From positions 27,821 to 91,820 of the forward strand of contig JAGVCW010000021.1 in the NCBI GenBank assembly GCA_020059045.1: a DNA stretch of 64,000 bases, written 5' to 3'. Positions 1 through 64,000 of this stretch are shown here, one piece after another. The notes under the pieces are model-generated. The model was given only the letters and a program-made list of their open reading frames with translations. It was not told where the DNA came from and did no database searches. The DNA comes from Minisyncoccota bacterium (GTDB lineage: Bacteria; Patescibacteriota; Minisyncoccia; Phycocordibacterales; Zambryskibacteraceae). Positions within the stretch are counted from its first letter, which is position 1; every line of letters starts with the position of its first letter. The position numbers were made by a program, and so were the translations under genes.

Positions 1-1
1 C

Positions 2-2101
2 ATTGATGCTGGTAAGACCACCACATCTGAGCGGGTTTTGTATTACACAGGTTCTCAGCACAAGATTGGAGAAGTGCACGAAGGAGACACTACTACAGAC
101 TGGATGGAACAAGAGCGTGAAAGAGGGATCACCATCACCGCAGCCGCTATTACATGCTTTTGGGCACCCACATATCTTTCTGCCGATGAACGCAAAAAGA
201 CAGAAAACAAATATCGTTTCAATGTCATAGACACACCCGGTCACATCGACTTCACAGTAGAGGTCAAGCGTTCGCTTCGAGTTCTCGATGGTGCGGTTGT
301 AGTGTTTGACGGAGTTGCAGGTGTAGAGCCTCAGTCAGAGACCAACTGGCGTTATGCAGAAGAAGCTCAAGTTCCTAGAATTTGCTTTATAAACAAGTTA
401 GACAGAACTGGTGCAAGTTTTGAGCGTTCATACAAATCGATTCTCGATAGACTTTCGAAGAAAGCAGTGCGAATGCAGATCCCACTTGGTGAAGAAGACG
501 CACACGAAGGTGTGATCGATCTTCTCAAGATGAAGATGTACAAGTTTGAAGGTGAGCTTGGCCGTGATGTAGTTGAACACGATATCCCAGCTGAACTCAA
601 GGCTGATGCGGATAAGTATCGTCATGAGCTTGTAGAGAGAATCGTAGAAAACGATGACGGCCTAATGAGCGCGTATCTAGAAGGTCGTGAAGTAGCACTC
701 GAAGATTTAAAGAAGACATTGCGTAAAGCTGTTATCGAAAACAAAATTTTTCCTGTTTTTACAGGCTCTGCTCTCAAGAACAAAGGTGTACAACTAGTGC
801 TTGACTCAGTTGTAGACTATCTTCCATCTCCACTCGATATCCCACCAATCAAAGGAGTGGATCCTCGCAATGGTGAAGAAGTAATACGCCATGCATCAGA
901 CACGGATCCCTTCGCGGCCCTTGCTTTCAAACTTCAAGCAGATCCATTTGTCGGTCAACTCACATTTTTCCGAGTATACTCGGGAACAATCGAGGCTGGA
1001 ACATATTTATATAATTCAACCACAGGTGAGAAGGAGCGCCTTGGCCGCATAGTGCGTCTCCAGGCAAATGATCGTGAAGAGGTGAAGAAAGTTTACGCTG
1101 GAGAGATTGCAGCCGCAGTAGGACTCAAAAATGCTAAAACATCTCACACTTTTTGCGATGAAGACCATCCTATAATCCTCGATCAGATTACATTTCCAGA
1201 ACCCGTTATCTCACTGCGTATTGAACCTAAGACCAAAGCTGATCAGGAGAAGATGGGACTTGCGCTCAAACGTCTTTCAGACGAGGACCCAACATTTAGA
1301 ATCAAGTCAGACCAAGAGACTGGTGAAACAGTGATCATGGGAATGGGAGAGCTACATCTTGAGATCATTGTTGACCGAATGAAGCGGGAGTTCAGCGTTG
1401 AAGCAAATGTTGGTAAGCCACAAGTGGCCTACAAGGAAACAATCATGGGTGAGGCAGAGGTTGAGAACAAGTACATCAAGCAGTCAGGAGGTAAGGGTCA
1501 GTATGGTCACGTTAGAATAACTATCAAGCCTCTTGAGAAAAGAGATCCAGAAGCGAAAGTTCCTAAGAATGTCAAAATTTCTGAAGGCTTTGAGTTTATA
1601 GACTCGATTAAAGGAGGTGTTATCCCACAAGAGTTCATCCCAGCTGTTGAGAAGGGAGTTAAGGAAGCGATGGAGCGTGGGGTTACTGCTGGATACAAAA
1701 TGACAGATATTTCATGTGAGCTAACGTTTGGAAGTTATCACGATGTTGACTCCTCAGAAATCGCTTACAAGATAGCAGCATCACAAGCTTTCCAGGAAGC
1801 TGCAAGAAAAGCAAAGCCAGTTATTCTTGAACCAATTATGAAAGTAGAAGTGGTGGTACCAGACAAGTTCATGGGTGACATCACAGGAAACCTATCGTCA
1901 CGTCGTGGCCAAGTGGAAGGTATGGAAGAGCGTGGAGAGCTAAAAGTCATTCGTGCCAAGGTTCCTCTGGCAGAAATGTTTGGCTATGTAACAAGTCTCC
2001 GATCAATGACCGAAGGTCGTGGATCTTCTACCATGGAATTCGATCACTACGAGGTGGTACCGGCTAACGTGGCGTTATCTATTATTGAATCTAGGAAATA
2101 A
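2..2101 (+). CDS. fusA: Elongation factor G, 5'-truncated by the window edge
   Basis: Frame opens at nt 2 with the G1 motif [22 protein letters not shown] and DTPGHIDF motifs are present and the C-terminal domains are full length. Stop at 2101. Confidence 0.95.
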
Positions 2102-2171
2102 AATAAGTTACTACTCGTAGTATTACCACTTCTCGCCCCGTACGAAATCCGCCGCTTATCTGTGGTAGTTA

Positions 2172-2200
2172 TTGACTTATGGAGTATTAGTCTGTATAAT
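2172..2200 (+). promoter_or_regulatory. Sigma70-like promoter, TTGACT-17-TATAAT
   Basis: TTGACT at 2172-2177, a 17 nt spacer, and TATAAT at 2195-2200, immediately downstream of fusA. Confidence 0.5.
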
Positions 2201-2234
2201 TTACAAAGATTTAGAACCTCTAATGGGAGGCAAC

Positions 2235-2549
2235 ATGTTTTATTGGTGGGAGCGAACTTGGGAAGAAACAGATATAAGAATTTTCTTAGGAATGTTTGTC
2301 TTTCTCGGCTGGGTTTATTCCTTCTTCGCTTTTATTCACCGGGGGAGTGATATTCATAATGATTTTTATGGTTTGGTGCTTGTTTTTGGTTTTGCATTAT
2401 TCTGGGGCCTACTTTCTTTTTCAGCTTCTTGGAGTGTCTATCCGCGCAAGATGGCTCCGTTCCTCCTAGCTGCTCCATTTGTTGGGCTCATCATGGGTCT
2501 TGTTCCTTACCTGCTTACATACATAATTATACAAATTGCAGGGACGTAG
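2235..2549 (+). CDS. Small hydrophobic membrane protein (hypothetical)
   Basis: The ORF-track start at 2172 falls inside the promoter. The ATG at 2235 is preceded by GGGAGG. About 105 aa with 3-4 predicted TM helices. Confidence 0.45.
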   Translation: MFYWWERTWEETDIRIFLGMFVFLGWVYSFFAFIHRGSDIHNDFYGLVLVFGFALFWGLLSFSASWSVYPRKMAPFLLAAPFVGLIMGLVPYLLTYIIIQIAGT

Positions 2550-2579
2550 AAAATTTGCAGCAGTAACTTCAAGTACACT

Positions 2580-2602
2580 CCACGATGATATCGTGGTTTT
2601 TT
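2580..2602 (+). terminator. Rho-independent terminator
   Basis: Hairpin CCACGAT-gat-ATCGTGG followed by TTTTTT. Confidence 0.6.
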
Positions 2603-2669
2603 CATATAAAAAATTACTAAATAAAAATCTCCCGCTTCTCGAGTAGAGAATGGGAGATGCGGATTGAGG

Positions 2670-3170
2670 TTAATCTTTGATAGGAACTTCATCAGTGCTA
2701 CTCGCTCCGAAGATTCGTACGGGGTCTGCATTTTCCTGTCTTGAAAGATTTATCTCGTACTGATACAACAATGTGGGCAAAAGATATTTTTGAAGAAACT
2801 TTGCAAGGAGAGCAAGTTTCTCCTCTGGCGATTTGCCGAATGAATATATTGGCCCCCACAAATCTTCTTCGAAGAAAAGAGTTGCTTCGAAATATTCACT
2901 AGACACTATTGTCTCATGTGCCTTGCCACCTTTCTCATGACCTTCGTGTGTTTTACCATTGAGTTTAAGATGGTTTAGGATAATACCAGTAAGTGCAAAA
3001 AGATAGTCACTCCACTTAAGCTCGCTATGTTCAGTTCCAATCAAAAGCATTTCTCTACTTGCTTTTTCGAGCAGATGCTGCCTCTGCATTTCGCGTCTTT
3101 GCCATGCTGGCATTGTATTCGGCATTCGCCTCTCCTTTGGATGTAGGTACTTCTTGATCGAGCCTATCAC
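2670..3170 (-). CDS. Hypothetical protein
   Basis: 166 aa ORF with its own hairpin plus T-run terminator downstream (2627-2658, minus strand). No family recognised. Confidence 0.5.
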   Translation of the reverse strand: MIGSIKKYLHPKERRMPNTMPAWQRREMQRQHLLEKASREMLLIGTEHSELKWSDYLFALTGIILNHLKLNGKTHEGHEKGGKAHETIVSSEYFEATLFFEEDLWGPIYSFGKSPEEKLALLAKFLQKYLLPTLLYQYEINLSRQENADPVRIFGASSTDEVPIKD

Positions 3171-3254
3171 TCAAGTTTAAAAAAATCAATAAAAAGTTGA
3201 CAAGTATAGAACTTTATTTTACTCTTTCTCATAGAATGAATCCTTGGAGGAAGA

Positions 3255-3722
3255 GTGAAAGGAACGAGGGCAAGCCAGATAGAAGCCAAAGCAAGAAGCT
3301 TGGCAGGTTCAATACACCACCTTCTTGAGCGTGGCGAAGGACTAGTTGTAAATGTCCATATATCGAAACGTGTTAGTTCTCGAATTCAAGTAAGGGACGG
3401 CAGAATGAAATCTACTCGCCGTACGGAAGGACAGTTAGCCAATAGTGAGTGGAAACGTTTATTGAAACTTAGCCACAAGTTGTCTACTCAACTCTGGAAA
3501 GAGAAGGGAATAAATCCTATGTGTGACCTTGTAGCTATGCTTGCCAGAAACGGAAATAAACCTGTTCTGATTGGGAATATATGGACGAATTGGCCCGCTA
3601 GTCTTGGGTTTTGGTCTTTTCGAGATAGATTGAACGCTCTAATTCGTGACGAAGGAATGATGGTTCGTTTGCAGTACCTCAATCGTGACGACAGGCGAGT
3701 TAAATTTTTTAGGGTCAAGTAA
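3255..3722 (+). CDS. Hypothetical basic protein (GTG start)
   Basis: Candidate promoter TTGACA(3198)-17-TACTCT upstream. GGAGG lies 4 nt before the GTG start. Confidence 0.45.
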   Translation: MKGTRASQIEAKARSLAGSIHHLLERGEGLVVNVHISKRVSSRIQVRDGRMKSTRRTEGQLANSEWKRLLKLSHKLSTQLWKEKGINPMCDLVAMLARNGNKPVLIGNIWTNWPASLGFWSFRDRLNALIRDEGMMVRLQYLNRDDRRVKFFRVK

Positions 3723-3831
3723 CTGCACGGTATTTTATATGATGGCCGTGTTTTTTATACCTAGACTTTTCTTGATTTACCTGTAATCTCAAAAAAAGAA
3801 GCTCACTTACAATCTGCCACCAAGGTTCTTC

Positions 3832-4422
3832 ATGACTTATATTTCGGAGGGAGATCGTCGGTTCTGGCAAAGGAAGTACCCAGAGTTGACTGACCCGAAG
3901 AGATGGGATGATAAAGTCTGGAAAAGTGTAAAAATTGGAATGCACGCATCTCCAAATGCTTTGATAGCAGAAGTACGAGAAAAAGGTTTTGAAGTGGGAG
4001 AAGAAACTGTGCACATCTTACATAGTGTTACTTCAGAACCACGAACAGTTGAGCTCGTTCGTATGGAGAAGTGGAATATCACTCGCTGCATCACGCCAGG
4101 CATTGATGAGGATTGGTTGGCGAGACATCTCCCGATCTTTGGTCTAGAACCTGCAAACCCAGAAATTGCACTTGCACTACGCATGGACTACAGCGATCAG
4201 CCAGAAGGTGAAGAATTGGGAGTAGTTGTGGAAGATGCAAGAATTTGGCAGTTCGATCCTTCAGAGCTAGTCCATACAGGTGAGGCTCGTCCAGGTATAA
4301 TTTCACTAAAAAATCTGAAGGGAAGTAAGCAAGTGAGAATCTGGACGGGGGATTACACTTCTGCTCCATGGAATTTTGCCCCAGTGTATGATTGGGTCTT
4401 TGCTCGAGTAACTCCAAGATGA
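3832..4422 (+). CDS. Hypothetical protein
   Basis: 196 aa ORF. No recognisable motif. Confidence 0.45.
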   Translation: MTYISEGDRRFWQRKYPELTDPKRWDDKVWKSVKIGMHASPNALIAEVREKGFEVGEETVHILHSVTSEPRTVELVRMEKWNITRCITPGIDEDWLARHLPIFGLEPANPEIALALRMDYSDQPEGEELGVVVEDARIWQFDPSELVHTGEARPGIISLKNLKGSKQVRIWTGDYTSAPWNFAPVYDWVFARVTPR

Positions 4423-4506
4423 CCATATATTGTCTTGGTTTTTTGTTTTCGTAGTGATCTTTTCCTCAACATAGAGTATTCTGGAGCGAGAGGCTTTCAT
4501 CCCAAA

Positions 4507-4923
4507 ATGGAGGCAGATATGTCAAAGAAACTTCGTAAGCAAGTATTGGGCGAGGCTACAACAGTTGTGCGTCGCGTAACATCCGTGCCACAGCGTGAGC
4601 TAGCAGAGTCAATAGGGATTGATATAAGCAATTGCACAATTGAAAATGCAAAACCAGTTATTGCTAATCGGCTTAGAGACGAGGCTTGGGAACTTGTAGA
4701 AAGGAACAGAATAGTTCCAGGATTAAAGTGTCTTTGTGATGGCGTACCATGCATTGTACAAAAGATTGGTAGTACAGCCCGCGGGTGGGGTAACCCTGGT
4801 GCGATAGTTGTAGTTCGTAAGCTTACTGAGCGTCCATGGACCGGCCATGTACGTCCATCGAGACTTACTGAATTCGATTACTCTCACCCAGTTTCCGTCG
4901 AGCCTAGAACCGCTGCCCCATAA
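4507..4923 (+). CDS. Hypothetical protein with a possible helix-turn-helix
   Basis: Probable start is MEADMSKK at 4507 (the ORF track opens at 4435). The segment PQRELAESIGIDISNCTI resembles an HTH. Confidence 0.4.
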   Translation: MEADMSKKLRKQVLGEATTVVRRVTSVPQRELAESIGIDISNCTIENAKPVIANRLRDEAWELVERNRIVPGLKCLCDGVPCIVQKIGSTARGWGNPGAIVVVRKLTERPWTGHVRPSRLTEFDYSHPVSVEPRTAAP

Positions 4924-5045
4924 TTTAGGAGCAGCTTTTTTCTTACCTGTTTTTGATTGAACAACTGCAATTCTCCAAGGATCTTTGGATAATTTTCGTT
5001 ATCCCGTTTTCATCCCCAGGATATTCACGATTTTTTAACCTTAAG

Positions 5046-5073
5046 TTTGACTATTCTACGCTCTCTGTTATGA
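5046..5073 (+). promoter_or_regulatory. Sigma70-like promoter upstream of tuf
   Basis: TTGACT at 5046-5051, a 16 nt spacer, and TATGAT at 5068-5073. Confidence 0.45.
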
Positions 5074-5305
5074 TGTTTCTCACGCTTTTCTCGATAGTAG
5101 TTTTTGGCTTTCCACGCTAGTTGCGGGACGAAACTTGGCCAAAATTTGCAATCAGTTGAGGCGATACTGTCCTTGCTTTGACAGGGAATTTTTTGTTTAT
5201 AAAAAGCATTATTAAAAGAAATTATTATTAGTAGCTCATTTGTATTAGTTGCTTCGGTCCGCTCGTTCTCGCGCAGCGAACCAAAGTAGTTATTACCACA
5301 TTATT

Positions 5306-6514
5306 ATGGCAGATTCACAAGCGTTTGATCGTTCCAAGCCTCACGTAAACGTGGGAACAATTGGTCATGTCGACCACGGCAAGACGACTCTCACAGCAAG
5401 TATTCTTCACATCCTTGATATGAACAAGGATAAGGGATATGGAGCTCGTGTAGAAGCTATAGACAAGATTGATAGTGCCCCAGAAGAGAAGGCCCGCGGT
5501 ATTACTATCGCTCTTCACCACTCAGAGTACTGGACCCCAAATCGTCACTACGCGCACATTGATGCTCCAGGTCACGCCGACTATATAAAGAACATGATTA
5601 CAGGTGCTGCCCAGATGGACGGCGCAGTACTCGTGGTTGCCGCAACTGACGGTGTTATGCCTCAGACTCGTGAGCACGTTCTACTTGCTCGCCAGGTTGG
5701 AGTGCCCAAGATCATAGTGTTTCTTAACAAGTGCGACATGGTTCCTGATAAAGAGCTTATAGATCTCGTGGAAGAAGAGGTTCGTGAACTTCTCACAAAG
5801 CAAGGTTTTGATGGTGCTAATACTCCGATTATCCGTGGTTCAGGTCTCAAGGCACTTGAAGCTAAAGCAGCGGATGACGAGTGGGCAATGAAAGTAATGG
5901 AACTTGTAAACACGCTCGATACTTTCATTCCAATGCCAGTTCGAGAAATCGACAAAGCATTCCTTATGCCAGTTGAAGACATCTTCTCTATTGAAGGTCG
6001 AGGCACGGTGGTAACAGGAAGAATTGAGAGAGGTCAAGTGAAGGTGAACGAAGAGATTGAGGTTATCGGTCTCAAGGACACTGCAAAGACTGTAGTCACA
6101 GGTATCGAAATGTTCAATAAGCAGCTCGATTCAGGTATGGCTGGAGACAATGCTGGTATTCTTCTCCGAGGATTGAAAAAGGAGGACATTACACGTGGTC
6201 AGGTTCTTGCAAAGCCAGGTTCAGTTACACCTCATACGGAGTTTGAATCAGAGGTCTACATCTTGAAGAAGGAAGAAGGCGGACGCCACACGCCATTCTT
6301 TACTGGTTACAAACCACAATTCTATGTTAGAACTACAGACGTTACAGGTGAAGTAACTTTGCCTGAGAAAGTAGAAATGGTTATGCCAGGAGACACAGTT
6401 ACATTCAAGGTCAAACTTGTAGCTCCAGTTGCGCTTGAAGCTCAACAGAGATTTGCTATCCGAGAGGGTGGTAAGACTGTTGGAGCAGGGGTGGTTACGA
6501 AGATAACGGCTTAA
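5306..6514 (+). CDS. tuf: Elongation factor Tu
   Basis: [15 protein letters not shown] and NKCD motifs. Start chosen at [22 protein letters not shown], which aligns with the canonical EF-Tu N-terminus. The ORF track extends 19 codons further upstream. Confidence 0.95.
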
Positions 6515-6639
6515 CAAGTTGAGAAGTTTAATAAGTTGTATAAATTTAATAAGTTTGAATTCAAAACTTATTAAACTTATAAGCACTAGCCAAGTCAGGC
6601 AGATGCGGAACTTATGTAACTTAATAACTAGTTCATTAC

Positions 6640-7026
6640 ATGCCCAAAGCAAAAATAAAAAAAGAAGCTCCTAAGAAAAAGAAAAGTGACTCCAAGGTGA
6701 GTAAGGCTAAAGAAGAGACTGTCTCAAAGCTACGTATTCGAGTCCGAGCCTATGAGTACAAAATTCTTGATGTATCTGTAAAGCAGATCATAGACACAGC
6801 ACTAAGGTTTGACGCCCAAGTGCTTGGTCCTATACCGCTTCCAACAGAAATCAAGAAATATACTGTCAATCGTTCCTCATTTGTGTACAAAAATGCGCGA
6901 GAGCAGTTTGAAATGAGGATTCATAAGCGATTGATAGATATAGTAAACCCTACTCCGAAGTTGATTGAGTCACTTACCAACTTGTCCCTTCCATCAGGAG
7001 TGAACATAGATGTGAAATTGATGTGA
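6640..7026 (+). CDS. rpsJ: Ribosomal protein S10 with a Lys-rich N-terminal extension
   Basis: [13 protein letters not shown]...[22 protein letters not shown] matches the S10 core. Confidence 0.9.
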
Positions 7027-7208
7027 TAGAGAAATAACGAACGAAGTGAGTATATTTCTCATCATCCCTCCCCACTTTCACTGTTGATATTAAAAGAATT
7101 ACTTAACACTGAATGGCCGATTTTAGCTAAAGTTATTTATTAATGTCGTTAGTGAAAGTGGGGAGGGATCACGATTGTTTCTAACTCGCTTCGCTCATAA
7201 GAAAAAAC
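7027..7208 (+). repeat. Intergenic palindromic element, family B, copy 1
   Basis: Starts AACGAACGAAGTGAGTA after the rpsJ stop. Contains an internal 20 bp perfect inverted repeat (CATCCCTCCCCACTTTCACT / AGTGAAAGTGGGGAGGGATC). Ends CTAACTCGCTTCGCTCATAAGAAAAAAC directly before the rplC GTG. Confidence 0.7.
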
Positions 7209-7817
7209 GTGAAATTTATCCTCGCAAAAAAGAATAGAATGTCAGAAGTCTTTACTGAGAGTGGTTTGGTAATTCCTGTTACTATTCTTTCTGCTACTCC
7301 TATGGTGGTAACTCAGATGAAAGATGAGTCGACCGACGGGTACAAAGCTGTACAAGTAGGATTTGGTACACGCAGAGAAAAGAGAATAAACAAGGCGGTA
7401 AAAGGGCATACCAAGGAGCTTGGCAATTTTCTAAAGCTAAAAGAATTTCGCCTCAAGGATGATACATTTGTCCGCGGTGACAAGATAGATGTTTCTGTCT
7501 TTACTGCAGGAGATGTGGTTGAAGTCTCAGCCATTTCTAAGGGTAAAGGTTTCCAAGGTGTCGTGAAGCGCCACGGATTTGCCGGTGGTCCACGAAGTCA
7601 TGGGCAGAAACACTCAGAGCGTGAGCCAGGATCTATCGGCGGAGGATTGCGTACACATGTTCCGAAAGGTATGCGCATGGCAGGGCGAATGGGTGGCGAT
7701 CGTATAACCGTAAGGAATCTTAAAGTTGTCGAGGTTAATCCTACAGAGAATATTATTTTAGTTTCTGGCGCGGTGCCGGGGAGAAGAGGAACGATTGTCG
7801 AAATCAGAGGTAAATAA
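7209..7817 (+). CDS. rplC: Ribosomal protein L3 (GTG start)
   Basis: MKFILAKKNRMSEVF follows the MKGLIGKKVGMTQIF pattern. GKGFQGVVKRHGF and GGDRITVRNLKVV motifs present. Confidence 0.9.
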   Translation: MKFILAKKNRMSEVFTESGLVIPVTILSATPMVVTQMKDESTDGYKAVQVGFGTRREKRINKAVKGHTKELGNFLKLKEFRLKDDTFVRGDKIDVSVFTAGDVVEVSAISKGKGFQGVVKRHGFAGGPRSHGQKHSEREPGSIGGGLRTHVPKGMRMAGRMGGDRITVRNLKVVEVNPTENIILVSGAVPGRRGTIVEIRGK

Positions 7818-7888
7818 GTTGTAGATGTTCTAAATGTTATATATGTCTGACAATTACAACAACTAGAACAATTACAACAATTAGAACC
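7818..7888 (+). repeat. Intergenic hairpin element, family A, copy 1
   Basis: GTTGTAGATGTTCTAAATGTT...TGTCTGACAAT...ACAACAACTAGAACAATTACAACA. The arms around a TGTCWGACA core are reverse complements. Confidence 0.65.
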
Positions 7889-8659
7889 ATGGACACAACA
7901 GTTTATAACCAAAAAGGTGATTCAGTAGGGAAGATTAAGATTCCTGAATCAGTTTTCGGCGTGAAGTGGAATTCTGACATGGTTCACCAAGTTGTGACGT
8001 CCATGACATCTAGTGCGCGCAGAAACACGGCTCATACAAAGACTCGTGGGGAAGTACGGGGAGGAGGCAAGAAGCCTTGGAAGCAGAAGGGTACAGGACA
8101 GGCTCGTCACGGCTCGACTCGTTCACCAATATGGGTAGGAGGAGGTGTGGCACACGGTCCAAGAAACGATAAGAATTATGATCGCAAGGTGAATCGCAAA
8201 ATGAAGACCAAGGCTCTGTTTGCTATACTTTCTAGAAAGCTAAGTGATGGAGAAATAATTTTTATAGATGCGATTACAATGGGAGAAGCGAAGACAAAGA
8301 ATGCAATCAATATTATTTCAAATTTGAGAAAAATTGAGGGTTTCGATAAGATCTTTAATAAAAAGAAAAACAGTGCTCTCATTACTCTTGGCGAGAAAGA
8401 CGATTCTATAACAAGAAGTTTTAAAAACATAGGGAACGTGAGTGTCGATGAAATTCGTAATATAAACCCAGTTACACTTTTAAATTACAAAGCTCTCATC
8501 ATTTTAAATCCAGAAGCGTCTCTTCGATTACTTGAATCAAGGCTTAAGCAGAAAGCTACAGGTGATGCAGAAGGAGTGATAAAGAAAAAGTTTACAGCTA
8601 AAAAGAAAGGAGCTACAACAAAGAAAAAAGTAGTAGCTGCAAAGCCAAAGTCTTTATAA
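7889..8659 (+). CDS. rplD: Ribosomal protein L4 with a Lys-rich C-terminal tail
   Basis: RGGGKKPWKQKGTGQARHGSTRSPIWVGGGVAHGP motif. Confidence 0.9.
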   Translation: MDTTVYNQKGDSVGKIKIPESVFGVKWNSDMVHQVVTSMTSSARRNTAHTKTRGEVRGGGKKPWKQKGTGQARHGSTRSPIWVGGGVAHGPRNDKNYDRKVNRKMKTKALFAILSRKLSDGEIIFIDAITMGEAKTKNAINIISNLRKIEGFDKIFNKKKNSALITLGEKDDSITRSFKNIGNVSVDEIRNINPVTLLNYKALIILNPEASLRLLESRLKQKATGDAEGVIKKKFTAKKKGATTKKKVVAAKPKSL

Positions 8660-8669
8660 CAACTCATTT

Positions 8670-9050
8670 ATGGCCCTATTTTCAAAAAAACCCAAAGAAA
8701 AAGTTAAGAAAGACTCTCCAAAGAGTGTTTCACCAGAAGGACCTGTCGCATCAATCGAAACGATGGGTGGTACATCTTTTGCCCATATTCTCTTGCAGCC
8801 ACGTATTACGGAGAAAGCATCTCTCAAGGCAGAGAGCAATAATGTTTATGTCTTTGAAGTAAGCCCTCGTGCGTCAAAAAGTGACATAAGGCAGGCAGTG
8901 AAAGAAATTTATAAAGTGTCTCCAGAAAAAGTTTCTGTCGCACGAATCCCAAGTAAAAGTATTGTGGTTCGTGGTAAGCAAGGTGTGCGATCAGGTGGCA
9001 AGAAAGCCTATGTGTACCTGAAGAAGGGAGAGAAGATAGAGGTAATTTAG
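8670..9050 (+). CDS. rplW: Ribosomal protein L23
   Basis: ILLQPRITEKAS...YVFEVSPRASKSDIRQAVKEIYKV. Confidence 0.85.
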   Translation: MALFSKKPKEKVKKDSPKSVSPEGPVASIETMGGTSFAHILLQPRITEKASLKAESNNVYVFEVSPRASKSDIRQAVKEIYKVSPEKVSVARIPSKSIVVRGKQGVRSGGKKAYVYLKKGEKIEVI

Positions 9051-9225
9051 AAATTCAACGAACGAAGTGAGTATGAATTACTTAACCCCAACAAATTTTA
9101 TAGATACACAATTACCCAATTATTCTTGTGTATTTAATAACCACGAGTTATTATCCTTGGGCAATTTCTCAACGATAAAATTTGAGGGGGTCATGATTTT
9201 CTAATCGCTCTGCTCAAGAAAATCT
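9051..9225 (+). repeat. Intergenic palindromic element, family B, copy 2
   Basis: Starts AACGAACGAAGTGAGTATG. Internal inverted repeat CCCCAACAAATTTT / AAAATTTGAGGGGG. Ends CTAATCGCTCTGCTCAAGAAAATCT directly before the rplB ATG. Confidence 0.65.
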
Positions 9226-10065
9226 ATGAAACATTACAAACCAACAACCAAATCGCGAAGACAGATGACCGGTATAGACTACGGGAAAGTTTTGACCGCG
9301 AAAGATCCTTTGAAAAGTCTTACTCATGGAACTAAGCGTGATGTAGGCCGCAACCACCATGGTCGTGTTACAACACGTCACAAGGGAGGTGGGCACAAGC
9401 GTCTTTTCAGAGACATTGATTTTACATACAACAAATTTGATATTCCATTCAAAGTTTTAACAGTAGAATACGATCCAAACAGAACTGGTTTCATTGGCAT
9501 TGTAGTCTACAAGGATGGAGAAAAGAGATATGTCTTACTCCACAAAGGAGCGCGTGTTGGTGATACCTATATAGTTTCAGCTAAGGCTCCAGAGACAGTG
9601 GGCAACCGCCTGCCACTTGGCAAAATCACAGTGGGTACTTTCGTGTACAACGTAGAAGTTAAACCTCGTGGAGGTGCAAGGCTTGCAAGAAGCGCAGGTA
9701 ACTACATAGAAGTTGTTGCAAAGGATGCAGGCTACGTGGATCTTAAAATGCCATCTACAGAAGTAAGAAAAGTTTTAGAGACTTGCTGGGCGACAATCGG
9801 TGAAGTATCAAACGATGAGAACAGACTAGTAAATATCGGAAAAGCTGGAAGAAGTCGCTGGCTTGGTATAAGGCCTACTGTTCGTGGTTCTGCTATGAAC
9901 CCAGTAGATCATCCACACGGTGGAGGAGAGGGTCGTTCAGGACGCGGACGACGTCGAGCAGTGAGTGCATTTGGCAAACCAACAGGCAAGGGGCAGAAGT
10001 CTCGTACTCCAAAGAAATATTCAAACAAATTTATTGTTCGTCGCAGAAAAGTAGGAAAGAAGTAG
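9226..10065 (+). CDS. rplB: Ribosomal protein L2
   Basis: GRNHHGRVTTRHKGGGHKR...MNPVDHPHGGGEGR. Confidence 0.95.
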   Translation: MKHYKPTTKSRRQMTGIDYGKVLTAKDPLKSLTHGTKRDVGRNHHGRVTTRHKGGGHKRLFRDIDFTYNKFDIPFKVLTVEYDPNRTGFIGIVVYKDGEKRYVLLHKGARVGDTYIVSAKAPETVGNRLPLGKITVGTFVYNVEVKPRGGARLARSAGNYIEVVAKDAGYVDLKMPSTEVRKVLETCWATIGEVSNDENRLVNIGKAGRSRWLGIRPTVRGSAMNPVDHPHGGGEGRSGRGRRRAVSAFGKPTGKGQKSRTPKKYSNKFIVRRRKVGKK

Positions 10066-10095
10066 GATGATAAAGAGTAACCTACGACCGACAAC

Positions 10096-10114
10096 ACTAC
10101 TGAGTGGAAGCCGA
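10096..10114. repeat. GTGGAAGCCGAGCTTCCA(C) hairpin, copy 1 (second copy at 19098)
   Basis: 18-nt exact palindromic hairpin. It sits after the rplB stop and again after the rplE stop, in both cases at an operon interruption point. Confidence 0.55.
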
Positions 10115-10146
10115 GCTTCCAAAAATGTCTGTATTTCTTGCATAGC

Positions 10147-10175
10147 AGTGTAAATAAAAAAGCCCCGCATGTTTA
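10147..10175 (-). terminator. Rho-independent terminator for the minus-strand MYG1-like gene
   Basis: AGCCCCATAAACATGCGGGGCT followed by TTTTTT when read on the minus strand. Confidence 0.55.
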
Positions 10176-10186
10176 TGGGGCTACGG

Positions 10187-11155
10187 TTATACTGTATCAA
10201 GCACAGCTTGTATCTCTGCGGCCAGTGCATTGGCTTCAGCCGCGTCTCTACTCTCATTTTCCTCAAGTTGAGCAGAGTCAACTGGTACTTCTCCAGGCAG
10301 AAGTGCAAGTTCAGCAAGTCGCAAAGCACCCTCTCTACTCTCGGCTACGATTAGGTATCGGTTTTGGTGGCAAAACACGGCATCTCCTACCCCGGTGATT
10401 TCCTGAAGTTCAAGACCTCTCATACCTGCCCACTCTCTTGGTAACAAGCGAGGCGAAGTTGTATCAGTAGCTCTGTGCCAGCGTTTCACTGTCTGTACGA
10501 GCCAGCCGACCCTTTTGGGGTACACGACGAGGACTATTTCTGGGAAGTTTCTACTTACGTAGTGATCCCAACGGCATGAGTCATCAAGGAGTAAAACCTG
10601 TGGGCTTAAGTGCTTCTCTACAGCTCTCTTGACCACCTCTTCTCCTCGAATCTCTTCTTTTGCGCGGAAGATTGCACCACTTATGTTTGCTCGTGCAAAC
10701 GCAAGAGCAATATCCCAGTCACTTGGCTTAAATGTAGCTACTGCACTTGAAATGCTGTATGGCCGGATTTCACCAGCTTTGTATCTTACCAGAGTATACC
10801 TGTTGTCTGCCGCATCTATGGGTATAACCATGTGCCTCTCAATTTCTTCAGCTATCCGAGTGTCTTGAGCAATTCGCAGTCCGAAATGTTTCCATACAAG
10901 ACCGAAGGCAGCGTATGGAACACCATTTGCTCGTCTACCAGCACCTCCTTGCATATGGTGATCGAAGTCTAGAGTTTCTGGGTTGTACACTCCTCCTACA
11001 TCAATACGTACATTGCTTTCAGCTATTACTCTTGGATCGCGGCTACGCACCACAAGAGCTTCCATGTATTCCGGAAGCAATTGTAAGGCCGCGATCGCGT
11101 ACACCTCGTCTGCATGGATGGGTCCGTCGTGGGTCACAATTTGCACAGACAACAC
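10187..11155 (-). CDS. MYG1/UPF0160-family metal-dependent hydrolase-like protein
   Basis: N-terminal VTHDGPIHADEV matches the GTHxGxFHxDE signature. IDVGGVYNPETLDFDHHMQ matches the DVGG...FDHHQ signature. Length 322 aa. Intermediate GC, antisense to the ribosomal operon. Confidence 0.7.
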   Translation of the reverse strand: MLSVQIVTHDGPIHADEVYAIAALQLLPEYMEALVVRSRDPRVIAESNVRIDVGGVYNPETLDFDHHMQGGAGRRANGVPYAAFGLVWKHFGLRIAQDTRIAEEIERHMVIPIDAADNRYTLVRYKAGEIRPYSISSAVATFKPSDWDIALAFARANISGAIFRAKEEIRGEEVVKRAVEKHLSPQVLLLDDSCRWDHYVSRNFPEIVLVVYPKRVGWLVQTVKRWHRATDTTSPRLLPREWAGMRGLELQEITGVGDAVFCHQNRYLIVAESREGALRLAELALLPGEVPVDSAQLEENESRDAAEANALAAEIQAVLDTV

Positions 11156-11368
11156 CTCAAAATGGGAGTGAAATGCTTCTATAACAAAGGGCAGTACAAA
11201 ATACAGAGTACATATTTTTAGAAAATAGTCAAGATTTGCTAGATTTGCAATAAGTCTATGAGTTTATGGGTATTAGTTATTTTCTCACAATATAAGTGCT
11301 TATTTACTCCCAAAATATGGCCTAAGATAGCCCTTTTTGGGGATTTATGTAATTTAAATCAAAAAGTT

Positions 11369-11397
11369 CTTGACAAATAAATTGTATATGTTATACT
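11369..11397 (+). promoter_or_regulatory. Sigma70-like promoter, TTGACA-16-TATACT
   Basis: CTTGACAAATAAATTGTATATGTTATACTA upstream of the high-GC ORF. Confidence 0.45.
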
Positions 11398-11479
11398 ATA
11401 GGTAGTAGTAAGTAGTACATTTCAGTTGCAGTTCCCCGTTCAAGGTAGTCCACTCAGCACACCTTATGGAGGTATTACC

Positions 11480-12199
11480 ATGGCTAGCAAGAAGAAGCAG
11501 CAGGTAGCAACGAGCCCGGTTCCCAGCATGCAGGCCGCGGTTGCCACGATGGCGGAAGAGGCTCCCGCCGAGAGCAGGCAGTTCTCTTCGAGCCAGCCGA
11601 AGTGGTCCCCGACTCAGTTCATTGAGACCCTGGGGAAGATCAAGGAAGAACTCCCGGCCGCCGTGTCGAACTTCAAGATCGTGAAGAAGATCGTGGGTCT
11701 CGAGATGGACGGCAAGGATGAGATGGCCTTTCGGCAGATGATTCAGCTCGCCGGGGCCGTTGCTACCAAAGCATCCCAGAAGGCGGACGCGGAAGACCCA
11801 TCAAAGGTGTATCTGGATGCCAGGAAGGTCCAGGCTGCGCTCACCGCATGTGAGCGTGCCAATTCCAATCTGGCACGCACCTTCGACAGGTACATCGGGA
11901 ACTGGCGGAAGCGGGCTGACACCATGATGTCGAACGCAAGGCGCAAGGACCCGGACGTGATCGAGCGCGAGAGTGACACAATCGCGGACAACATGGAGGC
12001 ACTGGATGAGGCACTTGAAGGAAAGAAGCCTCGTCAAGAGGTCCTCGAGATCTACAACAGGACCTTCACCCATCTTCGCGAGCTCTCAAAGGAAGCAACG
12101 GCGCTTGCTACTGAAGCTTCGAGGAGAGAGCAGATCGAAACGATCGGCTCACTCGGGGACGACATCCTCGACTCTCTCGCGGAACTCGACAGCATCTAA
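11480..12199 (+). CDS. High-GC hypothetical alpha-helical protein
   Basis: Probable start MASKKKQQ at 11480. About 60% GC with strong GC3 bias, very different from the flanking r-protein genes. No recognised domain. Confidence 0.55.
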   Translation: MASKKKQQVATSPVPSMQAAVATMAEEAPAESRQFSSSQPKWSPTQFIETLGKIKEELPAAVSNFKIVKKIVGLEMDGKDEMAFRQMIQLAGAVATKASQKADAEDPSKVYLDARKVQAALTACERANSNLARTFDRYIGNWRKRADTMMSNARRKDPDVIERESDTIADNMEALDEALEGKKPRQEVLEIYNRTFTHLRELSKEATALATEASRREQIETIGSLGDDILDSLAELDSI

Positions 12200-12217
12200 G
12201 TGCTGCGAGCAGTAGTA

Positions 12218-12258
12218 CCCCACGAAAAACCCCCAAGGTATCGTGGGGTTTTTCTTTT
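12218..12258 (+). terminator. Rho-independent terminator
   Basis: CCCCACGA-loop-TCGTGGGG followed by TTTTTCTTTT. Confidence 0.6.
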
Positions 12259-12472
12259 ATTGCAATTGCGGAGAATACCATGACAGCTAGGCTGCATGGG
12301 ATGAATCCGCAAATACATACTATATGTCGGCGGAGCCGACTCCTCTTGCAACAAAGTTTGCCCTGATGCCTCGTCCTGCTACTCGCCGAGGCTTTGCGAG
12401 GGAATAGCTTACTGCGATTATAGGACGAGGCCAATTTTATTAAGATAATAATCTTTCCTGTATAATTTATAT

Positions 12473-13441
12473 ATGGAATACAAAACTATTATTTTGCCTA
12501 CTAGGCCTCAGGTGGATACTGTTATTTCTATATTCGTATTAAAGCACTTTGGTGAAAGTTTCTTCCCTGGTATTAAGACTGCTAGCTATGAGTTCATGTC
12601 CAACTTACCAGCTGGTGCGAGCGAAGAGAGCTTGGCAGAGGAAGGAAGGCTCCCAATAGATATTGGTGGTGGACGATTTGATCATCACAACAAAGAGGAG
12701 AAAACCACTGTTCTAAATCTTTTGACTAGCTTTCTTGCTCAAGGGAATAATCCTGCTTTAATAAAACTCAAGAAGTTTGTAGAAAGAGATGATTTTTATG
12801 GTAAAGGAATAATATCCTCTGACCCCCTTGATCGTGCTTTCGGTTTGCCCGGGCTTATTGCTTGTCTTAATAAAAAGTATTCAAGTAACCCAGCGAAAGT
12901 GCTGGATATAATTCTTCCAGTTGTTGATGCGTACTACGAAGAAGAAGAGAAGAGGGCAATAGGAATGCCTCTTGAACTTAAGGAGAAAATAGCAAATGGT
13001 AAAGCTAGAGTATTTAATACAGAGCAGAGAGGCAGAAAACTTAAATGCATTTTCATAGAAAGCGATAACATAAGTCTACCGGGTTTTCTTCGATCTAAGA
13101 TTGGAGGGGAGCACGATGTGATTGCAATAAGGCTATCGTCTGGACACACAAATATTCTTACGAGTCTCAAAAATACAGTTGATTTGCGTTCACTCGCAGT
13201 GCTTATTCGCTTACAAGAAGCCGAGGCGCGAGGTGTGAAGCTAGATGGAGTGCCGGAAGATTTAGCAGTACCGGGTAAAATCGATGAAGTACTTAATTGG
13301 TACTACGATACAGCTACTAACTCTTTACTAAATGGTGGTCCTAATCCAAGTGAGACCGACCCAACGGGAATAGCATCTTTCGAATTTGAAAAAATAATGG
13401 AAATAGGGCTCTCTGAGAAACTCTGGTCTCCATCACGATAA
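12473..13441 (+). CDS. Degenerate MYG1-like paralog, or DHH-motif protein
   Basis: 322 aa, the same length as the minus-strand MYG1-like protein. Retains IDIGGGRFDHHNKEE, comparable to IDVGGVY..FDHH. The N-terminal His/Asp signature is replaced by TRPQVDTVIS. Low GC. Confidence 0.5.
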   Translation: MEYKTIILPTRPQVDTVISIFVLKHFGESFFPGIKTASYEFMSNLPAGASEESLAEEGRLPIDIGGGRFDHHNKEEKTTVLNLLTSFLAQGNNPALIKLKKFVERDDFYGKGIISSDPLDRAFGLPGLIACLNKKYSSNPAKVLDIILPVVDAYYEEEEKRAIGMPLELKEKIANGKARVFNTEQRGRKLKCIFIESDNISLPGFLRSKIGGEHDVIAIRLSSGHTNILTSLKNTVDLRSLAVLIRLQEAEARGVKLDGVPEDLAVPGKIDEVLNWYYDTATNSLLNGGPNPSETDPTGIASFEFEKIMEIGLSEKLWSPSR

Positions 13442-13469
13442 GCCAAATACCCTTTATATTAGCCACGTA

Positions 13470-13520
13470 ATGGTCTATAAAAATCCTTGACTTTTATAGA
13501 CCATTATGCTATTATTATAC
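13470..13520 (+). promoter_or_regulatory. Promoter with an embedded perfect palindrome (operator-like)
   Basis: TGGTCTATAAAAATCCTTGACTTTTATAGACCA, then TTGACT-17-TATTAT. The palindrome arms flank the -35 box. Confidence 0.4.
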
Positions 13521-13564
13521 AAGAACAGCAGTTTCACACACCGACCCTTTCACAAGGAGTTTGC

Positions 13565-14155
13565 ATGGTAAAAAGCAAGGAAGTCGTCGACCCCGCATTT
13601 GTCGGAGAAGTGGAAGCGGCGCTCGTGTACCTCACGGTGCCCGGCAATCTGAAGTATCTTATACCCGGGTGGGTAAAAGAGGCGGACTTCTCGAATACTC
13701 CAAAGTCCGAGCGCCAGATGGCCCCACGATCCGATAAGTTGTTCCAAGTTGCACAAGCGAGGATGGATGGGGTGCTCGGGGATCTTGCCGGCGCTGGTTT
13801 CCTCCCCTCTGAAGTGTTTTATCTGAATCGGGATGGTGGCGCGCGGCGGGTTCGTATCACATGCAAGCGCTTTGGCGCACCGCTGACACTCGATCAGGTG
13901 CAGTCTCTCATTCCCCTCACTACCGAGCGGATATGGGATGTGATGGCTCATCGGACGGCTGCTACCAGGAACATTCCATGGGAGCACATTTCGATCAATG
14001 CCGGACGCCCCGATCATGCTCCAGAAGGGGGATTCGAAGCGGTTCGCGTGGTCGAAGGTCGAGTCTCGGTAGTTTCCCTTCTCAACACGGACGAGCTGCG
14101 GAAGGCGTCTGAGTCCATCATCGGCCTCCTCGAATCGCTGCAGATAACACGCTAA
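13565..14155 (+). CDS. High-GC hypothetical protein
   Basis: Start MVKSKEV. GC3-rich. The plus frame is more protein-like than the overlapping minus-frame ORF. Confidence 0.5.
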   Translation: MVKSKEVVDPAFVGEVEAALVYLTVPGNLKYLIPGWVKEADFSNTPKSERQMAPRSDKLFQVAQARMDGVLGDLAGAGFLPSEVFYLNRDGGARRVRITCKRFGAPLTLDQVQSLIPLTTERIWDVMAHRTAATRNIPWEHISINAGRPDHAPEGGFEAVRVVEGRVSVVSLLNTDELRKASESIIGLLESLQITR

Positions 14156-14184
14156 TCCTCCTTGCGATAACAGGGGGGTCAACG

Positions 14185-14215
14185 AGCCAGACAGAAATGT
14201 CTGGCTCTTTTCTAT
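14185..14215 (+). terminator. Rho-independent terminator
   Basis: GCCAGACA-gaaa-TGTCTGGC followed by TCTTTTCT. Confidence 0.6.
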
Positions 14216-14219
14216 TTAA

Positions 14220-14246
14220 TTGACAACAAGTGTCTATTTCTATAAT
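14220..14246 (+). promoter_or_regulatory. Sigma70-like promoter that restarts the operon before rpsS
   Basis: TTGACA at 14220-14225, a 15 nt spacer, and TATAAT at 14241-14246. Confidence 0.45.
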
Positions 14247-14349
14247 ATCTTGAGAAGCTCATCCGAGCTTTTTGTATTCTAATTTTAGTTTTAGTAGCTG
14301 GGCAGGAGTAACCCTTCGACGAGCTCAGGGTAAAAATCTAAAGATTTTT

Positions 14350-14709
14350 GTGACACGATCATCAAAAAAAGGCCCCTATGTATATGAGCGCCTTCTGAAG
14401 AAAATTGAAGGCAAAAAGCCCGAGCAAGCTGGGGTTATTAAGACATGGGCAAGGGACAGCCAGATCGCTCCCGAGATGGTTGGCTACACATTTGGAGTAC
14501 ATAATGGTAAGGATCATATTGAAGTTTTTGTAACTGAAGACATGGTGGGTCATAGACTCGGCGAATTCTCACCTACACGTAAGTTCGTTAAACATGGCGG
14601 TAAGATGCAGAAAGAACTTGAGCAGAAGAAGAAAGAATCAGAAATAGCATCTGCTCAAGCGGCCAAAGCCTCTGTAAGTGCAGGAGCAAATACAGTACCG
14701 GCGAAGTAG
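14350..14709 (+). CDS. rpsS: Ribosomal protein S19 (probable GTG start)
   Basis: [13 protein letters not shown]...[31 protein letters not shown]. The ORF track opens at 14272, but the S19 N-terminus aligns from the GTG at 14350. Confidence 0.85.
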
Positions 14710-14813
14710 CTTAAATGTTCTAAGTGTTGTATGTGTTATACATGTCATACAACTTCAACAATTCAAACAAATAAAACAACTAGAACATCTATAACAATTA
14801 AAACCGCGAATTT
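14710..14813 (+). repeat. Intergenic hairpin element, family A, copy 2
   Basis: AAATGTTCTAAGTGTTGTATG...CATACAACTTCAACAATT...AACAACTAGAACATCTATAACA. Confidence 0.6.
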
Positions 14814-15212
14814 ATGAGCGAAATAACTGCACAACTAAATGATTACAGACAGGCACCTCGTAAGGTGCGAGTTGTTGCAGGTCTTGTAAGAGGCAAGTCG
14901 GTCAAAGATGCTTTGGTGTCACTTGAATTTTTGCCTAAGCGTGCAGCAGATCCAATCTCAAAGCTTATAAGATCAGCGGTTGCAAACGCTCGATCTCAGA
15001 ACATTGAAACCGAGAATCTTATTCTAAAGGAACTACGTGTAGACGGAGGAAAAATATTATATCGAAGACGCAGCGCATCCCGCGGCCGAGCACCAGCTAT
15101 ACGAAAGAGGACAAGCCACATTCTCGTTGTCTTATCGGAAGACACCAAGAAGAAGTTGAAAAAGCAAAATGCAAAAAGTAAAAGTAATTCAGACGTAAGC
15201 GCTAAAAAATAA
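14814..15212 (+). CDS. rplV: Ribosomal protein L22
   Basis: RQAPRKVRVVAGLVRGKSVKDALVSLEFLPKRAA. Confidence 0.9.
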   Translation: MSEITAQLNDYRQAPRKVRVVAGLVRGKSVKDALVSLEFLPKRAADPISKLIRSAVANARSQNIETENLILKELRVDGGKILYRRRSASRGRAPAIRKRTSHILVVLSEDTKKKLKKQNAKSKSNSDVSAKK

Positions 15213-15248
15213 TTTTAAATTTTGATTTTTAAATTTTAATTTATATTC

Positions 15249-15929
15249 ATGAGTCATACAGTTCACCCATTTTCACACAGACTAGGTATCATAAGAGATT
15301 GGAGATCTCGATGGTTTGGTACAAAGAAGAATTACAAAGAATTTCTTCGCGGTGATCTTTTGATACGAGCATTTCTAGAAGGAAAGCTTCGTGGTATGTA
15401 CGTAAGTACTATTGAAATCGAGCGTAATGAAAAAGTTCTGCGCATTATAGTTGAGACTTCTCGACCCGGTATGATCATTGGTCGTAGTGGCGATGGAGCA
15501 GTCCGGCTCAAAGACCAGATCGTAGCCATGCTTCGCCGAGAGAAGGTGGGTCGTGCTAACGAAGAGGTTCGTCTCGATATTAAGGAGGTTAGATCTCCAG
15601 AATCAAATGCTCACATTGTTTCTCAGATGATAGGAGAGGGACTTGAGAAAAGACTTCCATACAGAAGAGTTGTGAAGCAAATGGTAGAAAAGGTTATGGC
15701 CAATCGTGATGTGAAAGGGGTAAAGGTAACTGTTGCAGGAAGACTCGGGGGCGCAAGTATTGCACGATCAGAGACAAGAAAGCTTGGTAGAATTCCTCTT
15801 CAGACATTTCGTGCTGATGTAGAGTTCGCACGGCACGAAGCTCGTCTCCCATATGGCAATCTGGGTATAAAAGTTTGGATTTACAAAGGTGACATTTTCT
15901 CCACCAAGGTTGGTGGAGAAAAGTCATAA
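15249..15929 (+). CDS. rpsC: Ribosomal protein S3
   Basis: HPFSHRLGIIRDWRSRWF...IIGRSGDG (KH domain). Confidence 0.9.
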   Translation: MSHTVHPFSHRLGIIRDWRSRWFGTKKNYKEFLRGDLLIRAFLEGKLRGMYVSTIEIERNEKVLRIIVETSRPGMIIGRSGDGAVRLKDQIVAMLRREKVGRANEEVRLDIKEVRSPESNAHIVSQMIGEGLEKRLPYRRVVKQMVEKVMANRDVKGVKVTVAGRLGGASIARSETRKLGRIPLQTFRADVEFARHEARLPYGNLGIKVWIYKGDIFSTKVGGEKS

Positions 15930-15947
15930 TTGTTCTACTTGTTATAG

Positions 15948-16325
15948 TTGTTCTATATGTCAGAGAGATTTCAAGGATATAGGTTTGAAAAATTGGAAGT
16001 TTGGCAGGTGGGAATGCGTATAGTAAGTAAGGTATATTCAATTACGAAAAGGTTTCCTAAAGACGAGACCTACGCCCTGTCTGACCAGTTAAAAAGAGCA
16101 GCCACTTCGATAGTTTTAAACTTGGCAGAAGGCTCAGGACAGCCAACAAAAAAGTTATTCTCTCTTTATATTGAACGTGCCAAGTCCTCAACACTTGAAT
16201 GTGTGGCTTGTACAAAAATTGCTGTTCAGGAAAAACTTGTAGAACCTGATGAGGTTAAATCTTTGGAAGAGCTACTTGCGGAAGAGTATTTTAAACTTAT
16301 TGCGCTAGCAAAATCTATGAGGTAA
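15948..16325 (+). CDS. Four-helix-bundle protein (23S rRNA intervening-sequence protein / Avd-like family)
   Basis: FPKDETYALSDQLKRAATSIVLNLAEGSG is the hallmark of this family. About 120 aa. Inserted between rpsC and rplP. Confidence 0.7.
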   Translation: MFYMSERFQGYRFEKLEVWQVGMRIVSKVYSITKRFPKDETYALSDQLKRAATSIVLNLAEGSGQPTKKLFSLYIERAKSSTLECVACTKIAVQEKLVEPDEVKSLEELLAEEYFKLIALAKSMR

Positions 16326-16396
16326 GATCTTCCTACTCTAGCTTGTAACCTATCTAACACCTATAACAACTAGAACATATATAACACTTACAACCA
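16326..16396 (+). repeat. Intergenic hairpin element, family A, copy 3
   Basis: ...ACCTATAACAACTAGAACATATATAACACTTACAACC before the rplP ATG. Confidence 0.55.
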
Positions 16397-16813
16397 ATGC
16401 TTTTCCCAAAAAAAGTAAAATATCGAAAATGGCACACTATGCGCAAGAACCCCAAGAAGGTGGGTTCTGCTACTCGTGGTATAGAAGTTAACTTCGGATC
16501 CTATGGTCTGAAAGCTCTTGAGTATGGCCGTATTAAGTCGAACCAGATTGAGTCAGCAAGAAAGGTTATGTCTCGCTCACTCGGAAAGACTGGCAAGATT
16601 TGGATCAGGATTTTCCCAGACATGCCATACACAGCGAAACCTGCCGAAGTTAAGCTCGGTAAAGGAAAAGGTGATCTCCAAGGTTACGTCGCTCCAGTTC
16701 ACGCAGGCAGAGTACTTTTTGAAGTAGATGGAGTAACGGAGGCTGTGGCAAGAGAGTCGCTCCGTAAAGCAGGAACAAAGCTACCAGTGAAAACAAGGAT
16801 AGTGGCTAGGTAA
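16397..16813 (+). CDS. rplP: Ribosomal protein L16
   Basis: KKVKYRKWHTMRKNPKKVGSATRG...RIFPDMPYTAKPAEVKLGKGKG. Confidence 0.9.
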   Translation: MLFPKKVKYRKWHTMRKNPKKVGSATRGIEVNFGSYGLKALEYGRIKSNQIESARKVMSRSLGKTGKIWIRIFPDMPYTAKPAEVKLGKGKGDLQGYVAPVHAGRVLFEVDGVTEAVARESLRKAGTKLPVKTRIVAR

Positions 16814-16903
16814 ATAGCGCTTGTTGTAAATGATGTATATGTTCTAAGTGTCTGACAAATACAACATCTACAACATTTAAAAACATTTACAACAAAATAT
16901 AGT
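16814..16903 (+). repeat. Intergenic hairpin element, family A, copy 4
   Basis: TTGTTGTAAATGATGTATATGTTCTAAGTGTCTGACAAATACAACATCTACAACATTTAAAAACA. Confidence 0.6.
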
Positions 16904-17095
16904 ATGTCTAAGGAACTCAAAGAAAAAAACGAAAAGGAATTAAGTAAAATGCTTGCGGATAATCAAGAGAATTTACGCTCTTTTCGATTTGGTATCGCAG
17001 GTTCGAAGAATCGCAATGTGAAAGAGGGACGGGCAATTCGCAAAGACATTGCAAGGATCCAAACTGAGATGAGTGCTCGCAAGAAGGCTAAATAG
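16904..17095 (+). CDS. rpmC: Ribosomal protein L29
   Basis: 63 aa. KELKEKNEKELSKMLADNQENLRSFRF. Confidence 0.85.
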   Translation: MSKELKEKNEKELSKMLADNQENLRSFRFGIAGSKNRNVKEGRAIRKDIARIQTEMSARKKAK

Positions 17096-17142
17096 ACAAG
17101 AGTCTGAAAATATGTAGTATAAACACACTAACTTATAGAGAG

Positions 17143-17382
17143 ATGAGTGCAATATCCACAAAAAATAAAGAATTTACAGGTACAGTAGTGTCAGACAAAA
17201 TGAAAGACACGATTGTTGTTAGTGTGGAGAGGTTTACGAAGCACCCTCGTTACGGCAAGTACATCCGAAGCCGTCGTAAGTTCAAGGTTCACGATGTAGG
17301 AAATACGAAAAAGATTGGAGAAAAAGTAGTATTCATTGCTTGTCGCCCAATTTCAAAAGATAAGAGATTCAGAGTTATTTAA
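17143..17382 (+). CDS. rpsQ: Ribosomal protein S17
   Basis: FTGTVVSDKMKDTIVVSVERFTKHPRYGKYIRSRRKFKVHD. Confidence 0.9.
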   Translation: MSAISTKNKEFTGTVVSDKMKDTIVVSVERFTKHPRYGKYIRSRRKFKVHDVGNTKKIGEKVVFIACRPISKDKRFRVI

Positions 17383-17558
17383 GGAGCTTGGCGACTATAA
17401 ATAACCTGACCCCCCATCATTTTTAACAATGAAACCTGAAACATTAAAAAAAGATATTGAAAAACATTTCTATTATAGTATCCGATGAAACATATTTTAA
17501 AAATGATGAGGGATGGTGATTTTCAAAAACTCACTATCGCTCGTTAAGAAAATCAACC
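17383..17558 (+). repeat. Intergenic palindromic element, family B, copy 3
   Basis: Internal inverted repeat CCCCCCATCATTTTTAA / TTAAAAATGATGAGGGATGG. Ends CTCACTATCGCTCGTTAAGAAAATCAACC directly before the rplN ATG. Confidence 0.65.
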
Positions 17559-17930
17559 ATGATCCAACCCCGCTCAATAGTAAAAATAGCAGACAACTCA
17601 GGCGCCAAAATCGGTAGAGTTTTCAAGGTGCTTGGTGGGTCTAAGAAGAGATACGCACGTATTGGTGATGTGGTGGTATTGTCGGTTCAGGTAGCACAAC
17701 CTAGAAAGTCAGTGAAAAAGAAAGACATTTTGTACGCGGTGGTAGCACGTCAGAGAACACCATTTCGCAGACAAGATGGTTCCTACATTCGTTTCGATGA
17801 GAATGCAGTGATAATTGTTGATAAAGCAAAGCACGAGCCTATCGCAGGACGTGTTTTCGGACCGATCCCAAGAGAGCTTGGCGAGATGGGATTCCAGCAG
17901 GTAATATCATTAGCACAAGAGGTAGTTTAG
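17559..17930 (+). CDS. rplN: Ribosomal protein L14
   Basis: MIQPRSIVKIADNSGAKIGRVFKVLGGSKKRYARIGDVVV. Confidence 0.95.
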   Translation: MIQPRSIVKIADNSGAKIGRVFKVLGGSKKRYARIGDVVVLSVQVAQPRKSVKKKDILYAVVARQRTPFRRQDGSYIRFDENAVIIVDKAKHEPIAGRVFGPIPRELGEMGFQQVISLAQEVV

Positions 17931-18149
17931 AAAATCAAGGAGTGAAACGACTATGATTTACTTAACCCCACCTAAATTTTGCATCGAAGACAGAAGCGCA
18001 GTGCGCGGCCGAGTAGGCCAAGCGGTCATGGGCGAAGCGCTGCGCCTCGAAAGGTTTGTGACTATTCGTCACTCGCACTTCTTGTGGTAATGTAAAAGCA
18101 AAATTTAGGCGGGGTCATGATTTTCCAATCGCTCCGCTCAAAAAAATCA
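17931..18149 (+). repeat. Intergenic palindromic element, family B, copy 4
   Basis: Near-perfect 29 bp inverted repeat (ATGATTTACTTAACCCCACCTAAATTTTGC / GCAAAATTTAGGCGGGGTCATGATTTTCC) around a GC-rich hairpin. Ends CAATCGCTCCGCTCAAAAAAATCA directly before the rplX ATG. Confidence 0.7.
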
Positions 18150-18455
18150 ATGAAAATAAAAAGGGATGACAACGTAATAGTGATAGGAGGCAAGGACAGA
18201 GGCAAAACTGGTAAAGTTTTGCGTGCTTTTCCTCGTGAATCGAAAGTTGTCATCTCGGGCGTAAACTTGAAAAAACTTCATAAGCGTCCCACAAAATCCG
18301 GGCAGAAGGGACAAGTCGTTGAGCAAGCTGCACCCATACATGTATCAAATGTTATGATTGTGGATCCAAAATCTGGGAAGAGAACAAGAGTTCTACGCAA
18401 GATGGAAGGAGACAAGAAAGTCAGAGTAGCAAAAAGTAGCGGCACCACGCTGTAA
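18150..18455 (+). CDS. rplX: Ribosomal protein L24
   Basis: MKIKRDDNVIVIGGKDRGKTGKV (KOW motif). Start set at the conserved leader/ATG junction. The ORF track begins at 18117. Confidence 0.85.
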   Translation: MKIKRDDNVIVIGGKDRGKTGKVLRAFPRESKVVISGVNLKKLHKRPTKSGQKGQVVEQAAPIHVSNVMIVDPKSGKRTRVLRKMEGDKKVRVAKSSGTTL

Positions 18456-18532
18456 AGTTATAAATGTTGTAATTGTTGTAGTGTCAGACATTTATAACAT
18501 CTACAACATTTAGAACAATTTCAACATACAAA
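18456..18532 (+). repeat. Intergenic hairpin element, family A, copy 5
   Basis: ATAAATGTTGTAATTGTTGTAGTGTCAGACATTTATAACATCTACAACATTTAGAACA. Confidence 0.6.
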
Positions 18533-19081
18533 ATGCAAAGCATAAAAGAAAAAACTCAAAAAACGTTTTCATCACTTAAGGCCACTCGTGGTTATAAAAA
18601 TCCCATGCAATCTCCACGTATTGTCAAAGTTGTTGTGAGTGTAGGAACGGGCTCATTTAAGGATGCGAAGAAAAAGGAACTTGCCCTGGATCGTCTTACG
18701 AAGATTACCGGCCAGCGCCCATCAGTACGCGGTGCAAAGCAGTCAATTGCCGCATTTAAAGTCCGACAGGGAGACCCGGTAGGACTTGCAGTCACACTTC
18801 GTGGCAAGAGAATGTACGATTTTCTAGATAAGTTAATCCATGTGGCCCTACCTCGTACCAAGGACTTCAGAGGAGTATCTTCTAAAGCTATTGATAAGAT
18901 GGGCAATTACACTCTAGGTATTAAGGAGCACACTATTTTCCCAGAGACAGCAGACGAGGAACTTAAAGACGTTTTTGGGCTAGCAATAACAATAGTTACG
19001 ACCGCAAGAACGAAGGAGGAGACCAAAGAATTTCTAGATTATCTAAGTTTCCCTTTCAAAAAAACAGAAGAGAAGAAGTAA
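18533..19081 (+). CDS. rplE: Ribosomal protein L5
   Basis: NPMQSPRIVKVVVSVGTG...AFKVRQGDPVGLAVTLRGKRMYDFLDKLI. Confidence 0.9.
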   Translation: MQSIKEKTQKTFSSLKATRGYKNPMQSPRIVKVVVSVGTGSFKDAKKKELALDRLTKITGQRPSVRGAKQSIAAFKVRQGDPVGLAVTLRGKRMYDFLDKLIHVALPRTKDFRGVSSKAIDKMGNYTLGIKEHTIFPETADEELKDVFGLAITIVTTARTKEETKEFLDYLSFPFKKTEEKK

Positions 19082-19094
19082 ATCCGTGGAAGCG

Positions 19095-19116
19095 AAGCGT
19101 GGAAGCCGAGCTTCCA
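19095..19116. repeat. GTGGAAGCCGAGCTTCCAC hairpin, copy 2
   Basis: CGTGGAAGCCGAGCTTCCACGG directly after the rplE stop. Same 18-mer as at 10096. Confidence 0.55.
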
Positions 19117-19184
19117 CGGAACATACTGTGTTCAGAATCTTTAAATGCTTGTAAACTTCATATAAATTTGTTTCTATAATAGAT

Positions 19185-19391
19185 ATGACAGAAGAATCAC
19201 TAAACTTAAACGAGACAAAGGAGAAGAGCGCGTTTTCCATGGGCGATCATTCAGATTTTATTGCAAGAGAGCTTGACCAAGTGAATAGGGAGTTACTCGA
19301 TGTAAGTTTAGACATACCAGATGGGGAGGTATCAGGTTTGGAAGAAGTGTATGATGCGATGATAAGGGATCTAAAAATCGAAAATAAATAA
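19185..19391 (+). CDS. Small acidic hypothetical protein
   Basis: 68 aa ORF with TATAAT located 10 nt upstream. Lies inside the rplE-rpsN insertion. Confidence 0.35.
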   Translation: MTEESLNLNETKEKSAFSMGDHSDFIARELDQVNRELLDVSLDIPDGEVSGLEEVYDAMIRDLKIENK

Positions 19392-19410
19392 TTCAAGTTC
19401 TCACTTTCGT

Positions 19411-19752
19411 ATGAACAAATTTTTATCTTTAGTAACGCGTATTCTGGGTGAGCTAGAATTTTCGCAAGAAAACAAAGAAAAAGTTGCATATGATCTCAAT
19501 CGCCTAATTATGACAAAGGTTGTCATAGCACTTCTTGATGAGGCCCCAGAGAATGTTCAAACTGAAGTTGAAAAACTTTTAAGTGCTGGTGAAACACTTG
19601 AAGTTGCAAATATCCTCAAGTCTACATTTACGACTGAAAGATTCGAAGAAGTAAGCCTTCATATTACTCGAGATGTGGTTCACAAATACTTAAGCGAATT
19701 GTTTGCAAAAACTCACAAGGAAAACAAAGAGAAACTTGTCGCTTCACTCTAA
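19411..19752 (+). CDS. Hypothetical protein
   Basis: 113 aa helical ORF in the same insertion. Confidence 0.4.
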   Translation: MNKFLSLVTRILGELEFSQENKEKVAYDLNRLIMTKVVIALLDEAPENVQTEVEKLLSAGETLEVANILKSTFTTERFEEVSLHITRDVVHKYLSELFAKTHKENKEKLVASL

Positions 19753-19759
19753 TATTTGT

Positions 19760-20340
19760 GCTGGGCTCTAATAGCACAGTACTTTTGTATAAAAACAAAC
19801 CCGCTCCTTGGTGAGGGCGGGCGATAGTGGGAAGAAAACTTCCAATGGTTTGGAAACTGCATGAAACCGGGTACTTCCTCCCTTTGTCTAGTCAATGGCG
19901 ATTGGGCGCCTATGACATCCTCTTGGCTGTAAACCTCGTAACTCACCATGAGTTACGGCAGGCTAACGCCAACTAAGCTGAGGACTTCGACTGGGCTGTC
20001 TCTGCACGTGGTCCCGAATGAGACGCCTAGTGAGCGAATGACCCGAACGCAGACTACCCGGTTTCACACTTTGTAATGAACTTATATCTTGCACTCTCTT
20101 TCGAGAGATGATTTCGTACCCTGGGGCGGCGAGCGGGCCGAAGCGCCGTCACGACCCCAGGGACTTCCTCGATATTTAACCTCTGATGCCGAGTACCGCA
20201 TCGGAGGCGATCCCCGTTAGGACGTAAGCGAATGCACCGGTTTAGGGCACATCACTGTATCCGAGCCCGCATGGGGGAGCTTGTGAGCTTATGTATATTA
20301 TAGCATGTACACGTTATTTGTCAAGGAGTTTCTCATTATC
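19760..20340 (+). ncRNA. Large GC-rich structured non-coding RNA. The core (about 19800-20070) is a possible reduced RNase P RNA.
   Basis: No ORF, and GC is well above the surroundings. A 10-11 bp long-range pairing joins GAAACCGGGUA (about 19862) to UACCCGGUUUC (about 20053), like the RNase P P4 helix. The segments GGCAGGCUAACGCC and GAAUGACCCGAACGCAGACUACCCGGUUU resemble the bacterial RNase P regions GGCAGG..UAACGCC and GAAUGAC..ACAGAAxCCGGCUUA. Additional strong hairpins are present, including CCCTGGGGCGGCG...CGCCGTCACGACCCCAGGG. Confidence 0.4.
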
Positions 20341-20592
20341 TTTTCTGTGACACATGAAATATGGCTAAAACTAAGGCTTATTTGAATATCACTTTAAAGT
20401 AGAGGGAAATTTGTTGGCAAGTTCTTGAAATTATCCGCTTAACCCTTATTTTATTGACTTTATACGGCTCAATTGCTAAGCTGTTGCAAAGCTTTTGGAA
20501 GCTTTTTTCTTTACTTAATCGCTTCATTCGTCAATATTCTTCCTTTTGAGGGCTTTCGCTCATGCGAGGTCGCTAGAGGATAAACAATATTT

Positions 20593-20778
20593 GTGGCCAA
20601 GAAATCAGTTATAGCAAGATCAGTTAAAAAGCCTAAATTCTCGACTCGCATCGTGAGGCGTTGTTTCCGTTGTGGTCGAAAGCGTGGCTATATGCAAGAT
20701 TTTGATCTATGTAGAATATGTTTTCGCGAATTTGCAAATGAAGGCAAAATCCCGGGCGTTAAGAAATCAAGTTGGTAA
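20593..20778 (+). CDS. rpsN: Ribosomal protein S14, type Z zinc-ribbon (GTG start)
   Basis: 61 aa. [25 protein letters not shown] with two C-x2-C pairs. Confidence 0.9.
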
Positions 20779-20881
20779 TAAAAGATTGTTCTAGATGTTG
20801 TAATTGATATACATGTTATAAATGTCTGACAAATACAACAACTAAAACATTTTGAAACAAATATAACATCTCAAACATTAC
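20779..20881 (+). repeat. Intergenic hairpin element, family A, copy 6
   Basis: TGTTCTAGATGTTGTAATTGATATACATGTTATAAATGTCTGACAAATACAACAACTAAAACA. Confidence 0.6.
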
Positions 20882-21265
20882 ATGGATCCCATCGCTGACA
20901 TGATAATAAGAATCAAGAATGCAGGAGAATCCCGCAAGGATACAGTGGCTTTTCCATATTCAAATTTGAAAGCAAGCATCTGCAAAACTCTTCTAGATAG
21001 TGGATACATAAAATCTCTTGTTATAAAAGGGAAGATTGCCAAATCAATAGAAGTCGGACTTATTTACAACGGCAAGTTCCCAAAGATCCAAGGTGTGAAG
21101 AGACTTTCGAAGCCTTCTCGTCGTCTATACAAGGCCTCAAGTGATCTACGGCCGGTTAAGAGAGGGTATGGATCTCTCATCATGTCTACTCCGAAGGGAA
21201 TAATGGTAGGAGAGCATGCCCGTAAGTCTAAAGTCGGTGGTGAGGCATTATTTGAAATATGGTAA
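20882..21265 (+). CDS. rpsH: Ribosomal protein S8
   Basis: MDPIADMIIRIKNAG...GEALFEIW. Confidence 0.9.
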   Translation: MDPIADMIIRIKNAGESRKDTVAFPYSNLKASICKTLLDSGYIKSLVIKGKIAKSIEVGLIYNGKFPKIQGVKRLSKPSRRLYKASSDLRPVKRGYGSLIMSTPKGIMVGEHARKSKVGGEALFEIW

Positions 21266-21353
21266 TGGCTTTGTCTAAATTTTACGAACGAAGTGAAATA
21301 AAATTTAGTAACAAAACATTAACTCACTATCGTTCGTTAAGAAAATCAACCAC
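21266..21353 (+). repeat. Intergenic palindromic element, family B, copy 5
   Basis: 88 bp, about 97% identical to copy 6. TTACGAACGAAGTGAAATAAAATTTAGT...CTCACTATCGTTCGTTAAGAAAATCAACCAC-ATG. Confidence 0.75.
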
Positions 21354-21887
21354 ATGAGCAGAATCGGAAAAGGAAAAATAGATATCCCAGAGAAAACTGA
21401 AGTTATTCTTCTTGCAGACACTGTCGTGGTAAAGGGGCCATTAGGTGAATTGTCTCACAAAGTTCACTCAGATATAGGTATTGAGATTGCTTCCGGAAGC
21501 GTAACATTTGTTCCCAAAGTTAATACTCTTGAAGCAAATGCTCTCTGGGGCACGACGTCTTCTCACTTGTCCAATATGATAGATGGAGTGAACAAACCTT
21601 TTGAAAAGAAATTAGTTTTAGAAGGCATTGGATATAAGGTAGAGGTAAAGGGAGATAAGATTCATCTTGCACTAGGCTTTTCTCATCCTGTAGAAGTTTT
21701 AATACCAAAAGGCTTGAATGTAAAAGTTGAGAAAAATGCCGTAACGATATCTGGCATTAGCAAGGACGATGTCGGGAGTTTCACAGCACGTCTGCGTGAC
21801 TTGAAGAAGCCGGAACCTTACAAAGGCAAAGGATTCAAATATTTTGGCGAAGTGATCAAGATTAAGCAGGGTAAAAAGTCAGTATAA
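21354..21887 (+). CDS. rplF: Ribosomal protein L6
   Basis: MSRIGKGKIDIPEKTEV...KPEPYKGKGFKY. Confidence 0.9.
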   Translation: MSRIGKGKIDIPEKTEVILLADTVVVKGPLGELSHKVHSDIGIEIASGSVTFVPKVNTLEANALWGTTSSHLSNMIDGVNKPFEKKLVLEGIGYKVEVKGDKIHLALGFSHPVEVLIPKGLNVKVEKNAVTISGISKDDVGSFTARLRDLKKPEPYKGKGFKYFGEVIKIKQGKKSV

Positions 21888-21975
21888 TGGCTTTGTCTAA
21901 ATTTTATGAACGAAGTGAAATAAAATTTAGTAACAAAACATTAACTCACTATCGCTCGTTAAGAAAATCAACCAC
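21888..21975 (+). repeat. Intergenic palindromic element, family B, copy 6
   Basis: Near-identical to the copy at 21266-21353. Ends CTCACTATCGCTCGTTAAGAAAATCAACCAC-ATG (rplR). Confidence 0.75.
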
Positions 21976-22329
21976 ATGAAGACAACTAATCATAAAAGCT
22001 CAAAAAGAAATCGTAGACATACAAAAATCAGGACGAAAGTTTCTGGTACTTCTAGCCGCCCACGTCTTTCTGTATTTCGCTCCAATATGTATCTCTATGC
22101 TCAAGTCATAGATGATGAGAGTGGTAAAACACTTTTCTCCATTTCATCTAAAGGTATGAAGAAGGGAGGTGTCGGGTTTGAATCAGCTCGTGAACTGGGT
22201 AAGACGCTTGCCAAGTCTGTTATCGCAGGCAACATCAAGAAGGTTGTGTTTGATCGGGGTGGATATATGTATACTGGTAAGGTTCGTGCTCTTGCAGACG
22301 GAGCTCGCGAAGGAGGTCTAGAATTCTAA
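21976..22329 (+). CDS. rplR: Ribosomal protein L18
   Basis: RPRLSVFRSNMYLYAQVIDD...VVFDRGGYMYTGKVRALADGAREGGLEF. Confidence 0.9.
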   Translation: MKTTNHKSSKRNRRHTKIRTKVSGTSSRPRLSVFRSNMYLYAQVIDDESGKTLFSISSKGMKKGGVGFESARELGKTLAKSVIAGNIKKVVFDRGGYMYTGKVRALADGAREGGLEF

Positions 22330-22351
22330 TCAAATATTAATAATCAAATCA

Positions 22352-23005
22352 ATGCCGAACGAAGAAGAAAAAATTTCAACAACTGAACCAACGACACCAG
22401 CAGATGTAAATGTAGATGTTCCTATTGCTGCATCTGTCGCCACATCTCCCGACCCTCAAGCTGATGGTAAGAGAGGTTTTGTAAGGAGAGACCATGGTGA
22501 GAGGAAGAAAAATCCTCGCAAGGCACCAAGACGAGAGGCTAGAGTTAAACCAGAATTCGACAATAAAATGGTTTCAATTAGACGTGTAACTCGTGTGGTA
22601 GCTGGAGGACGCAGGTTTAGCTTCTCTGTGACTCTTGTTGCAGGTAATCGCAAAGGGACTGTTGGAGTGGGTCAAGGTAAAGCATCAGACACTCCTATTG
22701 CGATCGATAAGGCCATGAGAGATGCGAAGAAAAACATGATCCAAATTCACACCACGAAGGACATGTCGATACCTCACGAGGTTGCAGCTAAATATGGAAG
22801 TTCAAGAGTGCTCATCATGCCAGCTCCTGGCCGCGGGATGCTCGCAGGTAGCTCAATAAGAACAGTTCTGGAGCTTGCAGGTCTTACTGGAATAAATGCC
22901 AAGCTTCTTTCCGGGAGTAAAAACAGAGCAAACAATGCAAAAGCTGCTGTAGAAGCGCTTCGCAAACTAGCAAGAACACAAGTAAGAACAGCAGTGAAGA
23001 AATAA
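22352..23005 (+). CDS. rpsE: Ribosomal protein S5 with an N-terminal extension
   Basis: RVTRVVAGGRRFSFSVTLVAGNRKGTVGVGQGKA. Confidence 0.9.
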   Translation: MPNEEEKISTTEPTTPADVNVDVPIAASVATSPDPQADGKRGFVRRDHGERKKNPRKAPRREARVKPEFDNKMVSIRRVTRVVAGGRRFSFSVTLVAGNRKGTVGVGQGKASDTPIAIDKAMRDAKKNMIQIHTTKDMSIPHEVAAKYGSSRVLIMPAPGRGMLAGSSIRTVLELAGLTGINAKLLSGSKNRANNAKAAVEALRKLARTQVRTAVKK

Positions 23006-23032
23006 TTTACATCATCCAAACCATTTCCGCCC

Positions 23033-23476
23033 ATGCAAATGAATACCATAAAAAGAAGAATAAAGAACAAGAAATCACGTCAAGTGGCGCGTGGTGGCAC
23101 ACGTGGTAAAACTGCAGGGCGCGGAACCAAAGGGCAGAATGCCCGCTCAGGAAGAAAGAAACGTCCAGAAATAAGAGACATGATCAAGCGTATACCGAAG
23201 CTTCGTGGGCGTGGTGTTTCTTCACTTAAAAGTATTCAAAGAGATGCGATCGCAGTTAACCTTACAGTGCTTAACAAGTCTTTCAATTCAGGCGACACTG
23301 TGTCTAAAGAGACTCTTCTTGAGAAGGGAATTGTGAAGAAAGTATCAGGTAAATATCCAAATGTGAAGATCCTTTCAGGTGGAACTCTCGATAAGAAATT
23401 GGATTTTGTTTCTTGCCAGGTGTCAGCGGGGGCAAGGGCGAAGATTGAATCTTTGGGTGGAAGTATAAAAGTGTAA
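23033..23476 (+). CDS. rplO: Ribosomal protein L15 (no L30 gene upstream)
   Basis: RGGTRGKTAGRGTKGQNARSGRKKRPEIRDMI. Confidence 0.9.
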   Translation: MQMNTIKRRIKNKKSRQVARGGTRGKTAGRGTKGQNARSGRKKRPEIRDMIKRIPKLRGRGVSSLKSIQRDAIAVNLTVLNKSFNSGDTVSKETLLEKGIVKKVSGKYPNVKILSGGTLDKKLDFVSCQVSAGARAKIESLGGSIKV

Positions 23477-23496
23477 TAGAATATAAGAACTTGTCC

Positions 23497-23613
23497 CGTT
23501 AGGTGTGATCGGGATATAAGATAATGATAAATTTGTATATGTCAGATAATCGAAATAATGTTTTATTTACTAACCTAACCAAGACAGGAGTCTAAGGACT
23601 CCTTACATCTAAC
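23497..23613 (+). promoter_or_regulatory. secY leader structure
   Basis: CCCGTTAGG (23497) pairs with CCTAACGGG (23605). This encloses about 100 nt containing a family-A-like TATATGTCAGATAAT motif and an AGGAGTCTAAGGACTCCT hairpin. Confidence 0.35.
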
Positions 23614-23616
23614 GGG

Positions 23617-24888
23617 ATGAACTCATTTTTTGATAAGGCACGTCTTGTTTTCACCGACAAAGTACTGCGCAAGCGTATATTCTTTGTGCTTGGCGCACTT
23701 ATTGTTTTTCGATTTCTTTCTACTATACCTGTCCCGGGTGTAGACGCAGATAAACTTGCAAGTTTCTTTTCTTCAAGTGAACTCCTTGGCCTCATAAACC
23801 TTTTTTCTGGAGGAGGATTTTCTAATCTTTCTATAATAATGCTTGGTGTTGGTCCTTACATTACGGCCTCGATCATAATGCAGCTTTTGACTATCATATT
23901 CCCAAAGTTAAAAGCAATGTATCAAGAAGAAGGTGATCTTGGAAGAAAGAAGTTTTCTCAGTACAGTCGTATGCTTTCTGTTCCTCTCGCTGTTATACAA
24001 GGTTTTGCCTTTCTGACACTTCTATCAAGGCAGGGCATCATGGCGCCTCTTAGCGGCTTTGAAATGGCTGTAAACATAGTTGTAATCACAGCAGGTTCAG
24101 TGCTTCTAATGTGGCTAGGTGAGCTTATGACAGAATTCGGAATCGGTAATGGTACGTCACTTATCATCTTTGCCGGTATAGTAAGCCAGCTTCCTCAGAT
24201 ACTTGGCCAGCTTGTGTTTACATTTGATGCGTCTCAGATTCCTCTATATTTATCATTTGTTGTAGCGGCCGTTATTATTATTTTTGCTGTTGTTATTATT
24301 ACAGAGGCAGAGCGTCCGATCCCAATAACATATGCGAAGCGTGTGAGAGGCGCGAGAGTTTATGGGGGGCTTTCTACGTACCTTCCAATCAGAGTTAACC
24401 AGGCTGGTGTTATACCTATAATATTTGCGTTATCTATCCTCCTATTTCCTCAACTAATATTTAGCTTCCTTGCAAATGTAGATAACAACATTATTAAAAC
24501 GGTTTCCACTTTCCTTCTTGGCCTTGTTGGCAACCCATGGTTCTATGCCGTTGCCTACTTTTTCCTAGTTTTTATTTTCACATATTTTTACACAGCTGTT
24601 ACGTTCGATCCTCATATGATTTCGACCAATCTACAGAAAAATGGAGCGTTTATCCCAGGAGTTAGACCAGGGGAGTCTACTGCAGACTATATTGCAAAGA
24701 TTTTGACACGTCTTACTCTTGTTGGCGCAATATTCCTCGGTCTCATTGCAGTCTTGCCTCTTATTATGAGAGGTGTTACGGGAATCCAATCTCTAGCTAT
24801 CGGTGGTACAGCACTTCTAATTGTGGTTTCTGTGGTTATTGATCTTATTAAAAAGATTGAGGCTCAGGTTTCGGTTAGGGAATATTAA
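23617..24888 (+). CDS. secY: Preprotein translocase SecY
   Basis: 423 aa, 10 TM helices. FSGGGFSNLSIIMLGVGPYITASIIMQLL motif. Confidence 0.95.
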   Translation: MNSFFDKARLVFTDKVLRKRIFFVLGALIVFRFLSTIPVPGVDADKLASFFSSSELLGLINLFSGGGFSNLSIIMLGVGPYITASIIMQLLTIIFPKLKAMYQEEGDLGRKKFSQYSRMLSVPLAVIQGFAFLTLLSRQGIMAPLSGFEMAVNIVVITAGSVLLMWLGELMTEFGIGNGTSLIIFAGIVSQLPQILGQLVFTFDASQIPLYLSFVVAAVIIIFAVVIITEAERPIPITYAKRVRGARVYGGLSTYLPIRVNQAGVIPIIFALSILLFPQLIFSFLANVDNNIIKTVSTFLLGLVGNPWFYAVAYFFLVFIFTYFYTAVTFDPHMISTNLQKNGAFIPGVRPGESTADYIAKILTRLTLVGAIFLGLIAVLPLIMRGVTGIQSLAIGGTALLIVVSVVIDLIKKIEAQVSVREY

Positions 24889-25009
24889 AATTAGTAAAGA
24901 GTAATTGGTAGGCAGAAAATTATTGGTTATTGTTTTTTATCTACTGTCTACTTATTACTGATTACCAATAACTATTAAAAAACCATCCTTTAGGGATGGT
25001 GGTTTGTTG

Positions 25010-25486
25010 CTAGAGACCAGCAGCTACCCGCTCAGCTGGAACAAGGCAAATTGTACTATCGTTTTTGTTCTCACTAATTTCGTGGTATGACACAAACCAC
25101 TTTCTCCCATTCCAGTCTATCGTTTGGAATGGTCGGCACTGTTCTGCAATTTCTTCAGGAAGCTCGATATCAACGTCTGTTGCCCAAATGGGGGGAAGGT
25201 TTTTCCCCCGCCACCAAAAAGTTAATTGTGGAATAGAATATTTCTTAAAAACATCATTATCCATAATGCCATTTTCAAATACTTCCCCCGCACACATTTC
25301 TCTGTCTTCTCGTCGAAGTAAAGATAGTGGAACAGGTCCGTGCACCTCGTTTTCTGATTGAAGTCGGGAAAATGCTTGGAAAAACAATTTGCCGAGAGTA
25401 CTCTGAGGGTCAAGAGTAAGTGCGGCCGTCATTAGGGCCGGGTTTTCTTTTCCCATTTCACAAACTGCCGGCCAATTCATGTACAT
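25010..25486 (-). CDS. Hypothetical protein
   Basis: 158 aa ORF convergent with secY. A hairpin at 24981-25000 lies between them. Confidence 0.45.
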   Translation of the reverse strand: MYMNWPAVCEMGKENPALMTAALTLDPQSTLGKLFFQAFSRLQSENEVHGPVPLSLLRREDREMCAGEVFENGIMDNDVFKKYSIPQLTFWWRGKNLPPIWATDVDIELPEEIAEQCRPFQTIDWNGRKWFVSYHEISENKNDSTICLVPAERVAAGL

Positions 25487-25660
25487 GAGTACTCCTTGTG
25501 GGTAAGGGAGGTATATTCCTCATATGTATTACCATTTAGGTGGCGCTTTAGTCAAACTGAATTTTTCTAAGTAAACCCATGGTATAGCATCACAAAACTA
25601 GCAATTTGTGTTATTATAATCAGACACTGCACCGTATTTCTAATGTCTTGTCGCCTGGTT

Positions 25661-25709
25661 TCATTCCTCATTCCTCATTCCTCATTCCTCATTCCTCATT
25701 CCTCATTAC
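25661..25709 (+). repeat. Heptanucleotide tandem repeat (TCATTCC) x6, plus one TCATTAC
   Basis: Perfect 7-nt tandem copies occupy 25661-25702, 28 nt upstream of the adk start. Slipped-strand phase variation is possible. Confidence 0.8.
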
Positions 25710-25729
25710 TTATTCATAATTCTTCCTTC

Positions 25730-26320
25730 ATGTTCTCCTTTATTTTCATAGGTCGCTCTGGTTGTGGTAAAGGTACTCAAGCCGATTTGCTACAAGCCTA
25801 TATTAAATCCAAGGATGAAAGTCCAATTCTCTACATTGAGACTGGCGCTAATTTCAGAGAATTCATTAAAGGTGCAAATTATACAAACACTCTTTCAAAG
25901 CAAGTTTACGAAAGTGACCATGTCCAGCCCGCCTTTCTCGCAGCTTATATGTGGAGTTTCGAAATGGTAGCAAAGTATACGGGTAAGGAGCACCTGATTT
26001 TTGACGGGACTCCGCGGTCTCTTGAGGAAGCTCAGATTTTAGCTGGTGCACTAGACTTTTATTCAATTGCAAGTACTGTGGTGATTCATCTCGAAGTTTC
26101 ACGTGCTTGGTCGGAGCGTCATCTCTTGAGTCGCGGAAGGTCAGATGATGCTAATATCTCACGCATAGATAAGAGGCTTGATTGGTTTGATGCCAATGTG
26201 ATTCCAGCTATAAATTATTTTAAAAGTAACAGCAAGTATCACTTTGTAGAAGTAAATGGCGAGCAAACTATAGCTGAGGTCCAAAATGAAATTATTGAGA
26301 AACTTAAACCCGTTTTATAA
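25730..26320 (+). CDS. adk: Adenylate kinase-like P-loop kinase (divergent)
   Basis: FIFIGRSGCGKGTQA is a P-loop in the adk position after secY. It has the LID-like segment RGRSDDANI and the overall length of adenylate kinase. Start MFSFIFIG at 25730; the ORF track opens upstream, inside the repeat. Confidence 0.65.
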   Translation: MFSFIFIGRSGCGKGTQADLLQAYIKSKDESPILYIETGANFREFIKGANYTNTLSKQVYESDHVQPAFLAAYMWSFEMVAKYTGKEHLIFDGTPRSLEEAQILAGALDFYSIASTVVIHLEVSRAWSERHLLSRGRSDDANISRIDKRLDWFDANVIPAINYFKSNSKYHFVEVNGEQTIAEVQNEIIEKLKPVL

Positions 26321-26341
26321 CATCATATTTTATTTACGGTA

Positions 26342-27109
26342 ATGATTACGTACAAAAGTGCTAAAGAAATACAAATTTTAATCGAAGGTGGTAAGAGGCA
26401 CAGTGCAATTCTAAGAAAGCTTCGAGAAATGATTGTTCCCACCCTTTCCGCAAGAGTTCTAAATGATTTTGCTTTGAGTGAAATAAATAAGTATGGAGAT
26501 ACACCTGCATTTCTCGGTTACACTCCAGATGGTGCCAAGCGCCCATATCCTGCAGCACTCTGTGTATCACTAAACGATGAGATTGTGCACGGTATTCCAA
26601 ATGAGAAAGAAAAAATCTTGAAAGAAGGCGACATTGTAAGTATAGACTTAGGTCTTGTACACCAAGGACTAATTACCGACGGAGCTTTCACTTGTGGAGT
26701 GGGTAAAATATCAAAAGAGGATCAAAATCTTATTAAGATGACAGAAAAAGCTCTGTGGTTTGGGATCGAAGAGGCCAAAGCTGGTAATACAACTGGTGAT
26801 ATCGGTTTTGCAATCGAATCGGTTGCGCGAAGTGCGGGGCTAAATATTACTGAAGGTCTTGCGGGTCATGGAGTAGGTTACCATGTCCACGAGGATCCAT
26901 ACGTTCCAAATTATGGAGAAAAAGGAATGGGAGACATACTGAAGACAGGAATGGTAATAGCCATAGAGCCCATGCTTACAAGCGGCAGTGGAGCTATTAT
27001 ACTTGCGAAAGACGGTTATACATACAAAACAAAAGATGGCAGGAATTGCGCACATTTTGAACACACGGTGGTTATTACAGAAGGCGACCCGATTGTTGTA
27101 ACTGCATAA
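26342..27109 (+). CDS. map: Methionine aminopeptidase, type I
   Basis: Metal-ligand context DLGLVHQGLITDGAFT, HGVGYHVHEDP, IAIEPML, FEHTVVIT. Confidence 0.9.
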   Translation: MITYKSAKEIQILIEGGKRHSAILRKLREMIVPTLSARVLNDFALSEINKYGDTPAFLGYTPDGAKRPYPAALCVSLNDEIVHGIPNEKEKILKEGDIVSIDLGLVHQGLITDGAFTCGVGKISKEDQNLIKMTEKALWFGIEEAKAGNTTGDIGFAIESVARSAGLNITEGLAGHGVGYHVHEDPYVPNYGEKGMGDILKTGMVIAIEPMLTSGSGAIILAKDGYTYKTKDGRNCAHFEHTVVITEGDPIVVTA

Positions 27110-27526
27110 TTGTGTAATATTAACTTTATGACAGAAGGATTATCACTAGAACACTTTGAAGAATCTCGACGACAAATAGACCCGCGTCCAACTATAGTTA
27201 ATGCCGAATTTGGAGACGAGTCTTCAGAGCCTGATTTCGAATCTCCATATGTTCCAGTGACTCTCCCAGAGGAAGATCTAAAGGTGGATGCAGCAACAAA
27301 GGAAAAGGAAGAGACGAGTTTCGAGCGAGAAATTCGTGAGAGACAAATTTCACAGCATGCAAATTATGAAATAGAAAGAAGTGGTTTCCAGGCAAGACTC
27401 GATGTACTTAGAGAAAGAGCAGATAATTACAAGAAAGCTGGGATGAGCCCCCACGAACTCGAAGAATCGAATCGAGAATTGAAAGACACAGAACATTTTG
27501 CAAAGTATATTACGCAAATGATCTAA
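27110..27526 (+). CDS. Acidic hypothetical protein
   Basis: 138 aa, Glu/Asp-rich and helical. Occupies the position where infA/rpmJ normally sit. Confidence 0.4.
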   Translation: MCNINFMTEGLSLEHFEESRRQIDPRPTIVNAEFGDESSEPDFESPYVPVTLPEEDLKVDAATKEKEETSFEREIRERQISQHANYEIERSGFQARLDVLRERADNYKKAGMSPHELEESNRELKDTEHFAKYITQMI

Positions 27527-27845
27527 AGGAGTATGTAAGAAAGGTAGGAAAATTTTCTTATGATATTTATTCCTCAAAATCATTTGAAGATTTGGTGGTT
27601 ACAATAGAGCTGTGGGGCGGTTTGCCTACAAGTGAGGCTAAGGGTGGCTTCATGCCGCAAGAAGTTTTTAAACAAAACCTGGAAAAAATAATTTTCCCAA
27701 ATCCAGAGGATAGGGAAAATCTTTTGAATTCAATTTTTGAGGATGGAGAAATTAAACGAAAGATAAGGGTACTTCTTAATAAACCTAAATAGTTTTGCAT
27801 TTGTCTCACATATTCTGTATTATCTGTGTCTAATATTTTTTTGTC

Positions 27846-28457
27846 ATGAATACACCTCAAAAAGAAAGAACATTTGTTTTTGTTAAGCATGATGGAATAC
27901 AGCGCTCTCTTGTGGGAGAAATAATAAAGAGAATAGAGAGAACTGGGCTCAAAATTGTTGCTATGAAGATGTTTGTGCCAGATCGCAAACGTGCGGAGAT
28001 TCATTATGGCAAAAACGACACTTGGTGCGCGGAGAAAGGTCAAATCCAGGTAGAAAATCTAAAAAAGATGGGGATTGAGCCGACTAAGCCTGCAATAGAA
28101 TACGGACGTGACAAAGTAGAAGCAATAATAAATTACATAACAGTTGGACCTGTGATAGCCATGGTGATAGAAGGGAATCAGGCTGTAGGAATAGTGAAAA
28201 AGATTGTTGGGGGAACGGAACCCCTTACATCTGATGTTGGGACCATTCGAGGCGACCTTACACTAGACTCTTATGCTGCAGCAGATAGTGGTGGGGCGGT
28301 TACTAGGGCAGTTAGAAACCTAATGCATTGCACAGGCAAACCAGAGGAAGCAGAAGGGGAGATTAACCTGTGGTTTAAAGAAGATGAGATAATCAATTAT
28401 CGTCTTGTTCAGGAAGCGATTCTTTACGACGTAAATCTAGACGGCATCCTCGAATAA
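27846..28457 (+). CDS. ndk: Nucleoside diphosphate kinase with an internal insertion
   Basis: ERTFVFVKHDGIQRSLVGEIIKRIERTGLKIVAMK matches the [25 protein letters not shown] consensus. C-terminal NLMHCTGKPEEAEGEINLWF matches N.IHGSDS.E.A..EI.LWF. Confidence 0.75.
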   Translation: MNTPQKERTFVFVKHDGIQRSLVGEIIKRIERTGLKIVAMKMFVPDRKRAEIHYGKNDTWCAEKGQIQVENLKKMGIEPTKPAIEYGRDKVEAIINYITVGPVIAMVIEGNQAVGIVKKIVGGTEPLTSDVGTIRGDLTLDSYAAADSGGAVTRAVRNLMHCTGKPEEAEGEINLWFKEDEIINYRLVQEAILYDVNLDGILE

Positions 28458-28480
28458 ATGTTAAACACTCGGTGTTGTAC
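28458..28480. repeat. Left palindromic inverted repeat of a single-gene cassette
   Basis: ATGTTAAACACTCGGTGTTGTAC. Its reverse-complement partner is TGTTAAACACCGAGTGTTTAACA at 29189-29212. Confidence 0.6.
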
Positions 28481-28496
28481 ATTAACCAACGGTCTA

Positions 28497-28524
28497 CAAA
28501 AAAGCCTTATTTCAAGGCTTTTTT
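28497..28524 (+). terminator. Rho-independent terminator after ndk
   Basis: AAAAAAGCCTTATTTCAAGGCTTTTTT. Confidence 0.65.
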
Positions 28525-28540
28525 GGTAAGTAAAAACTTC

Positions 28541-28569
28541 TTGACTTTTCTACTCAGTCTATGGTATAA
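28541..28569 (+). promoter_or_regulatory. Sigma70-like promoter, TTGACT-18-TATAAT
   Basis: CTTGACTTTTCTACTCAGTCTATGGTATAAT. GGAGG lies 8 nt before the 28667 ATG. Confidence 0.5.
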
Positions 28570-28666
28570 TATTGGTATATCTAGCTCCATTTAGGGTCTG
28601 GGTATGTATTAAAGGAATTGGCACTTAGGCCTCTTCCTCAACCGTTCTTTCCAGTTTGGAGGTCGT

Positions 28667-29110
28667 ATGGAACCCTATTCCAGGCTCCAGTATGTCGTAC
28701 TCGTTCTCTGCAGTGTTATTACTCTCGGGACGATCCTCTTCATGCTCAATCGGCAGTACAAGATAAGAAAGGCGGGTGCATTTCAGGAGATCTTTGGTTT
28801 CAATCCCATGCAAACGTGGGTCGAGACTCCTATGACAAGGCACGAGCGTCAAGATAAAGTCAATCTTGCTCTAGAGCACCTGGCTATGATGCTCTCAGTG
28901 CAGACCCATCTCGCAGGACGTGAGTTTGGGCATCCTCCGACCGCAAAAGGCGTAAAGAAAATGTTCTGGCAGGCGCACAAGATTGCCCGCTCATGGGGAT
29001 ACCAAGTGAGAGGCAGTTGGACTGAGTATCTTGATGTGAATCCTCTGCAATGGTTAGTTCTCGGTCAATCGATCCATGCAGCGACAGTGGCAGCAGCAAA
29101 GAAACCATAA
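28667..29110 (+). CDS. Hypothetical membrane-anchored protein (cassette cargo)
   Basis: 147 aa with an N-terminal TM helix. Higher GC. Has its own promoter, SD and terminator, all bracketed by inverted repeats. Confidence 0.5.
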   Translation: MEPYSRLQYVVLVLCSVITLGTILFMLNRQYKIRKAGAFQEIFGFNPMQTWVETPMTRHERQDKVNLALEHLAMMLSVQTHLAGREFGHPPTAKGVKKMFWQAHKIARSWGYQVRGSWTEYLDVNPLQWLVLGQSIHAATVAAAKKP

Positions 29111-29124
29111 CCCCATCAGGAGGA

Positions 29125-29152
29125 GTAAACCCCACCTGTTGGGGTTTTTTTA
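29125..29152 (+). terminator. Rho-independent terminator
   Basis: AAACCCCACCTGTTGGGGTTTTTTTATTTT. Confidence 0.65.
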
Positions 29153-29188
29153 TTTTAGAGACGTACAACTTAAGCGATAAGACCATTA

Positions 29189-29212
29189 AATGTTAAACAC
29201 CGAGTGTTTAAC
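29189..29212. repeat. Right palindromic inverted repeat of the cassette
   Basis: TGTTAAACACCGAGTGTTTAACA is itself a perfect hairpin and the reverse complement of the core of the left repeat. Confidence 0.6.
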
Positions 29213-29379
29213 ATACTACATAAGCTGCATGGTCGGTAAAGCTTTTCATAATGAGGTTTTTGTTTCCTACTGTGCTCTTCACACTTTCCTTATATTGTGT
29301 GAGTAATATAATGTATGAGGGTTATTTGGCATATTATCTAGATTAAAGTAATTTTAAAGGGAGTCCTATATTTCCTCAC

Positions 29380-29496
29380 TTTAATGAAGCCTTCGGGCAT
29401 CTGACAAGTGAGGTTGCGGACACCCACCTGGCAAATAGCTAGGGCAATATGTCCAAGTAACCCACACAAAGAACCCCGTATACGGGATTTTTTGTT
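29380..29496 (+). ncRNA. Candidate small structured RNA
   Basis: CCTCACTT...AAGTGAGG stem enclosing a GCC-UUCG-GGC tetraloop hairpin. Followed by AACCCCGTATACGGGATTTTTTG, which looks like an intrinsic terminator. Confidence 0.3.
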
Positions 29497-29542
29497 TACA
29501 TGACTAAATTTTAAAACAAACAGGTTATAATATTCGTAATAA

Positions 29543-29932
29543 ATGAAGCGACCACTTGTAACTACTGTAGTCATACTAGTTCTTGTTCTAGTTTTTCATC
29601 TTAGTGCACTTTCCAACTTTTGGTACTGGAAATATTGGTGGTTTGATATTTTAATGCATATTGCTGGTGGCTATGTCATTTTGCTTCTAATAATTATAGG
29701 TTGGGAAAGGTATCTGCGTGCCCACAGTGGTAGTTTAAAAAGAGCAATCATTACAGCCCTGTTTGGTGTACTTCTCGTTGCTGTAGGTTGGGAAGTTTTT
29801 GAGTACAAAGCTGGTGTAACATTTTTGGATGACAATTATTACGTGGACACAGCCCTCGATATTTTTATGGGAGTTCTAGGAGCAATTCTTGGAGCAAGGC
29901 AGATGTTTACTTACTTTAAAAAAAATGAATAA
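29543..29932 (+). CDS. Hydrophobic membrane protein (hypothetical)
   Basis: 129 aa with 4 predicted TM helices. Overlaps the next gene by 8 nt. Confidence 0.5.
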   Translation: MKRPLVTTVVILVLVLVFHLSALSNFWYWKYWWFDILMHIAGGYVILLLIIIGWERYLRAHSGSLKRAIITALFGVLLVAVGWEVFEYKAGVTFLDDNYYVDTALDIFMGVLGAILGARQMFTYFKKNE

Positions 29933-31307
29933 AGATTTTTCTGTTACATTTTATGGAGGAGTAGGTACAGTCACTGGGTCCAACTTTCTTTTCGCGGGTC
30001 CAGAGTTTAGAGCACTTGTGGATTGTGGAATGTTTCAAGGTGATGCCGGTGTGGGTGGAAGGAATAGTGATCCGTTTCCATATGATCCTGCGTCAATTGA
30101 TTTTCTTTTTGTTACCCATGCACACATTGATCATATAGGGAGAATTCCTCATTTAGTCAAAGCAGGATTCAATGGCAAAATTTATTCCACACCTGAAACG
30201 AAAAGTATCGCGGAGCTTATGCTTCTTGACGCACTTCACATTGAGGAGATGTCTTCAAGAGAGAAAGGTATTCTTGCATTGTATGACGAAGTGGATGTCA
30301 GAAAAAGTTTTACACTTTGGCAGACACTTCCATATCGTATGGATCATGAAATCACAAATATTCTATCTGTAAATTTAAAAGATGCGGGGCATATACTCGG
30401 ATCTGCGATGTACCTTTTCACATATACGCAAGAAACTGGGGGCAAGCAGACAATTCTTTTTACCGGAGACTTGGGCAACTCGCCATCTGTGCTTCTTCCC
30501 GACACTGAGTATGTAGATGAGGCGGATTATGTTGTTATGGATAGTGTGTATGGCGATAGGAATCACGAAGATAGGTATACAAGTCTAAACAAATTTAAAA
30601 CTGCACTTCTCGAGGCTATATCAAGACAGGGCGCAGTTCTAATACCTGCTTTTTCACTTGAGCGTACACAAACAATTCTATATGAATTGAATAACCTAAT
30701 TGAAAACAAGGAGATTCCATCAATCCCAGTATTTTTAGACTCGCCGCTTGCCATCAAGCTTACGACAATATATGAAAGAATTTCTTCTTTATACAACAGT
30801 GATGTGCAAAAGGACATAAAAGGGGGAGACAAGATTTTCGAGTTTCCTCGACTGAAAGAAACGGCAAGGGTAGAGGAGTCAAAGAGAATCACAAATACTC
30901 CAAACCCGAAAGTTATTATTGCAGGCTCAGGTATGTCTACGGCAGGTAGGATTCTCCATCATGAAGAGCACTACCTTCCAGATCCGAAGACAACACTCAT
31001 TCTTATGGGATATCAAGCTCCAGGTACAATAGGGCGCAATCTAGAGGAGGGCATTAAAAAGATCAATTTTAAAGAGAAAGAAGTCATAGTTAGAGCCAAA
31101 GTTGTTAAAATTGATGGTTTTTCTGGCCATAAAGACTCAGACAATTTAGTAGATTTTGTTGCTCATTTTGACACACAGAAACTTAAAAAAGTCTTTATTT
31201 TACTGGGTGAACCGAAATCATCACTTTTTCTTGCACAGAGGCTTCACGACTATTTGGGGGTTAAAACTGTAATTCCAGAGGGGGGAAAGACCTATTCATT
31301 AGACTAA
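29925..31307 (+). CDS. MBL-fold beta-CASP hydrolase (RNase J / CPSF-like nuclease family)
   Basis: FVTHAHIDHIGRIP (HxHxDH), DAGHILGSA, TGDLGNS, GFSGHKDSD. About 460 aa. Confidence 0.75.
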   Translation: MNKDFSVTFYGGVGTVTGSNFLFAGPEFRALVDCGMFQGDAGVGGRNSDPFPYDPASIDFLFVTHAHIDHIGRIPHLVKAGFNGKIYSTPETKSIAELMLLDALHIEEMSSREKGILALYDEVDVRKSFTLWQTLPYRMDHEITNILSVNLKDAGHILGSAMYLFTYTQETGGKQTILFTGDLGNSPSVLLPDTEYVDEADYVVMDSVYGDRNHEDRYTSLNKFKTALLEAISRQGAVLIPAFSLERTQTILYELNNLIENKEIPSIPVFLDSPLAIKLTTIYERISSLYNSDVQKDIKGGDKIFEFPRLKETARVEESKRITNTPNPKVIIAGSGMSTAGRILHHEEHYLPDPKTTLILMGYQAPGTIGRNLEEGIKKINFKEKEVIVRAKVVKIDGFSGHKDSDNLVDFVAHFDTQKLKKVFILLGEPKSSLFLAQRLHDYLGVKTVIPEGGKTYSLD

Positions 31308-31360
31308 TGACAAATTTTTTGGTGTATACTTATAGCAATTAATTATAAAGTGAAATTCAT

Positions 31361-34300
31361 ATGAAAAAGATTGTCATAGCAGTTATTTTGCTCGCAGTGT
31401 TGCTGTTGTCTGGTCCGATTTCGGCTCAAACCCTAGAAGCACAAACCATAAACGACATGTATGCGGTAGTGTTGTCGCTTCAAAACTTGATTCGTCAGTT
31501 AGTTGCGCTTGTTTCTCAGGGAGGAAATCTTGCGCAAGTTACGAACATAGTCACAGTAACTGGGTCAGTCTCTCCTGTACCAGTAACTCTTGGTGACCAG
31601 GCCAATCTTACATGGGACTCAACTAATACAACATCCTGTCTGCTTGATATAGGTACAGCAAACATAACAGGCCAGGCAGTGTCTGGCACATACACTGTGA
31701 CACCAACAAAGTCGATGGATTATATAGTCAAATGTACTGGATCGACTGGCTCAAAATTCGTAAAAGTCCCAGTAGTCGTGGTGGCAGCCTCAACTCCTTC
31801 CACCCCGTCCACTCCAGCAACTCCTTCCACCCCGTCCACACCATCTACTCCATCTACTCCATCTACACCATCTACACCATCTACACCATCAACACCAGCA
31901 ATTCCAAGTGGTCCAATAGTTTTACCAGATTTACCACAAACCTTTTCCGTGTCGGTTCCAGCTCAAACTGGAACAGTCATCTCAGTTCCGGCCGGGAACG
32001 CTGCAGCTTTTCAAGCGGCACTCAACAGTGCAGTCCTGGGTGATGTGATCGAGCTCCAAGCAGGCTCCACCTACACCGGAACATTTACGTTTCCCAATAA
32101 AACTTCTGGCAGCGGCTGGATTACAGTACGCTCCAGTGCCCACAACAGTCTCCCTCAAGGAATTCGAGTAGACCCCGGGGATGTTTCTAAAATGGCTAAA
32201 ATTATCACTAATGCCGTTGGATCAGGGGGGGCAGCATCAGGTTCTGCTATAATTTTTGCTAATAGTGCTCATCATTATTATCTACTAGGCTTAGAAGTGA
32301 CTGCGGCCACTGCAGCCAAGATTGCCACAGGTCCTACTATCCAGATGGACTTTACTACTCCTCTTTCTAATCAGCCCACGAACATTACACTCGATCGCAT
32401 GTATGTTCACGGTCATTCTAATTTAGACATGACCAGATGTATTCTAGCCAACGGTGCCTACATCGCTGTTATCAATAGTTATGTTTCTGAATGTCACTCT
32501 GGAGCGGATGCTCAAGCCATCGAAGTATGGACTGGATCTGGACCATTTAAATTTGTAAATAACCACCTGGAAGCGTCCGGCGAAAATATCATGTTCGGGG
32601 GTGCAGATCCCAAAGTGCAAGGACTCATTCCGTCGGACGCCGAAATTCGTGGAAATTATATTTATACTCCCATTGCCTGGGGGCCCTCGACTCCGTGGAC
32701 TAGAAAAAACTTATTTGAGACTAAAAATGCGCAAAGAGTACTTCTCGAAGGTAATATTCTAGATGGATCTTGGGCAGATGGGCAAGTGGGGTATGCTATT
32801 GTGCTCAAATCTTCAGATCAAGGAGGTGTTGGCACCGGGTGTACTTGGTGTGCATCAAAAGATATTACCGTAAGGTACAACATTATTCGCAATGCAGCCG
32901 GTACAGTGGATATAAGTGGAAAGCAAAACGCTATCGGTACTGCTCCGGCCCTTACCGAACGAATCCTAATTGAACACAACATTTTTGAAAATATTAATGT
33001 TGCCCCATACACCGGGGCTGCCCGACTGCTTAGTTTTAGCCTCGATGTGCGTGATCTTATATATAGGAATAACACTGTTAATACCACGGGCTATCTTCAG
33101 GGTATGATATTAGTGGGTGGAACTCCATCGAACTCTCTGAGTTTCCCGGGTGTCACAAACTTTGAATACAAGGACAATATCACTCCTTTTGGAGAATTCG
33201 GTATATTTGCCACTAACCTAATCGGGGAAGCCCTTTTTGCTGGCTCGCCAAACATTGCTGGTATCTCTAATTATTCGGGTAACGTGACTTACAACAATAC
33301 GTCAGCAAATAAGTACAATGCAACTACTCATCCCACGACTAAACTTTATTCAAGTTACAGCGCAGCAGTGGCCAGTGGTAAAGGCGCAAATACAGCGGCT
33401 GTGCTTGCGGCTACTAAGAATGCGCAAAACGGCGGAGGCGCTGGGACCCAGCCACCTCCTCCACCTCCTCCACCCCCGCCTAACACAACTGTTCCTACCC
33501 CTCCTTCTCCCGTTGCCATTACAACCTATGTTACACCTCCGGCAAACGGAGAGTCGACGCCTCCTTCTGCGGTAAAAAATTTACGTACTTGGGGAGTGTG
33601 CGACAACATGATCGGAGTTACTTGGGATCACGCTACAGATAATTACGGAGTGGCGGGTTATATTATTTCTCGAGACGGACAACCCTATACTATGACGGTG
33701 AGAAGTAGACCTCTCGGCACAACCGGAGGTGTTCCCAACAATACTGCCACCACCATAAGAAATTGGGTCACTGACTCCGGCCGGCAACCCAACACCTCGC
33801 ATTCTTACTCCGTGCAAGCGTTCGATACCTCCAACAACAAAGGCCCCGTGGCTACTTTCTCTGCCAAGACATCAACGGGCGGTTGTTTTGACCCGACCCC
33901 CCCAGTGCCGATGAATCTTAGACTTACAGGTTCGACATTAAATAGCGCGGGGTTAACTTGGGATCCCGTTACAGATTCCCGTTATAACGTAGTTCAATAT
34001 AGAATATATCTGGATTTTCCGCTCTTTACGCCTTTTCCTTTTCCCGCAGCACCTACATTTATGAATCCTGCTACTCCTCCTTTTGTCTATGGGAATCTTC
34101 CCTCAGCTCCTAGTCACAATTTCTTTGTTTCCTCTCGTAGCAACCTTGGTAAAGAGGGTGACTGGACTATGCCTCTTATTATGACTCCCGGTCAAACCAC
34201 GCCTGCTCCTACCGTGATGCTATCCGCTTCACCAAGCTCTGTGATTCCAGGTGGACAAACAATTCTCACCTGGTCTTCTACTAATGCAACAAGCTGTACC

Positions 34301-35746
34301 GCAAGCGGCGGGTGGTCTGGTTCGCAAGCTTTAGTCGGGACTCTTACAATCACACCCATAACAAGTTCACCATACACACTTTCATGTAGTGGAGCAGGTG
34401 GATCATCAATTAAATCAGTAACGGTTACTGTTGGTGGAATCATACCTCCACCACCAAACCCATTGTTTAGTATAGGAGATAGAGCAGAAACCACAGCTAA
34501 CCTAAATGTTCGATCTGGCCCAAGTGTCGATGCAACAGTTTTTGGTATCCAATCTCTTGGATCACTTGGCACCATTATTGAAGGACCAAGTATAGGTTCA
34601 ATTTACACTTGGTGGAATATTAACTTCGATGCGGGTGTAGATGGATGGAGTGCAGAAAGTTTCCTAAAGAAATCTACCATCTCGACACCACCTCCAGCTA
34701 GTCAACCCGTTGTTACTCTTTCTGTTTCACCTTCCACAATCACTTCTGGTTCGCCAGCAACTCTCACCTGGTCTTCTACTAATGCAACAAGCTGTACTGC
34801 AAGCAGTGGGTGGTCTGGTTCTAAGTCCACGTCTGGTGTGCATGGTATTGCTCCTGCTACAAACACTACGTATACACTCTCATGTAGTGGGGGAGGTGGA
34901 TCGTCAAGTAAATCTGTAACAGTCACAGTAATATCTACTACTCCAACTCCAACACCTAGTGATCCTACGCCTACTGACCCAACCCCGACTCCAACTCCAA
35001 CTCCTACACCTAATCCCGTTCCTACCCCAGGAGATGGCCAGGTATGTGCTCAAGTTGCAACATGGGCTAAAAGTCCATCAGGACAAATTAGGCAGTTCCC
35101 AAGTGCATGTATTCCAAGTGGTTGGGTCGTAATAGCATCTCCACTTATAGAAATTCCTAAAATTCCTACGACTCCAATTCCACCTGTTGGAGAGGTTCCT
35201 ACTATCCCAACAACTGAATCTCCAAGAACAGTTATTACTAAACAGCTTTACTTTGGAGTATCTGATCCCCAAGTTACAGCTCTTCAGATTTTCTTGAGGT
35301 CAAAAGGACTGTATTCAGATGACATTACTGGATTCTTCGGTACAAAAACTCTTCAATCTGTGCGTCTATACCAGACATCAAAGGGGATAGATGCGACAGG
35401 TGCTGTGGGCCCACAAACAAGAGCATCAATATCGGCTGAGACGACAGGTATCACTACGCCATCTACACCAACGACGCAAGCCCCAAGCGCACCTACGACC
35501 GGTTCGCTACCAAGAACACTGTATCGAGGTATATCAGGTAGTGATGTTTCATCTCTACAGACCATACTTATGAACCTGGGATATTACAATGACGAGATTA
35601 CAGGATACTTCGGTGTGAAAACGGAAGCGGCAGTTCAGGCATTCCAGAGAGCAAATGGAATAGTATCTTCAGGTAGTCCTGGTACTACTGGGTATGGGCT
35701 CGCAGGGCAACTAACAAGAGCAAAACTTATTGAACTAAGCCAATAA
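31361..35746 (+). CDS. Giant secreted multidomain surface protein. Contains a signal peptide, a PT-repeat linker and a parallel beta-helix. A poly-Pro tract is followed by an FN3-like module. Two Ig-like Cys-pair repeats, one SH3b module and two C-terminal PG_binding_1 domains complete it.
   Basis: Signal peptide MKKIVIAVILLAVLLLSGPISAQT. (STP)n linker. Beta-helix repeats (NNHLEASGENIMFGG, GNYIYTP, LEGNILDG). QPPPPPPPPPPN tract. Duplicated LTWSSTNATSCTASGGWSG...YTLSCSG modules. SH3b-like segment NVRSGPS...WWNINFDAGVDGWSAESFL. Two LYxGxSGxDVxxLQ...GYFG..T..AV..FQ modules. Confidence 0.85.
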   Translation: MKKIVIAVILLAVLLLSGPISAQTLEAQTINDMYAVVLSLQNLIRQLVALVSQGGNLAQVTNIVTVTGSVSPVPVTLGDQANLTWDSTNTTSCLLDIGTANITGQAVSGTYTVTPTKSMDYIVKCTGSTGSKFVKVPVVVVAASTPSTPSTPATPSTPSTPSTPSTPSTPSTPSTPSTPAIPSGPIVLPDLPQTFSVSVPAQTGTVISVPAGNAAAFQAALNSAVLGDVIELQAGSTYTGTFTFPNKTSGSGWITVRSSAHNSLPQGIRVDPGDVSKMAKIITNAVGSGGAASGSAIIFANSAHHYYLLGLEVTAATAAKIATGPTIQMDFTTPLSNQPTNITLDRMYVHGHSNLDMTRCILANGAYIAVINSYVSECHSGADAQAIEVWTGSGPFKFVNNHLEASGENIMFGGADPKVQGLIPSDAEIRGNYIYTPIAWGPSTPWTRKNLFETKNAQRVLLEGNILDGSWADGQVGYAIVLKSSDQGGVGTGCTWCASKDITVRYNIIRNAAGTVDISGKQNAIGTAPALTERILIEHNIFENINVAPYTGAARLLSFSLDVRDLIYRNNTVNTTGYLQGMILVGGTPSNSLSFPGVTNFEYKDNITPFGEFGIFATNLIGEALFAGSPNIAGISNYSGNVTYNNTSANKYNATTHPTTKLYSSYSAAVASGKGANTAAVLAATKNAQNGGGAGTQPPPPPPPPPPNTTVPTPPSPVAITTYVTPPANGESTPPSAVKNLRTWGVCDNMIGVTWDHATDNYGVAGYIISRDGQPYTMTVRSRPLGTTGGVPNNTATTIRNWVTDSGRQPNTSHSYSVQAFDTSNNKGPVATFSAKTSTGGCFDPTPPVPMNLRLTGSTLNSAGLTWDPVTDSRYNVVQYRIYLDFPLFTPFPFPAAPTFMNPATPPFVYGNLPSAPSHNFFVSSRSNLGKEGDWTMPLIMTPGQTTPAPTVMLSASPSSVIPGGQTILTWSSTNATSCTASGGWSGSQALVGTLTITPITSSPYTLSCSGAGGSSIKSVTVTVGGIIPPPPNPLFSIGDRAETTANLNVRSGPSVDATVFGIQSLGSLGTIIEGPSIGSIYTWWNINFDAGVDGWSAESFLKKSTISTPPPASQPVVTLSVSPSTITSGSPATLTWSSTNATSCTASSGWSGSKSTSGVHGIAPATNTTYTLSCSGGGGSSSKSVTVTVISTTPTPTPSDPTPTDPTPTPTPTPTPNPVPTPGDGQVCAQVATWAKSPSGQIRQFPSACIPSGWVVIASPLIEIPKIPTTPIPPVGEVPTIPTTESPRTVITKQLYFGVSDPQVTALQIFLRSKGLYSDDITGFFGTKTLQSVRLYQTSKGIDATGAVGPQTRASISAETTGITTPSTPTTQAPSAPTTGSLPRTLYRGISGSDVSSLQTILMNLGYYNDEITGYFGVKTEAAVQAFQRANGIVSSGSPGTTGYGLAGQLTRAKLIELSQ
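31795..31910 (+). repeat. Tandem 9-nt (Ser/Thr-Pro) coding repeat
   Basis: TCCACCCCGTCCACTCCA... encodes (STP)n x about 12. Confidence 0.8.
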
Positions 35747-35760
35747 GAAAAGATAACAAA

Positions 35761-35789
35761 AAATCTTGTCTACTTAGACAAGATTTTTT
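35761..35789. terminator. Bidirectional intrinsic terminator
   Basis: AAATCTTGTCTA-ctt-AGACAAGATTTT with T-runs on both sides, between the giant gene (+) and rplT (-). Confidence 0.65.
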
Positions 35790-35809
35790 GTTATAAAGAT
35801 TTTAGAGAC

Positions 35810-36154
35810 TTATTTCACCTGTTCAAATATTCTTTTGAAAGTTTCTGGGTTACTTCCTGCTAATGTCGAAAGTATTTTTCTATCTATCAAAATATTTTTC
35901 TTCTTCATATTACCCATAAATTTACTGTAAGTACCTCCAAGTTCGCGAAGTGCGGCATTAATACGTACATTCCATAGGCGACGGAAATCACCCTTTTTGT
36001 CTCTTCGGTGAGCAAAGGCATAGCTTCCAGCATGAACAATCGCCTCGTTTGCCGCTCTCTCCTTCTTACTACGAGAAAAGCGATAGCCCTTTACTTGTTT
36101 AAGGATATTACGGCGTGTCTTTAATGCATTTACTCCCTTCTTTACTCTTGTCAT
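35810..36154 (-). CDS. rplT: Ribosomal protein L20
   Basis: MTRVKKGVNALKTRRNILKQVKGYRFSRSKKERAANEA. Confidence 0.9.
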   Translation of the reverse strand: MTRVKKGVNALKTRRNILKQVKGYRFSRSKKERAANEAIVHAGSYAFAHRRDKKGDFRRLWNVRINAALRELGGTYSKFMGNMKKKNILIDRKILSTLAGSNPETFKRIFEQVK

Positions 36155-36193
36155 TTGATTGATTTCTACTCGCTACTTATTACTTTCTACTAT

Positions 36194-36385
36194 TTATATA
36201 TTAACTAAATACCTGCTTCTTTCTTTGTTTGCCATTACGATTGAACCCTGGCGTTTCTTGCCAAGCTGACTGCGGCGACTTTCCTTGGCGTTGAAGTGAT
36301 TCTGGCCAGCCTTACGTGCTAAAACTTTGCCGCCCTTTGTGAGCTTCAATCTTTTCGAGTACGACTTATTGGTTTTCATTGCCAT
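36194..36385 (-). CDS. rpmI: Ribosomal protein L35
   Basis: MKTNKSYSKRLKLTKGGKVLARKAG. Confidence 0.85.
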   Translation of the reverse strand: MAMKTNKSYSKRLKLTKGGKVLARKAGQNHFNAKESRRSQLGKKRQGSIVMANKERSRYLVNI

Positions 36386-36429
36386 AGGAAGCTAATCTTA
36401 ACTATTTTTGGAATATTGTCCAGCACGTA

Positions 36430-36472
36430 CCCCACACTTACTTGGCAGTGAAACTGCCAAGTAAGTGTGGGG
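36430..36472 (-). promoter_or_regulatory. 19-bp perfect hairpin between infC and rpmI (candidate attenuator or L20-binding structure)
   Basis: CCCCACACTTACTTGGCAG-tgaaa-CTGCCAAGTAAGTGTGGGG. Confidence 0.45.
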
Positions 36473-36644
36473 TAACTTAACATAATAATTATTTATATAA
36501 ATCTTTGGCCCTTTTGCAGATTTAAATATTTAGTACAGTTCCTGGTCTTATTAGTACGAATGTGCGAATAGCATTGAATTACCTATACTGATAAATCTTC
36601 ATCTAAAATTCAAAAAATAAAGACCACTTGGTTGTTTGCAGGTG

Positions 36645-37184
36645 CTAATTGCTTGTATTCTGCTTTCCTCCTTCGTTTGATTTCTCAACGAGGAGGGTAA
36701 GACCTTTAGGACTTTTCTGGGGAGGTTCAGCAATTTTATACTCTTCAGAAATGAGCTTAAGGATTCGCTCAAGTCGAGTGTTTAGAAAATTTCTATCTAG
36801 GTACTTCGCACGCCCGGGTAGGAATAGATCTATCTTAACTCTGTGACCTTCTCGGAGCCACTCTGATATCTTCTTAGCTTTGAGAGCAAGGTCATGTTCT
36901 CCAGTACCGAGCTTCACTTGGGCGCTCTTCACTTCCACACTATGACTCTTTGCTTTGCTTGCTTTAGCTTTTTTGTTTTCTAGATATTGGAATTTTCCAA
37001 AATCCATTATCTTTGCTACTGGAGGGGTAGCATTGGGAGAGATTTCTATTAGATCAAGTCCGTACTCCTTGGCTTTTACAAGGGCAGATGATAGTTCCAA
37101 TACACCTATATTTTCACCTTCTGGGCCTATTACTCGTACTTCTTTCGCTTTTATTTGATGATTAATTCGTGTTTGTGTACTCAA
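36645..37184 (-). CDS. infC: Translation initiation factor IF-3
   Basis: INHQIKAKEVRVIGPEGENIGVL...LDLIEISPNATPPVAKIMDFGKFQY. Confidence 0.9.
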   Translation of the reverse strand: MSTQTRINHQIKAKEVRVIGPEGENIGVLELSSALVKAKEYGLDLIEISPNATPPVAKIMDFGKFQYLENKKAKASKAKSHSVEVKSAQVKLGTGEHDLALKAKKISEWLREGHRVKIDLFLPGRAKYLDRNFLNTRLERILKLISEEYKIAEPPQKSPKGLTLLVEKSNEGGKQNTSN

Positions 37185-37243
37185 CAGGGTGTATGTTTAA
37201 TGTCGGTTAATACTAAATGATTATTCAATGCAGCTATAATATA

Positions 37244-37828
37244 CTAATTATTCTTTAATTCAAATGATCTCATAATGATGTCGAAATCGCGAACAATTTG
37301 ATCATTTGGGCCGAGGTAAGTGACACTCGACATAATAATATTCCCCTTGTGTGAGAAGACAATGGAGTTTCCCTCATATAGCCCAGACCACCTGTAGGCA
37401 TAACCGTCACGACTGCCAACTTTTGCTGTGAGTAGTATCCCGTCAGGTGATAATTTAAAGTTTGAGTTGCCATTGCCGCGTATCCAGCTCTCTCCAGTTT
37501 CGTTCTCTAAGTTTTGGAACACGTCGATAGTGATAGCGGTGGGCCCCTCACGTGCAGTTGTACTAGCCGTGCCTTCTCGTAGAGTCCGATTTTCTTCCGA
37601 ATCTTCTGTTAATACTAGTACAGTGTGCATTCGTTCAGAATTTCCTAAGTCCTTCTCTTCCAGAAAATAATTTTCGGGGTAATCAAATGAAAATCCAAAC
37701 AAAGATGAGTTGTACGTTTTAGTATTTACGTCTCCCGTGTTAGTCCCAAGGTTCTTTATTTGAAGTGTCCAAACAATAAGTCCAAGCACGACAATTATTA
37801 TCCCAGTTATTATAATTTTTTTAGTCAT
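37244..37828 (-). CDS. Membrane-anchored hypothetical protein
   Basis: N-terminal TM helix MTKKIIITGIIIVVLGLIVW followed by a soluble domain. Confidence 0.5.
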   Translation of the reverse strand: MTKKIIITGIIIVVLGLIVWTLQIKNLGTNTGDVNTKTYNSSLFGFSFDYPENYFLEEKDLGNSERMHTVLVLTEDSEENRTLREGTASTTAREGPTAITIDVFQNLENETGESWIRGNGNSNFKLSPDGILLTAKVGSRDGYAYRWSGLYEGNSIVFSHKGNIIMSSVTYLGPNDQIVRDFDIIMRSFELKNN

Positions 37829-37940
37829 ATAGGTATTATAGCAAAGAGGTGTTTTCTATGAGAAATATGCCTTATTTTTCAAAAAAAAAGACAAGAAACG
37901 TTAACCCACAGAAGAGAATCGGTTGTAATATAATTTATAT

Positions 37941-38204
37941 ATGGACGAATCATTCAAAAAGTTGCCGCCTGAAGATTGGGTTTCAGAAAAAACTCTTGCT
38001 CGAGAACTAAGACTTACCCCGGAAGTCATCAATCATGAGATAGGGTGGCAGATAGAGAAGATTTTAGAGGAAAGTAATGGAGAGGGGATAGAGTGGATAA
38101 ATAACCAGGAACGCTATTGGTCACCTGAAGCTGCCGAAAAAGTGAAAGCAGGTATTATTGTCCGCGTGCAGGCAATAAGTGCAACAGTAAACAAAAAACA
38201 CTAA
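37941..38204 (+). CDS. Hypothetical small protein
   Basis: 87 aa ORF. Confidence 0.35.
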   Translation: MDESFKKLPPEDWVSEKTLARELRLTPEVINHEIGWQIEKILEESNGEGIEWINNQERYWSPEAAEKVKAGIIVRVQAISATVNKKH

Positions 38205-38239
38205 GTAAAACTAGTAGGGTATAAGTTTTCTAGCTAAAT

Positions 38240-38653
38240 TTAAAGCATAGAAACTATTATAATCCCAGAGATCATGAGAGTAACGATAGAGTAGAGTGCG
38301 TTTATCATAAAGAGTTTCATTGATTTCATGTCCCAGAGAACTGAACCGATGTGTATTGGTACCTGGAAGCCAAGCCATGCCCATAATGCAAGACTTAGTG
38401 CTCCCGCAATAGATGTCACTTCTTGGATAGCGATAAAGTGAGCAAGTATATAAGTAGAAATAAGTGCGAATATAAACATAAAGATGTAAGACTTCGCTAC
38501 ACCTTTAGTCTTCGCACCCGCCATCATCTCGTCTGTAATGCCAGATTCTCTTTGCCAAATTTTGCCAAACAGCGGTCCATACCAGAGGCCACCCACAATC
38601 ATGGAAGCTATTCCTCCCATAAGTACTGCCCAATAATTTATTGCAATTTCCAT
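38240..38653 (-). CDS. DUF1761-like small membrane protein
   Basis: MEIAINYWAVLMGGIASMIVGGLWYGPLFGK pattern. 4 TM helices. Confidence 0.5.
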   Translation of the reverse strand: MEIAINYWAVLMGGIASMIVGGLWYGPLFGKIWQRESGITDEMMAGAKTKGVAKSYIFMFIFALISTYILAHFIAIQEVTSIAGALSLALWAWLGFQVPIHIGSVLWDMKSMKLFMINALYSIVTLMISGIIIVSML

Positions 38654-38764
38654 AATAAATATTATTACTTTTTAATGTGTGTATTCTACCACTCTAAATG
38701 TTTTGGGGTATAACAAAAAACCGACCACGACTGATAGAAGTGGGAGGCTTTTTGTAAGGAGTAA

Positions 38765-39019
38765 TTATTCTTCTTCTGTAAACGATCCATCAAGTAGATC
38801 CTGGACATTCTTCAAAGCATCTGCACATGTATCCCTTCCTGCTTCAGTTGTCATATCACTACATGCTGGCCCCACTTTGGCTCGAAGGTCTGCAAGCTCA
38901 GTATTGAAGTCAGATACACTATCTGGCTTATTCAACTCCATAATGTAGAGAGCACCTACAATCACTAGCGCAATTGCTAGAACGTAGATCCATATGGTTT
39001 TTGTATCTTGTTGTGCCAT
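38765..39019 (-). CDS. Small membrane-anchored protein
   Basis: 84 aa. TM helix followed by an acidic tail. Confidence 0.4.
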   Translation of the reverse strand: MAQQDTKTIWIYVLAIALVIVGALYIMELNKPDSVSDFNTELADLRAKVGPACSDMTTEAGRDTCADALKNVQDLLDGSFTEEE

Positions 39020-39239
39020 ATTTGTTAGTTAATGTTATTACGACCTCATGGTTATTACTACACTATGGTGGTGAAGGCTTCATGAAGAGAGTACTACAAA
39101 AATAACAATTCTTCTCATATACAAAACTGCGAGTTTTGTCCGTTAGATTGATAAAGGTGGCAATAAAAACAAGTTTGTTATAGACTCGCTATGCAAGGCC
39201 TCGATCTTGCATAGAGCTCTTTAACCACAGGAATGGGCC

Positions 39240-39992
39240 ATGACCTCGGACAAGGCCGGAAGTTCGCGAACACGCAATCAGCTGGACTACGCTTTGGGCA
39301 AGAAGAGAATAAGCCTTAGAGGGCTTAAACCGAAAGAATTTGATGATTTTCTGGAAGCGGAACTATCGAAGATCAATCTTCGGGAGCTTCAAGGGTTTGA
39401 GCCTCTTGAGGAGTTGATTTCTCGAAGGCCGGGTAGTGTAATTTATGGTTCTCATGTTAGGCAGGATCCTTCAGAGACAGTAAGTGTAGCACCGGCAACT
39501 AAGTTCGAAGTAGCTAGTTCCGTTCCTCCACCGTTCAACTTGAAAACCCATGTAGTATGGGTTTCACAAGGAGTACTTAGTCAACTGGTTACCTGGCGCA
39601 GGTTTGAATCTCAGGAGGAGACTACTGATTGGAAGGTGGCTGACAACTGGAAAGGAGGTAGATATATTCAGAAAATGGAAGAGGAGATCCTTGTGCTTCG
39701 TTGTCCTGCAGATCACAGTGGGGCAGATGAAAACATTTTTATTGTCTGGTACGTTGCGGAGAAAGTTCCGCATGAGGATGAGATGGTTGTTAAAGTAGTA
39801 AGAGTGAAACTAGTGCCAATATCAAAGTTCCGAAAACAGTTCGGGAAAAAGTACCCATCTGTTGCTATAGAACTCATCTCAAGGATTGCGATGTTGTCTA
39901 GTATTACACTTGATGCACTTAAGAACAACGTTACTGTTTTTCAAAGGAGTGTGGTTGATATTCAAAGACTTTCTGATGCGCTCCTTCCGTAA
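39240..39992 (+). CDS. Hypothetical protein
   Basis: 250 aa ORF. Start uncertain. Confidence 0.4.
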   Translation: MTSDKAGSSRTRNQLDYALGKKRISLRGLKPKEFDDFLEAELSKINLRELQGFEPLEELISRRPGSVIYGSHVRQDPSETVSVAPATKFEVASSVPPPFNLKTHVVWVSQGVLSQLVTWRRFESQEETTDWKVADNWKGGRYIQKMEEEILVLRCPADHSGADENIFIVWYVAEKVPHEDEMVVKVVRVKLVPISKFRKQFGKKYPSVAIELISRIAMLSSITLDALKNNVTVFQRSVVDIQRLSDALLP

Positions 39993-40180
39993 AGCATGAG
40001 CATCGCTTACCTTTAAAAGGTGAGCTTTTTATTTGTCATATCTAATTTACTCTATTATTTTATTAACAATCATAATTCCTGCCAATCGGAGGCAATTATA
40101 ATGAGATAAATTTTCGTATCAAGGAAAATTTTGATCTTGTGTAAATGAAAAATCACACCAAGTTTTGTGTGATTATATGA

Positions 40181-40435
40181 TCAGTGTGGTCGGAAGTGGG
40201 AAATGTATAGAACACTACGATCCTTGAGTGCTTGGAGCTCTTTTTTCGTAAGTTTTCTTACAGTACCAGCACCAATTGCTGGGGTATGGCGTTGACCCTT
40301 TGACCTTTCTTCGCAATAAATGCCACTCACATTTCTATGTCGACGCAGTTTTCCATCTGCTCGTAATAGAATCATCCGCCAGCATTTTCGACATTCTCCG
40401 GCGTATGTAGACTGTGGTTTCTTTTTCTTCCCCAC
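40181..40435 (-). CDS. Small basic Cys-containing protein
   Basis: 84 aa. CRKC...C motif. Confidence 0.35.
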   Translation of the reverse strand: MGKKKKPQSTYAGECRKCWRMILLRADGKLRRHRNVSGIYCEERSKGQRHTPAIGAGTVRKLTKKELQALKDRSVLYISHFRPH

Positions 40436-40696
40436 GTGGGTCTCCTTGTACAGTAAATTTCTGTACGAAGCTTAGTACATAGAATAAAAAAACACAACTT
40501 CAGTAAGTAAAACATAAAAAACAAAAGCGCCCGAAGGCGGTTAGATTTATTTGTGGCGCCACAGAGTACTGCGGCATCCTACAAAAATATAGTCACTATG
40601 TTTCTTTTTTTGTGGACTTAGTAAGCCGAAATTGGAACCAGCTCCACATGTATGGGCTTTCGAGGCGTCTGAGGCGATTTTAGGGAAGCAATGGCC

Positions 40697-41155
40697 TTAT
40701 AACCGTATCTGATACATTAGCATATTGTCTTCATCTGTATATACATATGAAAAACCAGCTTTTTCTAGAAGTTTTTTAGATATTTCGTTTTCCTTTTCAA
40801 TTCCGGCTTCCACAACTTTTACTTGTTTTACTTCGGGAAGTTTTAGGCCTTCTGTTAAGAGCTCATAACCGAAACCCTTACCTCTCAATTCTGGTGCGAT
40901 AAAGAACGCGACGTATCCTATTTCAGGAGTGTCTATTTCAAAGTCTAGAAAACCAATTGGGTTCTCATCGTTTGAGACTATGAATAAATATCTCTTTTTA
41001 AAATCTATAAGATGTTTATAATCGTCCGTAGATCTATAGGTGGGTAAAAATCTCATCCCAATAGAATCATTTTCAAACCACTTCTTGATGAGTTCTCGGT
41101 CTTTTTCCTTAAATTTTCTGAAATTGATCATGTCTCTATCATAGAGCAAAAGCAC
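40697..41155 (-). CDS. GNAT family N-acetyltransferase
   Basis: IGYVAFFIAPELRGKGFGYELL (acetyl-CoA binding motif A). Confidence 0.7.
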   Translation of the reverse strand: MLLLYDRDMINFRKFKEKDRELIKKWFENDSIGMRFLPTYRSTDDYKHLIDFKKRYLFIVSNDENPIGFLDFEIDTPEIGYVAFFIAPELRGKGFGYELLTEGLKLPEVKQVKVVEAGIEKENEISKKLLEKAGFSYVYTDEDNMLMYQIRL

Positions 41156-41243
41156 CCTGAGGGTGTTTTTGCTATTTCGCTCCCAGGTGGTTTACCACGA
41201 GCGAGCCTTCGACCTGGCTCAGGCCAGGGCGAAGCGAGTCGAG

Positions 41244-41678
41244 TGGAGATGGGCGGAATCGAACCGCCGTGCAATAGAAGAGATGAAAGATTTCTACAAG
41301 AGGTAGTTTGTTTCAATCTGCCTGTTGGCAGATATTTAGACTCTGTAAGTATGGAACAAACAAAATCTTACAAAGTCGAGCTTCTACATTTCGGAAACAA
41401 GCAAAGCAATTTGTTTCCAGAGTCTCAAGTTATTACGCGAGCAACTTGTTATGAGACATCACAAGTGCTAACGTCGCTTAGGCCGACCCAGACACCGAAG
41501 TGTCGGGTTAAGAGGCGTAAACGAAAGCGAAATCCTTAGCTCCAAAATATGGAGAAACTAGAGACCCAGCTTTTGCGACAATGCTGTTTGCAATTATCGG
41601 TTGTGGCGGATTTAAGAGTCACCACAGCTCTCCCTTGCATCTATCAAATGAATTCTACTGTCTAGGCCGATCATCCCC
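41244..41678 (-). ncRNA. ssrA: tmRNA (transfer-messenger RNA)
   Basis: Minus strand. The 3' end reads GGCGGUUCGAUUCCGCC-CAUCUCC-A (T-arm plus acceptor strand). The 5' end GGGGAUG pairs with it and includes a G3:U wobble, the AlaRS identity element. An internal frame AUAAUU-GCA-AAC... resembles the E. coli resume-codon context and encodes ANSIVAKAGSLVSPYFGAKDFAFVYAS*. The smpB gene lies 350 bp upstream on the same strand. Confidence 0.65.
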
Positions 41679-41746
41679 TAAATCATCTTGACTACAAGAT
41701 GATCGGGCGAACAATTTGCGGAGCAAAATTGTTTTAGCCCCACAAA

Positions 41747-42019
41747 CTAATTGTTACGCCCTATTTTGTCTAAATATTTCTTTAGTATTTTCTTTTTTTC
41801 TCTTGCTGACCACAATGTCTTAAGAAAACGCTCCCTTTGGAATGCATCTGACTTGTCTAAGTATTTTTCTTGGTGAATAACAACAAGAGGTCTGCGCGAT
41901 CTAGTAGAAAGTACTTTTCCACTATTGTGCGCTTGAATTCTTTTTTGTATATTCTTCGTGCATCCAACATAGAGCCCACTGTCTTTGGTACTAAGCAATA
42001 TGTATACAAAATAGTGCAT
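41747..42019 (-). CDS. GIY-YIG domain protein (UPF0213-like)
   Basis: HYFVYILLSTKDSGLYVGCTKNIQKRIQAHNSG. Confidence 0.75.
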   Translation of the reverse strand: MHYFVYILLSTKDSGLYVGCTKNIQKRIQAHNSGKVLSTRSRRPLVVIHQEKYLDKSDAFQRERFLKTLWSAREKKKILKKYLDKIGRNN

Positions 42020-42023
42020 AAGC

Positions 42024-42467
42024 CTATTTATATTTCAAAGTTCTTCTCATCTCTCTCTCGGTCTCTCTTTTCTTTATACTCTGACGTTTGTCCCGTGTTT
42101 TCTTACCACGGGCTATGCCGATTGCTACCTTGATTTTTCTTCCTTTATTATACACCGAAAGTGGTACTACTGTCAAACCTCTTTGCCTCTCAGAATCCAT
42201 AATAGTTTTAATCTCAGCTTTGGTTAGCAGGAGCTTGCGGTTTCTTCTCGAATCATAACCTTTTGGGGTGTTCGCAGCCTGATAGGGAGGAATATCTGAG
42301 CCCACGAGGAATGCTTCATTACCTCGTGCGATTACGTGCGATCCGTCGAGTGACCCACGTTTCATGCGCAAAGCTTTAACTTCAAATCCAAGCAGCTCTA
42401 TACCCGCCTCGATTTTCTCGAGTATTTCGTAGTTAAACCCTACCTTTTTGTTCTCAACTAGTGACAT
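42024..42467 (-). CDS. smpB: SsrA-binding protein SmpB
   Basis: RKLLLTKAEI...GLTVVPLSVYNKGRKIKVAIGIARGKKTRDKRQSIKKRETEREM. Confidence 0.85.
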   Translation of the reverse strand: MSLVENKKVGFNYEILEKIEAGIELLGFEVKALRMKRGSLDGSHVIARGNEAFLVGSDIPPYQAANTPKGYDSRRNRKLLLTKAEIKTIMDSERQRGLTVVPLSVYNKGRKIKVAIGIARGKKTRDKRQSIKKRETEREMRRTLKYK

Positions 42468-42546
42468 ATGTGAATAATATCAGATTTATTCTACTCTATT
42501 GGTCTAACACTCTAAGCTCCACACTTTGCGCTCTGTGTCATTTTAA

Positions 42547-42873
42547 TTGACACTTCATCATAAATACAATATTGTTTGGGTAGAACTCACAACAGGAGAC
42601 GAGTATAAGATGTTACGTCGTCAGTGTCATGCCGCACCAAAGAGAAGTATGGTGCCGCTCTGTCGGAAGGAAACAGTTGAGCAGACACAGATCCAAATTG
42701 GTGAGTTATGGGCAGAACCTCATGAAAAAGATTTGGTTGATTGTCCCGAGTGTGTAGCACTTATCGATAAGTATCTTCTGGGGCAAAAGGAGATACGTAT
42801 GAGAAAAGAAGTTAATACAAAGAATGATCGCAGGTCCAAGTACTTGCTCAACGATCTTTCAAACGTAGCGTGA
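42547..42873 (+). CDS. Hypothetical small protein
   Basis: 108 aa ORF. Confidence 0.35.
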   Translation: MTLHHKYNIVWVELTTGDEYKMLRRQCHAAPKRSMVPLCRKETVEQTQIQIGELWAEPHEKDLVDCPECVALIDKYLLGQKEIRMRKEVNTKNDRRSKYLLNDLSNVA

Positions 42874-42939
42874 TCCCGGGGAATCGGGGTCATTTTTTAT
42901 TTATAATTTTCATAGCAAAATAAGTATATTTGTGTATAA

Positions 42940-44892
42940 TTGCTCTCTAATATTAGCCATATGGCAACACAGAATCCTAAAAACAAAAAGCAGTTCAAGG
43001 TGGTAATGAAGAAGGACTGGAAGAGCCCGGGAAGCAGTTCTATGTGGAAGAACTTTCTGTCAGTCGTTCTCATTTTTTTAATTATTTCTACAATTTATTC
43101 AGCGTTAACTGAAGGCAGTCAAGAGGCACTTCAGATTCCCATTTCAGAATTAGCTCGCGATGTGAACCAAGAGCTTGTTCTAAAAGTAGTGGTTGAAGGT
43201 GATGAGGTGAAAGCAGAATACAAGTCAGGAGAGATAAAGGATACTAAGAAGGAAGAGGGTATCGCACTCACTGAGACACTCGTAAGATATGGTGTAACGC
43301 CAGAGAAGCTTCTGGGTCTCAATATTGAAATAGTAAAGGAGAGTGGTTTCATGTTTTGGCTTTTGAATCTTTTGCCGATAATTCTGCCAATTCTCTTCAT
43401 TGTTTTTTTCATTTGGTATTTATCTCGCCAGGTCAAGGGTGCTGGGATGCAAGCATTTACATTCGGCCAATCCAAGGCTCGTCTCATACCGCCAAACGAC
43501 AAGAAACAGAAAGTAACTTTCAAGGATGTTGCCGGGGTCAAGGAAGCAAAGCAAGAGCTCACCGAGATCGTAGATTTTCTTCGAAATCCTAAAAAGTTTT
43601 TAGACATTGGAGCACAGATTCCAAAAGGAGTACTGCTCATGGGTGCCCCAGGAACAGGTAAAACTTTGCTTGCTCGAGCTGTAGCGGGAGAAGCAAACGT
43701 GGCTTTCTTTTCTATATCTGGTTCTGAGTTCGTAGAAATGTTTGTAGGAGTTGGAGCTTCGCGTGTACGTGACCTTTTTCAGCTTGCCAAGCGTGCAGCA
43801 CCCGCGATTATTTTCGTTGATGAGATAGATGCTGTAGGACGAGTGCGAGGAGTGGGTGCGGGTGGTGGTAATGATGAAAGGGAACAGACTTTGAACCAGA
43901 TTCTAGTTGAGATGGACGGTTTCGAGCCAAATGAGAAAGTTATTGTGATGGCAGCGACCAATAGACCGGACGTTCTAGACCCTGCACTCCTGCGTCCTGG
44001 CCGATTCGACAGGCGCGTTGTTATAGATCTGCCAGACCGAGCAGAAAGAGAAGAGATTCTCCATATTCACTCACGGCAAAAACCTTTTGGTGAAGACGTA
44101 AAATTGAATGTAATAGCTGAGAGAACACCAGGATTTTCTGGTGCAGACCTCTATTCACTTATGAATGAGGGTGCGATACTTGCTGCACGTGAAGATAGAA
44201 CGAAGATTTCTCAGTTTGATCTGATTCGCTCTATTGAGAAGGTGATCCTTGGCCCGGAGCGAAAGAGCCATATCTTGTCTCTCAAAGAGAAAGAGATCAC
44301 CGCGTATCACGAAGCCGGTCATGCACTTGTCTCATCAGTTCTTGATTATGCCGACCCAGTGCACAAAATTTCAATAATTTCTCGTGGCAGAGCTGCTGGC
44401 TACACTCTCAACTTGCCAATAGAAGATCGCAAGCTTCAGTCTAAGAAAGAGTTTCTAGATGATATAGCTATGGCTCTCGGTGGCTATGTTGCTGAGCGTA
44501 CTGTCTTTGGTGATCTTACTACTGGTCCATCCAATGATCTCCAGGTTTCCACGGGCCTTGCACGTGATATGGTGACCAAGTATGGAATGTCTGAAAAGAT
44601 TGGCCCCATAGCTCTAGAGGAGCCAACAGGCAGGGTGCTCTTTGGTAAAGGTCTTGAAGATAGGGAATACTCCGAGAAGGTAGGTGCAGAGATTGACGGA
44701 GAAGTCTCAAAAATTATGAAGGAAGCCCTAGAGCGCGCAGAGAAGGTGATTGGTGAGTACAGAAAAGCACTCGATGCTATTGCCAAGCGACTGATAGAAG
44801 TAGAAACTATAGAGAGGGACGAGTTCGAGCTTATTTTAATCGCTCATGGCATTACTCCCAAGAAGAAAAAAGATATAGAACATCAAGTTTAA
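42940..44892 (+). CDS. ftsH: ATP-dependent zinc metalloprotease FtsH
   Basis: Two N-terminal TM helices. [18 protein letters not shown] Walker A. SRH motif. HEAGHAL zinc-binding site. Confidence 0.95.
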
Positions 44893-44898
44893 ATTTTT

Positions 44899-45756
44899 AT
44901 GAGATCATTTGAAGCGGAAAGCTTACATAATGCAGATATAGATAGGTTTTACCAGAAAGCTACAGAAAGGTTAGCAGCGGGAGGTTTTAAAGAAGAAGAA
45001 TTTATCGATCCGTATGGGGAGCAAACAGTGGGGGCAGACTTAATTGAAGTTAAGAAAAGAGAAGCGGTACATAATCGCACAAGAGACGAACAGACAGAAG
45101 AGCAGAAAAAAGTCGCAGATATATTTGAAGCAATTGTACTTGAGGTTGGAGAACTCAACGAATGGTGGGGCAGCAATGCCTTCATTTTGCAAACCTCTAA
45201 GTATGATGATTATGTTAATGGAGTTGATGCGGTAATTGAATTTAGAGTTGAAGATCCTAAATCTGCCTCGTACTTAGGTCTTGCAACTGACGTCACGTTT
45301 TCTGGAGATACAGGAGACAAATTTTTAAGAATTTTCAGCCAGATTGACAGTGGAAATCTTACAAAAGTTAAATATTTCCACTCTAAGCATATGGGCATAC
45401 ACGGGCCGCTAAGTGACTTGCCCAAGGTGATAATTGGTGCGCATAGAGAAACTGTTCTTGAGGTTGCAGAAAAATGGATTGCAGGGAAATACAATGCTCT
45501 AGCAAGACACAAACTCCAAATAATGATTCTTCTGCAAACAGTTGAGCAGCTAAGAGTATTTCGAAATTATGCAAAAAAAATAGGCAAAGAAGATCTTGTA
45601 CGGATTTATTCAGAACGAATTACTGTAGTGGAGAGAATTCTGGAAGAAAAGAAAGATATTTATAATCAAGTAAAAAGTGATTTAAATGATGATAATGTTC
45701 ATTACTCAATTATGGATTTCCTGAAAAGGAAACAAAGGGAGATAGACCAAATGTAA
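44899..45756 (+). CDS. Hypothetical protein
   Basis: 285 aa ORF directly after ftsH. Confidence 0.45.
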   Translation: MRSFEAESLHNADIDRFYQKATERLAAGGFKEEEFIDPYGEQTVGADLIEVKKREAVHNRTRDEQTEEQKKVADIFEAIVLEVGELNEWWGSNAFILQTSKYDDYVNGVDAVIEFRVEDPKSASYLGLATDVTFSGDTGDKFLRIFSQIDSGNLTKVKYFHSKHMGIHGPLSDLPKVIIGAHRETVLEVAEKWIAGKYNALARHKLQIMILLQTVEQLRVFRNYAKKIGKEDLVRIYSERITVVERILEEKKDIYNQVKSDLNDDNVHYSIMDFLKRKQREIDQM

Positions 45757-46174
45757 TAATTTTGGCAGCTTGGGCTAGGTGCTTGTCATTCGCATCAATG
45801 TTGCTATTCTGTACTTAGAATCGAGCCCTCGAGGTGCAAATGGACGTAACTCTCTTGCTCGAGTATTGGAAGCTTATGGAAAGAGAGAAAGAGCTTGCCG
45901 ATATGGGGCAAGCAGAGTCAAAAATAAATGTTCGTAAAGAGCAAATACAAAAAGCTCTTGTGTCTACTCATGAAGAGATTGTAGAGAAAATTGAAGAACT
46001 GCATGTATCCTAGCTACGTACTCGCACAACCCAAGGTGTGAGTTTTTGTTTCAATTTTTATACATCTTAACCCACCCCGCATAATTTATTACCCTATTCG
46101 TACGAATAAGACCAGTAGATTTTGTTTTATATATAGAAGGAATTAGCAAGGAATCATTGCTTTAATTTTCCGTT

Positions 46175-46693
46175 TTAGTGTTCACTACTTTCAAGTAATG
46201 AAGACTCTCTATCTTGAATTCTTATAAACGGAGTGAATATGACACCTGCTAGGAGTATACCGAGAGAGTTGCTTATAAGATCAAGCCAAGTGTCGTTTAT
46301 TGTTGTCGCCATTACGAGATTAGTATAGTTTTGAAGGAAAAATTCGAAAATCTCGTTTCCTACTCCGAGTGCAGTTACGACAAGTGCAGTAAATACTAAA
46401 AATTGGAATCTACTTACTTTTGCTCCTGAATCTTTTACAGCAAGAAAGCAAATGAGAAATGCGGCGAATCCTCCTGCAAAGCCATGCTGAATCCTGTTGG
46501 CTATTTCGCGATCCGGAGTTAGATACACGATTGCGAAAGCTACAACACAGAACAAAACTATAATTCCAAGTGATCGAGAAGTGTTGCCATCTCTCATGTT
46601 CATTTCGTTATCGTTTGCAAAAAACTTAGAGAAGAGATATCTAAGAGGGAAGTAGGCAATACAGTATGTAATTGTAGTTAAAATTGAAAACAT
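46175..46693 (-). CDS. VanZ-like membrane protein
   Basis: Start MFSILTT at 46693. GNEIFEFFL motif. 4-5 TM helices. Confidence 0.5.
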   Translation of the reverse strand: MFSILTTITYCIAYFPLRYLFSKFFANDNEMNMRDGNTSRSLGIIVLFCVVAFAIVYLTPDREIANRIQHGFAGGFAAFLICFLAVKDSGAKVSRFQFLVFTALVVTALGVGNEIFEFFLQNYTNLVMATTINDTWLDLISNSLGILLAGVIFTPFIRIQDRESSLLESSEH

Positions 46694-46694
46694 A

Positions 46695-48476
46695 TTATTC
46701 TTCTCGTACCGCACTCTGCTGTCTCCACAAGGCCGAGTAGAGACCGTTTTTTGAAAGCAGCTCCACGTGACTACCAGCTTCGGACAAGCTGCCCTTTTCG
46801 AGAACATATATTGTATCAGCGTGTGCGATTGTTGACAGCCTATGAGCAACCATCACTATTACAAGATCAGGTTTGGTCTTTGCAATGTCTTGTATTGTTT
46901 TTGTAATCTCTTTTTCTGTAATCGAGTCTAGACTAGATGTCGCCTCGTCAAATATTATTAAGTCAGGATTTCGTAGTAGCGCTCGTGCAATGGCAAGTCT
47001 TTGGCGTTCCCCACCAGAGACCTTTATGCCACCTTCACCAATCTTTGTATCAAGTCCCTCTGTACTCCGCTCAATAATAGAAAGCACTGCCGCACCACGT
47101 AGAGCCTCCAAGCACTCTTCATCACGAGCTTTCGGATTTACGAAGAGCAAGTTTTCGCGAATGGTGCCTGCGAAGAGCTGAGTTTCTTGTGATACGTATC
47201 CTATGCGACGACGGAGAAGGTCGTAATCAATATTTTCTCCAGAAATATTATTAACTAACACTGTGCCTTCTGTGGGTTTATACAAGCCTACAAGTAGTTT
47301 AATCGTTGTAGATTTTCCAGATCCTGATGGTCCGACGAAAGCAGCTACTTCTCCCTTCTTAATTTTGAAAGTTAAATCTTTAACCGCAGGGCTATTGCCT
47401 GTTGCATGAGTGAACCCAACCCGCTCGAACCGAATACTATCGAGTGCCCCAAGCGTTGTTGGATTTTCTGGTTTTACCTCTGGCTTTTGTTTCAGTATGT
47501 CATCGAGCTTCTCCATACTTGCACGAGCTTCCTGGAAAATGTTTGCAACGGTTCCAAGCTCGCCAAGCGGTCCAAATACGAAGAAAAGATATATGTATAG
47601 ACTGAAGAATTCTCCAAACGTAATGAGCTTCTCATAAATGAGGTACATCATTATAAGAAGTAAGACTGACCGGATAGCGTTTATGAGTGTGCCCTGTACG
47701 AAGCTAAGAAGACGAATGACTTTGATCTTTCGTAGCTCAAGAGATAATATTTTTTTATTTACTATATTGAGTCGATCTGTTTCTTGGTTTTCAAGCCCTA
47801 GAGATTTTACAAGTTCTACATTGCGCAATGTTTCTGTTGTCGATCCTGAGAGAGCGGCCGTTTCTGTCACGATCTCTTTCTGCATTGCCTTTATGCGTCG
47901 CGTAAGGAAAAAGGTTACAGTTCCAACAGTAGGAATGATAAGAATATACATGAGCCCCACAAGCCAGTGAACATAGAAACCGTATCCTACTACGAAGATA
48001 ATAGAAACAAGTGGTAGAAAAATAATTCCGACAGCGGCACCTATGAGCTGTTCAGAATCCTTACGAGCCTTCTGAAGCTTTTGTAATAGCTCACCAGATC
48101 TTTCATCTTCGAATGCGGCATAGGGGAGAGAGAATGAATGCGCAACACTTTTTTCATACATTGTTGCACCCACTCGCTGAGTTACCGTGCTTAAGTAGTA
48201 GTCTTGAAAGTTTTTCGCGACTCTTGAGACAAAAGCTACACCGACGGATGCAAGAAGCAGGAGTATTATTCCCTGGAAGAATTCTTCCCGGGGTATCTCA
48301 AAGGCTCGAGACGCATAGTTGTCTACAATAAGTCTGAAAATCTGAGGGTCAAGAAGTGAGAAGACTTGGTTAATGGTTGCAAGAACAAGCGCGAAAGTAA
48401 GCATCACTTTCTGCTCCTTTAGGTATACAAGAAGTTGTCGCATGGCACCCATAATACAGCAATACCAAGTACCCAC
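46695..48476 (-). CDS. ABC exporter, fused permease/ATPase (MsbA-like)
   Basis: 6 TM helices. GPSGSGKST, VSGGERQRLAIARAL, LIIFDEATSSLD. Confidence 0.9.
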   Translation of the reverse strand: MGTWYCCIMGAMRQLLVYLKEQKVMLTFALVLATINQVFSLLDPQIFRLIVDNYASRAFEIPREEFFQGIILLLLASVGVAFVSRVAKNFQDYYLSTVTQRVGATMYEKSVAHSFSLPYAAFEDERSGELLQKLQKARKDSEQLIGAAVGIIFLPLVSIIFVVGYGFYVHWLVGLMYILIIPTVGTVTFFLTRRIKAMQKEIVTETAALSGSTTETLRNVELVKSLGLENQETDRLNIVNKKILSLELRKIKVIRLLSFVQGTLINAIRSVLLLIMMYLIYEKLITFGEFFSLYIYLFFVFGPLGELGTVANIFQEARASMEKLDDILKQKPEVKPENPTTLGALDSIRFERVGFTHATGNSPAVKDLTFKIKKGEVAAFVGPSGSGKSTTIKLLVGLYKPTEGTVLVNNISGENIDYDLLRRRIGYVSQETQLFAGTIRENLLFVNPKARDEECLEALRGAAVLSIIERSTEGLDTKIGEGGIKVSGGERQRLAIARALLRNPDLIIFDEATSSLDSITEKEITKTIQDIAKTKPDLVIVMVAHRLSTIAHADTIYVLEKGSLSEAGSHVELLSKNGLYSALWRQQSAVREE

Positions 48477-48497
48477 AAAATATTTATGATAACAAAA

Positions 48498-48528
48498 CTA
48501 CTCCGTCACGCCGTGACGGAGTAGTTTT
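48498..48528 (-). terminator. Intrinsic terminator (perfect palindrome)
   Basis: CTACTCCGTCACG|CCGTGACGGAGTAG with flanking T/A runs. Confidence 0.55.
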
Positions 48529-48538
48529 GTTATAGAGC

Positions 48539-48739
48539 CTACATTGATGGCCGAGAATCGCAATCTCTGCAATTCTTTTTGTGTGTGAAGATTTCGTAAA
48601 TAGCGGCAAGACCTACAAGGACGTATATGATTTTTACAATCATAGCCGGGATTCCCCAAGATCCTAGTCCATAGCTAAATGCTTCGAGAAGCCAGTTTAA
48701 GCCCCCAATAATAAGTAAAACGAAAGCAACTTTATGCAT
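48539..48739 (-). CDS. DUF378-like small membrane protein
   Basis: VAFVLLIIGGLNWLL pattern. 66 aa. Confidence 0.55.
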   Translation of the reverse strand: MHKVAFVLLIIGGLNWLLEAFSYGLGSWGIPAMIVKIIYVLVGLAAIYEIFTHKKNCRDCDSRPSM

Positions 48740-48792
48740 AATTTCTTTCTAATTAATAATTTGAAACTACGTTTAGTATATCAAGTTATGCA

Positions 48793-48866
48793 AGAATATT
48801 TGTCCACCCTCCACGATTTGAACGTGGGACCCTCGAGGTATAAGCTCGATGCTCTAACCAACTGAG
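48793..48866 (-). tRNA. tRNA-Ile with anticodon UAU (reads AUA)
   Basis: Minus strand: CCACCCU-UA-GCUC-AGUUGGUUA-GAGC-A-UCGAG-CUUAUAC-CUCGA-GGGUC-CCACG-UUCAAAU-CGUGG-AGGGUGG-A. Perfect cloverleaf. The anticodon-loop middle triplet is UAU. The D-arm is typical of Ile/Met. Confidence 0.7.
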
Positions 48867-49017
48867 CTAAGGGTGGTATAGCGCTCAAATACTATATCAA
48901 ATATGGAAATCCTTCAATTATTACAGTCGTGCGGTTAAGTGTCCCAGCTATCCACAACGTGAGTATTCACATTGTTATAACCTAAGGGTATACTTCTAAT
49001 CAAGTTGCGGTCCTGTC

Positions 49018-52000
49018 TTGAAACCTTATTTATTCTTAACTTCTCTTAATAATATGTTCTCTAAAAAATTGCCATTAGTAATTGGTTTTGTTTTTGCTTT
49101 TCTTTTTATTGGACTATCTGTAGATGCACAAACTACTTCTCTAAGTTTGACGAGAAACCTAAGTTTTGGTTCTAGCGGCACAGACGTCAGCTCTCTCCAA
49201 CAATTTTTAATATCACAAGGACATTTGTCTTCTGGGAACGCCACAGGTTACTTTGGCCCCTTGACTCAAGCTGCCGTGCAAAGCTTTCAGCGAGCGCAAG
49301 GGATCGTTACTACAGGAACTGTTCAGACAACTGGGTACGGTTTAGTGGGCATACGAACACGTGCAGCCTTGGCTACATTTACGGGAGCTCAAGGCACCTT
49401 TACGCAGAATGCTACTATTGGTACTACTTTTAATACCGCAGTTTCTACGACTCTACCCCCGACCGTGGATCTAAAAGTTAATGGTTCGGATGGGCCTGTC
49501 TTGTTGCCTCCGTCTATTTCGATACAAGCCCACCAACAAGCAAACTTATCCTGGTCCTCGACTAACGCTACCAGTTGTACTGCATCGGGGGGTTGGAGTG
49601 GTACCCAAAAAACTTCAGGCAGTCAGTCATTTAAACCAACAGTAAATACTCTATATATAATTACATGTACAGGATCGGGTGGAAGTGCTAGCGATGAAGT
49701 AACTGTAAATAAAATTGGGGCCCCAAGCTCAAGCATGTTTAATCTCGGGGAAGACGTTGAAACTATTTATAGTAGCGGAAATATTTTTAATTATCCCGCT
49801 CCTGACCCCAGGGGAGGTCAAAGTATGTTTGGCGGTGTAAAAGGTAGAGTTGTTGGGGGTCCAGCGGCAGGCACATGTTGTGGCCATATTTTTTGGCATG
49901 TGGATTATGTAAACGGAATGAAGGGGTGGACCGAAAAAGATAATCTTAAAAAAGCTATCATTAATTCTACCTATACTCTTTCAAATATGGGAGATGTGAT
50001 TGTAACGAAAACCAACTTCACCCAGGCTAAGATAGTTACTTTTACAATGACTGCGATTTCTGGTAAACCCGTAGTATCAGCCGTAATAAGCTCTTCCCTG
50101 CCATCTGGCGTAACAGTCAGTCCTGATCATTATAACTCTGGTAGTCATAACGCTTGTGGCGCAGACCCAAGTGCCGCAGACCCAACTTGTTCGCATAAAC
50201 CTGTTTTTTCCATAGCTAGTAACGCGGCTACCGGAGTCTTCCCAGTTACTCTGACTACTTATGGTCCCAGCGCTCCTACAGAAACCAGCACATTTAATCT
50301 GCATATTCTTCCCGCTGGAACGGCTGTTCCCACCGTATCTCTAAAAGCTAACAACACACCTGGCACACTTTCTATCACTAACGGTACCCAGATCTCTCTC
50401 ACTTGGGACTCAACCAATGTTACGAGTTGTGACCTTAGTGGAGACGGCTGGAGTGGCACAAAATATGCGGCCAAAATGCCAAGTCCAGGATTCTCTGCTA
50501 TACCGCTATCCAATAAAACCACCACATACATTATTATTTGTTCTGATGTTGCCGGCCAAAAGAGCGCGCCGAGCACGGTGGTGGTCACGACCACGGCCGG
50601 TTCTCAAACTAACAAATTTAACCAAAATGATAAGGTTGAAACCAATGCTGATGCTGTAAACGTTCGATCTACGCCGAATGGTAATCCTCCTATAGATTCT
50701 AAAAGCAAAGGAGCTAAGGGCGTGATTATGTGGGATGCTACGACAAGCGCAGGGGGTCATAATTGGTGGGAGATCAACTACGATACAGGAAAAGACGGCT
50801 GGACTGCGGAGCAGTATCTTAATCTTATATTGTCTACAGCTACTCCGCCTCCGCCACCAGGTACCCCAACAGTCGAACTTAAAGCTAATAACACTCTTGG
50901 CTCACTTTCTGTCACTAACGGTACCCAGATTTCTCTCACTTGGGTCTCCACGGATGCTACCGGTTGCGCCCTTAGTGCCAACAGCTGGAGCAGTACGAAC
51001 TTTTCGGCCCAGATGGGAAGTCCAGGATTCACTACTACTCCGTTGTCTAATACCACTACCACTTATACTATCACTTGCTATGATGCAAATGGCGTGAAAA
51101 GTGCACCAAGTACTGTAGTGGTGACAACAACTGGCTCAAGTAATACATTTAAAGACGGAGATACGGTGGAGGTGACAAACACGACCACTTCAGTCAATGT
51201 CCGCTCTTCTGCAAACGGAACAGTAATTGGCACTCAGCCACTTGGGGCTCTAGGATTAATTAAAGGTACAAGTATTAACTCTGGAGGATACGACTGGTGG
51301 AATGTGGATTACGTTCACGCCCCTGACGGCTGGACCGCAGAGCAGTTTCTTCAAAAGAATGCCGGAGGAATCCCAAGTTCCAGCAGAGTGAGTCTTCAAG
51401 CCACTCCAAATTCAGTGGCAGTCAATACCCCTGTTCTCCTTATCTGGGCACTTAGCAACTGGCCCACCAGCAGTCCCACTACTACATGTAATGCGACCGG
51501 TGGCACGGCGGGATGGCCCGGTACAAAATACGGTTTTATGACCGGCGGACAAGCTGTAGTTACTCCTACAACTGCTGGTACTCACACTTTCAACATTGAC
51601 TGTAGCGGTTATAAAGACTCGGTGACTGTGACGGTGACTACTGCGGGTTCAACCAACAAACCTCCAGTCGCGAATGCTGGCCAAGACAAAACAATCACTC
51701 TACCCACGAGCTCCGTTTCTGTGGTGAGCCCTCCAGTCGACGCAACCGATCCTGATGGTTCAAGCGACATAAATACCCATACCTGGTCTTTCGTCTCTGG
51801 TCCTGCTGGTGTTACTCCAGGCATCGCCGCTCCCGGCAACAAGAACAGTACTTTTTCTGGTCTTACTGTTGCAGGTACCTACACTTTCCGCTTCACCGTG
51901 GAAGATAAAGGGGGACTCAGGGCAACCGATGACATGAATGTAGTTGTTTTAACAAGTGGCACGCAGTCATCGGGTCCAGTTGTCGATCTAAAAGCAAATG

Positions 52001-53538
52001 GTTCAAACGGACCAGTAACTCTTTCAAAGGGTGATTCGGTTCAGTTTTCTTGGACGGGATCCAACTTAGTAAATTCTTGTTCCATTAAGGACGAAAATAA
52101 TAGCACTATATCTGGGGGGACAGGACTCAATCCTTTGGGGGGTACTCTCACTCTAGTAAATCTTACTTCTACACACACCTATACAATTACTTGTTTTACA
52201 AGTAACAACAGTACTGCAACTGATAGCGTGACGGTAATTATTTCTGGAGTATTCACAACCCCAGTTGTAGATCTCAAAGCAAATGGCTCAGACAATCCTA
52301 TAACGCTTACTGCGAACCAAGATCTTACTTTGAGTTGGACAATACAAGGAGTGTTACCAACTTGCTCATTGCGTGGTTGGGGAGTGTCCGGCTCTAATTC
52401 ATCTGGCTATGTTGAACTCTCTTCTAAAGTATTAATCGGTTCAGCATTCACTATTACCCCAACTACTGCAGGCTATCCGACTGCTGCTGGCAATATGTAC
52501 GAGATCAACTGTACAGTTTCTGGAGCAGTCACAAAGTACGATCGAGTAATAGTGACGGCAGCAGCGGTAACACCTCCAGGAGGAGGGACTACTGCATCTC
52601 CAGTAGTAACTTTATCTGCTAGTTCTGGCTCTGTAGCCGATGGTCAATCTGTTGCTCTGACTCTCACTTCTCAAAACGCTACTTACTGCACAGGAAATGT
52701 TTTTTCTGACAACAGAACTTCTGGCACGGCATATGTTGTTCCTCCCTTTGGCGGAAATACTAGCGTGGGCTACTCTGTAATATGTTACAACGGTCTTGGC
52801 GGCCCATCTAAAACTGCCTCCGTAAACGTCACCAAGTCAACGTCTGGAGGCTCACCCTCTAGCGGGGCACCGACACTTGATTTCAAAGCTGATAACTCTA
52901 AGGGGCCACTTTCTGTAGGAACTTCCGGGTCTGTATATCTCAGCTGGTCAACAACAAATGTATCTAGCTGTACGTTGAGTAATGCTGGAATATCGTACGT
53001 TTCACTTCCTAGTGGTTTCTGGAATGCAACTCCAAGTAGCTACACTTCGAAAGTCATATACACTATGAGCTGTACTGGGACAAACGGCGCTTCTATATCA
53101 GAATCAATCACCGTATATCCTGTCTACACTACAGTAAGCGTCAACAGTAGCTATCCTCTACCAAAAACTACTTATACGCTACACAATTCCCAAGACCTTA
53201 ACTTGGCTTGGAGTGCCCCAAATCTTCCAGCAGATGCACACTGTGATCTCACTTCACCTGTTAGTCTTACAAACCCCGCAGGTCAGAAGACCGGATCATG
53301 GAAGTTTACATCTACATCAACAAACTATCCTCCAAACAATGTGAGCAGCTGGTATTCACCTGGAATTGTCTACACTGTTACATGTAGTAATTCTGGCGGC
53401 ATCGTAGGCATGGCCACGGCCAATATTCTTCTTGACCCAAATACTACGAGTCTCAATAGCTCTAGTTCAAACCAACTAGCTGCTATATTTTCAGCCATAC
53501 AAAACATTTTGGCTGAGCTTAGTCTATCTGCTCGGTAG
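49018..53538 (+). CDS. Giant secreted multidomain surface protein. After a signal peptide comes an N-terminal PG_binding_1 domain. The rest is many Ig-like Cys-pair repeats, three SH3b-like modules and a PKD-like domain.
   Basis: Probable start MFSKKLPLVIGFVF at 49054. PG-binding module LTRNLSFGSSGTDVSSLQQFL...GYFGPLTQAAVQSFQ. LSWSSTNATSCTASGGWSG repeats. SH3b-like modules with the WWEINYDTGKDGWTAEQYL pattern, three times. PKD-like VANAGQDKTITL...GTYTFRFTVEDKGGL. Confidence 0.85.
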   Translation: MKPYLFLTSLNNMFSKKLPLVIGFVFAFLFIGLSVDAQTTSLSLTRNLSFGSSGTDVSSLQQFLISQGHLSSGNATGYFGPLTQAAVQSFQRAQGIVTTGTVQTTGYGLVGIRTRAALATFTGAQGTFTQNATIGTTFNTAVSTTLPPTVDLKVNGSDGPVLLPPSISIQAHQQANLSWSSTNATSCTASGGWSGTQKTSGSQSFKPTVNTLYIITCTGSGGSASDEVTVNKIGAPSSSMFNLGEDVETIYSSGNIFNYPAPDPRGGQSMFGGVKGRVVGGPAAGTCCGHIFWHVDYVNGMKGWTEKDNLKKAIINSTYTLSNMGDVIVTKTNFTQAKIVTFTMTAISGKPVVSAVISSSLPSGVTVSPDHYNSGSHNACGADPSAADPTCSHKPVFSIASNAATGVFPVTLTTYGPSAPTETSTFNLHILPAGTAVPTVSLKANNTPGTLSITNGTQISLTWDSTNVTSCDLSGDGWSGTKYAAKMPSPGFSAIPLSNKTTTYIIICSDVAGQKSAPSTVVVTTTAGSQTNKFNQNDKVETNADAVNVRSTPNGNPPIDSKSKGAKGVIMWDATTSAGGHNWWEINYDTGKDGWTAEQYLNLILSTATPPPPPGTPTVELKANNTLGSLSVTNGTQISLTWVSTDATGCALSANSWSSTNFSAQMGSPGFTTTPLSNTTTTYTITCYDANGVKSAPSTVVVTTTGSSNTFKDGDTVEVTNTTTSVNVRSSANGTVIGTQPLGALGLIKGTSINSGGYDWWNVDYVHAPDGWTAEQFLQKNAGGIPSSSRVSLQATPNSVAVNTPVLLIWALSNWPTSSPTTTCNATGGTAGWPGTKYGFMTGGQAVVTPTTAGTHTFNIDCSGYKDSVTVTVTTAGSTNKPPVANAGQDKTITLPTSSVSVVSPPVDATDPDGSSDINTHTWSFVSGPAGVTPGIAAPGNKNSTFSGLTVAGTYTFRFTVEDKGGLRATDDMNVVVLTSGTQSSGPVVDLKANGSNGPVTLSKGDSVQFSWTGSNLVNSCSIKDENNSTISGGTGLNPLGGTLTLVNLTSTHTYTITCFTSNNSTATDSVTVIISGVFTTPVVDLKANGSDNPITLTANQDLTLSWTIQGVLPTCSLRGWGVSGSNSSGYVELSSKVLIGSAFTITPTTAGYPTAAGNMYEINCTVSGAVTKYDRVIVTAAAVTPPGGGTTASPVVTLSASSGSVADGQSVALTLTSQNATYCTGNVFSDNRTSGTAYVVPPFGGNTSVGYSVICYNGLGGPSKTASVNVTKSTSGGSPSSGAPTLDFKADNSKGPLSVGTSGSVYLSWSTTNVSSCTLSNAGISYVSLPSGFWNATPSSYTSKVIYTMSCTGTNGASISESITVYPVYTTVSVNSSYPLPKTTYTLHNSQDLNLAWSAPNLPADAHCDLTSPVSLTNPAGQKTGSWKFTSTSTNYPPNNVSSWYSPGIVYTVTCSNSGGIVGMATANILLDPNTTSLNSSSSNQLAAIFSAIQNILAELSLSAR

Positions 53539-53568
53539 GCAAAGGTGTTTCCTGTTTTTTTAAAATAA

Positions 53569-53602
53569 AAACCATTCCCGAATTAAATAGGGAATGGTTT
53601 TC
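53569..53602. terminator. Bidirectional terminator
   Basis: AAAACCATTCCC-loop-GGGAATGGTTTT between the giant gene (+) and recG (-). Confidence 0.6.
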
Positions 53603-53622
53603 ATTTCGCTTAATATAATTAA

Positions 53623-55782
53623 CTATTCAAAATGGAATTGTTTGCGCTTCTCATCTATTTGATTTTTCAAAATGGGATATTTTTTAAGCTCTGGGTCTTC
53701 TTCAATAAGTTTTCCTGCTTCAAGTCGAGCAGCTTCAACCATCTTCAGATTTTTTATTGCTTCCATTCCTATATCAGAGAGCCCCCACTGCTTGCGACCG
53801 TAGAGCTCGCCTGCACCTCTCTGCACAAGGTCGAACTCGGCAAGCTCAAAGCCACTTTTTGCAGTGCGAAGTGCTTTGAGACGATCCATACTCTTACCAC
53901 TCTTTGTCTCAGAAAATATATAGCAGTAAGGTTGGTGTGAGCTTCGCATTACTCGCCCGCGAAGCTGGTGAAGCTGAGCAAGACCAAATCTTTCTGCCCC
54001 TTCAATTATGATTATTGTGGCATTTGGAACATTTACTCCAACTTCAACAACAGAAGTTGAAACCAAAATATTTATTTTTCCATCCTTAAAGTCGTTCATG
54101 ACTTCATCCTTCTCCCCAGGTTTCATTTTGCCGTGCATGACCCCAACTTGAAATTCGGTAAAAACATCTTTTTTAAGACGCTTTGCTTCTTCTGTAACAG
54201 ATTTTGCAATCAAAGCCATTTCCCGAGTAGGGTCTGGTTCATCAATACGAGGGCAAATCACGTATGCTTGGCGACCAGACCTTAGCTCTTTACGTATTTT
54301 TTCGTACACTTGGCCTCGAGTATTTGGCAATACAATTTCTGTAATAGGCCATTTACGACCAGGAGGTAGCTCATCAAGTAGTGAAAGATCGAGGTCCCCA
54401 TAGACAGTTAGGGCCAGTGTGCGGGGTATGGGGGTCGCAGTCATGCTCAAAAGGTGGGGGATGACTCCACCTCTCTCTCTAAATTTCTGCCTCTGTGTGG
54501 TTCCAAATTTGTGTTGTTCGTCGATAATTGAAAAAGCAAGATGTTTAAATTTAACGCTTTTCTGGATAAGAGTGTGAGTGCCAATAAGTATTGGTATCTC
54601 GCCACTTGCGACCCACTTGAGGAGCTGGGAACGAGAGATGTTTGTCGCACCAAGCGGATTTATTTTGGACGGAAACTTCCTTGCACCACTTCCGGTGATG
54701 AGGCCCACCTGAACTCCAGTATATGCAAAGTATTTAACAAATGACTCAAAGTGTTGCTCAGCCAAGATTTCTGTTGGAACCATGTATGCAACCTGAAGGT
54801 TCCCAAAGTCCTGATTCTTCGGCTTTGTGGAGATTACAGCGAATGATGCGGTGGCGGCGACAGCAGTTTTCCCACTTCCCACATCTCCTTCGAGAAGCCG
54901 AGCCATAGGCACACCCTTCTTGAAGTCATCTAGAATATGGTTTACAGATTTTTTTTGGGCTTCTGTAAGAGGGAAGGGAAATCTGCTGATAAAGTCCGTT
55001 AGTTCACTAAATTTTTTAGAGATCTCAAATGAATCATGTTGTTGCCAAAGTTTGCGACTCTTGTGTTTCTCAAGTTGAATGAAGAATACTTCTTCAAATG
55101 CAAACCGTTTACGTGCTGAGAGTGCATCGTCTTTGTTCTTCGGAGTGTGGATCCATATGAGAGCAGTTTTAAGTGTAGGAAGATTGTATTTTTTTAAAAT
55201 ACTTTCAGGTATGGGGTCCACCAGCTCATCAAGCAATCCTGATTTGAAAACTTTTTGGATTGCATGGAATATCCAGTTGGATGTTACACCACGGGTTTCA
55301 GGGTAGACAGGGTATAGGTAGTGGTCCTCGTTACCTTCACCAAATAGTGAAGTTGCCCCAGTGTGAAGTGGAAGCTTCGCAATATTTTCTATCTTCGGGT
55401 TAGAAAGATAGAGCTCTCCTTTTCTCTCCGAAACTTTTCCTTCGGCACGGACAAAGCTGCCATCCTGAAGCATTTTTGCCAAGTATGGCTGATTGAACCA
55501 AACAACCTTTATACTTCCAGTCTCATCTTCAAGCATACCTTCAGCCATAGGGATTTTCTTCTTCCATGCTTTCTTCATTTTGAGCCCAGAAATTTTCCCA
55601 AATATTACTGCCGCTTCTCCTCGAGCCAAGCTTTCTATAGATTTAATTTCTGAGGTGTCTCCATACCGGCTGGGGAAGTAGTGGAGAATGTCCTCGACAG
55701 TTAGTATGTCAATCTTCTTAAGAGCCTTTTGTTGAGGAGGAAGAATGCGTAGGTGATCCGTAAGTATAGAATCATTTTTCAT
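53623..55782 (-). CDS. recG: ATP-dependent DNA helicase RecG
   Basis: N-terminal wedge/OB region. LLEGDVGSGKT Walker A. DEQH box. VSTSVVEVGVNVPNATIIII and QLRGRVMR (helicase motif VI). Confidence 0.9.
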   Translation of the reverse strand: MKNDSILTDHLRILPPQQKALKKIDILTVEDILHYFPSRYGDTSEIKSIESLARGEAAVIFGKISGLKMKKAWKKKIPMAEGMLEDETGSIKVVWFNQPYLAKMLQDGSFVRAEGKVSERKGELYLSNPKIENIAKLPLHTGATSLFGEGNEDHYLYPVYPETRGVTSNWIFHAIQKVFKSGLLDELVDPIPESILKKYNLPTLKTALIWIHTPKNKDDALSARKRFAFEEVFFIQLEKHKSRKLWQQHDSFEISKKFSELTDFISRFPFPLTEAQKKSVNHILDDFKKGVPMARLLEGDVGSGKTAVAATASFAVISTKPKNQDFGNLQVAYMVPTEILAEQHFESFVKYFAYTGVQVGLITGSGARKFPSKINPLGATNISRSQLLKWVASGEIPILIGTHTLIQKSVKFKHLAFSIIDEQHKFGTTQRQKFRERGGVIPHLLSMTATPIPRTLALTVYGDLDLSLLDELPPGRKWPITEIVLPNTRGQVYEKIRKELRSGRQAYVICPRIDEPDPTREMALIAKSVTEEAKRLKKDVFTEFQVGVMHGKMKPGEKDEVMNDFKDGKINILVSTSVVEVGVNVPNATIIIIEGAERFGLAQLHQLRGRVMRSSHQPYCYIFSETKSGKSMDRLKALRTAKSGFELAEFDLVQRGAGELYGRKQWGLSDIGMEAIKNLKMVEAARLEAGKLIEEDPELKKYPILKNQIDEKRKQFHFE

Positions 55783-55835
55783 ATAGTCTCCAAATCATAG
55801 CCGATTTGGTCTTTATGACAAATGTTAGTTCCTGT

Positions 55836-55884
55836 GCTCACACTAACTAAAGCACCAAGTCGTACGACTTGGTGCTTTAGTTAG
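55836..55884. repeat. 49-bp perfect palindrome
   Basis: CACACTAACTAAAGCACCAAGTCGTAC|GACTTGGTGCTTTAGTTAGTGT between recG and the SWIB gene. Confidence 0.8.
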
Positions 55885-55909
55885 TGTTTAATACCCCTAC
55901 AGCTTACTA

Positions 55910-56164
55910 CTATGTAAGATGCTTTGAAACAAGCTTTGTCATCTCAAACATGTTCACAGTTTCCTTGCCTCCGAAGACTTTCTTCAAGTTTTCGTCTGCG
56001 TTGATGTTGCGCTTGTTAGTAGGGTCCTGGAGATTCTTCCCTTTAATGTAAACCCAGAGCTTCTTAACAACTTCTGATCTAGGCATAGGTCCATTGCCCA
56101 CAACAGCCGCTAGTTCATCACTAACGTTCAAAGGCTTCATAAATGCTGAATTTGCTTTTGGCAT
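55910..56164 (-). CDS. SWIB/MDM2 domain protein
   Basis: LAAVVGNGPMPRSEVVKKLWVYIKGKNLQDPTNKRNINADENLKKVFG. Confidence 0.7.
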   Translation of the reverse strand: MPKANSAFMKPLNVSDELAAVVGNGPMPRSEVVKKLWVYIKGKNLQDPTNKRNINADENLKKVFGGKETVNMFEMTKLVSKHLT

Positions 56165-56284
56165 GTATTTTTTATTTATATTTAACCCTACTATCCTACC
56201 ATATTTGCTGTTTTAGGGAAGGGGATGATTGGGGGTTGAAAAAACCTCCACAAAAGATGCGGAGGCTAAAGGGTTCAAATAGAG

Positions 56285-57073
56285 TCAAAAACTTAAGAAC
56301 TCAGGTTTCTGTCTAAATGCAGCTGACAAACCGACGGATTTACCGCGGTAGTCGTCGCTATAGCTGGTGATAGCGAGACCTCGATGATCAAAGTCGCCAA
56401 CAGCGACACGGGCACCGAATGAGTCGACATTGATGCAACGAACGTAGATCCCTTCAAACAAGCGCTCATCGGTGGCAAGAAAGTGACCGATTATGGTGTA
56501 AACCATGATCTGAGCAGTCGGGAGTTCCTCGTTTTTTGAAAGGAGTGCCAACTGGCCTTCCAAGGTTTCCCAGACTGAGTTGGGAATTGGTTCCTTGCGG
56601 ACCAACTGCCATGTGGGTATACCTTTGTCTGCCGCGAACGGCAGCTTTTTATACCAGTTCATGCTGTAAAGCAGGGTTTGGTCGGGCAGGTTCTTATCAA
56701 CGCCATGGATGTCGAGAATAGACAGTGGGAAAACTGCAACGAGAATGTGCGTATCCTTACAGGATTCGAGCACACTCTTTTTGAACGGAATTTCGCCGAG
56801 ATCGGAAAGCTGTTGCTTCGTGGCTTTAACCCCGAAGTACTTGATCGCCTCCTCGATACCGAAGAAGTTCCTTCCCATGATCACTCGTGCAAGTATCTGT
56901 GATTCGGAAGGTTCATAACCACCGCTGATCATGAATCGTGCAACTTTTCCCACGAATTCAGGGTCCGTATTGAGGCGGTCGGCGACTTCGTCAGCGTTGT
57001 TCCTGAAAGCCCTCCATAAGCGTTGATTGGCGGCATTGATGTCACCATGGGGGACTTGAGTCCATACTTTCAT
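56285..57073 (-). CDS. Hypothetical protein
   Basis: Start MKVWTQVPHGD at 57073. The longer ORF-track version would run through a 12-bp-stem hairpin at 57150-57212. Confidence 0.45.
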   Translation of the reverse strand: MKVWTQVPHGDINAANQRLWRAFRNNADEVADRLNTDPEFVGKVARFMISGGYEPSESQILARVIMGRNFFGIEEAIKYFGVKATKQQLSDLGEIPFKKSVLESCKDTHILVAVFPLSILDIHGVDKNLPDQTLLYSMNWYKKLPFAADKGIPTWQLVRKEPIPNSVWETLEGQLALLSKNEELPTAQIMVYTIIGHFLATDERLFEGIYVRCINVDSFGARVAVGDFDHRGLAITSYSDDYRGKSVGLSAAFRQKPEFLSF

Positions 57074-57335
57074 GTTTTTCACCTTTTCTGTTAGCCTTTT
57101 TGAAGTTATCTTGAAGGCGACTAGAAAGTGGGAATACGATCCCGGTTTACGTCTTGCCTCGGATGAGACAAGCTTTTTAAGTCCTAATATTTTAAGGCCC
57201 AGAAAGCTTGTCTCACTTGAGTTTTGTATGAAGAGCAGTTGTTTATGTTCTTTTTGTATTATACTATATATGAGCTTAAAAAGCAAGGGCTATTTCCGGC
57301 CTATAAATATGCCGTTTTTTGGTTGTAATATGTCT

Positions 57336-57370
57336 TGACATGTATGTTATAATATGCTATGTTGCAAGTG
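57336..57370 (+). promoter_or_regulatory. Sigma70-like promoter plus an AAGGAG Shine-Dalgarno
   Basis: TTGACA-tgtatgttataatatgc-TATGTT. AAGGAG at 57424-57429, 10 nt before the ATG at 57440. Confidence 0.5.
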
Positions 57371-57439
57371 GATTCAGCGGTATGTCCTTGGGCAATTTCG
57401 CTTCAGGGGTGAGTCGCTGACCAAAACAAGGAGCTAGGC

Positions 57440-58015
57440 ATGTCATTTGGAAAAGATTACCGTCTCGTTGGTGAAGCTACAGTGACCGGAGAGAAGTTTG
57501 GTGCTGGAACAACCTTCTGGTCATCTCTTGTACATACCGACATTATCGGTCGGATCAGGCTGATGGTTGAACACTACGCCATTGTTGGGAAGTACATTGG
57601 TCAGCCACTGGTCTATGATCGGGAAGAGCTCATTGCATGGCTCACTGATCGATCTAGCAACTGTCTCAAGTGTTACCCGTATTACGTGGATGATGAGAAA
57701 ATGTTAATAACGGACCAACCCCGTTTCATTTCCGAGTTTTTTTCCAAAATGAAGGAAATCGGGCTCGGGTGGATGGAGTTCCGGCTGTATTACGGTAGGC
57801 TAATCGACAAGTATTTTCAAAGAAATACCAAGTCCCTCGAATCCGATTGGGATGAGAAGGAAATCTTTCGCTCAGAACCGCGTCCTGGGGCACTCTTCGA
57901 TGATTGCATAACTCCCCAACGCTTCGTTGATGTTCTGGATGAGATCGTAGCGAACCGGCGACGGATACACGAGCTTCCTGTTGCACGGGCTGTGCCCACG
58001 TATAGCTATAAGTAA
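57440..58015 (+). CDS. Hypothetical protein
   Basis: 191 aa ORF with a consensus SD. Confidence 0.55.
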   Translation: MSFGKDYRLVGEATVTGEKFGAGTTFWSSLVHTDIIGRIRLMVEHYAIVGKYIGQPLVYDREELIAWLTDRSSNCLKCYPYYVDDEKMLITDQPRFISEFFSKMKEIGLGWMEFRLYYGRLIDKYFQRNTKSLESDWDEKEIFRSEPRPGALFDDCITPQRFVDVLDEIVANRRRIHELPVARAVPTYSYK

Positions 58016-58094
58016 AATCGTACTCGGCGAAATCGAGTAGAGAAATCATATCGGTCGGTAGGCCAAAAACCTACCGACTTTTTCATGTAAATTT

Positions 58095-58125
58095 ATTTTG
58101 AGAGAGAGTGGGAATTTCTCCCTCG
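58095..58125. repeat. Degenerate copy of the tRNA-Ser 3' end
   Basis: GAGAGAGAGTGGGAATTTCTCCCTC, compared with the tRNA gene GGCGGAGAGAGTGGGATTCGAACCCAC. Confidence 0.4.
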
Positions 58126-58157
58126 ACTCAAAATTGTTTCATTTTACTTAAAATAGA

Positions 58158-58560
58158 TTGAAAAGGGATTCGGTCACAGATAATTTTCTGTTGAAAAAGT
58201 TCACCCCACAAGTTTTTGCATACTTGCAAAACTTGCAGGCCCACCTCAGCTCGACAGCTTCCGGTCTTGCGAAAGCTTCAACTATTCGCTTTCTCACCCC
58301 GCCTCGCGCCGTCGCGCTCCGGCTTTCGAATCCCACCTCTCACGCGCCGACGTCCGACTCGAACAGCACATTTGGCTGTTCTTTCCGGTCGTTGCGGAGA
58401 CGATGCCCGGAACTTTGAACCAAAAATACGGCTCAAATTCGAGGATCTTGATAAAAGTATACAGAAACTAAGAGCTATCTACAAAGTCCACCCTGAATGG
58501 TTTGAAGTACCAAAACCCAAATCAACCAAAGGTAAGAACGAGGTAGACTATTCGATTTAG
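58158..58560 (+). repeat. About 400-bp repeat, copy A (partner at 62683-63060), carrying a small ORF
   Basis: Begins GATTCGGTCAC...TTTCTGTTGAAAAAGTTC. The 3' 170 bp is about 85% identical to copy B. ORF 58216-58560 (114 aa) has a C-terminal half ARNFEPKIRLKFEDLDKSIQKLRAIYKVHPEWFEVPKPKS. Confidence 0.7.
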
Positions 58561-58570
58561 CACTGGTTAT

Positions 58571-59497
58571 TTAGTAACTTTGTGCAAGAGTATTATCAAA
58601 TACATGCTCGTATCTTTCGGGCGAACCAAATCCATGCTCATCAAAATCATCAAGTAAATCTTTTAGCGGAAATGACCTGGCGCCATCTTTTCTCCTGACT
58701 ATGCAGCGACCACCTTGTTTAGTACCAAAAGGATGCCTTTGAGGACTGACCACATCTTCTTGGATATAAGGCTTAGAAAAGACCTCTTTATTAAAGTAAG
58801 CAATGACTTTCTTGTGAACCGTATCTAAATAATTCTTTCCTGAATCATCCCCGTTGAAATATTCCCCATGCACCAATCGATTTCTTAACCCATTTTCATC
58901 TGCAAATATTTCTGTTGCTAAATCCTCACCTAAAATCTTTGTATATAAATTTATTGACTTTTTGAATACAGATTTATTCCTTTTCCGAGCCATTGCTTCC
59001 ATTGCAGAAAACATCAAAAGAAGTTTTGCAGAATAACCTGAAGCGTTTACAGCGTCATTCCAGTAATGATAGAAGGGTTCTGGAATTTCCTCATGTTTTA
59101 GGAGTTCTACTAGACCGTCTCGTTCTTTCTCCATAAACATCAACCCTCCTGATTTCACATCTTGACTGTACTCAAAAAACGCAATGTCTCTACTGAGATC
59201 ATGAACTATAAAAGGTTCTCTTGTGAATTCTATGTACGACTGACAAATTAATGATATGCGTGGAATGAGTTTGTTCAACCTTGCTCTAAAAACATTTATT
59301 GCGTCTATAAAGTTTTCAGCTTCAATTTCACAGGTTGCAATCCAAGCATCTGAATCTTTCCAGCCATCTCTAAAATTAAAGTCACAATGGGAAAATTCCA
59401 AACCTTCAATTTCAAACGAAGCAGGTTTTTCTTTCACCTCCATTACTGCGCAATGAGCAAGTGTGAGAATTTTATGTTCTATTCTGTATTTTTTCAT
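58571..59497 (-). CDS. Hypothetical protein with a HEPN-like Rx4H motif (possible abortive-infection / RNase-type defence protein)
   Basis: C-terminal region ...LATEIFADENGLRNRLVHGEY contains R-x4-H. 308 aa. No housekeeping homolog recognised. Confidence 0.4.
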   Translation of the reverse strand: MKKYRIEHKILTLAHCAVMEVKEKPASFEIEGLEFSHCDFNFRDGWKDSDAWIATCEIEAENFIDAINVFRARLNKLIPRISLICQSYIEFTREPFIVHDLSRDIAFFEYSQDVKSGGLMFMEKERDGLVELLKHEEIPEPFYHYWNDAVNASGYSAKLLLMFSAMEAMARKRNKSVFKKSINLYTKILGEDLATEIFADENGLRNRLVHGEYFNGDDSGKNYLDTVHKKVIAYFNKEVFSKPYIQEDVVSPQRHPFGTKQGGRCIVRRKDGARSFPLKDLLDDFDEHGFGSPERYEHVFDNTLAQSY

Positions 59498-61045
59498 TTA
59501 TTCGTACTCAATTGTAGCTGGAGGCTTTTGAGTAATATCGTAAAGAACGCGATTTACCCCTCGCACCTTGCCGATAATCGCGCTGGATATTTTTTCCAGC
59601 AGCTCATTTGGGATTTTGTGCCAGTCAGCACTCATACCATCTATCGAATCAACTGCGCGAAGCGCGATCACGTATTCATACGTACGACCATCGCCCATAA
59701 CACCTACCACTTTAACTGGCAGTAGTGCGGCAAAGGCCTGCCAGATCTTTTCGTACTCTCCTGCTTTGCGTAGCTCCTCAATAAATACCGAATCAGCTTC
59801 GCGGAGGATTTGAAGCCGCTCTTCGGTGATTTCTCCGACAATACGTACTGCAAGTCCTGGACCTGGGAATGGATGCCTCCAGAGAAGTTCTCTTGGAAGT
59901 CCTAGAGTTAAACCTACGCGACGCACTTCATCTTTGTACAAATCCTTTATGGGCTCAAGTATTTTGAAGCCCATCTTTTCGGGAAGCGTGAGGTTGTGAT
60001 GGCTCTTGATTTTCGCTACCGTTTTAGATGTTGAAGCAGACTCAATACGGTCGGGATAAATAGTACCTTGAGCTAAATATGCGATTGTATGTTTTTTGAG
60101 TTCATTTTTAATTGCTTTCTCAAACACTTCAATAAAGCTGTGGCCGATGATTTTACGTTTCTGCTCTGGGTCGGAAATGCCCTTTAAGCGTTTTAAGAAG
60201 AGAGGGCTTGCATCTATGACATGTAGTTGTCTGAAGCCATTTTTGCGTAGGTATGAAGCTACTTGTTCAACCTCCCCCTTACGAAGAAGCCCTGTATCGA
60301 CAAAGACTGCATGTAGGCGATTGCCAATGGTCCTATGGATAAGTGTAGCTGCTACCAGTGAATCGACGCCGCCTGAAATACCCACAACTACGTGCCTGTC
60401 TCCAACCTCATTTTTAACCTCCGCGACGATATTTTCTGTCACTGAGTTAATCCTCCAGTTCTTTTTGGCTTTACATATTGAGAATAGGAAGTTCTTAAGT
60501 AATTTTTCTCCATGCTGAGTATGGGTGACCTCTGGATGGAACTGGATGCCGTAGAAGTTGTTTTGTAAATCAGCAAAAGCAGCATATTTGCAGCCAATAG
60601 TAGATGCTGTCTGTTTAAACCCCTTAGGCAAAGCTGATACTTGGTCACCATGCGAGAACCACACAACTTCTTTTGAGGAGAGCGTCTGGAAAATTCCGCT
60701 CTTGTTTTTGATTGCAAGATTTTCTTTGCCGAACTCTCGATGTTTCCCTTTGGCAACCTTGCCACCAAGCATTTGCGCCATGACTTGATGCCCGTAGCAG
60801 ATGCCAAGAACTGGAATACCGATTTTGAATATTGGTTTGTCGGGTCTAGGACTACCTTTTTCTAGGACTGATGCAGGGCCACCTGAAAGGATGATACCAA
60901 CAGGATTATGTTTCTGTATTTCAGAAGCAGGAGTATCAAAAGGCAAAATCTCGGCTTTTACACCGAGATCCCGCACGCGTCTTGCAATGAGATGGGCAAA
61001 CTGGCTTCCGAAATTGAGGATTATGACCATAGTAAATAATATCAC
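59498..61045 (-). CDS. guaA: GMP synthase (glutamine-hydrolysing)
   Basis: Class I GATase with catalytic Cys (GICYGHQ). ATP-PPase motif SGGVDSLVAA. C-terminal dimerisation domain. Confidence 0.95.
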   Translation of the reverse strand: MILFTMVIILNFGSQFAHLIARRVRDLGVKAEILPFDTPASEIQKHNPVGIILSGGPASVLEKGSPRPDKPIFKIGIPVLGICYGHQVMAQMLGGKVAKGKHREFGKENLAIKNKSGIFQTLSSKEVVWFSHGDQVSALPKGFKQTASTIGCKYAAFADLQNNFYGIQFHPEVTHTQHGEKLLKNFLFSICKAKKNWRINSVTENIVAEVKNEVGDRHVVVGISGGVDSLVAATLIHRTIGNRLHAVFVDTGLLRKGEVEQVASYLRKNGFRQLHVIDASPLFLKRLKGISDPEQKRKIIGHSFIEVFEKAIKNELKKHTIAYLAQGTIYPDRIESASTSKTVAKIKSHHNLTLPEKMGFKILEPIKDLYKDEVRRVGLTLGLPRELLWRHPFPGPGLAVRIVGEITEERLQILREADSVFIEELRKAGEYEKIWQAFAALLPVKVVGVMGDGRTYEYVIALRAVDSIDGMSADWHKIPNELLEKISSAIIGKVRGVNRVLYDITQKPPATIEYE

Positions 61046-61080
61046 TAATTATTGGCCAAACGAACCTTATTTTACCTTGG

Positions 61081-61106
61081 TTCAAAGTTGCCAATCTGGC
61101 GGAGAG
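61081..61106. repeat. 26-bp direct repeat spanning the tRNA-Ser 3' end plus 16 bp of flank (copy 1)
   Basis: TTCAAAGTTGCCAATCTGGCGGAGAG. Identical copy at 62655-62680. Confidence 0.85.
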
Positions 61107-61186
61107 AGTGGGATTCGAACCCACGGTTCCGGTAAAGGAACGACGGTTTAGTAAACCGTTGATTTAAACCACTCATCCATCTCTCC
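61097..61186 (-). tRNA. tRNA-Ser (type II, long variable arm) with an apparent ACU anticodon
   Basis: GGAGAGA-UG-GAU-GAGUGGUUUAA-AUC-A-ACGGU-UUACUAA-ACCGU-[CGUUCCUUUACCGGAACC]-GUGGG-UUCGAAU-CCCAC-UCUCUCC-G-CCA. Discriminator G73, a 3-bp D-stem and a long V-arm indicate Ser identity. The loop UUACUAA gives anticodon ACU rather than the usual GCU. CCA is encoded. Confidence 0.7.
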
Positions 61187-61189
61187 ATA

Positions 61190-61300
61190 TATTTACTTCG
61201 CTCAAATGGAGGCGCATACGCGCATCGGTGGACTCGTGGTCAGCTTTAAGGCCGGCTTGGATAGAAGCAGTTCTATCCTTCGCCCATCTCATCCGTCTCT
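61190..61300 (-). other. Degenerate tRNA-like sequence adjacent to tRNA-Ser
   Basis: The minus strand begins GGAGAGACGGATGAGATGGG, the same acceptor/D-arm start as tRNA-Ser, but has no canonical anticodon or T-arm. Contains GGATAGAA-CUGC-TTCTATCC and GCGCGTATGCGC hairpins. Confidence 0.35.
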
Positions 61301-61358
61301 CCATTGTTCAGGTAAGAAGTATACCTTGTGAATGAAAAGTGTTAAATATAGTTTATAT

Positions 61359-61634
61359 CTAGTCGGAAAAGAGAATACTTCTTAATTTATTGTATTCCTC
61401 TTCATTAAGTTTGTACTCTTGAACAACAAAGTGGGCAAAGGCATCTCCTGCCCAATTATCTATGCCTGGGCGGATTTCTCCTTTTTGAAAAGCTTCTACA
61501 AACTGAGGGAAGTTCTCAGAAGGTGACGTGGGGTAACTCTCAAGTAACCTGCGAGCAATTTTCTCTCTAATTTCAGCTAAAAATGCTCTGCTCTCTACAT
61601 CGGGACGTTCTTTTTTAGGTTGTTCTGGAGTCAT
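61359..61634 (-). CDS. Hypothetical small protein
   Basis: 91 aa ORF. Confidence 0.4.
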   Translation of the reverse strand: MTPEQPKKERPDVESRAFLAEIREKIARRLLESYPTSPSENFPQFVEAFQKGEIRPGIDNWAGDAFAHFVVQEYKLNEEEYNKLRSILFSD

Positions 61635-61712
61635 GATGAAAATTATATATGAATTGGTCGTAATTTGTAATTAATCTTCAAGACTTTTGAACTTAAATTA
61701 AAGTTTAGAACC

Positions 61713-62261
61713 TTATTCTAAAGTATATTCCCATCCCGGCTTCCAAGATTTTGTTTTTCGCCAATCTTCAGCAAGTGCCTGCTTCCAAGTCTTTCCTTTA
61801 AGCAAAACATCGAGTGAAAGCTGTGGGGCTTTATGGCCAACAATCGCAATATTTTTCCCATCATAATTTTGCTTTAGAAATTCGAGAAAATCAGCAATGC
61901 GAGCTTTTACGTCTTCATAACTTTCACCTTCGGGAAAGGATTTTTCGATACACTCTTCCTCCTGCATTGGCTCAACAATATCTGAAGAAGCGCCGTTCAA
62001 TTTTCCGTAGTTACATTCACGCAATCTCGCGTCGGGGATGATTTGGTATATGTCTTCCCATGCAAGCTTTGCAGAATCATAAGCACGTTTTAGGTCAGAG
62101 CAGAAAACCACATCAAATTTCTGATCTTTGGTTTGGTCTTTGAGTGCGATTGATTGCTGTACGCCAAGTTCTGAAAGTTCAACATCCTTCCAGCCGGAAG
62201 AAATATGCTGCTCGTTGTCAGTTGTGGTGCCGTGTACGAAATAAGTAATTTTGATTGCCAT
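61713..62261 (-). CDS. Histidine-phosphatase (PGAM-like) superfamily protein, divergent
   Basis: ITYFVHGTTTDNEQ at the N-terminus resembles the RHGE motif with R replaced. A later IVGHKAPQLSL segment is present. Start MAIKITYF. Confidence 0.45.
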   Translation of the reverse strand: MAIKITYFVHGTTTDNEQHISSGWKDVELSELGVQQSIALKDQTKDQKFDVVFCSDLKRAYDSAKLAWEDIYQIIPDARLRECNYGKLNGASSDIVEPMQEEECIEKSFPEGESYEDVKARIADFLEFLKQNYDGKNIAIVGHKAPQLSLDVLLKGKTWKQALAEDWRKTKSWKPGWEYTLE

Positions 62262-62265
62262 AAGA

Positions 62266-62622
62266 TTAGGATAATTTACTTCCAAGTATTACCGAGTCGC
62301 TTTTAGGCTCAATGAGTACCCATCCATCACCTGCACTATTTTTAAAACCAAGAGTGAGAACTTCTGACCTAAATGGACCAACTTGCTTGGGTGGAAAATT
62401 AACAACACAACACACAAGCGAATTCAGAAGCTCTTCCTTGGTATGTGCTCCTACTGCCTGAACGCTCGATTGTTTTATTCCAATTTCAGTACCGAAATCG
62501 ATCTTGAGCTTATATGCAGGCTTTCGGGCTTCTGGAAAATCGGAAACCTCGACAATTTTACCAACTCGAATATCGACTTTTTCAAAATCGTCAAATGTTA
62601 TGGTTTTAGGTTTGTTGTCCAT
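62266..62622 (-). CDS. tRNA-binding domain protein (CsaA / Trbp111 / EMAP-like OB fold)
   Basis: FEKVDIRVGKIVEVSDFPEARKPAYKLKIDFG...EELLNSLVCCVVNFPPKQVGPFRSEVLTLG. Confidence 0.7.
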   Translation of the reverse strand: MDNKPKTITFDDFEKVDIRVGKIVEVSDFPEARKPAYKLKIDFGTEIGIKQSSVQAVGAHTKEELLNSLVCCVVNFPPKQVGPFRSEVLTLGFKNSAGDGWVLIEPKSDSVILGSKLS

Positions 62623-62654
62623 AATTTGTTCAAAATGGCCTTACTTTGCTTAAG

Positions 62655-62680
62655 TTCAAAGTTGCCAATCTGGCGGAGAG
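62655..62680. repeat. 26-bp direct repeat (copy 2) of the tRNA-Ser 3' end plus flank
   Basis: Identical to 61081-61106. Similarity extends about 20 bp further upstream at lower identity. Confidence 0.85.
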
Positions 62681-62682
62681 GG

Positions 62683-63060
62683 AAGAATGATTCGGTCACG
62701 AATCTTTTTCTGTTGAAAAAGTTCTCGACCTGGATTTCGAATCTGTTTCGAGTCTTACAGACTCTGTACACCTTTCGTATCGTGCTCGTAAACTGCGCGC
62801 GATGTACTCAAGGTTTTCGAATCTCCCACGTCCCGCTGTGGTGGGACTCCTCTCTCGCAAAATCACATCCCTTAAGAAGGGATAGATTTTGGCGGGGATG
62901 ATGCTCGGAACTTTGAACCTAAAACACGGCTCACGTTCGAGAATCTTGATAAAAGTATACAGAAACTAAGGGCTATCTACAAAGTCCACCCTGAATGGTT
63001 TGAAGTTCCTAAGCCGAAATCAGATAAAGGCAGGAATGAGGTTGATTACACTGAGCTTAA
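62683..63060 (+). repeat. About 400-bp repeat, copy B, with a start-less ORF remnant
   Basis: Begins GATTCGGTCACGAATCTTTTTCTGTTGAAAAAGTTC. The 3' region encodes ARNFEPKTRLTFENLDKSIQKLRAIYKVHPEWFEVPKPKSDKGRNEVDY in the same frame as copy A. An in-frame TAA lies upstream and there is no start codon. Confidence 0.65.
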
Positions 63061-63990
63061 CCAACCTTCATGAGCAGAATCGGCTGCTTTCGTATTGTCG
63101 AAAATAGAGTCAATGCGACGGATTATCGGAGCGTCGAGTGCAGAACCAACGTGCAAGAGAAATTCTTTTGTCGTTTCTAATATTAACTGTGCAATTGGCA
63201 GTATTTGTTGAGGTCTTGGGCGCCCCCATTCAAATTTTGGACTGAATCCTTGATCGCTGTATTCAAGATGATGGTCTAAAATGTCCGTCCAGTTACCATG
63301 AATGCTACGAGAACTACCGCCGTAAAGAGCAAGATACGTAGACTCAAGTCCTACGTCCCTAGTTCTCTCATAGAAGTTTTTATTTCCCCATTCTTTCGGT
63401 TGGTTTGGTAATACATCATCAATTTTTATTCCTGACTTCCTCGCGACTTTTTCAATAGATGAGAGCATTCGGTGCTCAATGTGTAAACTTATTCCTTTTC
63501 TATTTTCAATGTTTTTTGAAATTAAATCTCGTAATTTTCTCTCATTGCGTAATGCGTATTTTACGTATGAGTCGAACAGTTCTGTTGAATCATTTTTAAT
63601 TAAAAACTTTATGTTTACTACGTTTTCAAATAGAAGACGCGAAATAATAAAAACGACTTCTTGCCGTTTTTGACAAATTTGATCTAAATGAGCAGATAAG
63701 AGTTTGGAAAGACGTACAAAGTTGCCACCAATGATAGCTTGATCTCGAGTCCACTTCTTTGAGTCCGGGGGCAATACACCAGCAGCGAGCGCTACTATTG
63801 AAGCTGTTTCTTTCATCAGCTCTACTGACAGATGCATAAAATCGTCTTCGTTCTTTAGAGAATCAAGCTGTTCAGGAGTTATTTCGATGTGATTGATGGT
63901 CTCGAGTATCTCACCAATATCCGCTAATTCAGTTTCTTTACTTTCATTCATGAATGTCGTGCTTACCGTCGTTATAAAGTTTACGACCAT
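63046..63990 (-). CDS. Hypothetical protein
   Basis: 314 aa ORF abutting repeat copy B. No family recognised. Confidence 0.45.
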   Translation of the reverse strand: MVVNFITTVSTTFMNESKETELADIGEILETINHIEITPEQLDSLKNEDDFMHLSVELMKETASIVALAAGVLPPDSKKWTRDQAIIGGNFVRLSKLLSAHLDQICQKRQEVVFIISRLLFENVVNIKFLIKNDSTELFDSYVKYALRNERKLRDLISKNIENRKGISLHIEHRMLSSIEKVARKSGIKIDDVLPNQPKEWGNKNFYERTRDVGLESTYLALYGGSSRSIHGNWTDILDHHLEYSDQGFSPKFEWGRPRPQQILPIAQLILETTKEFLLHVGSALDAPIIRRIDSIFDNTKAADSAHEGWLSSV

Positions 63991-64000
63991 ACATGACTGG

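Follow-up and report, generated by a model that had tools for sequence, protein, structure and literature searches.

The smpB-ssrA locus described here raises two questions: whether the RNA gene recognized in a first-pass annotation is a genuine tmRNA gene with an aberrant tag, and what a small GIY-YIG nuclease gene and a palindromic element are doing immediately ahead of it. The features of the locus within the window (the whole 64-kb stretch of DNA that was analyzed) are collected in Table 1.

Table 1. Features of the smpB-ssrA locus, in window coordinates
Feature	Position	Strand	Evidence and remarks
Intrinsic-terminator-like hairpin and U-run	41145..41173	-	Terminator scan 41165..41153; extended stem in MFE fold
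3' trailer, two hairpins: CUCGACUCG, variable hairpin, then CUCGCUCGUGGUAAACCAC	41179..41243	-	Fold z-score -4.5
ssrA	41244..41678	-	435 nt to discriminator base; Rfam RF00023
Discriminator A	41244	-	Rfam alignment
3' acceptor strand CAUCUCC	41245-41251	-	Rfam alignment
T-arm GGCGG-UUCGAUU-CCGCC	41252-41268	-	Rfam alignment
Tag frame	41508..41591	-	Resume GCA 41591-41589; 27 codons, ANSIVAKAGSLVSPYFGAKDFAFVYAS; stop UAA 41510-41508
5' acceptor strand GGGGAUG	41672..41678	-	Pairs with 41245-41251; holds G3 of G3·U70
Two-hairpin element, 63 nt: GGGGCUAAA, hairpin 1, UCGCCCGAUC, hairpin 2, UUUAG	41679..41741	-	3' end abuts tmRNA +1
GIY-YIG gene, 90 aa, stand-alone minimal Slx1/UPF0213 type	41747..42019	-	Pfam PF01541, 53.3 bits (cutoff 22.6)
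smpB, SsrA-binding protein, 147 aa	42024..42467	-	Pfam PF01668, 159.8 bits
Putative sigma-70 consensus promoter TTGACA-18 nt-TATAAT, inside smpB coding sequence	42147..42176	-	12/12 consensus match
ftsH (AAA+/M41 protease), divergent from smpB; candidate tag protease, by context only	42940..44892	+	Pfam Peptidase_M41 214 bits, AAA 149 bits

The tmRNA gene and its detection

Infernal with the Rfam model RF00023 detected a full-length one-piece tmRNA on the minus strand (41241-41678; 101.5 bits, E 1.7e-38, against a gathering score of 47), the match covering model positions 1-374, i.e., the entire model. It is the sole tmRNA within the window. The parts from which the gene had originally been recognized, i.e., the T-arm, the CAUCUCC-A 3' end and a complementary GGGGAUG 435 nt away, are all located on the minus strand as proposed. 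The two acceptor strands indeed form the G3·U70 pair that specifies alanine charging; this pair and the discriminator A recur in every relative (78/78), and stem positions 4-5 show compensatory changes (GGGACUG/CAGUUCC). The claim that SmpB is encoded upstream also holds, the protein being matched by PF01668 and by both NCBIfam equivalog models (NF003843, 165.6 bits, cutoff 130; TIGR00086, 159.8 bits, cutoff 119.1) over residues 3-145 of 147. In related species, ssrA lies directly after smpB in 78 of 80.

No CCA is encoded by ssrA, the bases after the discriminator being CUC; CCA is encoded in 17/78 and absent from 61/78 of the relatives' tmRNA genes. The Rfam alignment spans the PK1-PK4 region between the tag and the tRNA-like domain, where posterior probability is low and insertions of 24 nt and ~14 nt are present. 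At 435 nt, compared with a clade median of ~398 nt, this ssrA is the second-longest in the clade. The 22-mer at its 3' end is a single-copy sequence in the window (0 matches in 100 shuffles); an integrase-type island at this end was rejected, there being no second 22-nt copy in the window with 3 mismatches allowed.

When ARAGORN was run on the window, no tmRNA was called. Any deletion of at least 10 nt between the tag stop codon and the 3' tRNA-like domain led ARAGORN to call the gene, with an identical tag at positions 88-171. Because 10-nt deletions in the body restore the call, the failure is attributable to a length cutoff, and the ARAGORN result is a false negative caused by a size limit. 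The terminal Ser of the tag and the missing CCA were rejected as causes, as in silico S27A and CCA edits gave no call; lowering the ARAGORN threshold to 70% yielded spurious permuted calls only. Among the homologous tmRNAs of relatives, 37/78 are likewise missed by ARAGORN, and the 17 of these that were run through Infernal all score 86-131 bits. With the Infernal match positive, the ARAGORN negative explained mechanically, and no other ssrA in the window, the identification stands. ARAGORN is the standard tool for finding tmRNAs; as it overlooks roughly half of those in the clade on trivial size grounds, ssrA has probably been under-annotated in the genomes of Patescibacteria.

The tag, its frame and the expression of ssrA

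The resume context AUAAUU-GCA-AAC is present, and the 27-residue frame proposed to start there was supported in two ways: ARAGORN reads the identical tag once the body is shortened, and, when the tmRNA was aligned with those of related lineages, each of the 76 relatives showed a homologous open frame at the aligned resume column. Tags of relatives, read from this alignment-anchored column, form one family, A[KN]..K.K..VSPYFG..DFAFAYA.A (76 relatives aligned), with a median length of 27 aa (range 10-29, 77 tags). GCA serves as the resume codon in 69/77 tmRNAs, A is found at -4 in 77/77, and U-5A-4 in 72/77. The alanine-type acceptor stem, T-arm, U-5A-4, Ala resume codon, and 27-codon frame to UAA are thus conserved in ~77 relatives.

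The C-terminal stretch of the tag is ...SPYFGAKDFAFVYAS, its last residues being ...FAFVYAS with a terminal Ser. Across the clade, the C-terminal residue is Ala in 73/77 tags, an AA ending is found in 2/77, no Asp or Glu occurs within the last six residues, and the nonpolar fraction over the last ten residues is 0.70. The first-pass description of an unusually long tag that does not end in AA is therefore right against the E. coli canon but does not apply within the clade. Because the relatives' tags constitute one family with a median of 27 aa and rare AA ends, the tag is typical of its lineage, and the real oddity for the clade is the terminal Ser. Such an ending is rare, recurring in L073 and in L087 and L088 (independent genomes and samples), and in place of the near-universal Ala it may weaken or alter degron recognition. 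Judged by its sequence, the gene is a real ribosome-rescue RNA gene, and the original finding is correct yet mostly ordinary, since a long nonpolar 27-residue tag is normal for the lineage. The tmRNA is a housekeeping gene that one would expect to find, and its value lies in its context.

In many relatives the smpB-ssrA gap is just 4-11 nt, which leaves no room for an intergenic promoter. Within smpB, the TTGACA box of the putative promoter is exact in 72/82 distinct relatives and TATAAT in 68/82. The Leu codon at the promoter site is TTG in 95/97 sequences, compared with 19% of Leu codons elsewhere in smpB, and the Thr codon is ACA in 85/95, compared with 24% elsewhere. These patterns suggest that the embedded promoter probably drives the GIY-YIG/ssrA transcript, which would explain how ssrA is expressed despite the 4-11 nt intergenic gap; a promoter held at synonymous sites in smpB would be a clean case of overlapping coding and regulatory constraint. 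Downstream of ssrA, the same trailer element with other hairpin sequences is present in L004, L008, and L078 only. The divergent ftsH, which encodes the only candidate tag protease within the window, lies at most 1.5 kb upstream of smpB in 48/86 related loci.

We conclude that smpB and the one-piece ssrA make up the trans-translation locus of an uncultured, ultra-small bacterium of the Patescibacteria (Paceibacteria type), and assign a probability of about 85% to the whole account, including the promoter, protease, and cassette readings. Transcription would start at the promoter within smpB (42176-42147), which is kept at synonymous sites across the clade, cross the optional GIY-YIG cassette and ssrA, and end at the terminator at ~41150. 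RNase P would then cleave at 41678, the 65-nt trailer would be removed, and CCA, not being encoded, would be added to the tmRNA by an enzyme. Ala-tmRNA together with SmpB would enter stalled ribosomes and append Ala and ANSIVAKAGSLVSPYFGAKDFAFVYAS. The nonpolar, aromatic, acid-free C-terminal half of the tag may be recognized as a degron by an AAA+ protease of the Lon or FtsH type and not by ClpX, a reading drawn by analogy from the 27-aa tag of Mycoplasma, which is targeted to Lon. In M. pneumoniae, where the tag is 27 aa long and ClpXP is absent, Lon is the principal protease, and the tagged proteins of E. coli are also substrates of Lon and FtsH (PMC8403727). The long, basic-then-aromatic tag of the clade, with LAA endings nearly absent, parallels the Mycoplasma switch to Lon, and by this analogy the tag type would predict disposal of tagged proteins by Lon or FtsH in these ultra-small bacteria.

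The GIY-YIG gene and the two-hairpin element

The locus is ordinary apart from the small nuclease gene and the palindromic element wedged ahead of the RNA gene. The nuclease gene, reported earlier to lie between smpB and ssrA, was recovered in that position by PF01541 and starts 4 nt past the smpB stop codon. An AlphaFold model of the protein (pLDDT 94.9) was compared with known structures by Foldseek: the best match was 1zg2 (UPF0213 BH0048; E 5.9e-5, 34% identity), followed by Slx1 nuclease domains (1.5e-3 to 9e-3) and I-TevI (0.1). According to Pfam and the model, the protein consists of the catalytic domain alone, without an extra or DNA-binding domain. Among 52 GIY-YIG homologues, conservation of Y6, Y17, G19, R27, H31, and E63 is complete or reaches at least 90%, which indicates purifying selection on the catalytic residues.

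The subfamily was found at the smpB-ssrA site in 6/6 sampled database homologues, 5/78 GTDB loci, and 7 metagenome loci, and not elsewhere. On an NJ tree built on the 147-aa SmpB, with loci L081-L089 having been picked via the GIY-YIG protein itself, its presence requires at least 12 gains or losses (Mantel r 0.27). Traces of the gene are seen as a run-on ORF in L047 and a remnant in L077. In 703 kb, each of the 31 small GIY-YIG genes has a same-strand neighbor that is either ssrA or tRNA-Ile(UAU), the latter beginning 0-9 nt after the gene; the sites are between smpB and ssrA, just 3' of ssrA, or flush with the 5' end of tRNA-Ile(UAU).

The element between the nuclease gene and ssrA folds with a z-score of -6.6, and compensatory double changes were found in 11/18 of its pairs (28 copies). 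Its stem sequences are wholly different between genomes, with single-stranded GGCUAAA, UCGCCCGAAC, and UUUUAG-GG invariant, and the stems are nearly free of G·U pairs (~1%), which is what one would expect of palindromes under constraint on both strands of the DNA. Copies away from ssrA adjoin tRNA genes, many of them flush at the 5' end, or ordinary gene ends; lone copies also occur within the loop of a group I intron and at the boundaries of rRNA insertions. Near-identical copies are present within one contig (L174).

Several identities were considered for the element and rejected. A search of 41150-42100 against Rfam 15 at E up to 10 matched nothing but the tmRNA itself, which argues against a known RNA family or ribozyme. 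A tmRNA-specific leader is inconsistent with the finding that only 8/36 well-formed metagenome copies precede ssrA, and a sigma-70 promoter with UCGCCCG to +1 spacings spread over 24-35 nt. A group I intron core was likewise rejected, as the L160 copy is an antisense insertion in a P5 loop, and no introns besides that in L160 came up when 17 module loci were scanned permissively with Rfam. A UUU(U)AG sequence comes after hairpin 2, but the stems are A+T-rich and a consensus terminator scan made no call on the element; if ssrA is driven from the promoter within smpB, a terminator working efficiently at this point would shut off production of the tmRNA. Window motif matches at 58624, 33041, and 20363 lie in unrelated sequence and are chance hits. 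Neither component appears to be phage-borne: well-formed copies of the element number 0 among 41 viral pattern hits, and viral contigs hold only one distant GIY-YIG relative; the nuclease itself has no match to a PHROG family.

The GIY-YIG gene and the 63-nt element form an optional cassette of ~340 bp, most likely an accessory or selfish insertion that lies outside the rescue machinery. Since it sits between the embedded promoter and ssrA, it would ride on ssrA transcription. Some observations do not sit easily with the cassette being purely selfish: its protein lacks a DNA-binding domain, the catalytic residues appear to be under purifying selection, and the Slx1 family is described as mostly vertically inherited (PMC1564403). 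The location of all 31 small GIY-YIG genes beside a tRNA-like gene could also mean function rather than insertion preference. More generally, the minimal Slx1-type GIY-YIG genes of Paceibacteria might represent an undescribed class of cassettes lodged precisely at the edges of tRNA-like genes and coupled at ssrA to a conserved Y-shaped palindrome; we offer this as a tentative proposal that is considerably more likely to fail than to hold. If true, what is new here would be a structure-targeted mobile element or else a nuclease function linked to tRNA-like genes. The cassette and the palindrome point to unrecognized traffic at tRNA-like genes in the phylum.

The nuclease and the Y-shaped palindrome could instead be a site-specific mobile element: branched or cruciform DNA, either of empty sites or of the element itself, would be cut by the structure-specific nuclease, and repair would copy the cassette in, as in homing. 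Filled and empty sites are indeed patchily distributed among close relatives (the gene is present in L016 and L051 and the site empty in L017 and L035, despite SmpB being 90-93% identical), and at ssrA the gene is always accompanied by the element (Fisher p 1.7e-5), yet the element is also common without a GIY-YIG gene nearby. Copies of the element flank the gene in L016, with partial copies in L081 and L085, but no target-site duplication is consistent across copies. Slx1 enzymes cut branched DNA, and the scarcity of G·U pairs in the stems and the varying orientation of the element relative to host RNAs (L160, L136, L174) also agree with this reading; against it, a 90-aa protein without a DNA-binding domain has no obvious means of site specificity. 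The GIY-YIG proteins, 51-67% identical to one another, have diverged as much as SmpB, so no recent transfer is visible, and gene and element are both absent from viral contigs, with no PHROG match. We consider such a mobile element unlikely.

A further possibility is that the nuclease, rather than being a passenger, works together with tRNA-like RNAs: it might process or maintain tmRNA or tRNA genes or transcripts, or cut mRNA or DNA in the context of ribosome rescue. The computed enrichment of small GIY-YIG genes beside ssrA or immediately 5' of tRNA-Ile(UAU), the restriction of the ssrA-linked subfamily to the smpB-ssrA site, the conserved catalytic residues, and probable co-transcription with ssrA from the smpB-embedded promoter would all fit. 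However, the gene is present in 5/78 species only, is missing from close relatives and has been gained or lost at least 12 times; being dispensable in more than 90% of species, it can hardly be a core partner. The predicted fold, moreover, is that of DNA structure-specific nucleases (Slx1/UPF0213), unlike known RNases. On balance, a partner role seems distinctly improbable.

That this ssrA copy is decaying or non-functional, as its extra insertions, unencoded CCA, rare terminal Ser, and negative ARAGORN result might suggest, is very hard to credit, given the full-length Rfam match, the intact acceptor stem, T-arm, resume context, and open tag frame, the intact smpB with its embedded promoter, the lack of another tmRNA in the window, the length cutoff behind the ARAGORN miss, the absence of CCA from most relatives, and the recurrence of Ser-ending tags in independent genomes and samples.

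Comparison with known systems

A search of the accessible literature on Patescibacteria tmRNA tags, GIY-YIG genes beside tmRNA, YhbQ, and the CPR protease complement returned nothing relevant. The comparisons below are with systems described in other bacteria and phages. As in the E. coli one-piece tmRNA, a tRNA-like domain with G3·U70 and discriminator A, U-5A-4 before GCA, a short ORF to UAA, and an adjacent upstream smpB are present, together with a putative pseudoknot-rich body (the region of low posterior probability in the Rfam alignment). The tag differs in having 27 encoded residues compared with 10, a basic N-terminal and an aromatic/nonpolar C-terminal end, and no LAA-COOH. In addition, CCA is not encoded, and the promoter is apparently inside smpB rather than intergenic. 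The tags of Mycoplasma and Mesoplasma (27 aa, with a Lon-specific degron) are similar to the present one: they are of about the same length, belong to genome-reduced bacteria, have a hydrophobic, aromatic C-terminal segment, and end in x-A or x-S, not LAA. There is, however, no sequence homology, the Patescibacteria core being SPYFG..DFAFAYA.A.

The nuclease resembles the stand-alone bacterial Slx1-family proteins of the UPF0213 type (PMC1564403), of which B. halodurans BH0048 (PDB 1zg2) is predicted to share its single ~90-aa domain with a beta-beta-alpha-beta-alpha-alpha arrangement at 34% identity; the GIY/YIG tyrosines, Arg, His, and Glu are conserved. It differs in its fixed address between smpB and ssrA, its patchy spread, and its attached palindrome, and no UPF0213 protein in such a genomic context is described in the literature searched. 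With free-standing GIY-YIG homing endonucleases (T4 Seg type; I-TevI) it shares the lodging of a small gene between conserved genes, presence that varies among close relatives, and adjacency to highly conserved tRNA-like genes. Unlike these, it has no DNA-binding domain or PHROG match and is absent from viral contigs, and its modeled fold is much nearer to Slx1/UPF0213 than to I-TevI (E 6e-5 compared with 0.1).

The palindromic element is reminiscent of REP/BIME sequences, which are also short palindromes at gene ends and in intergenic regions, in both orientations, with near-identical copies (as in L174) and structure-conserved stems. No RAYT-type transposase was seen with the present element, and, in contrast to REP/BIME, its stems change wholly between genomes while the single-stranded motifs are invariant, and many copies stop precisely where a tRNA or tmRNA gene begins.

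The tmRNA gene and its probable transcription signals

A single tmRNA was detected in the window with Infernal and Rfam 15 (101.5 bits, gathering score 47, E = 1.7e-38, whole model matched), as expected from the first-pass annotation of a smpB / GIY-YIG / ssrA cluster. The proposed G3:U70 acceptor stem and T-arm could be read part by part from the strand; equivalog model matches confirmed SmpB upstream, and an ORF with a GIY-YIG domain does lie between smpB and ssrA. At 435 nt, the tmRNA is second-longest when set against 78 relatives (median about 398 nt). Since its 3' end has no second copy in the window, no integrase-type island is evident there.

Features of the smpB-ssrA locus and two tRNA genes in the window
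Feature	Position	Strand	Remarks
smpB	42024-42467	-	SmpB equivalog models matched
Sigma-70 consensus, perfect	42176-42147	-	TTGACA, 18 nt, TATAAT; within smpB at codons for GLT...VYNK
GIY-YIG ORF	41747-42019	-	90 aa; GIY-YIG domain
Palindromic element	41679-41741	-	ends at tmRNA +1
tmRNA (Infernal)	41241-41678	-	
tmRNA 5' strand	41678-41672	-	GGGGAUG; read from strand
Resume context	41591	-	AUAAUU ahead of GCA; read from strand
Tag frame	stop 41510-41508	-	27 codons, ANSIVAKAGSLVSPYFGAKDFAFVYAS; stop UAA; read from strand
T-arm	41268-41252	-	GGCGG-UUCGAUU-CCGCC; read from strand
tmRNA 3' strand	41251-41245	-	CAUCUCC, forms G3.U pair; read from strand
Discriminator	41244	-	A; read from strand
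3'-trailer element	41179-41243	-	tmRNA 3' end to terminator
Terminator-like hairpin and U-run	about 41145-41173	-	after structured 65-nt trailer
tRNA-Ile	48802-48876	-	anticodon UAU (ARAGORN)
tRNA-Ser	61097-61186	-	anticodon ACU (ARAGORN)

While Infernal made the call, ARAGORN found no tmRNA in the window. Its call was not rescued by swapping the terminal Ser codon for an Ala codon, by restoring CCA, or by a score threshold lowered to 80%. Once one or the other of two small hairpins, or any stretch of 10-60 nt in the mid-body, had been removed, ARAGORN called the gene, placing the tag at 88-171 with an identical peptide. Because internal deletions restore the call and the other changes do not, we conclude that the miss reflects a geometric limit of ARAGORN. 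Among the homologous genes of relatives (ssrA loci L001-L080), ARAGORN detects 41/78 and misses 37; all 17 missed genes tested with Infernal were full-length tmRNAs (86-131 bits). Hence ssrA is likely under-annotated in Patescibacteria genomes.

The 80 species representatives retrieved with SmpB (identity up to 68%) all belong to the Paceibacteria group of the Patescibacteria, under the record labels Taylor-, Nomura-, Zambryski- and Vogelbacteria. A same-strand tmRNA follows smpB in 78 of the 80 loci, mostly after 4-200 nt; the sequence ends before the ssrA position in the other two. Divergent ftsH precedes smpB in 48/86 loci and in the window, which is core chromosome (EF-G, EF-Tu, SecY, RecG, GuaA, IF3). 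The first-pass interpretation is supported. The locus is a typical tmRNA-SmpB locus for its lineage, in which only the palindromic element and the GIY-YIG cassette are unexplained.

Exact TTGACA and TATAAT motifs occur in smpB of 72 and 68, respectively, of 82 distinct relatives. At the -35 site, Leu is encoded by TTG in 95/97 and Thr by ACA in 85/95, against 19% of the Leu and 24% of the Thr codons in the rest of these genes; about 85% of the 82 relatives keep the motif at synonymous sites. Given this constraint and intergenic gaps down to 4 nt, the best reading is that ssrA is probably driven by a promoter embedded in smpB.

The 3' trailer consists of CUCGACUCG, a variable covarying hairpin and CUCGCUCGUGGUAAACCAC; it also directly follows ssrA in L004, L008 and L078 (4 of about 79 genomes in total). 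Past the ssrA terminator, part of the tmRNA 3' end recurs in inverted orientation in many relatives (L003, L007, L011, L012, L019, L036, L043, L047, L071, L073), as UGGAGAUGG, hairpin and GGCGGAAUCGAA. In a precursor, this copy could base-pair with the tRNA-like 3' end; no such copy is present in the window. About 4 kb of accessory genes (37185-41243: GNAT acetyltransferase, DUF1761, several family-less ORFs) separate ssrA from infC in the window, a variable region in which no integrase or att repeat was found; infC lies <300 nt after ssrA in relatives such as L087. The tRNA-Ile(UAU) is found repeatedly near smpB in relatives. The tRNA-Ser(ACU) would have A34, which is uncommon in tRNAs other than tRNA-Arg.

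The GIY-YIG gene

The catalytic residues of the GIY-YIG protein are kept in 52 homologues. Its AlphaFold model (pLDDT 94.9) best matched the B. halodurans UPF0213 protein BH0048 (1zg2; E = 5.9e-5, 34% identity), followed by Slx1 nuclease domains, with I-TevI at E = 0.1 only. 1zg2 has been placed in the Slx1 family, which represents the minimal stand-alone GIY-YIG variant and is a paralogue of the homing-endonuclease/UvrC lineage (PMC1564403). No match was found among PHROG families. The ssrA-linked subfamily is abundant, forming at least 109 clusters at 90% identity, and virtually none of it occurs on viral contigs.

The gene occupies the same smpB-ssrA address in 5/78 GTDB loci and 7 metagenome loci, and lies 4-24 nt after smpB, ahead of ssrA, in all six database homologues sampled. 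It is present in L051 and L016 and missing from genomes with 90-93% identical SmpB; on an SmpB tree of 93 taxa, its presence requires at least 12 state changes, and GIY-YIG and SmpB distances correlate weakly (Mantel r = 0.27). L047 has it as a run-on ORF, L077 as a remnant only. We take the gene to be an optional cassette, probably accessory or selfish, that is carried along on the ssrA transcript. Across 703 kb, 31 small GIY-YIG genes were detected, and every one adjoins a same-strand tRNA-like gene: some lie upstream of ssrA, one subfamily lies 127-630 nt downstream of it, and another 0-9 nt upstream of tRNA-Ile(UAU). Examples are L022:7493-7729, L035:7030-7266, L039:1663-1899 and L046:6936-7181; the downstream group comprises 12 genes across 11 loci. 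A functional link to tRNA-like genes and a structure-targeted mobile element would be less likely readings.

The two-hairpin palindromic element

Wherever ssrA has a GIY-YIG gene in front of it, that gene is followed by an element that consists of GGCUAAA, hairpin 1, UCGCCCGAAC, hairpin 2 and UUUUAG and stops precisely at tmRNA +1; element and gene co-occur in the unbiased GTDB set (Fisher p = 1.7e-5). The hairpin sequences differ wholly from genome to genome. RNAalifold recovered both, with compensatory double changes at 11/18 pairs, and the fold z-score is -6.6. G.T wobbles make up about 1% of some 870 stem pairs, which fits palindromes constrained on both DNA strands.

A metagenome scan gave at least 36 well-formed copies in at least 120 pattern matches. 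Among the matches listed, only 8 of 36 well-formed copies precede ssrA; others stop flush with the start of a tRNA-Glu or tRNA-Ser gene, sit ahead of GGAGGAAAGUCCG (RNase P RNA-like) sequence, or come after ordinary ORFs. In L160, the element lies within a group I intron, in antisense orientation in the P5 loop, and in L136 and L180 it abuts 23S rRNA insertions. The element family, in which UUUUAG is followed by GG, comprises the window copy and those in L092, L099, L126, L160, L164, L174 and other loci. L174 carries two near-identical copies in opposite orientation on one contig. In L016, smpB has lost its last codons to a second copy (4430-4490) with a degenerate tmRNA 5' start (GGGGAGAUGCC) behind it, so that two copies flank the GIY-YIG gene. 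The element matched no Rfam family and had no copies on viral contigs and no second copy in the window. As a working idea, RNase P cleavage at +1 of the downstream RNA would leave the two hairpins at the end of the mRNA that precedes it, and they may stabilise this mRNA.

The tag peptide

When tag frames were anchored on the aligned resume-codon column, the frame was open in 76/76 relatives, giving one peptide family, roughly A[KN]..K.K..VSPYFG..DFAFAYA.A; the proposed 27-codon frame from GCA thus holds. With the window included (n = 77), the resume codon is GCA in 69 and GCN in 74, A is at -4 in all, U-5A-4 is found in 72, and the stop is UAA in 73. Tags have a median length of 27 aa (range 10-29) and end in Ala in 73 cases, in Ser in two and in AA in two. 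None has Asp or Glu among its last six residues, and the nonpolar fraction of the last ten is 0.70. G3.U70 and the discriminator A are present in 78/78 genes, and CCA is encoded in only 17/78. The window tag had been described as unusually long and not ending in AA; it does have 27 aa and no AA end, but both are lineage norms. The terminal Ser is its sole unusual trait for the lineage, and another Ser-ending tag (...FAFAYVS) occurs in two independent samples (L087, L088).

We consider the lineage-wide tag style and the smpB-embedded promoter worthwhile annotations. Judging by its composition, the tag may be a Lon- or FtsH-type degron; among protease genes in view within the window, FtsH is the only one. 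In function, the nearest parallel is the Mycoplasma tag: M. pneumoniae, which lacks ClpXP, has a 27-aa tag, and its tagged proteins are degraded mainly by Lon; tagged proteins of E. coli are also substrates of Lon and FtsH (PMC8403727).
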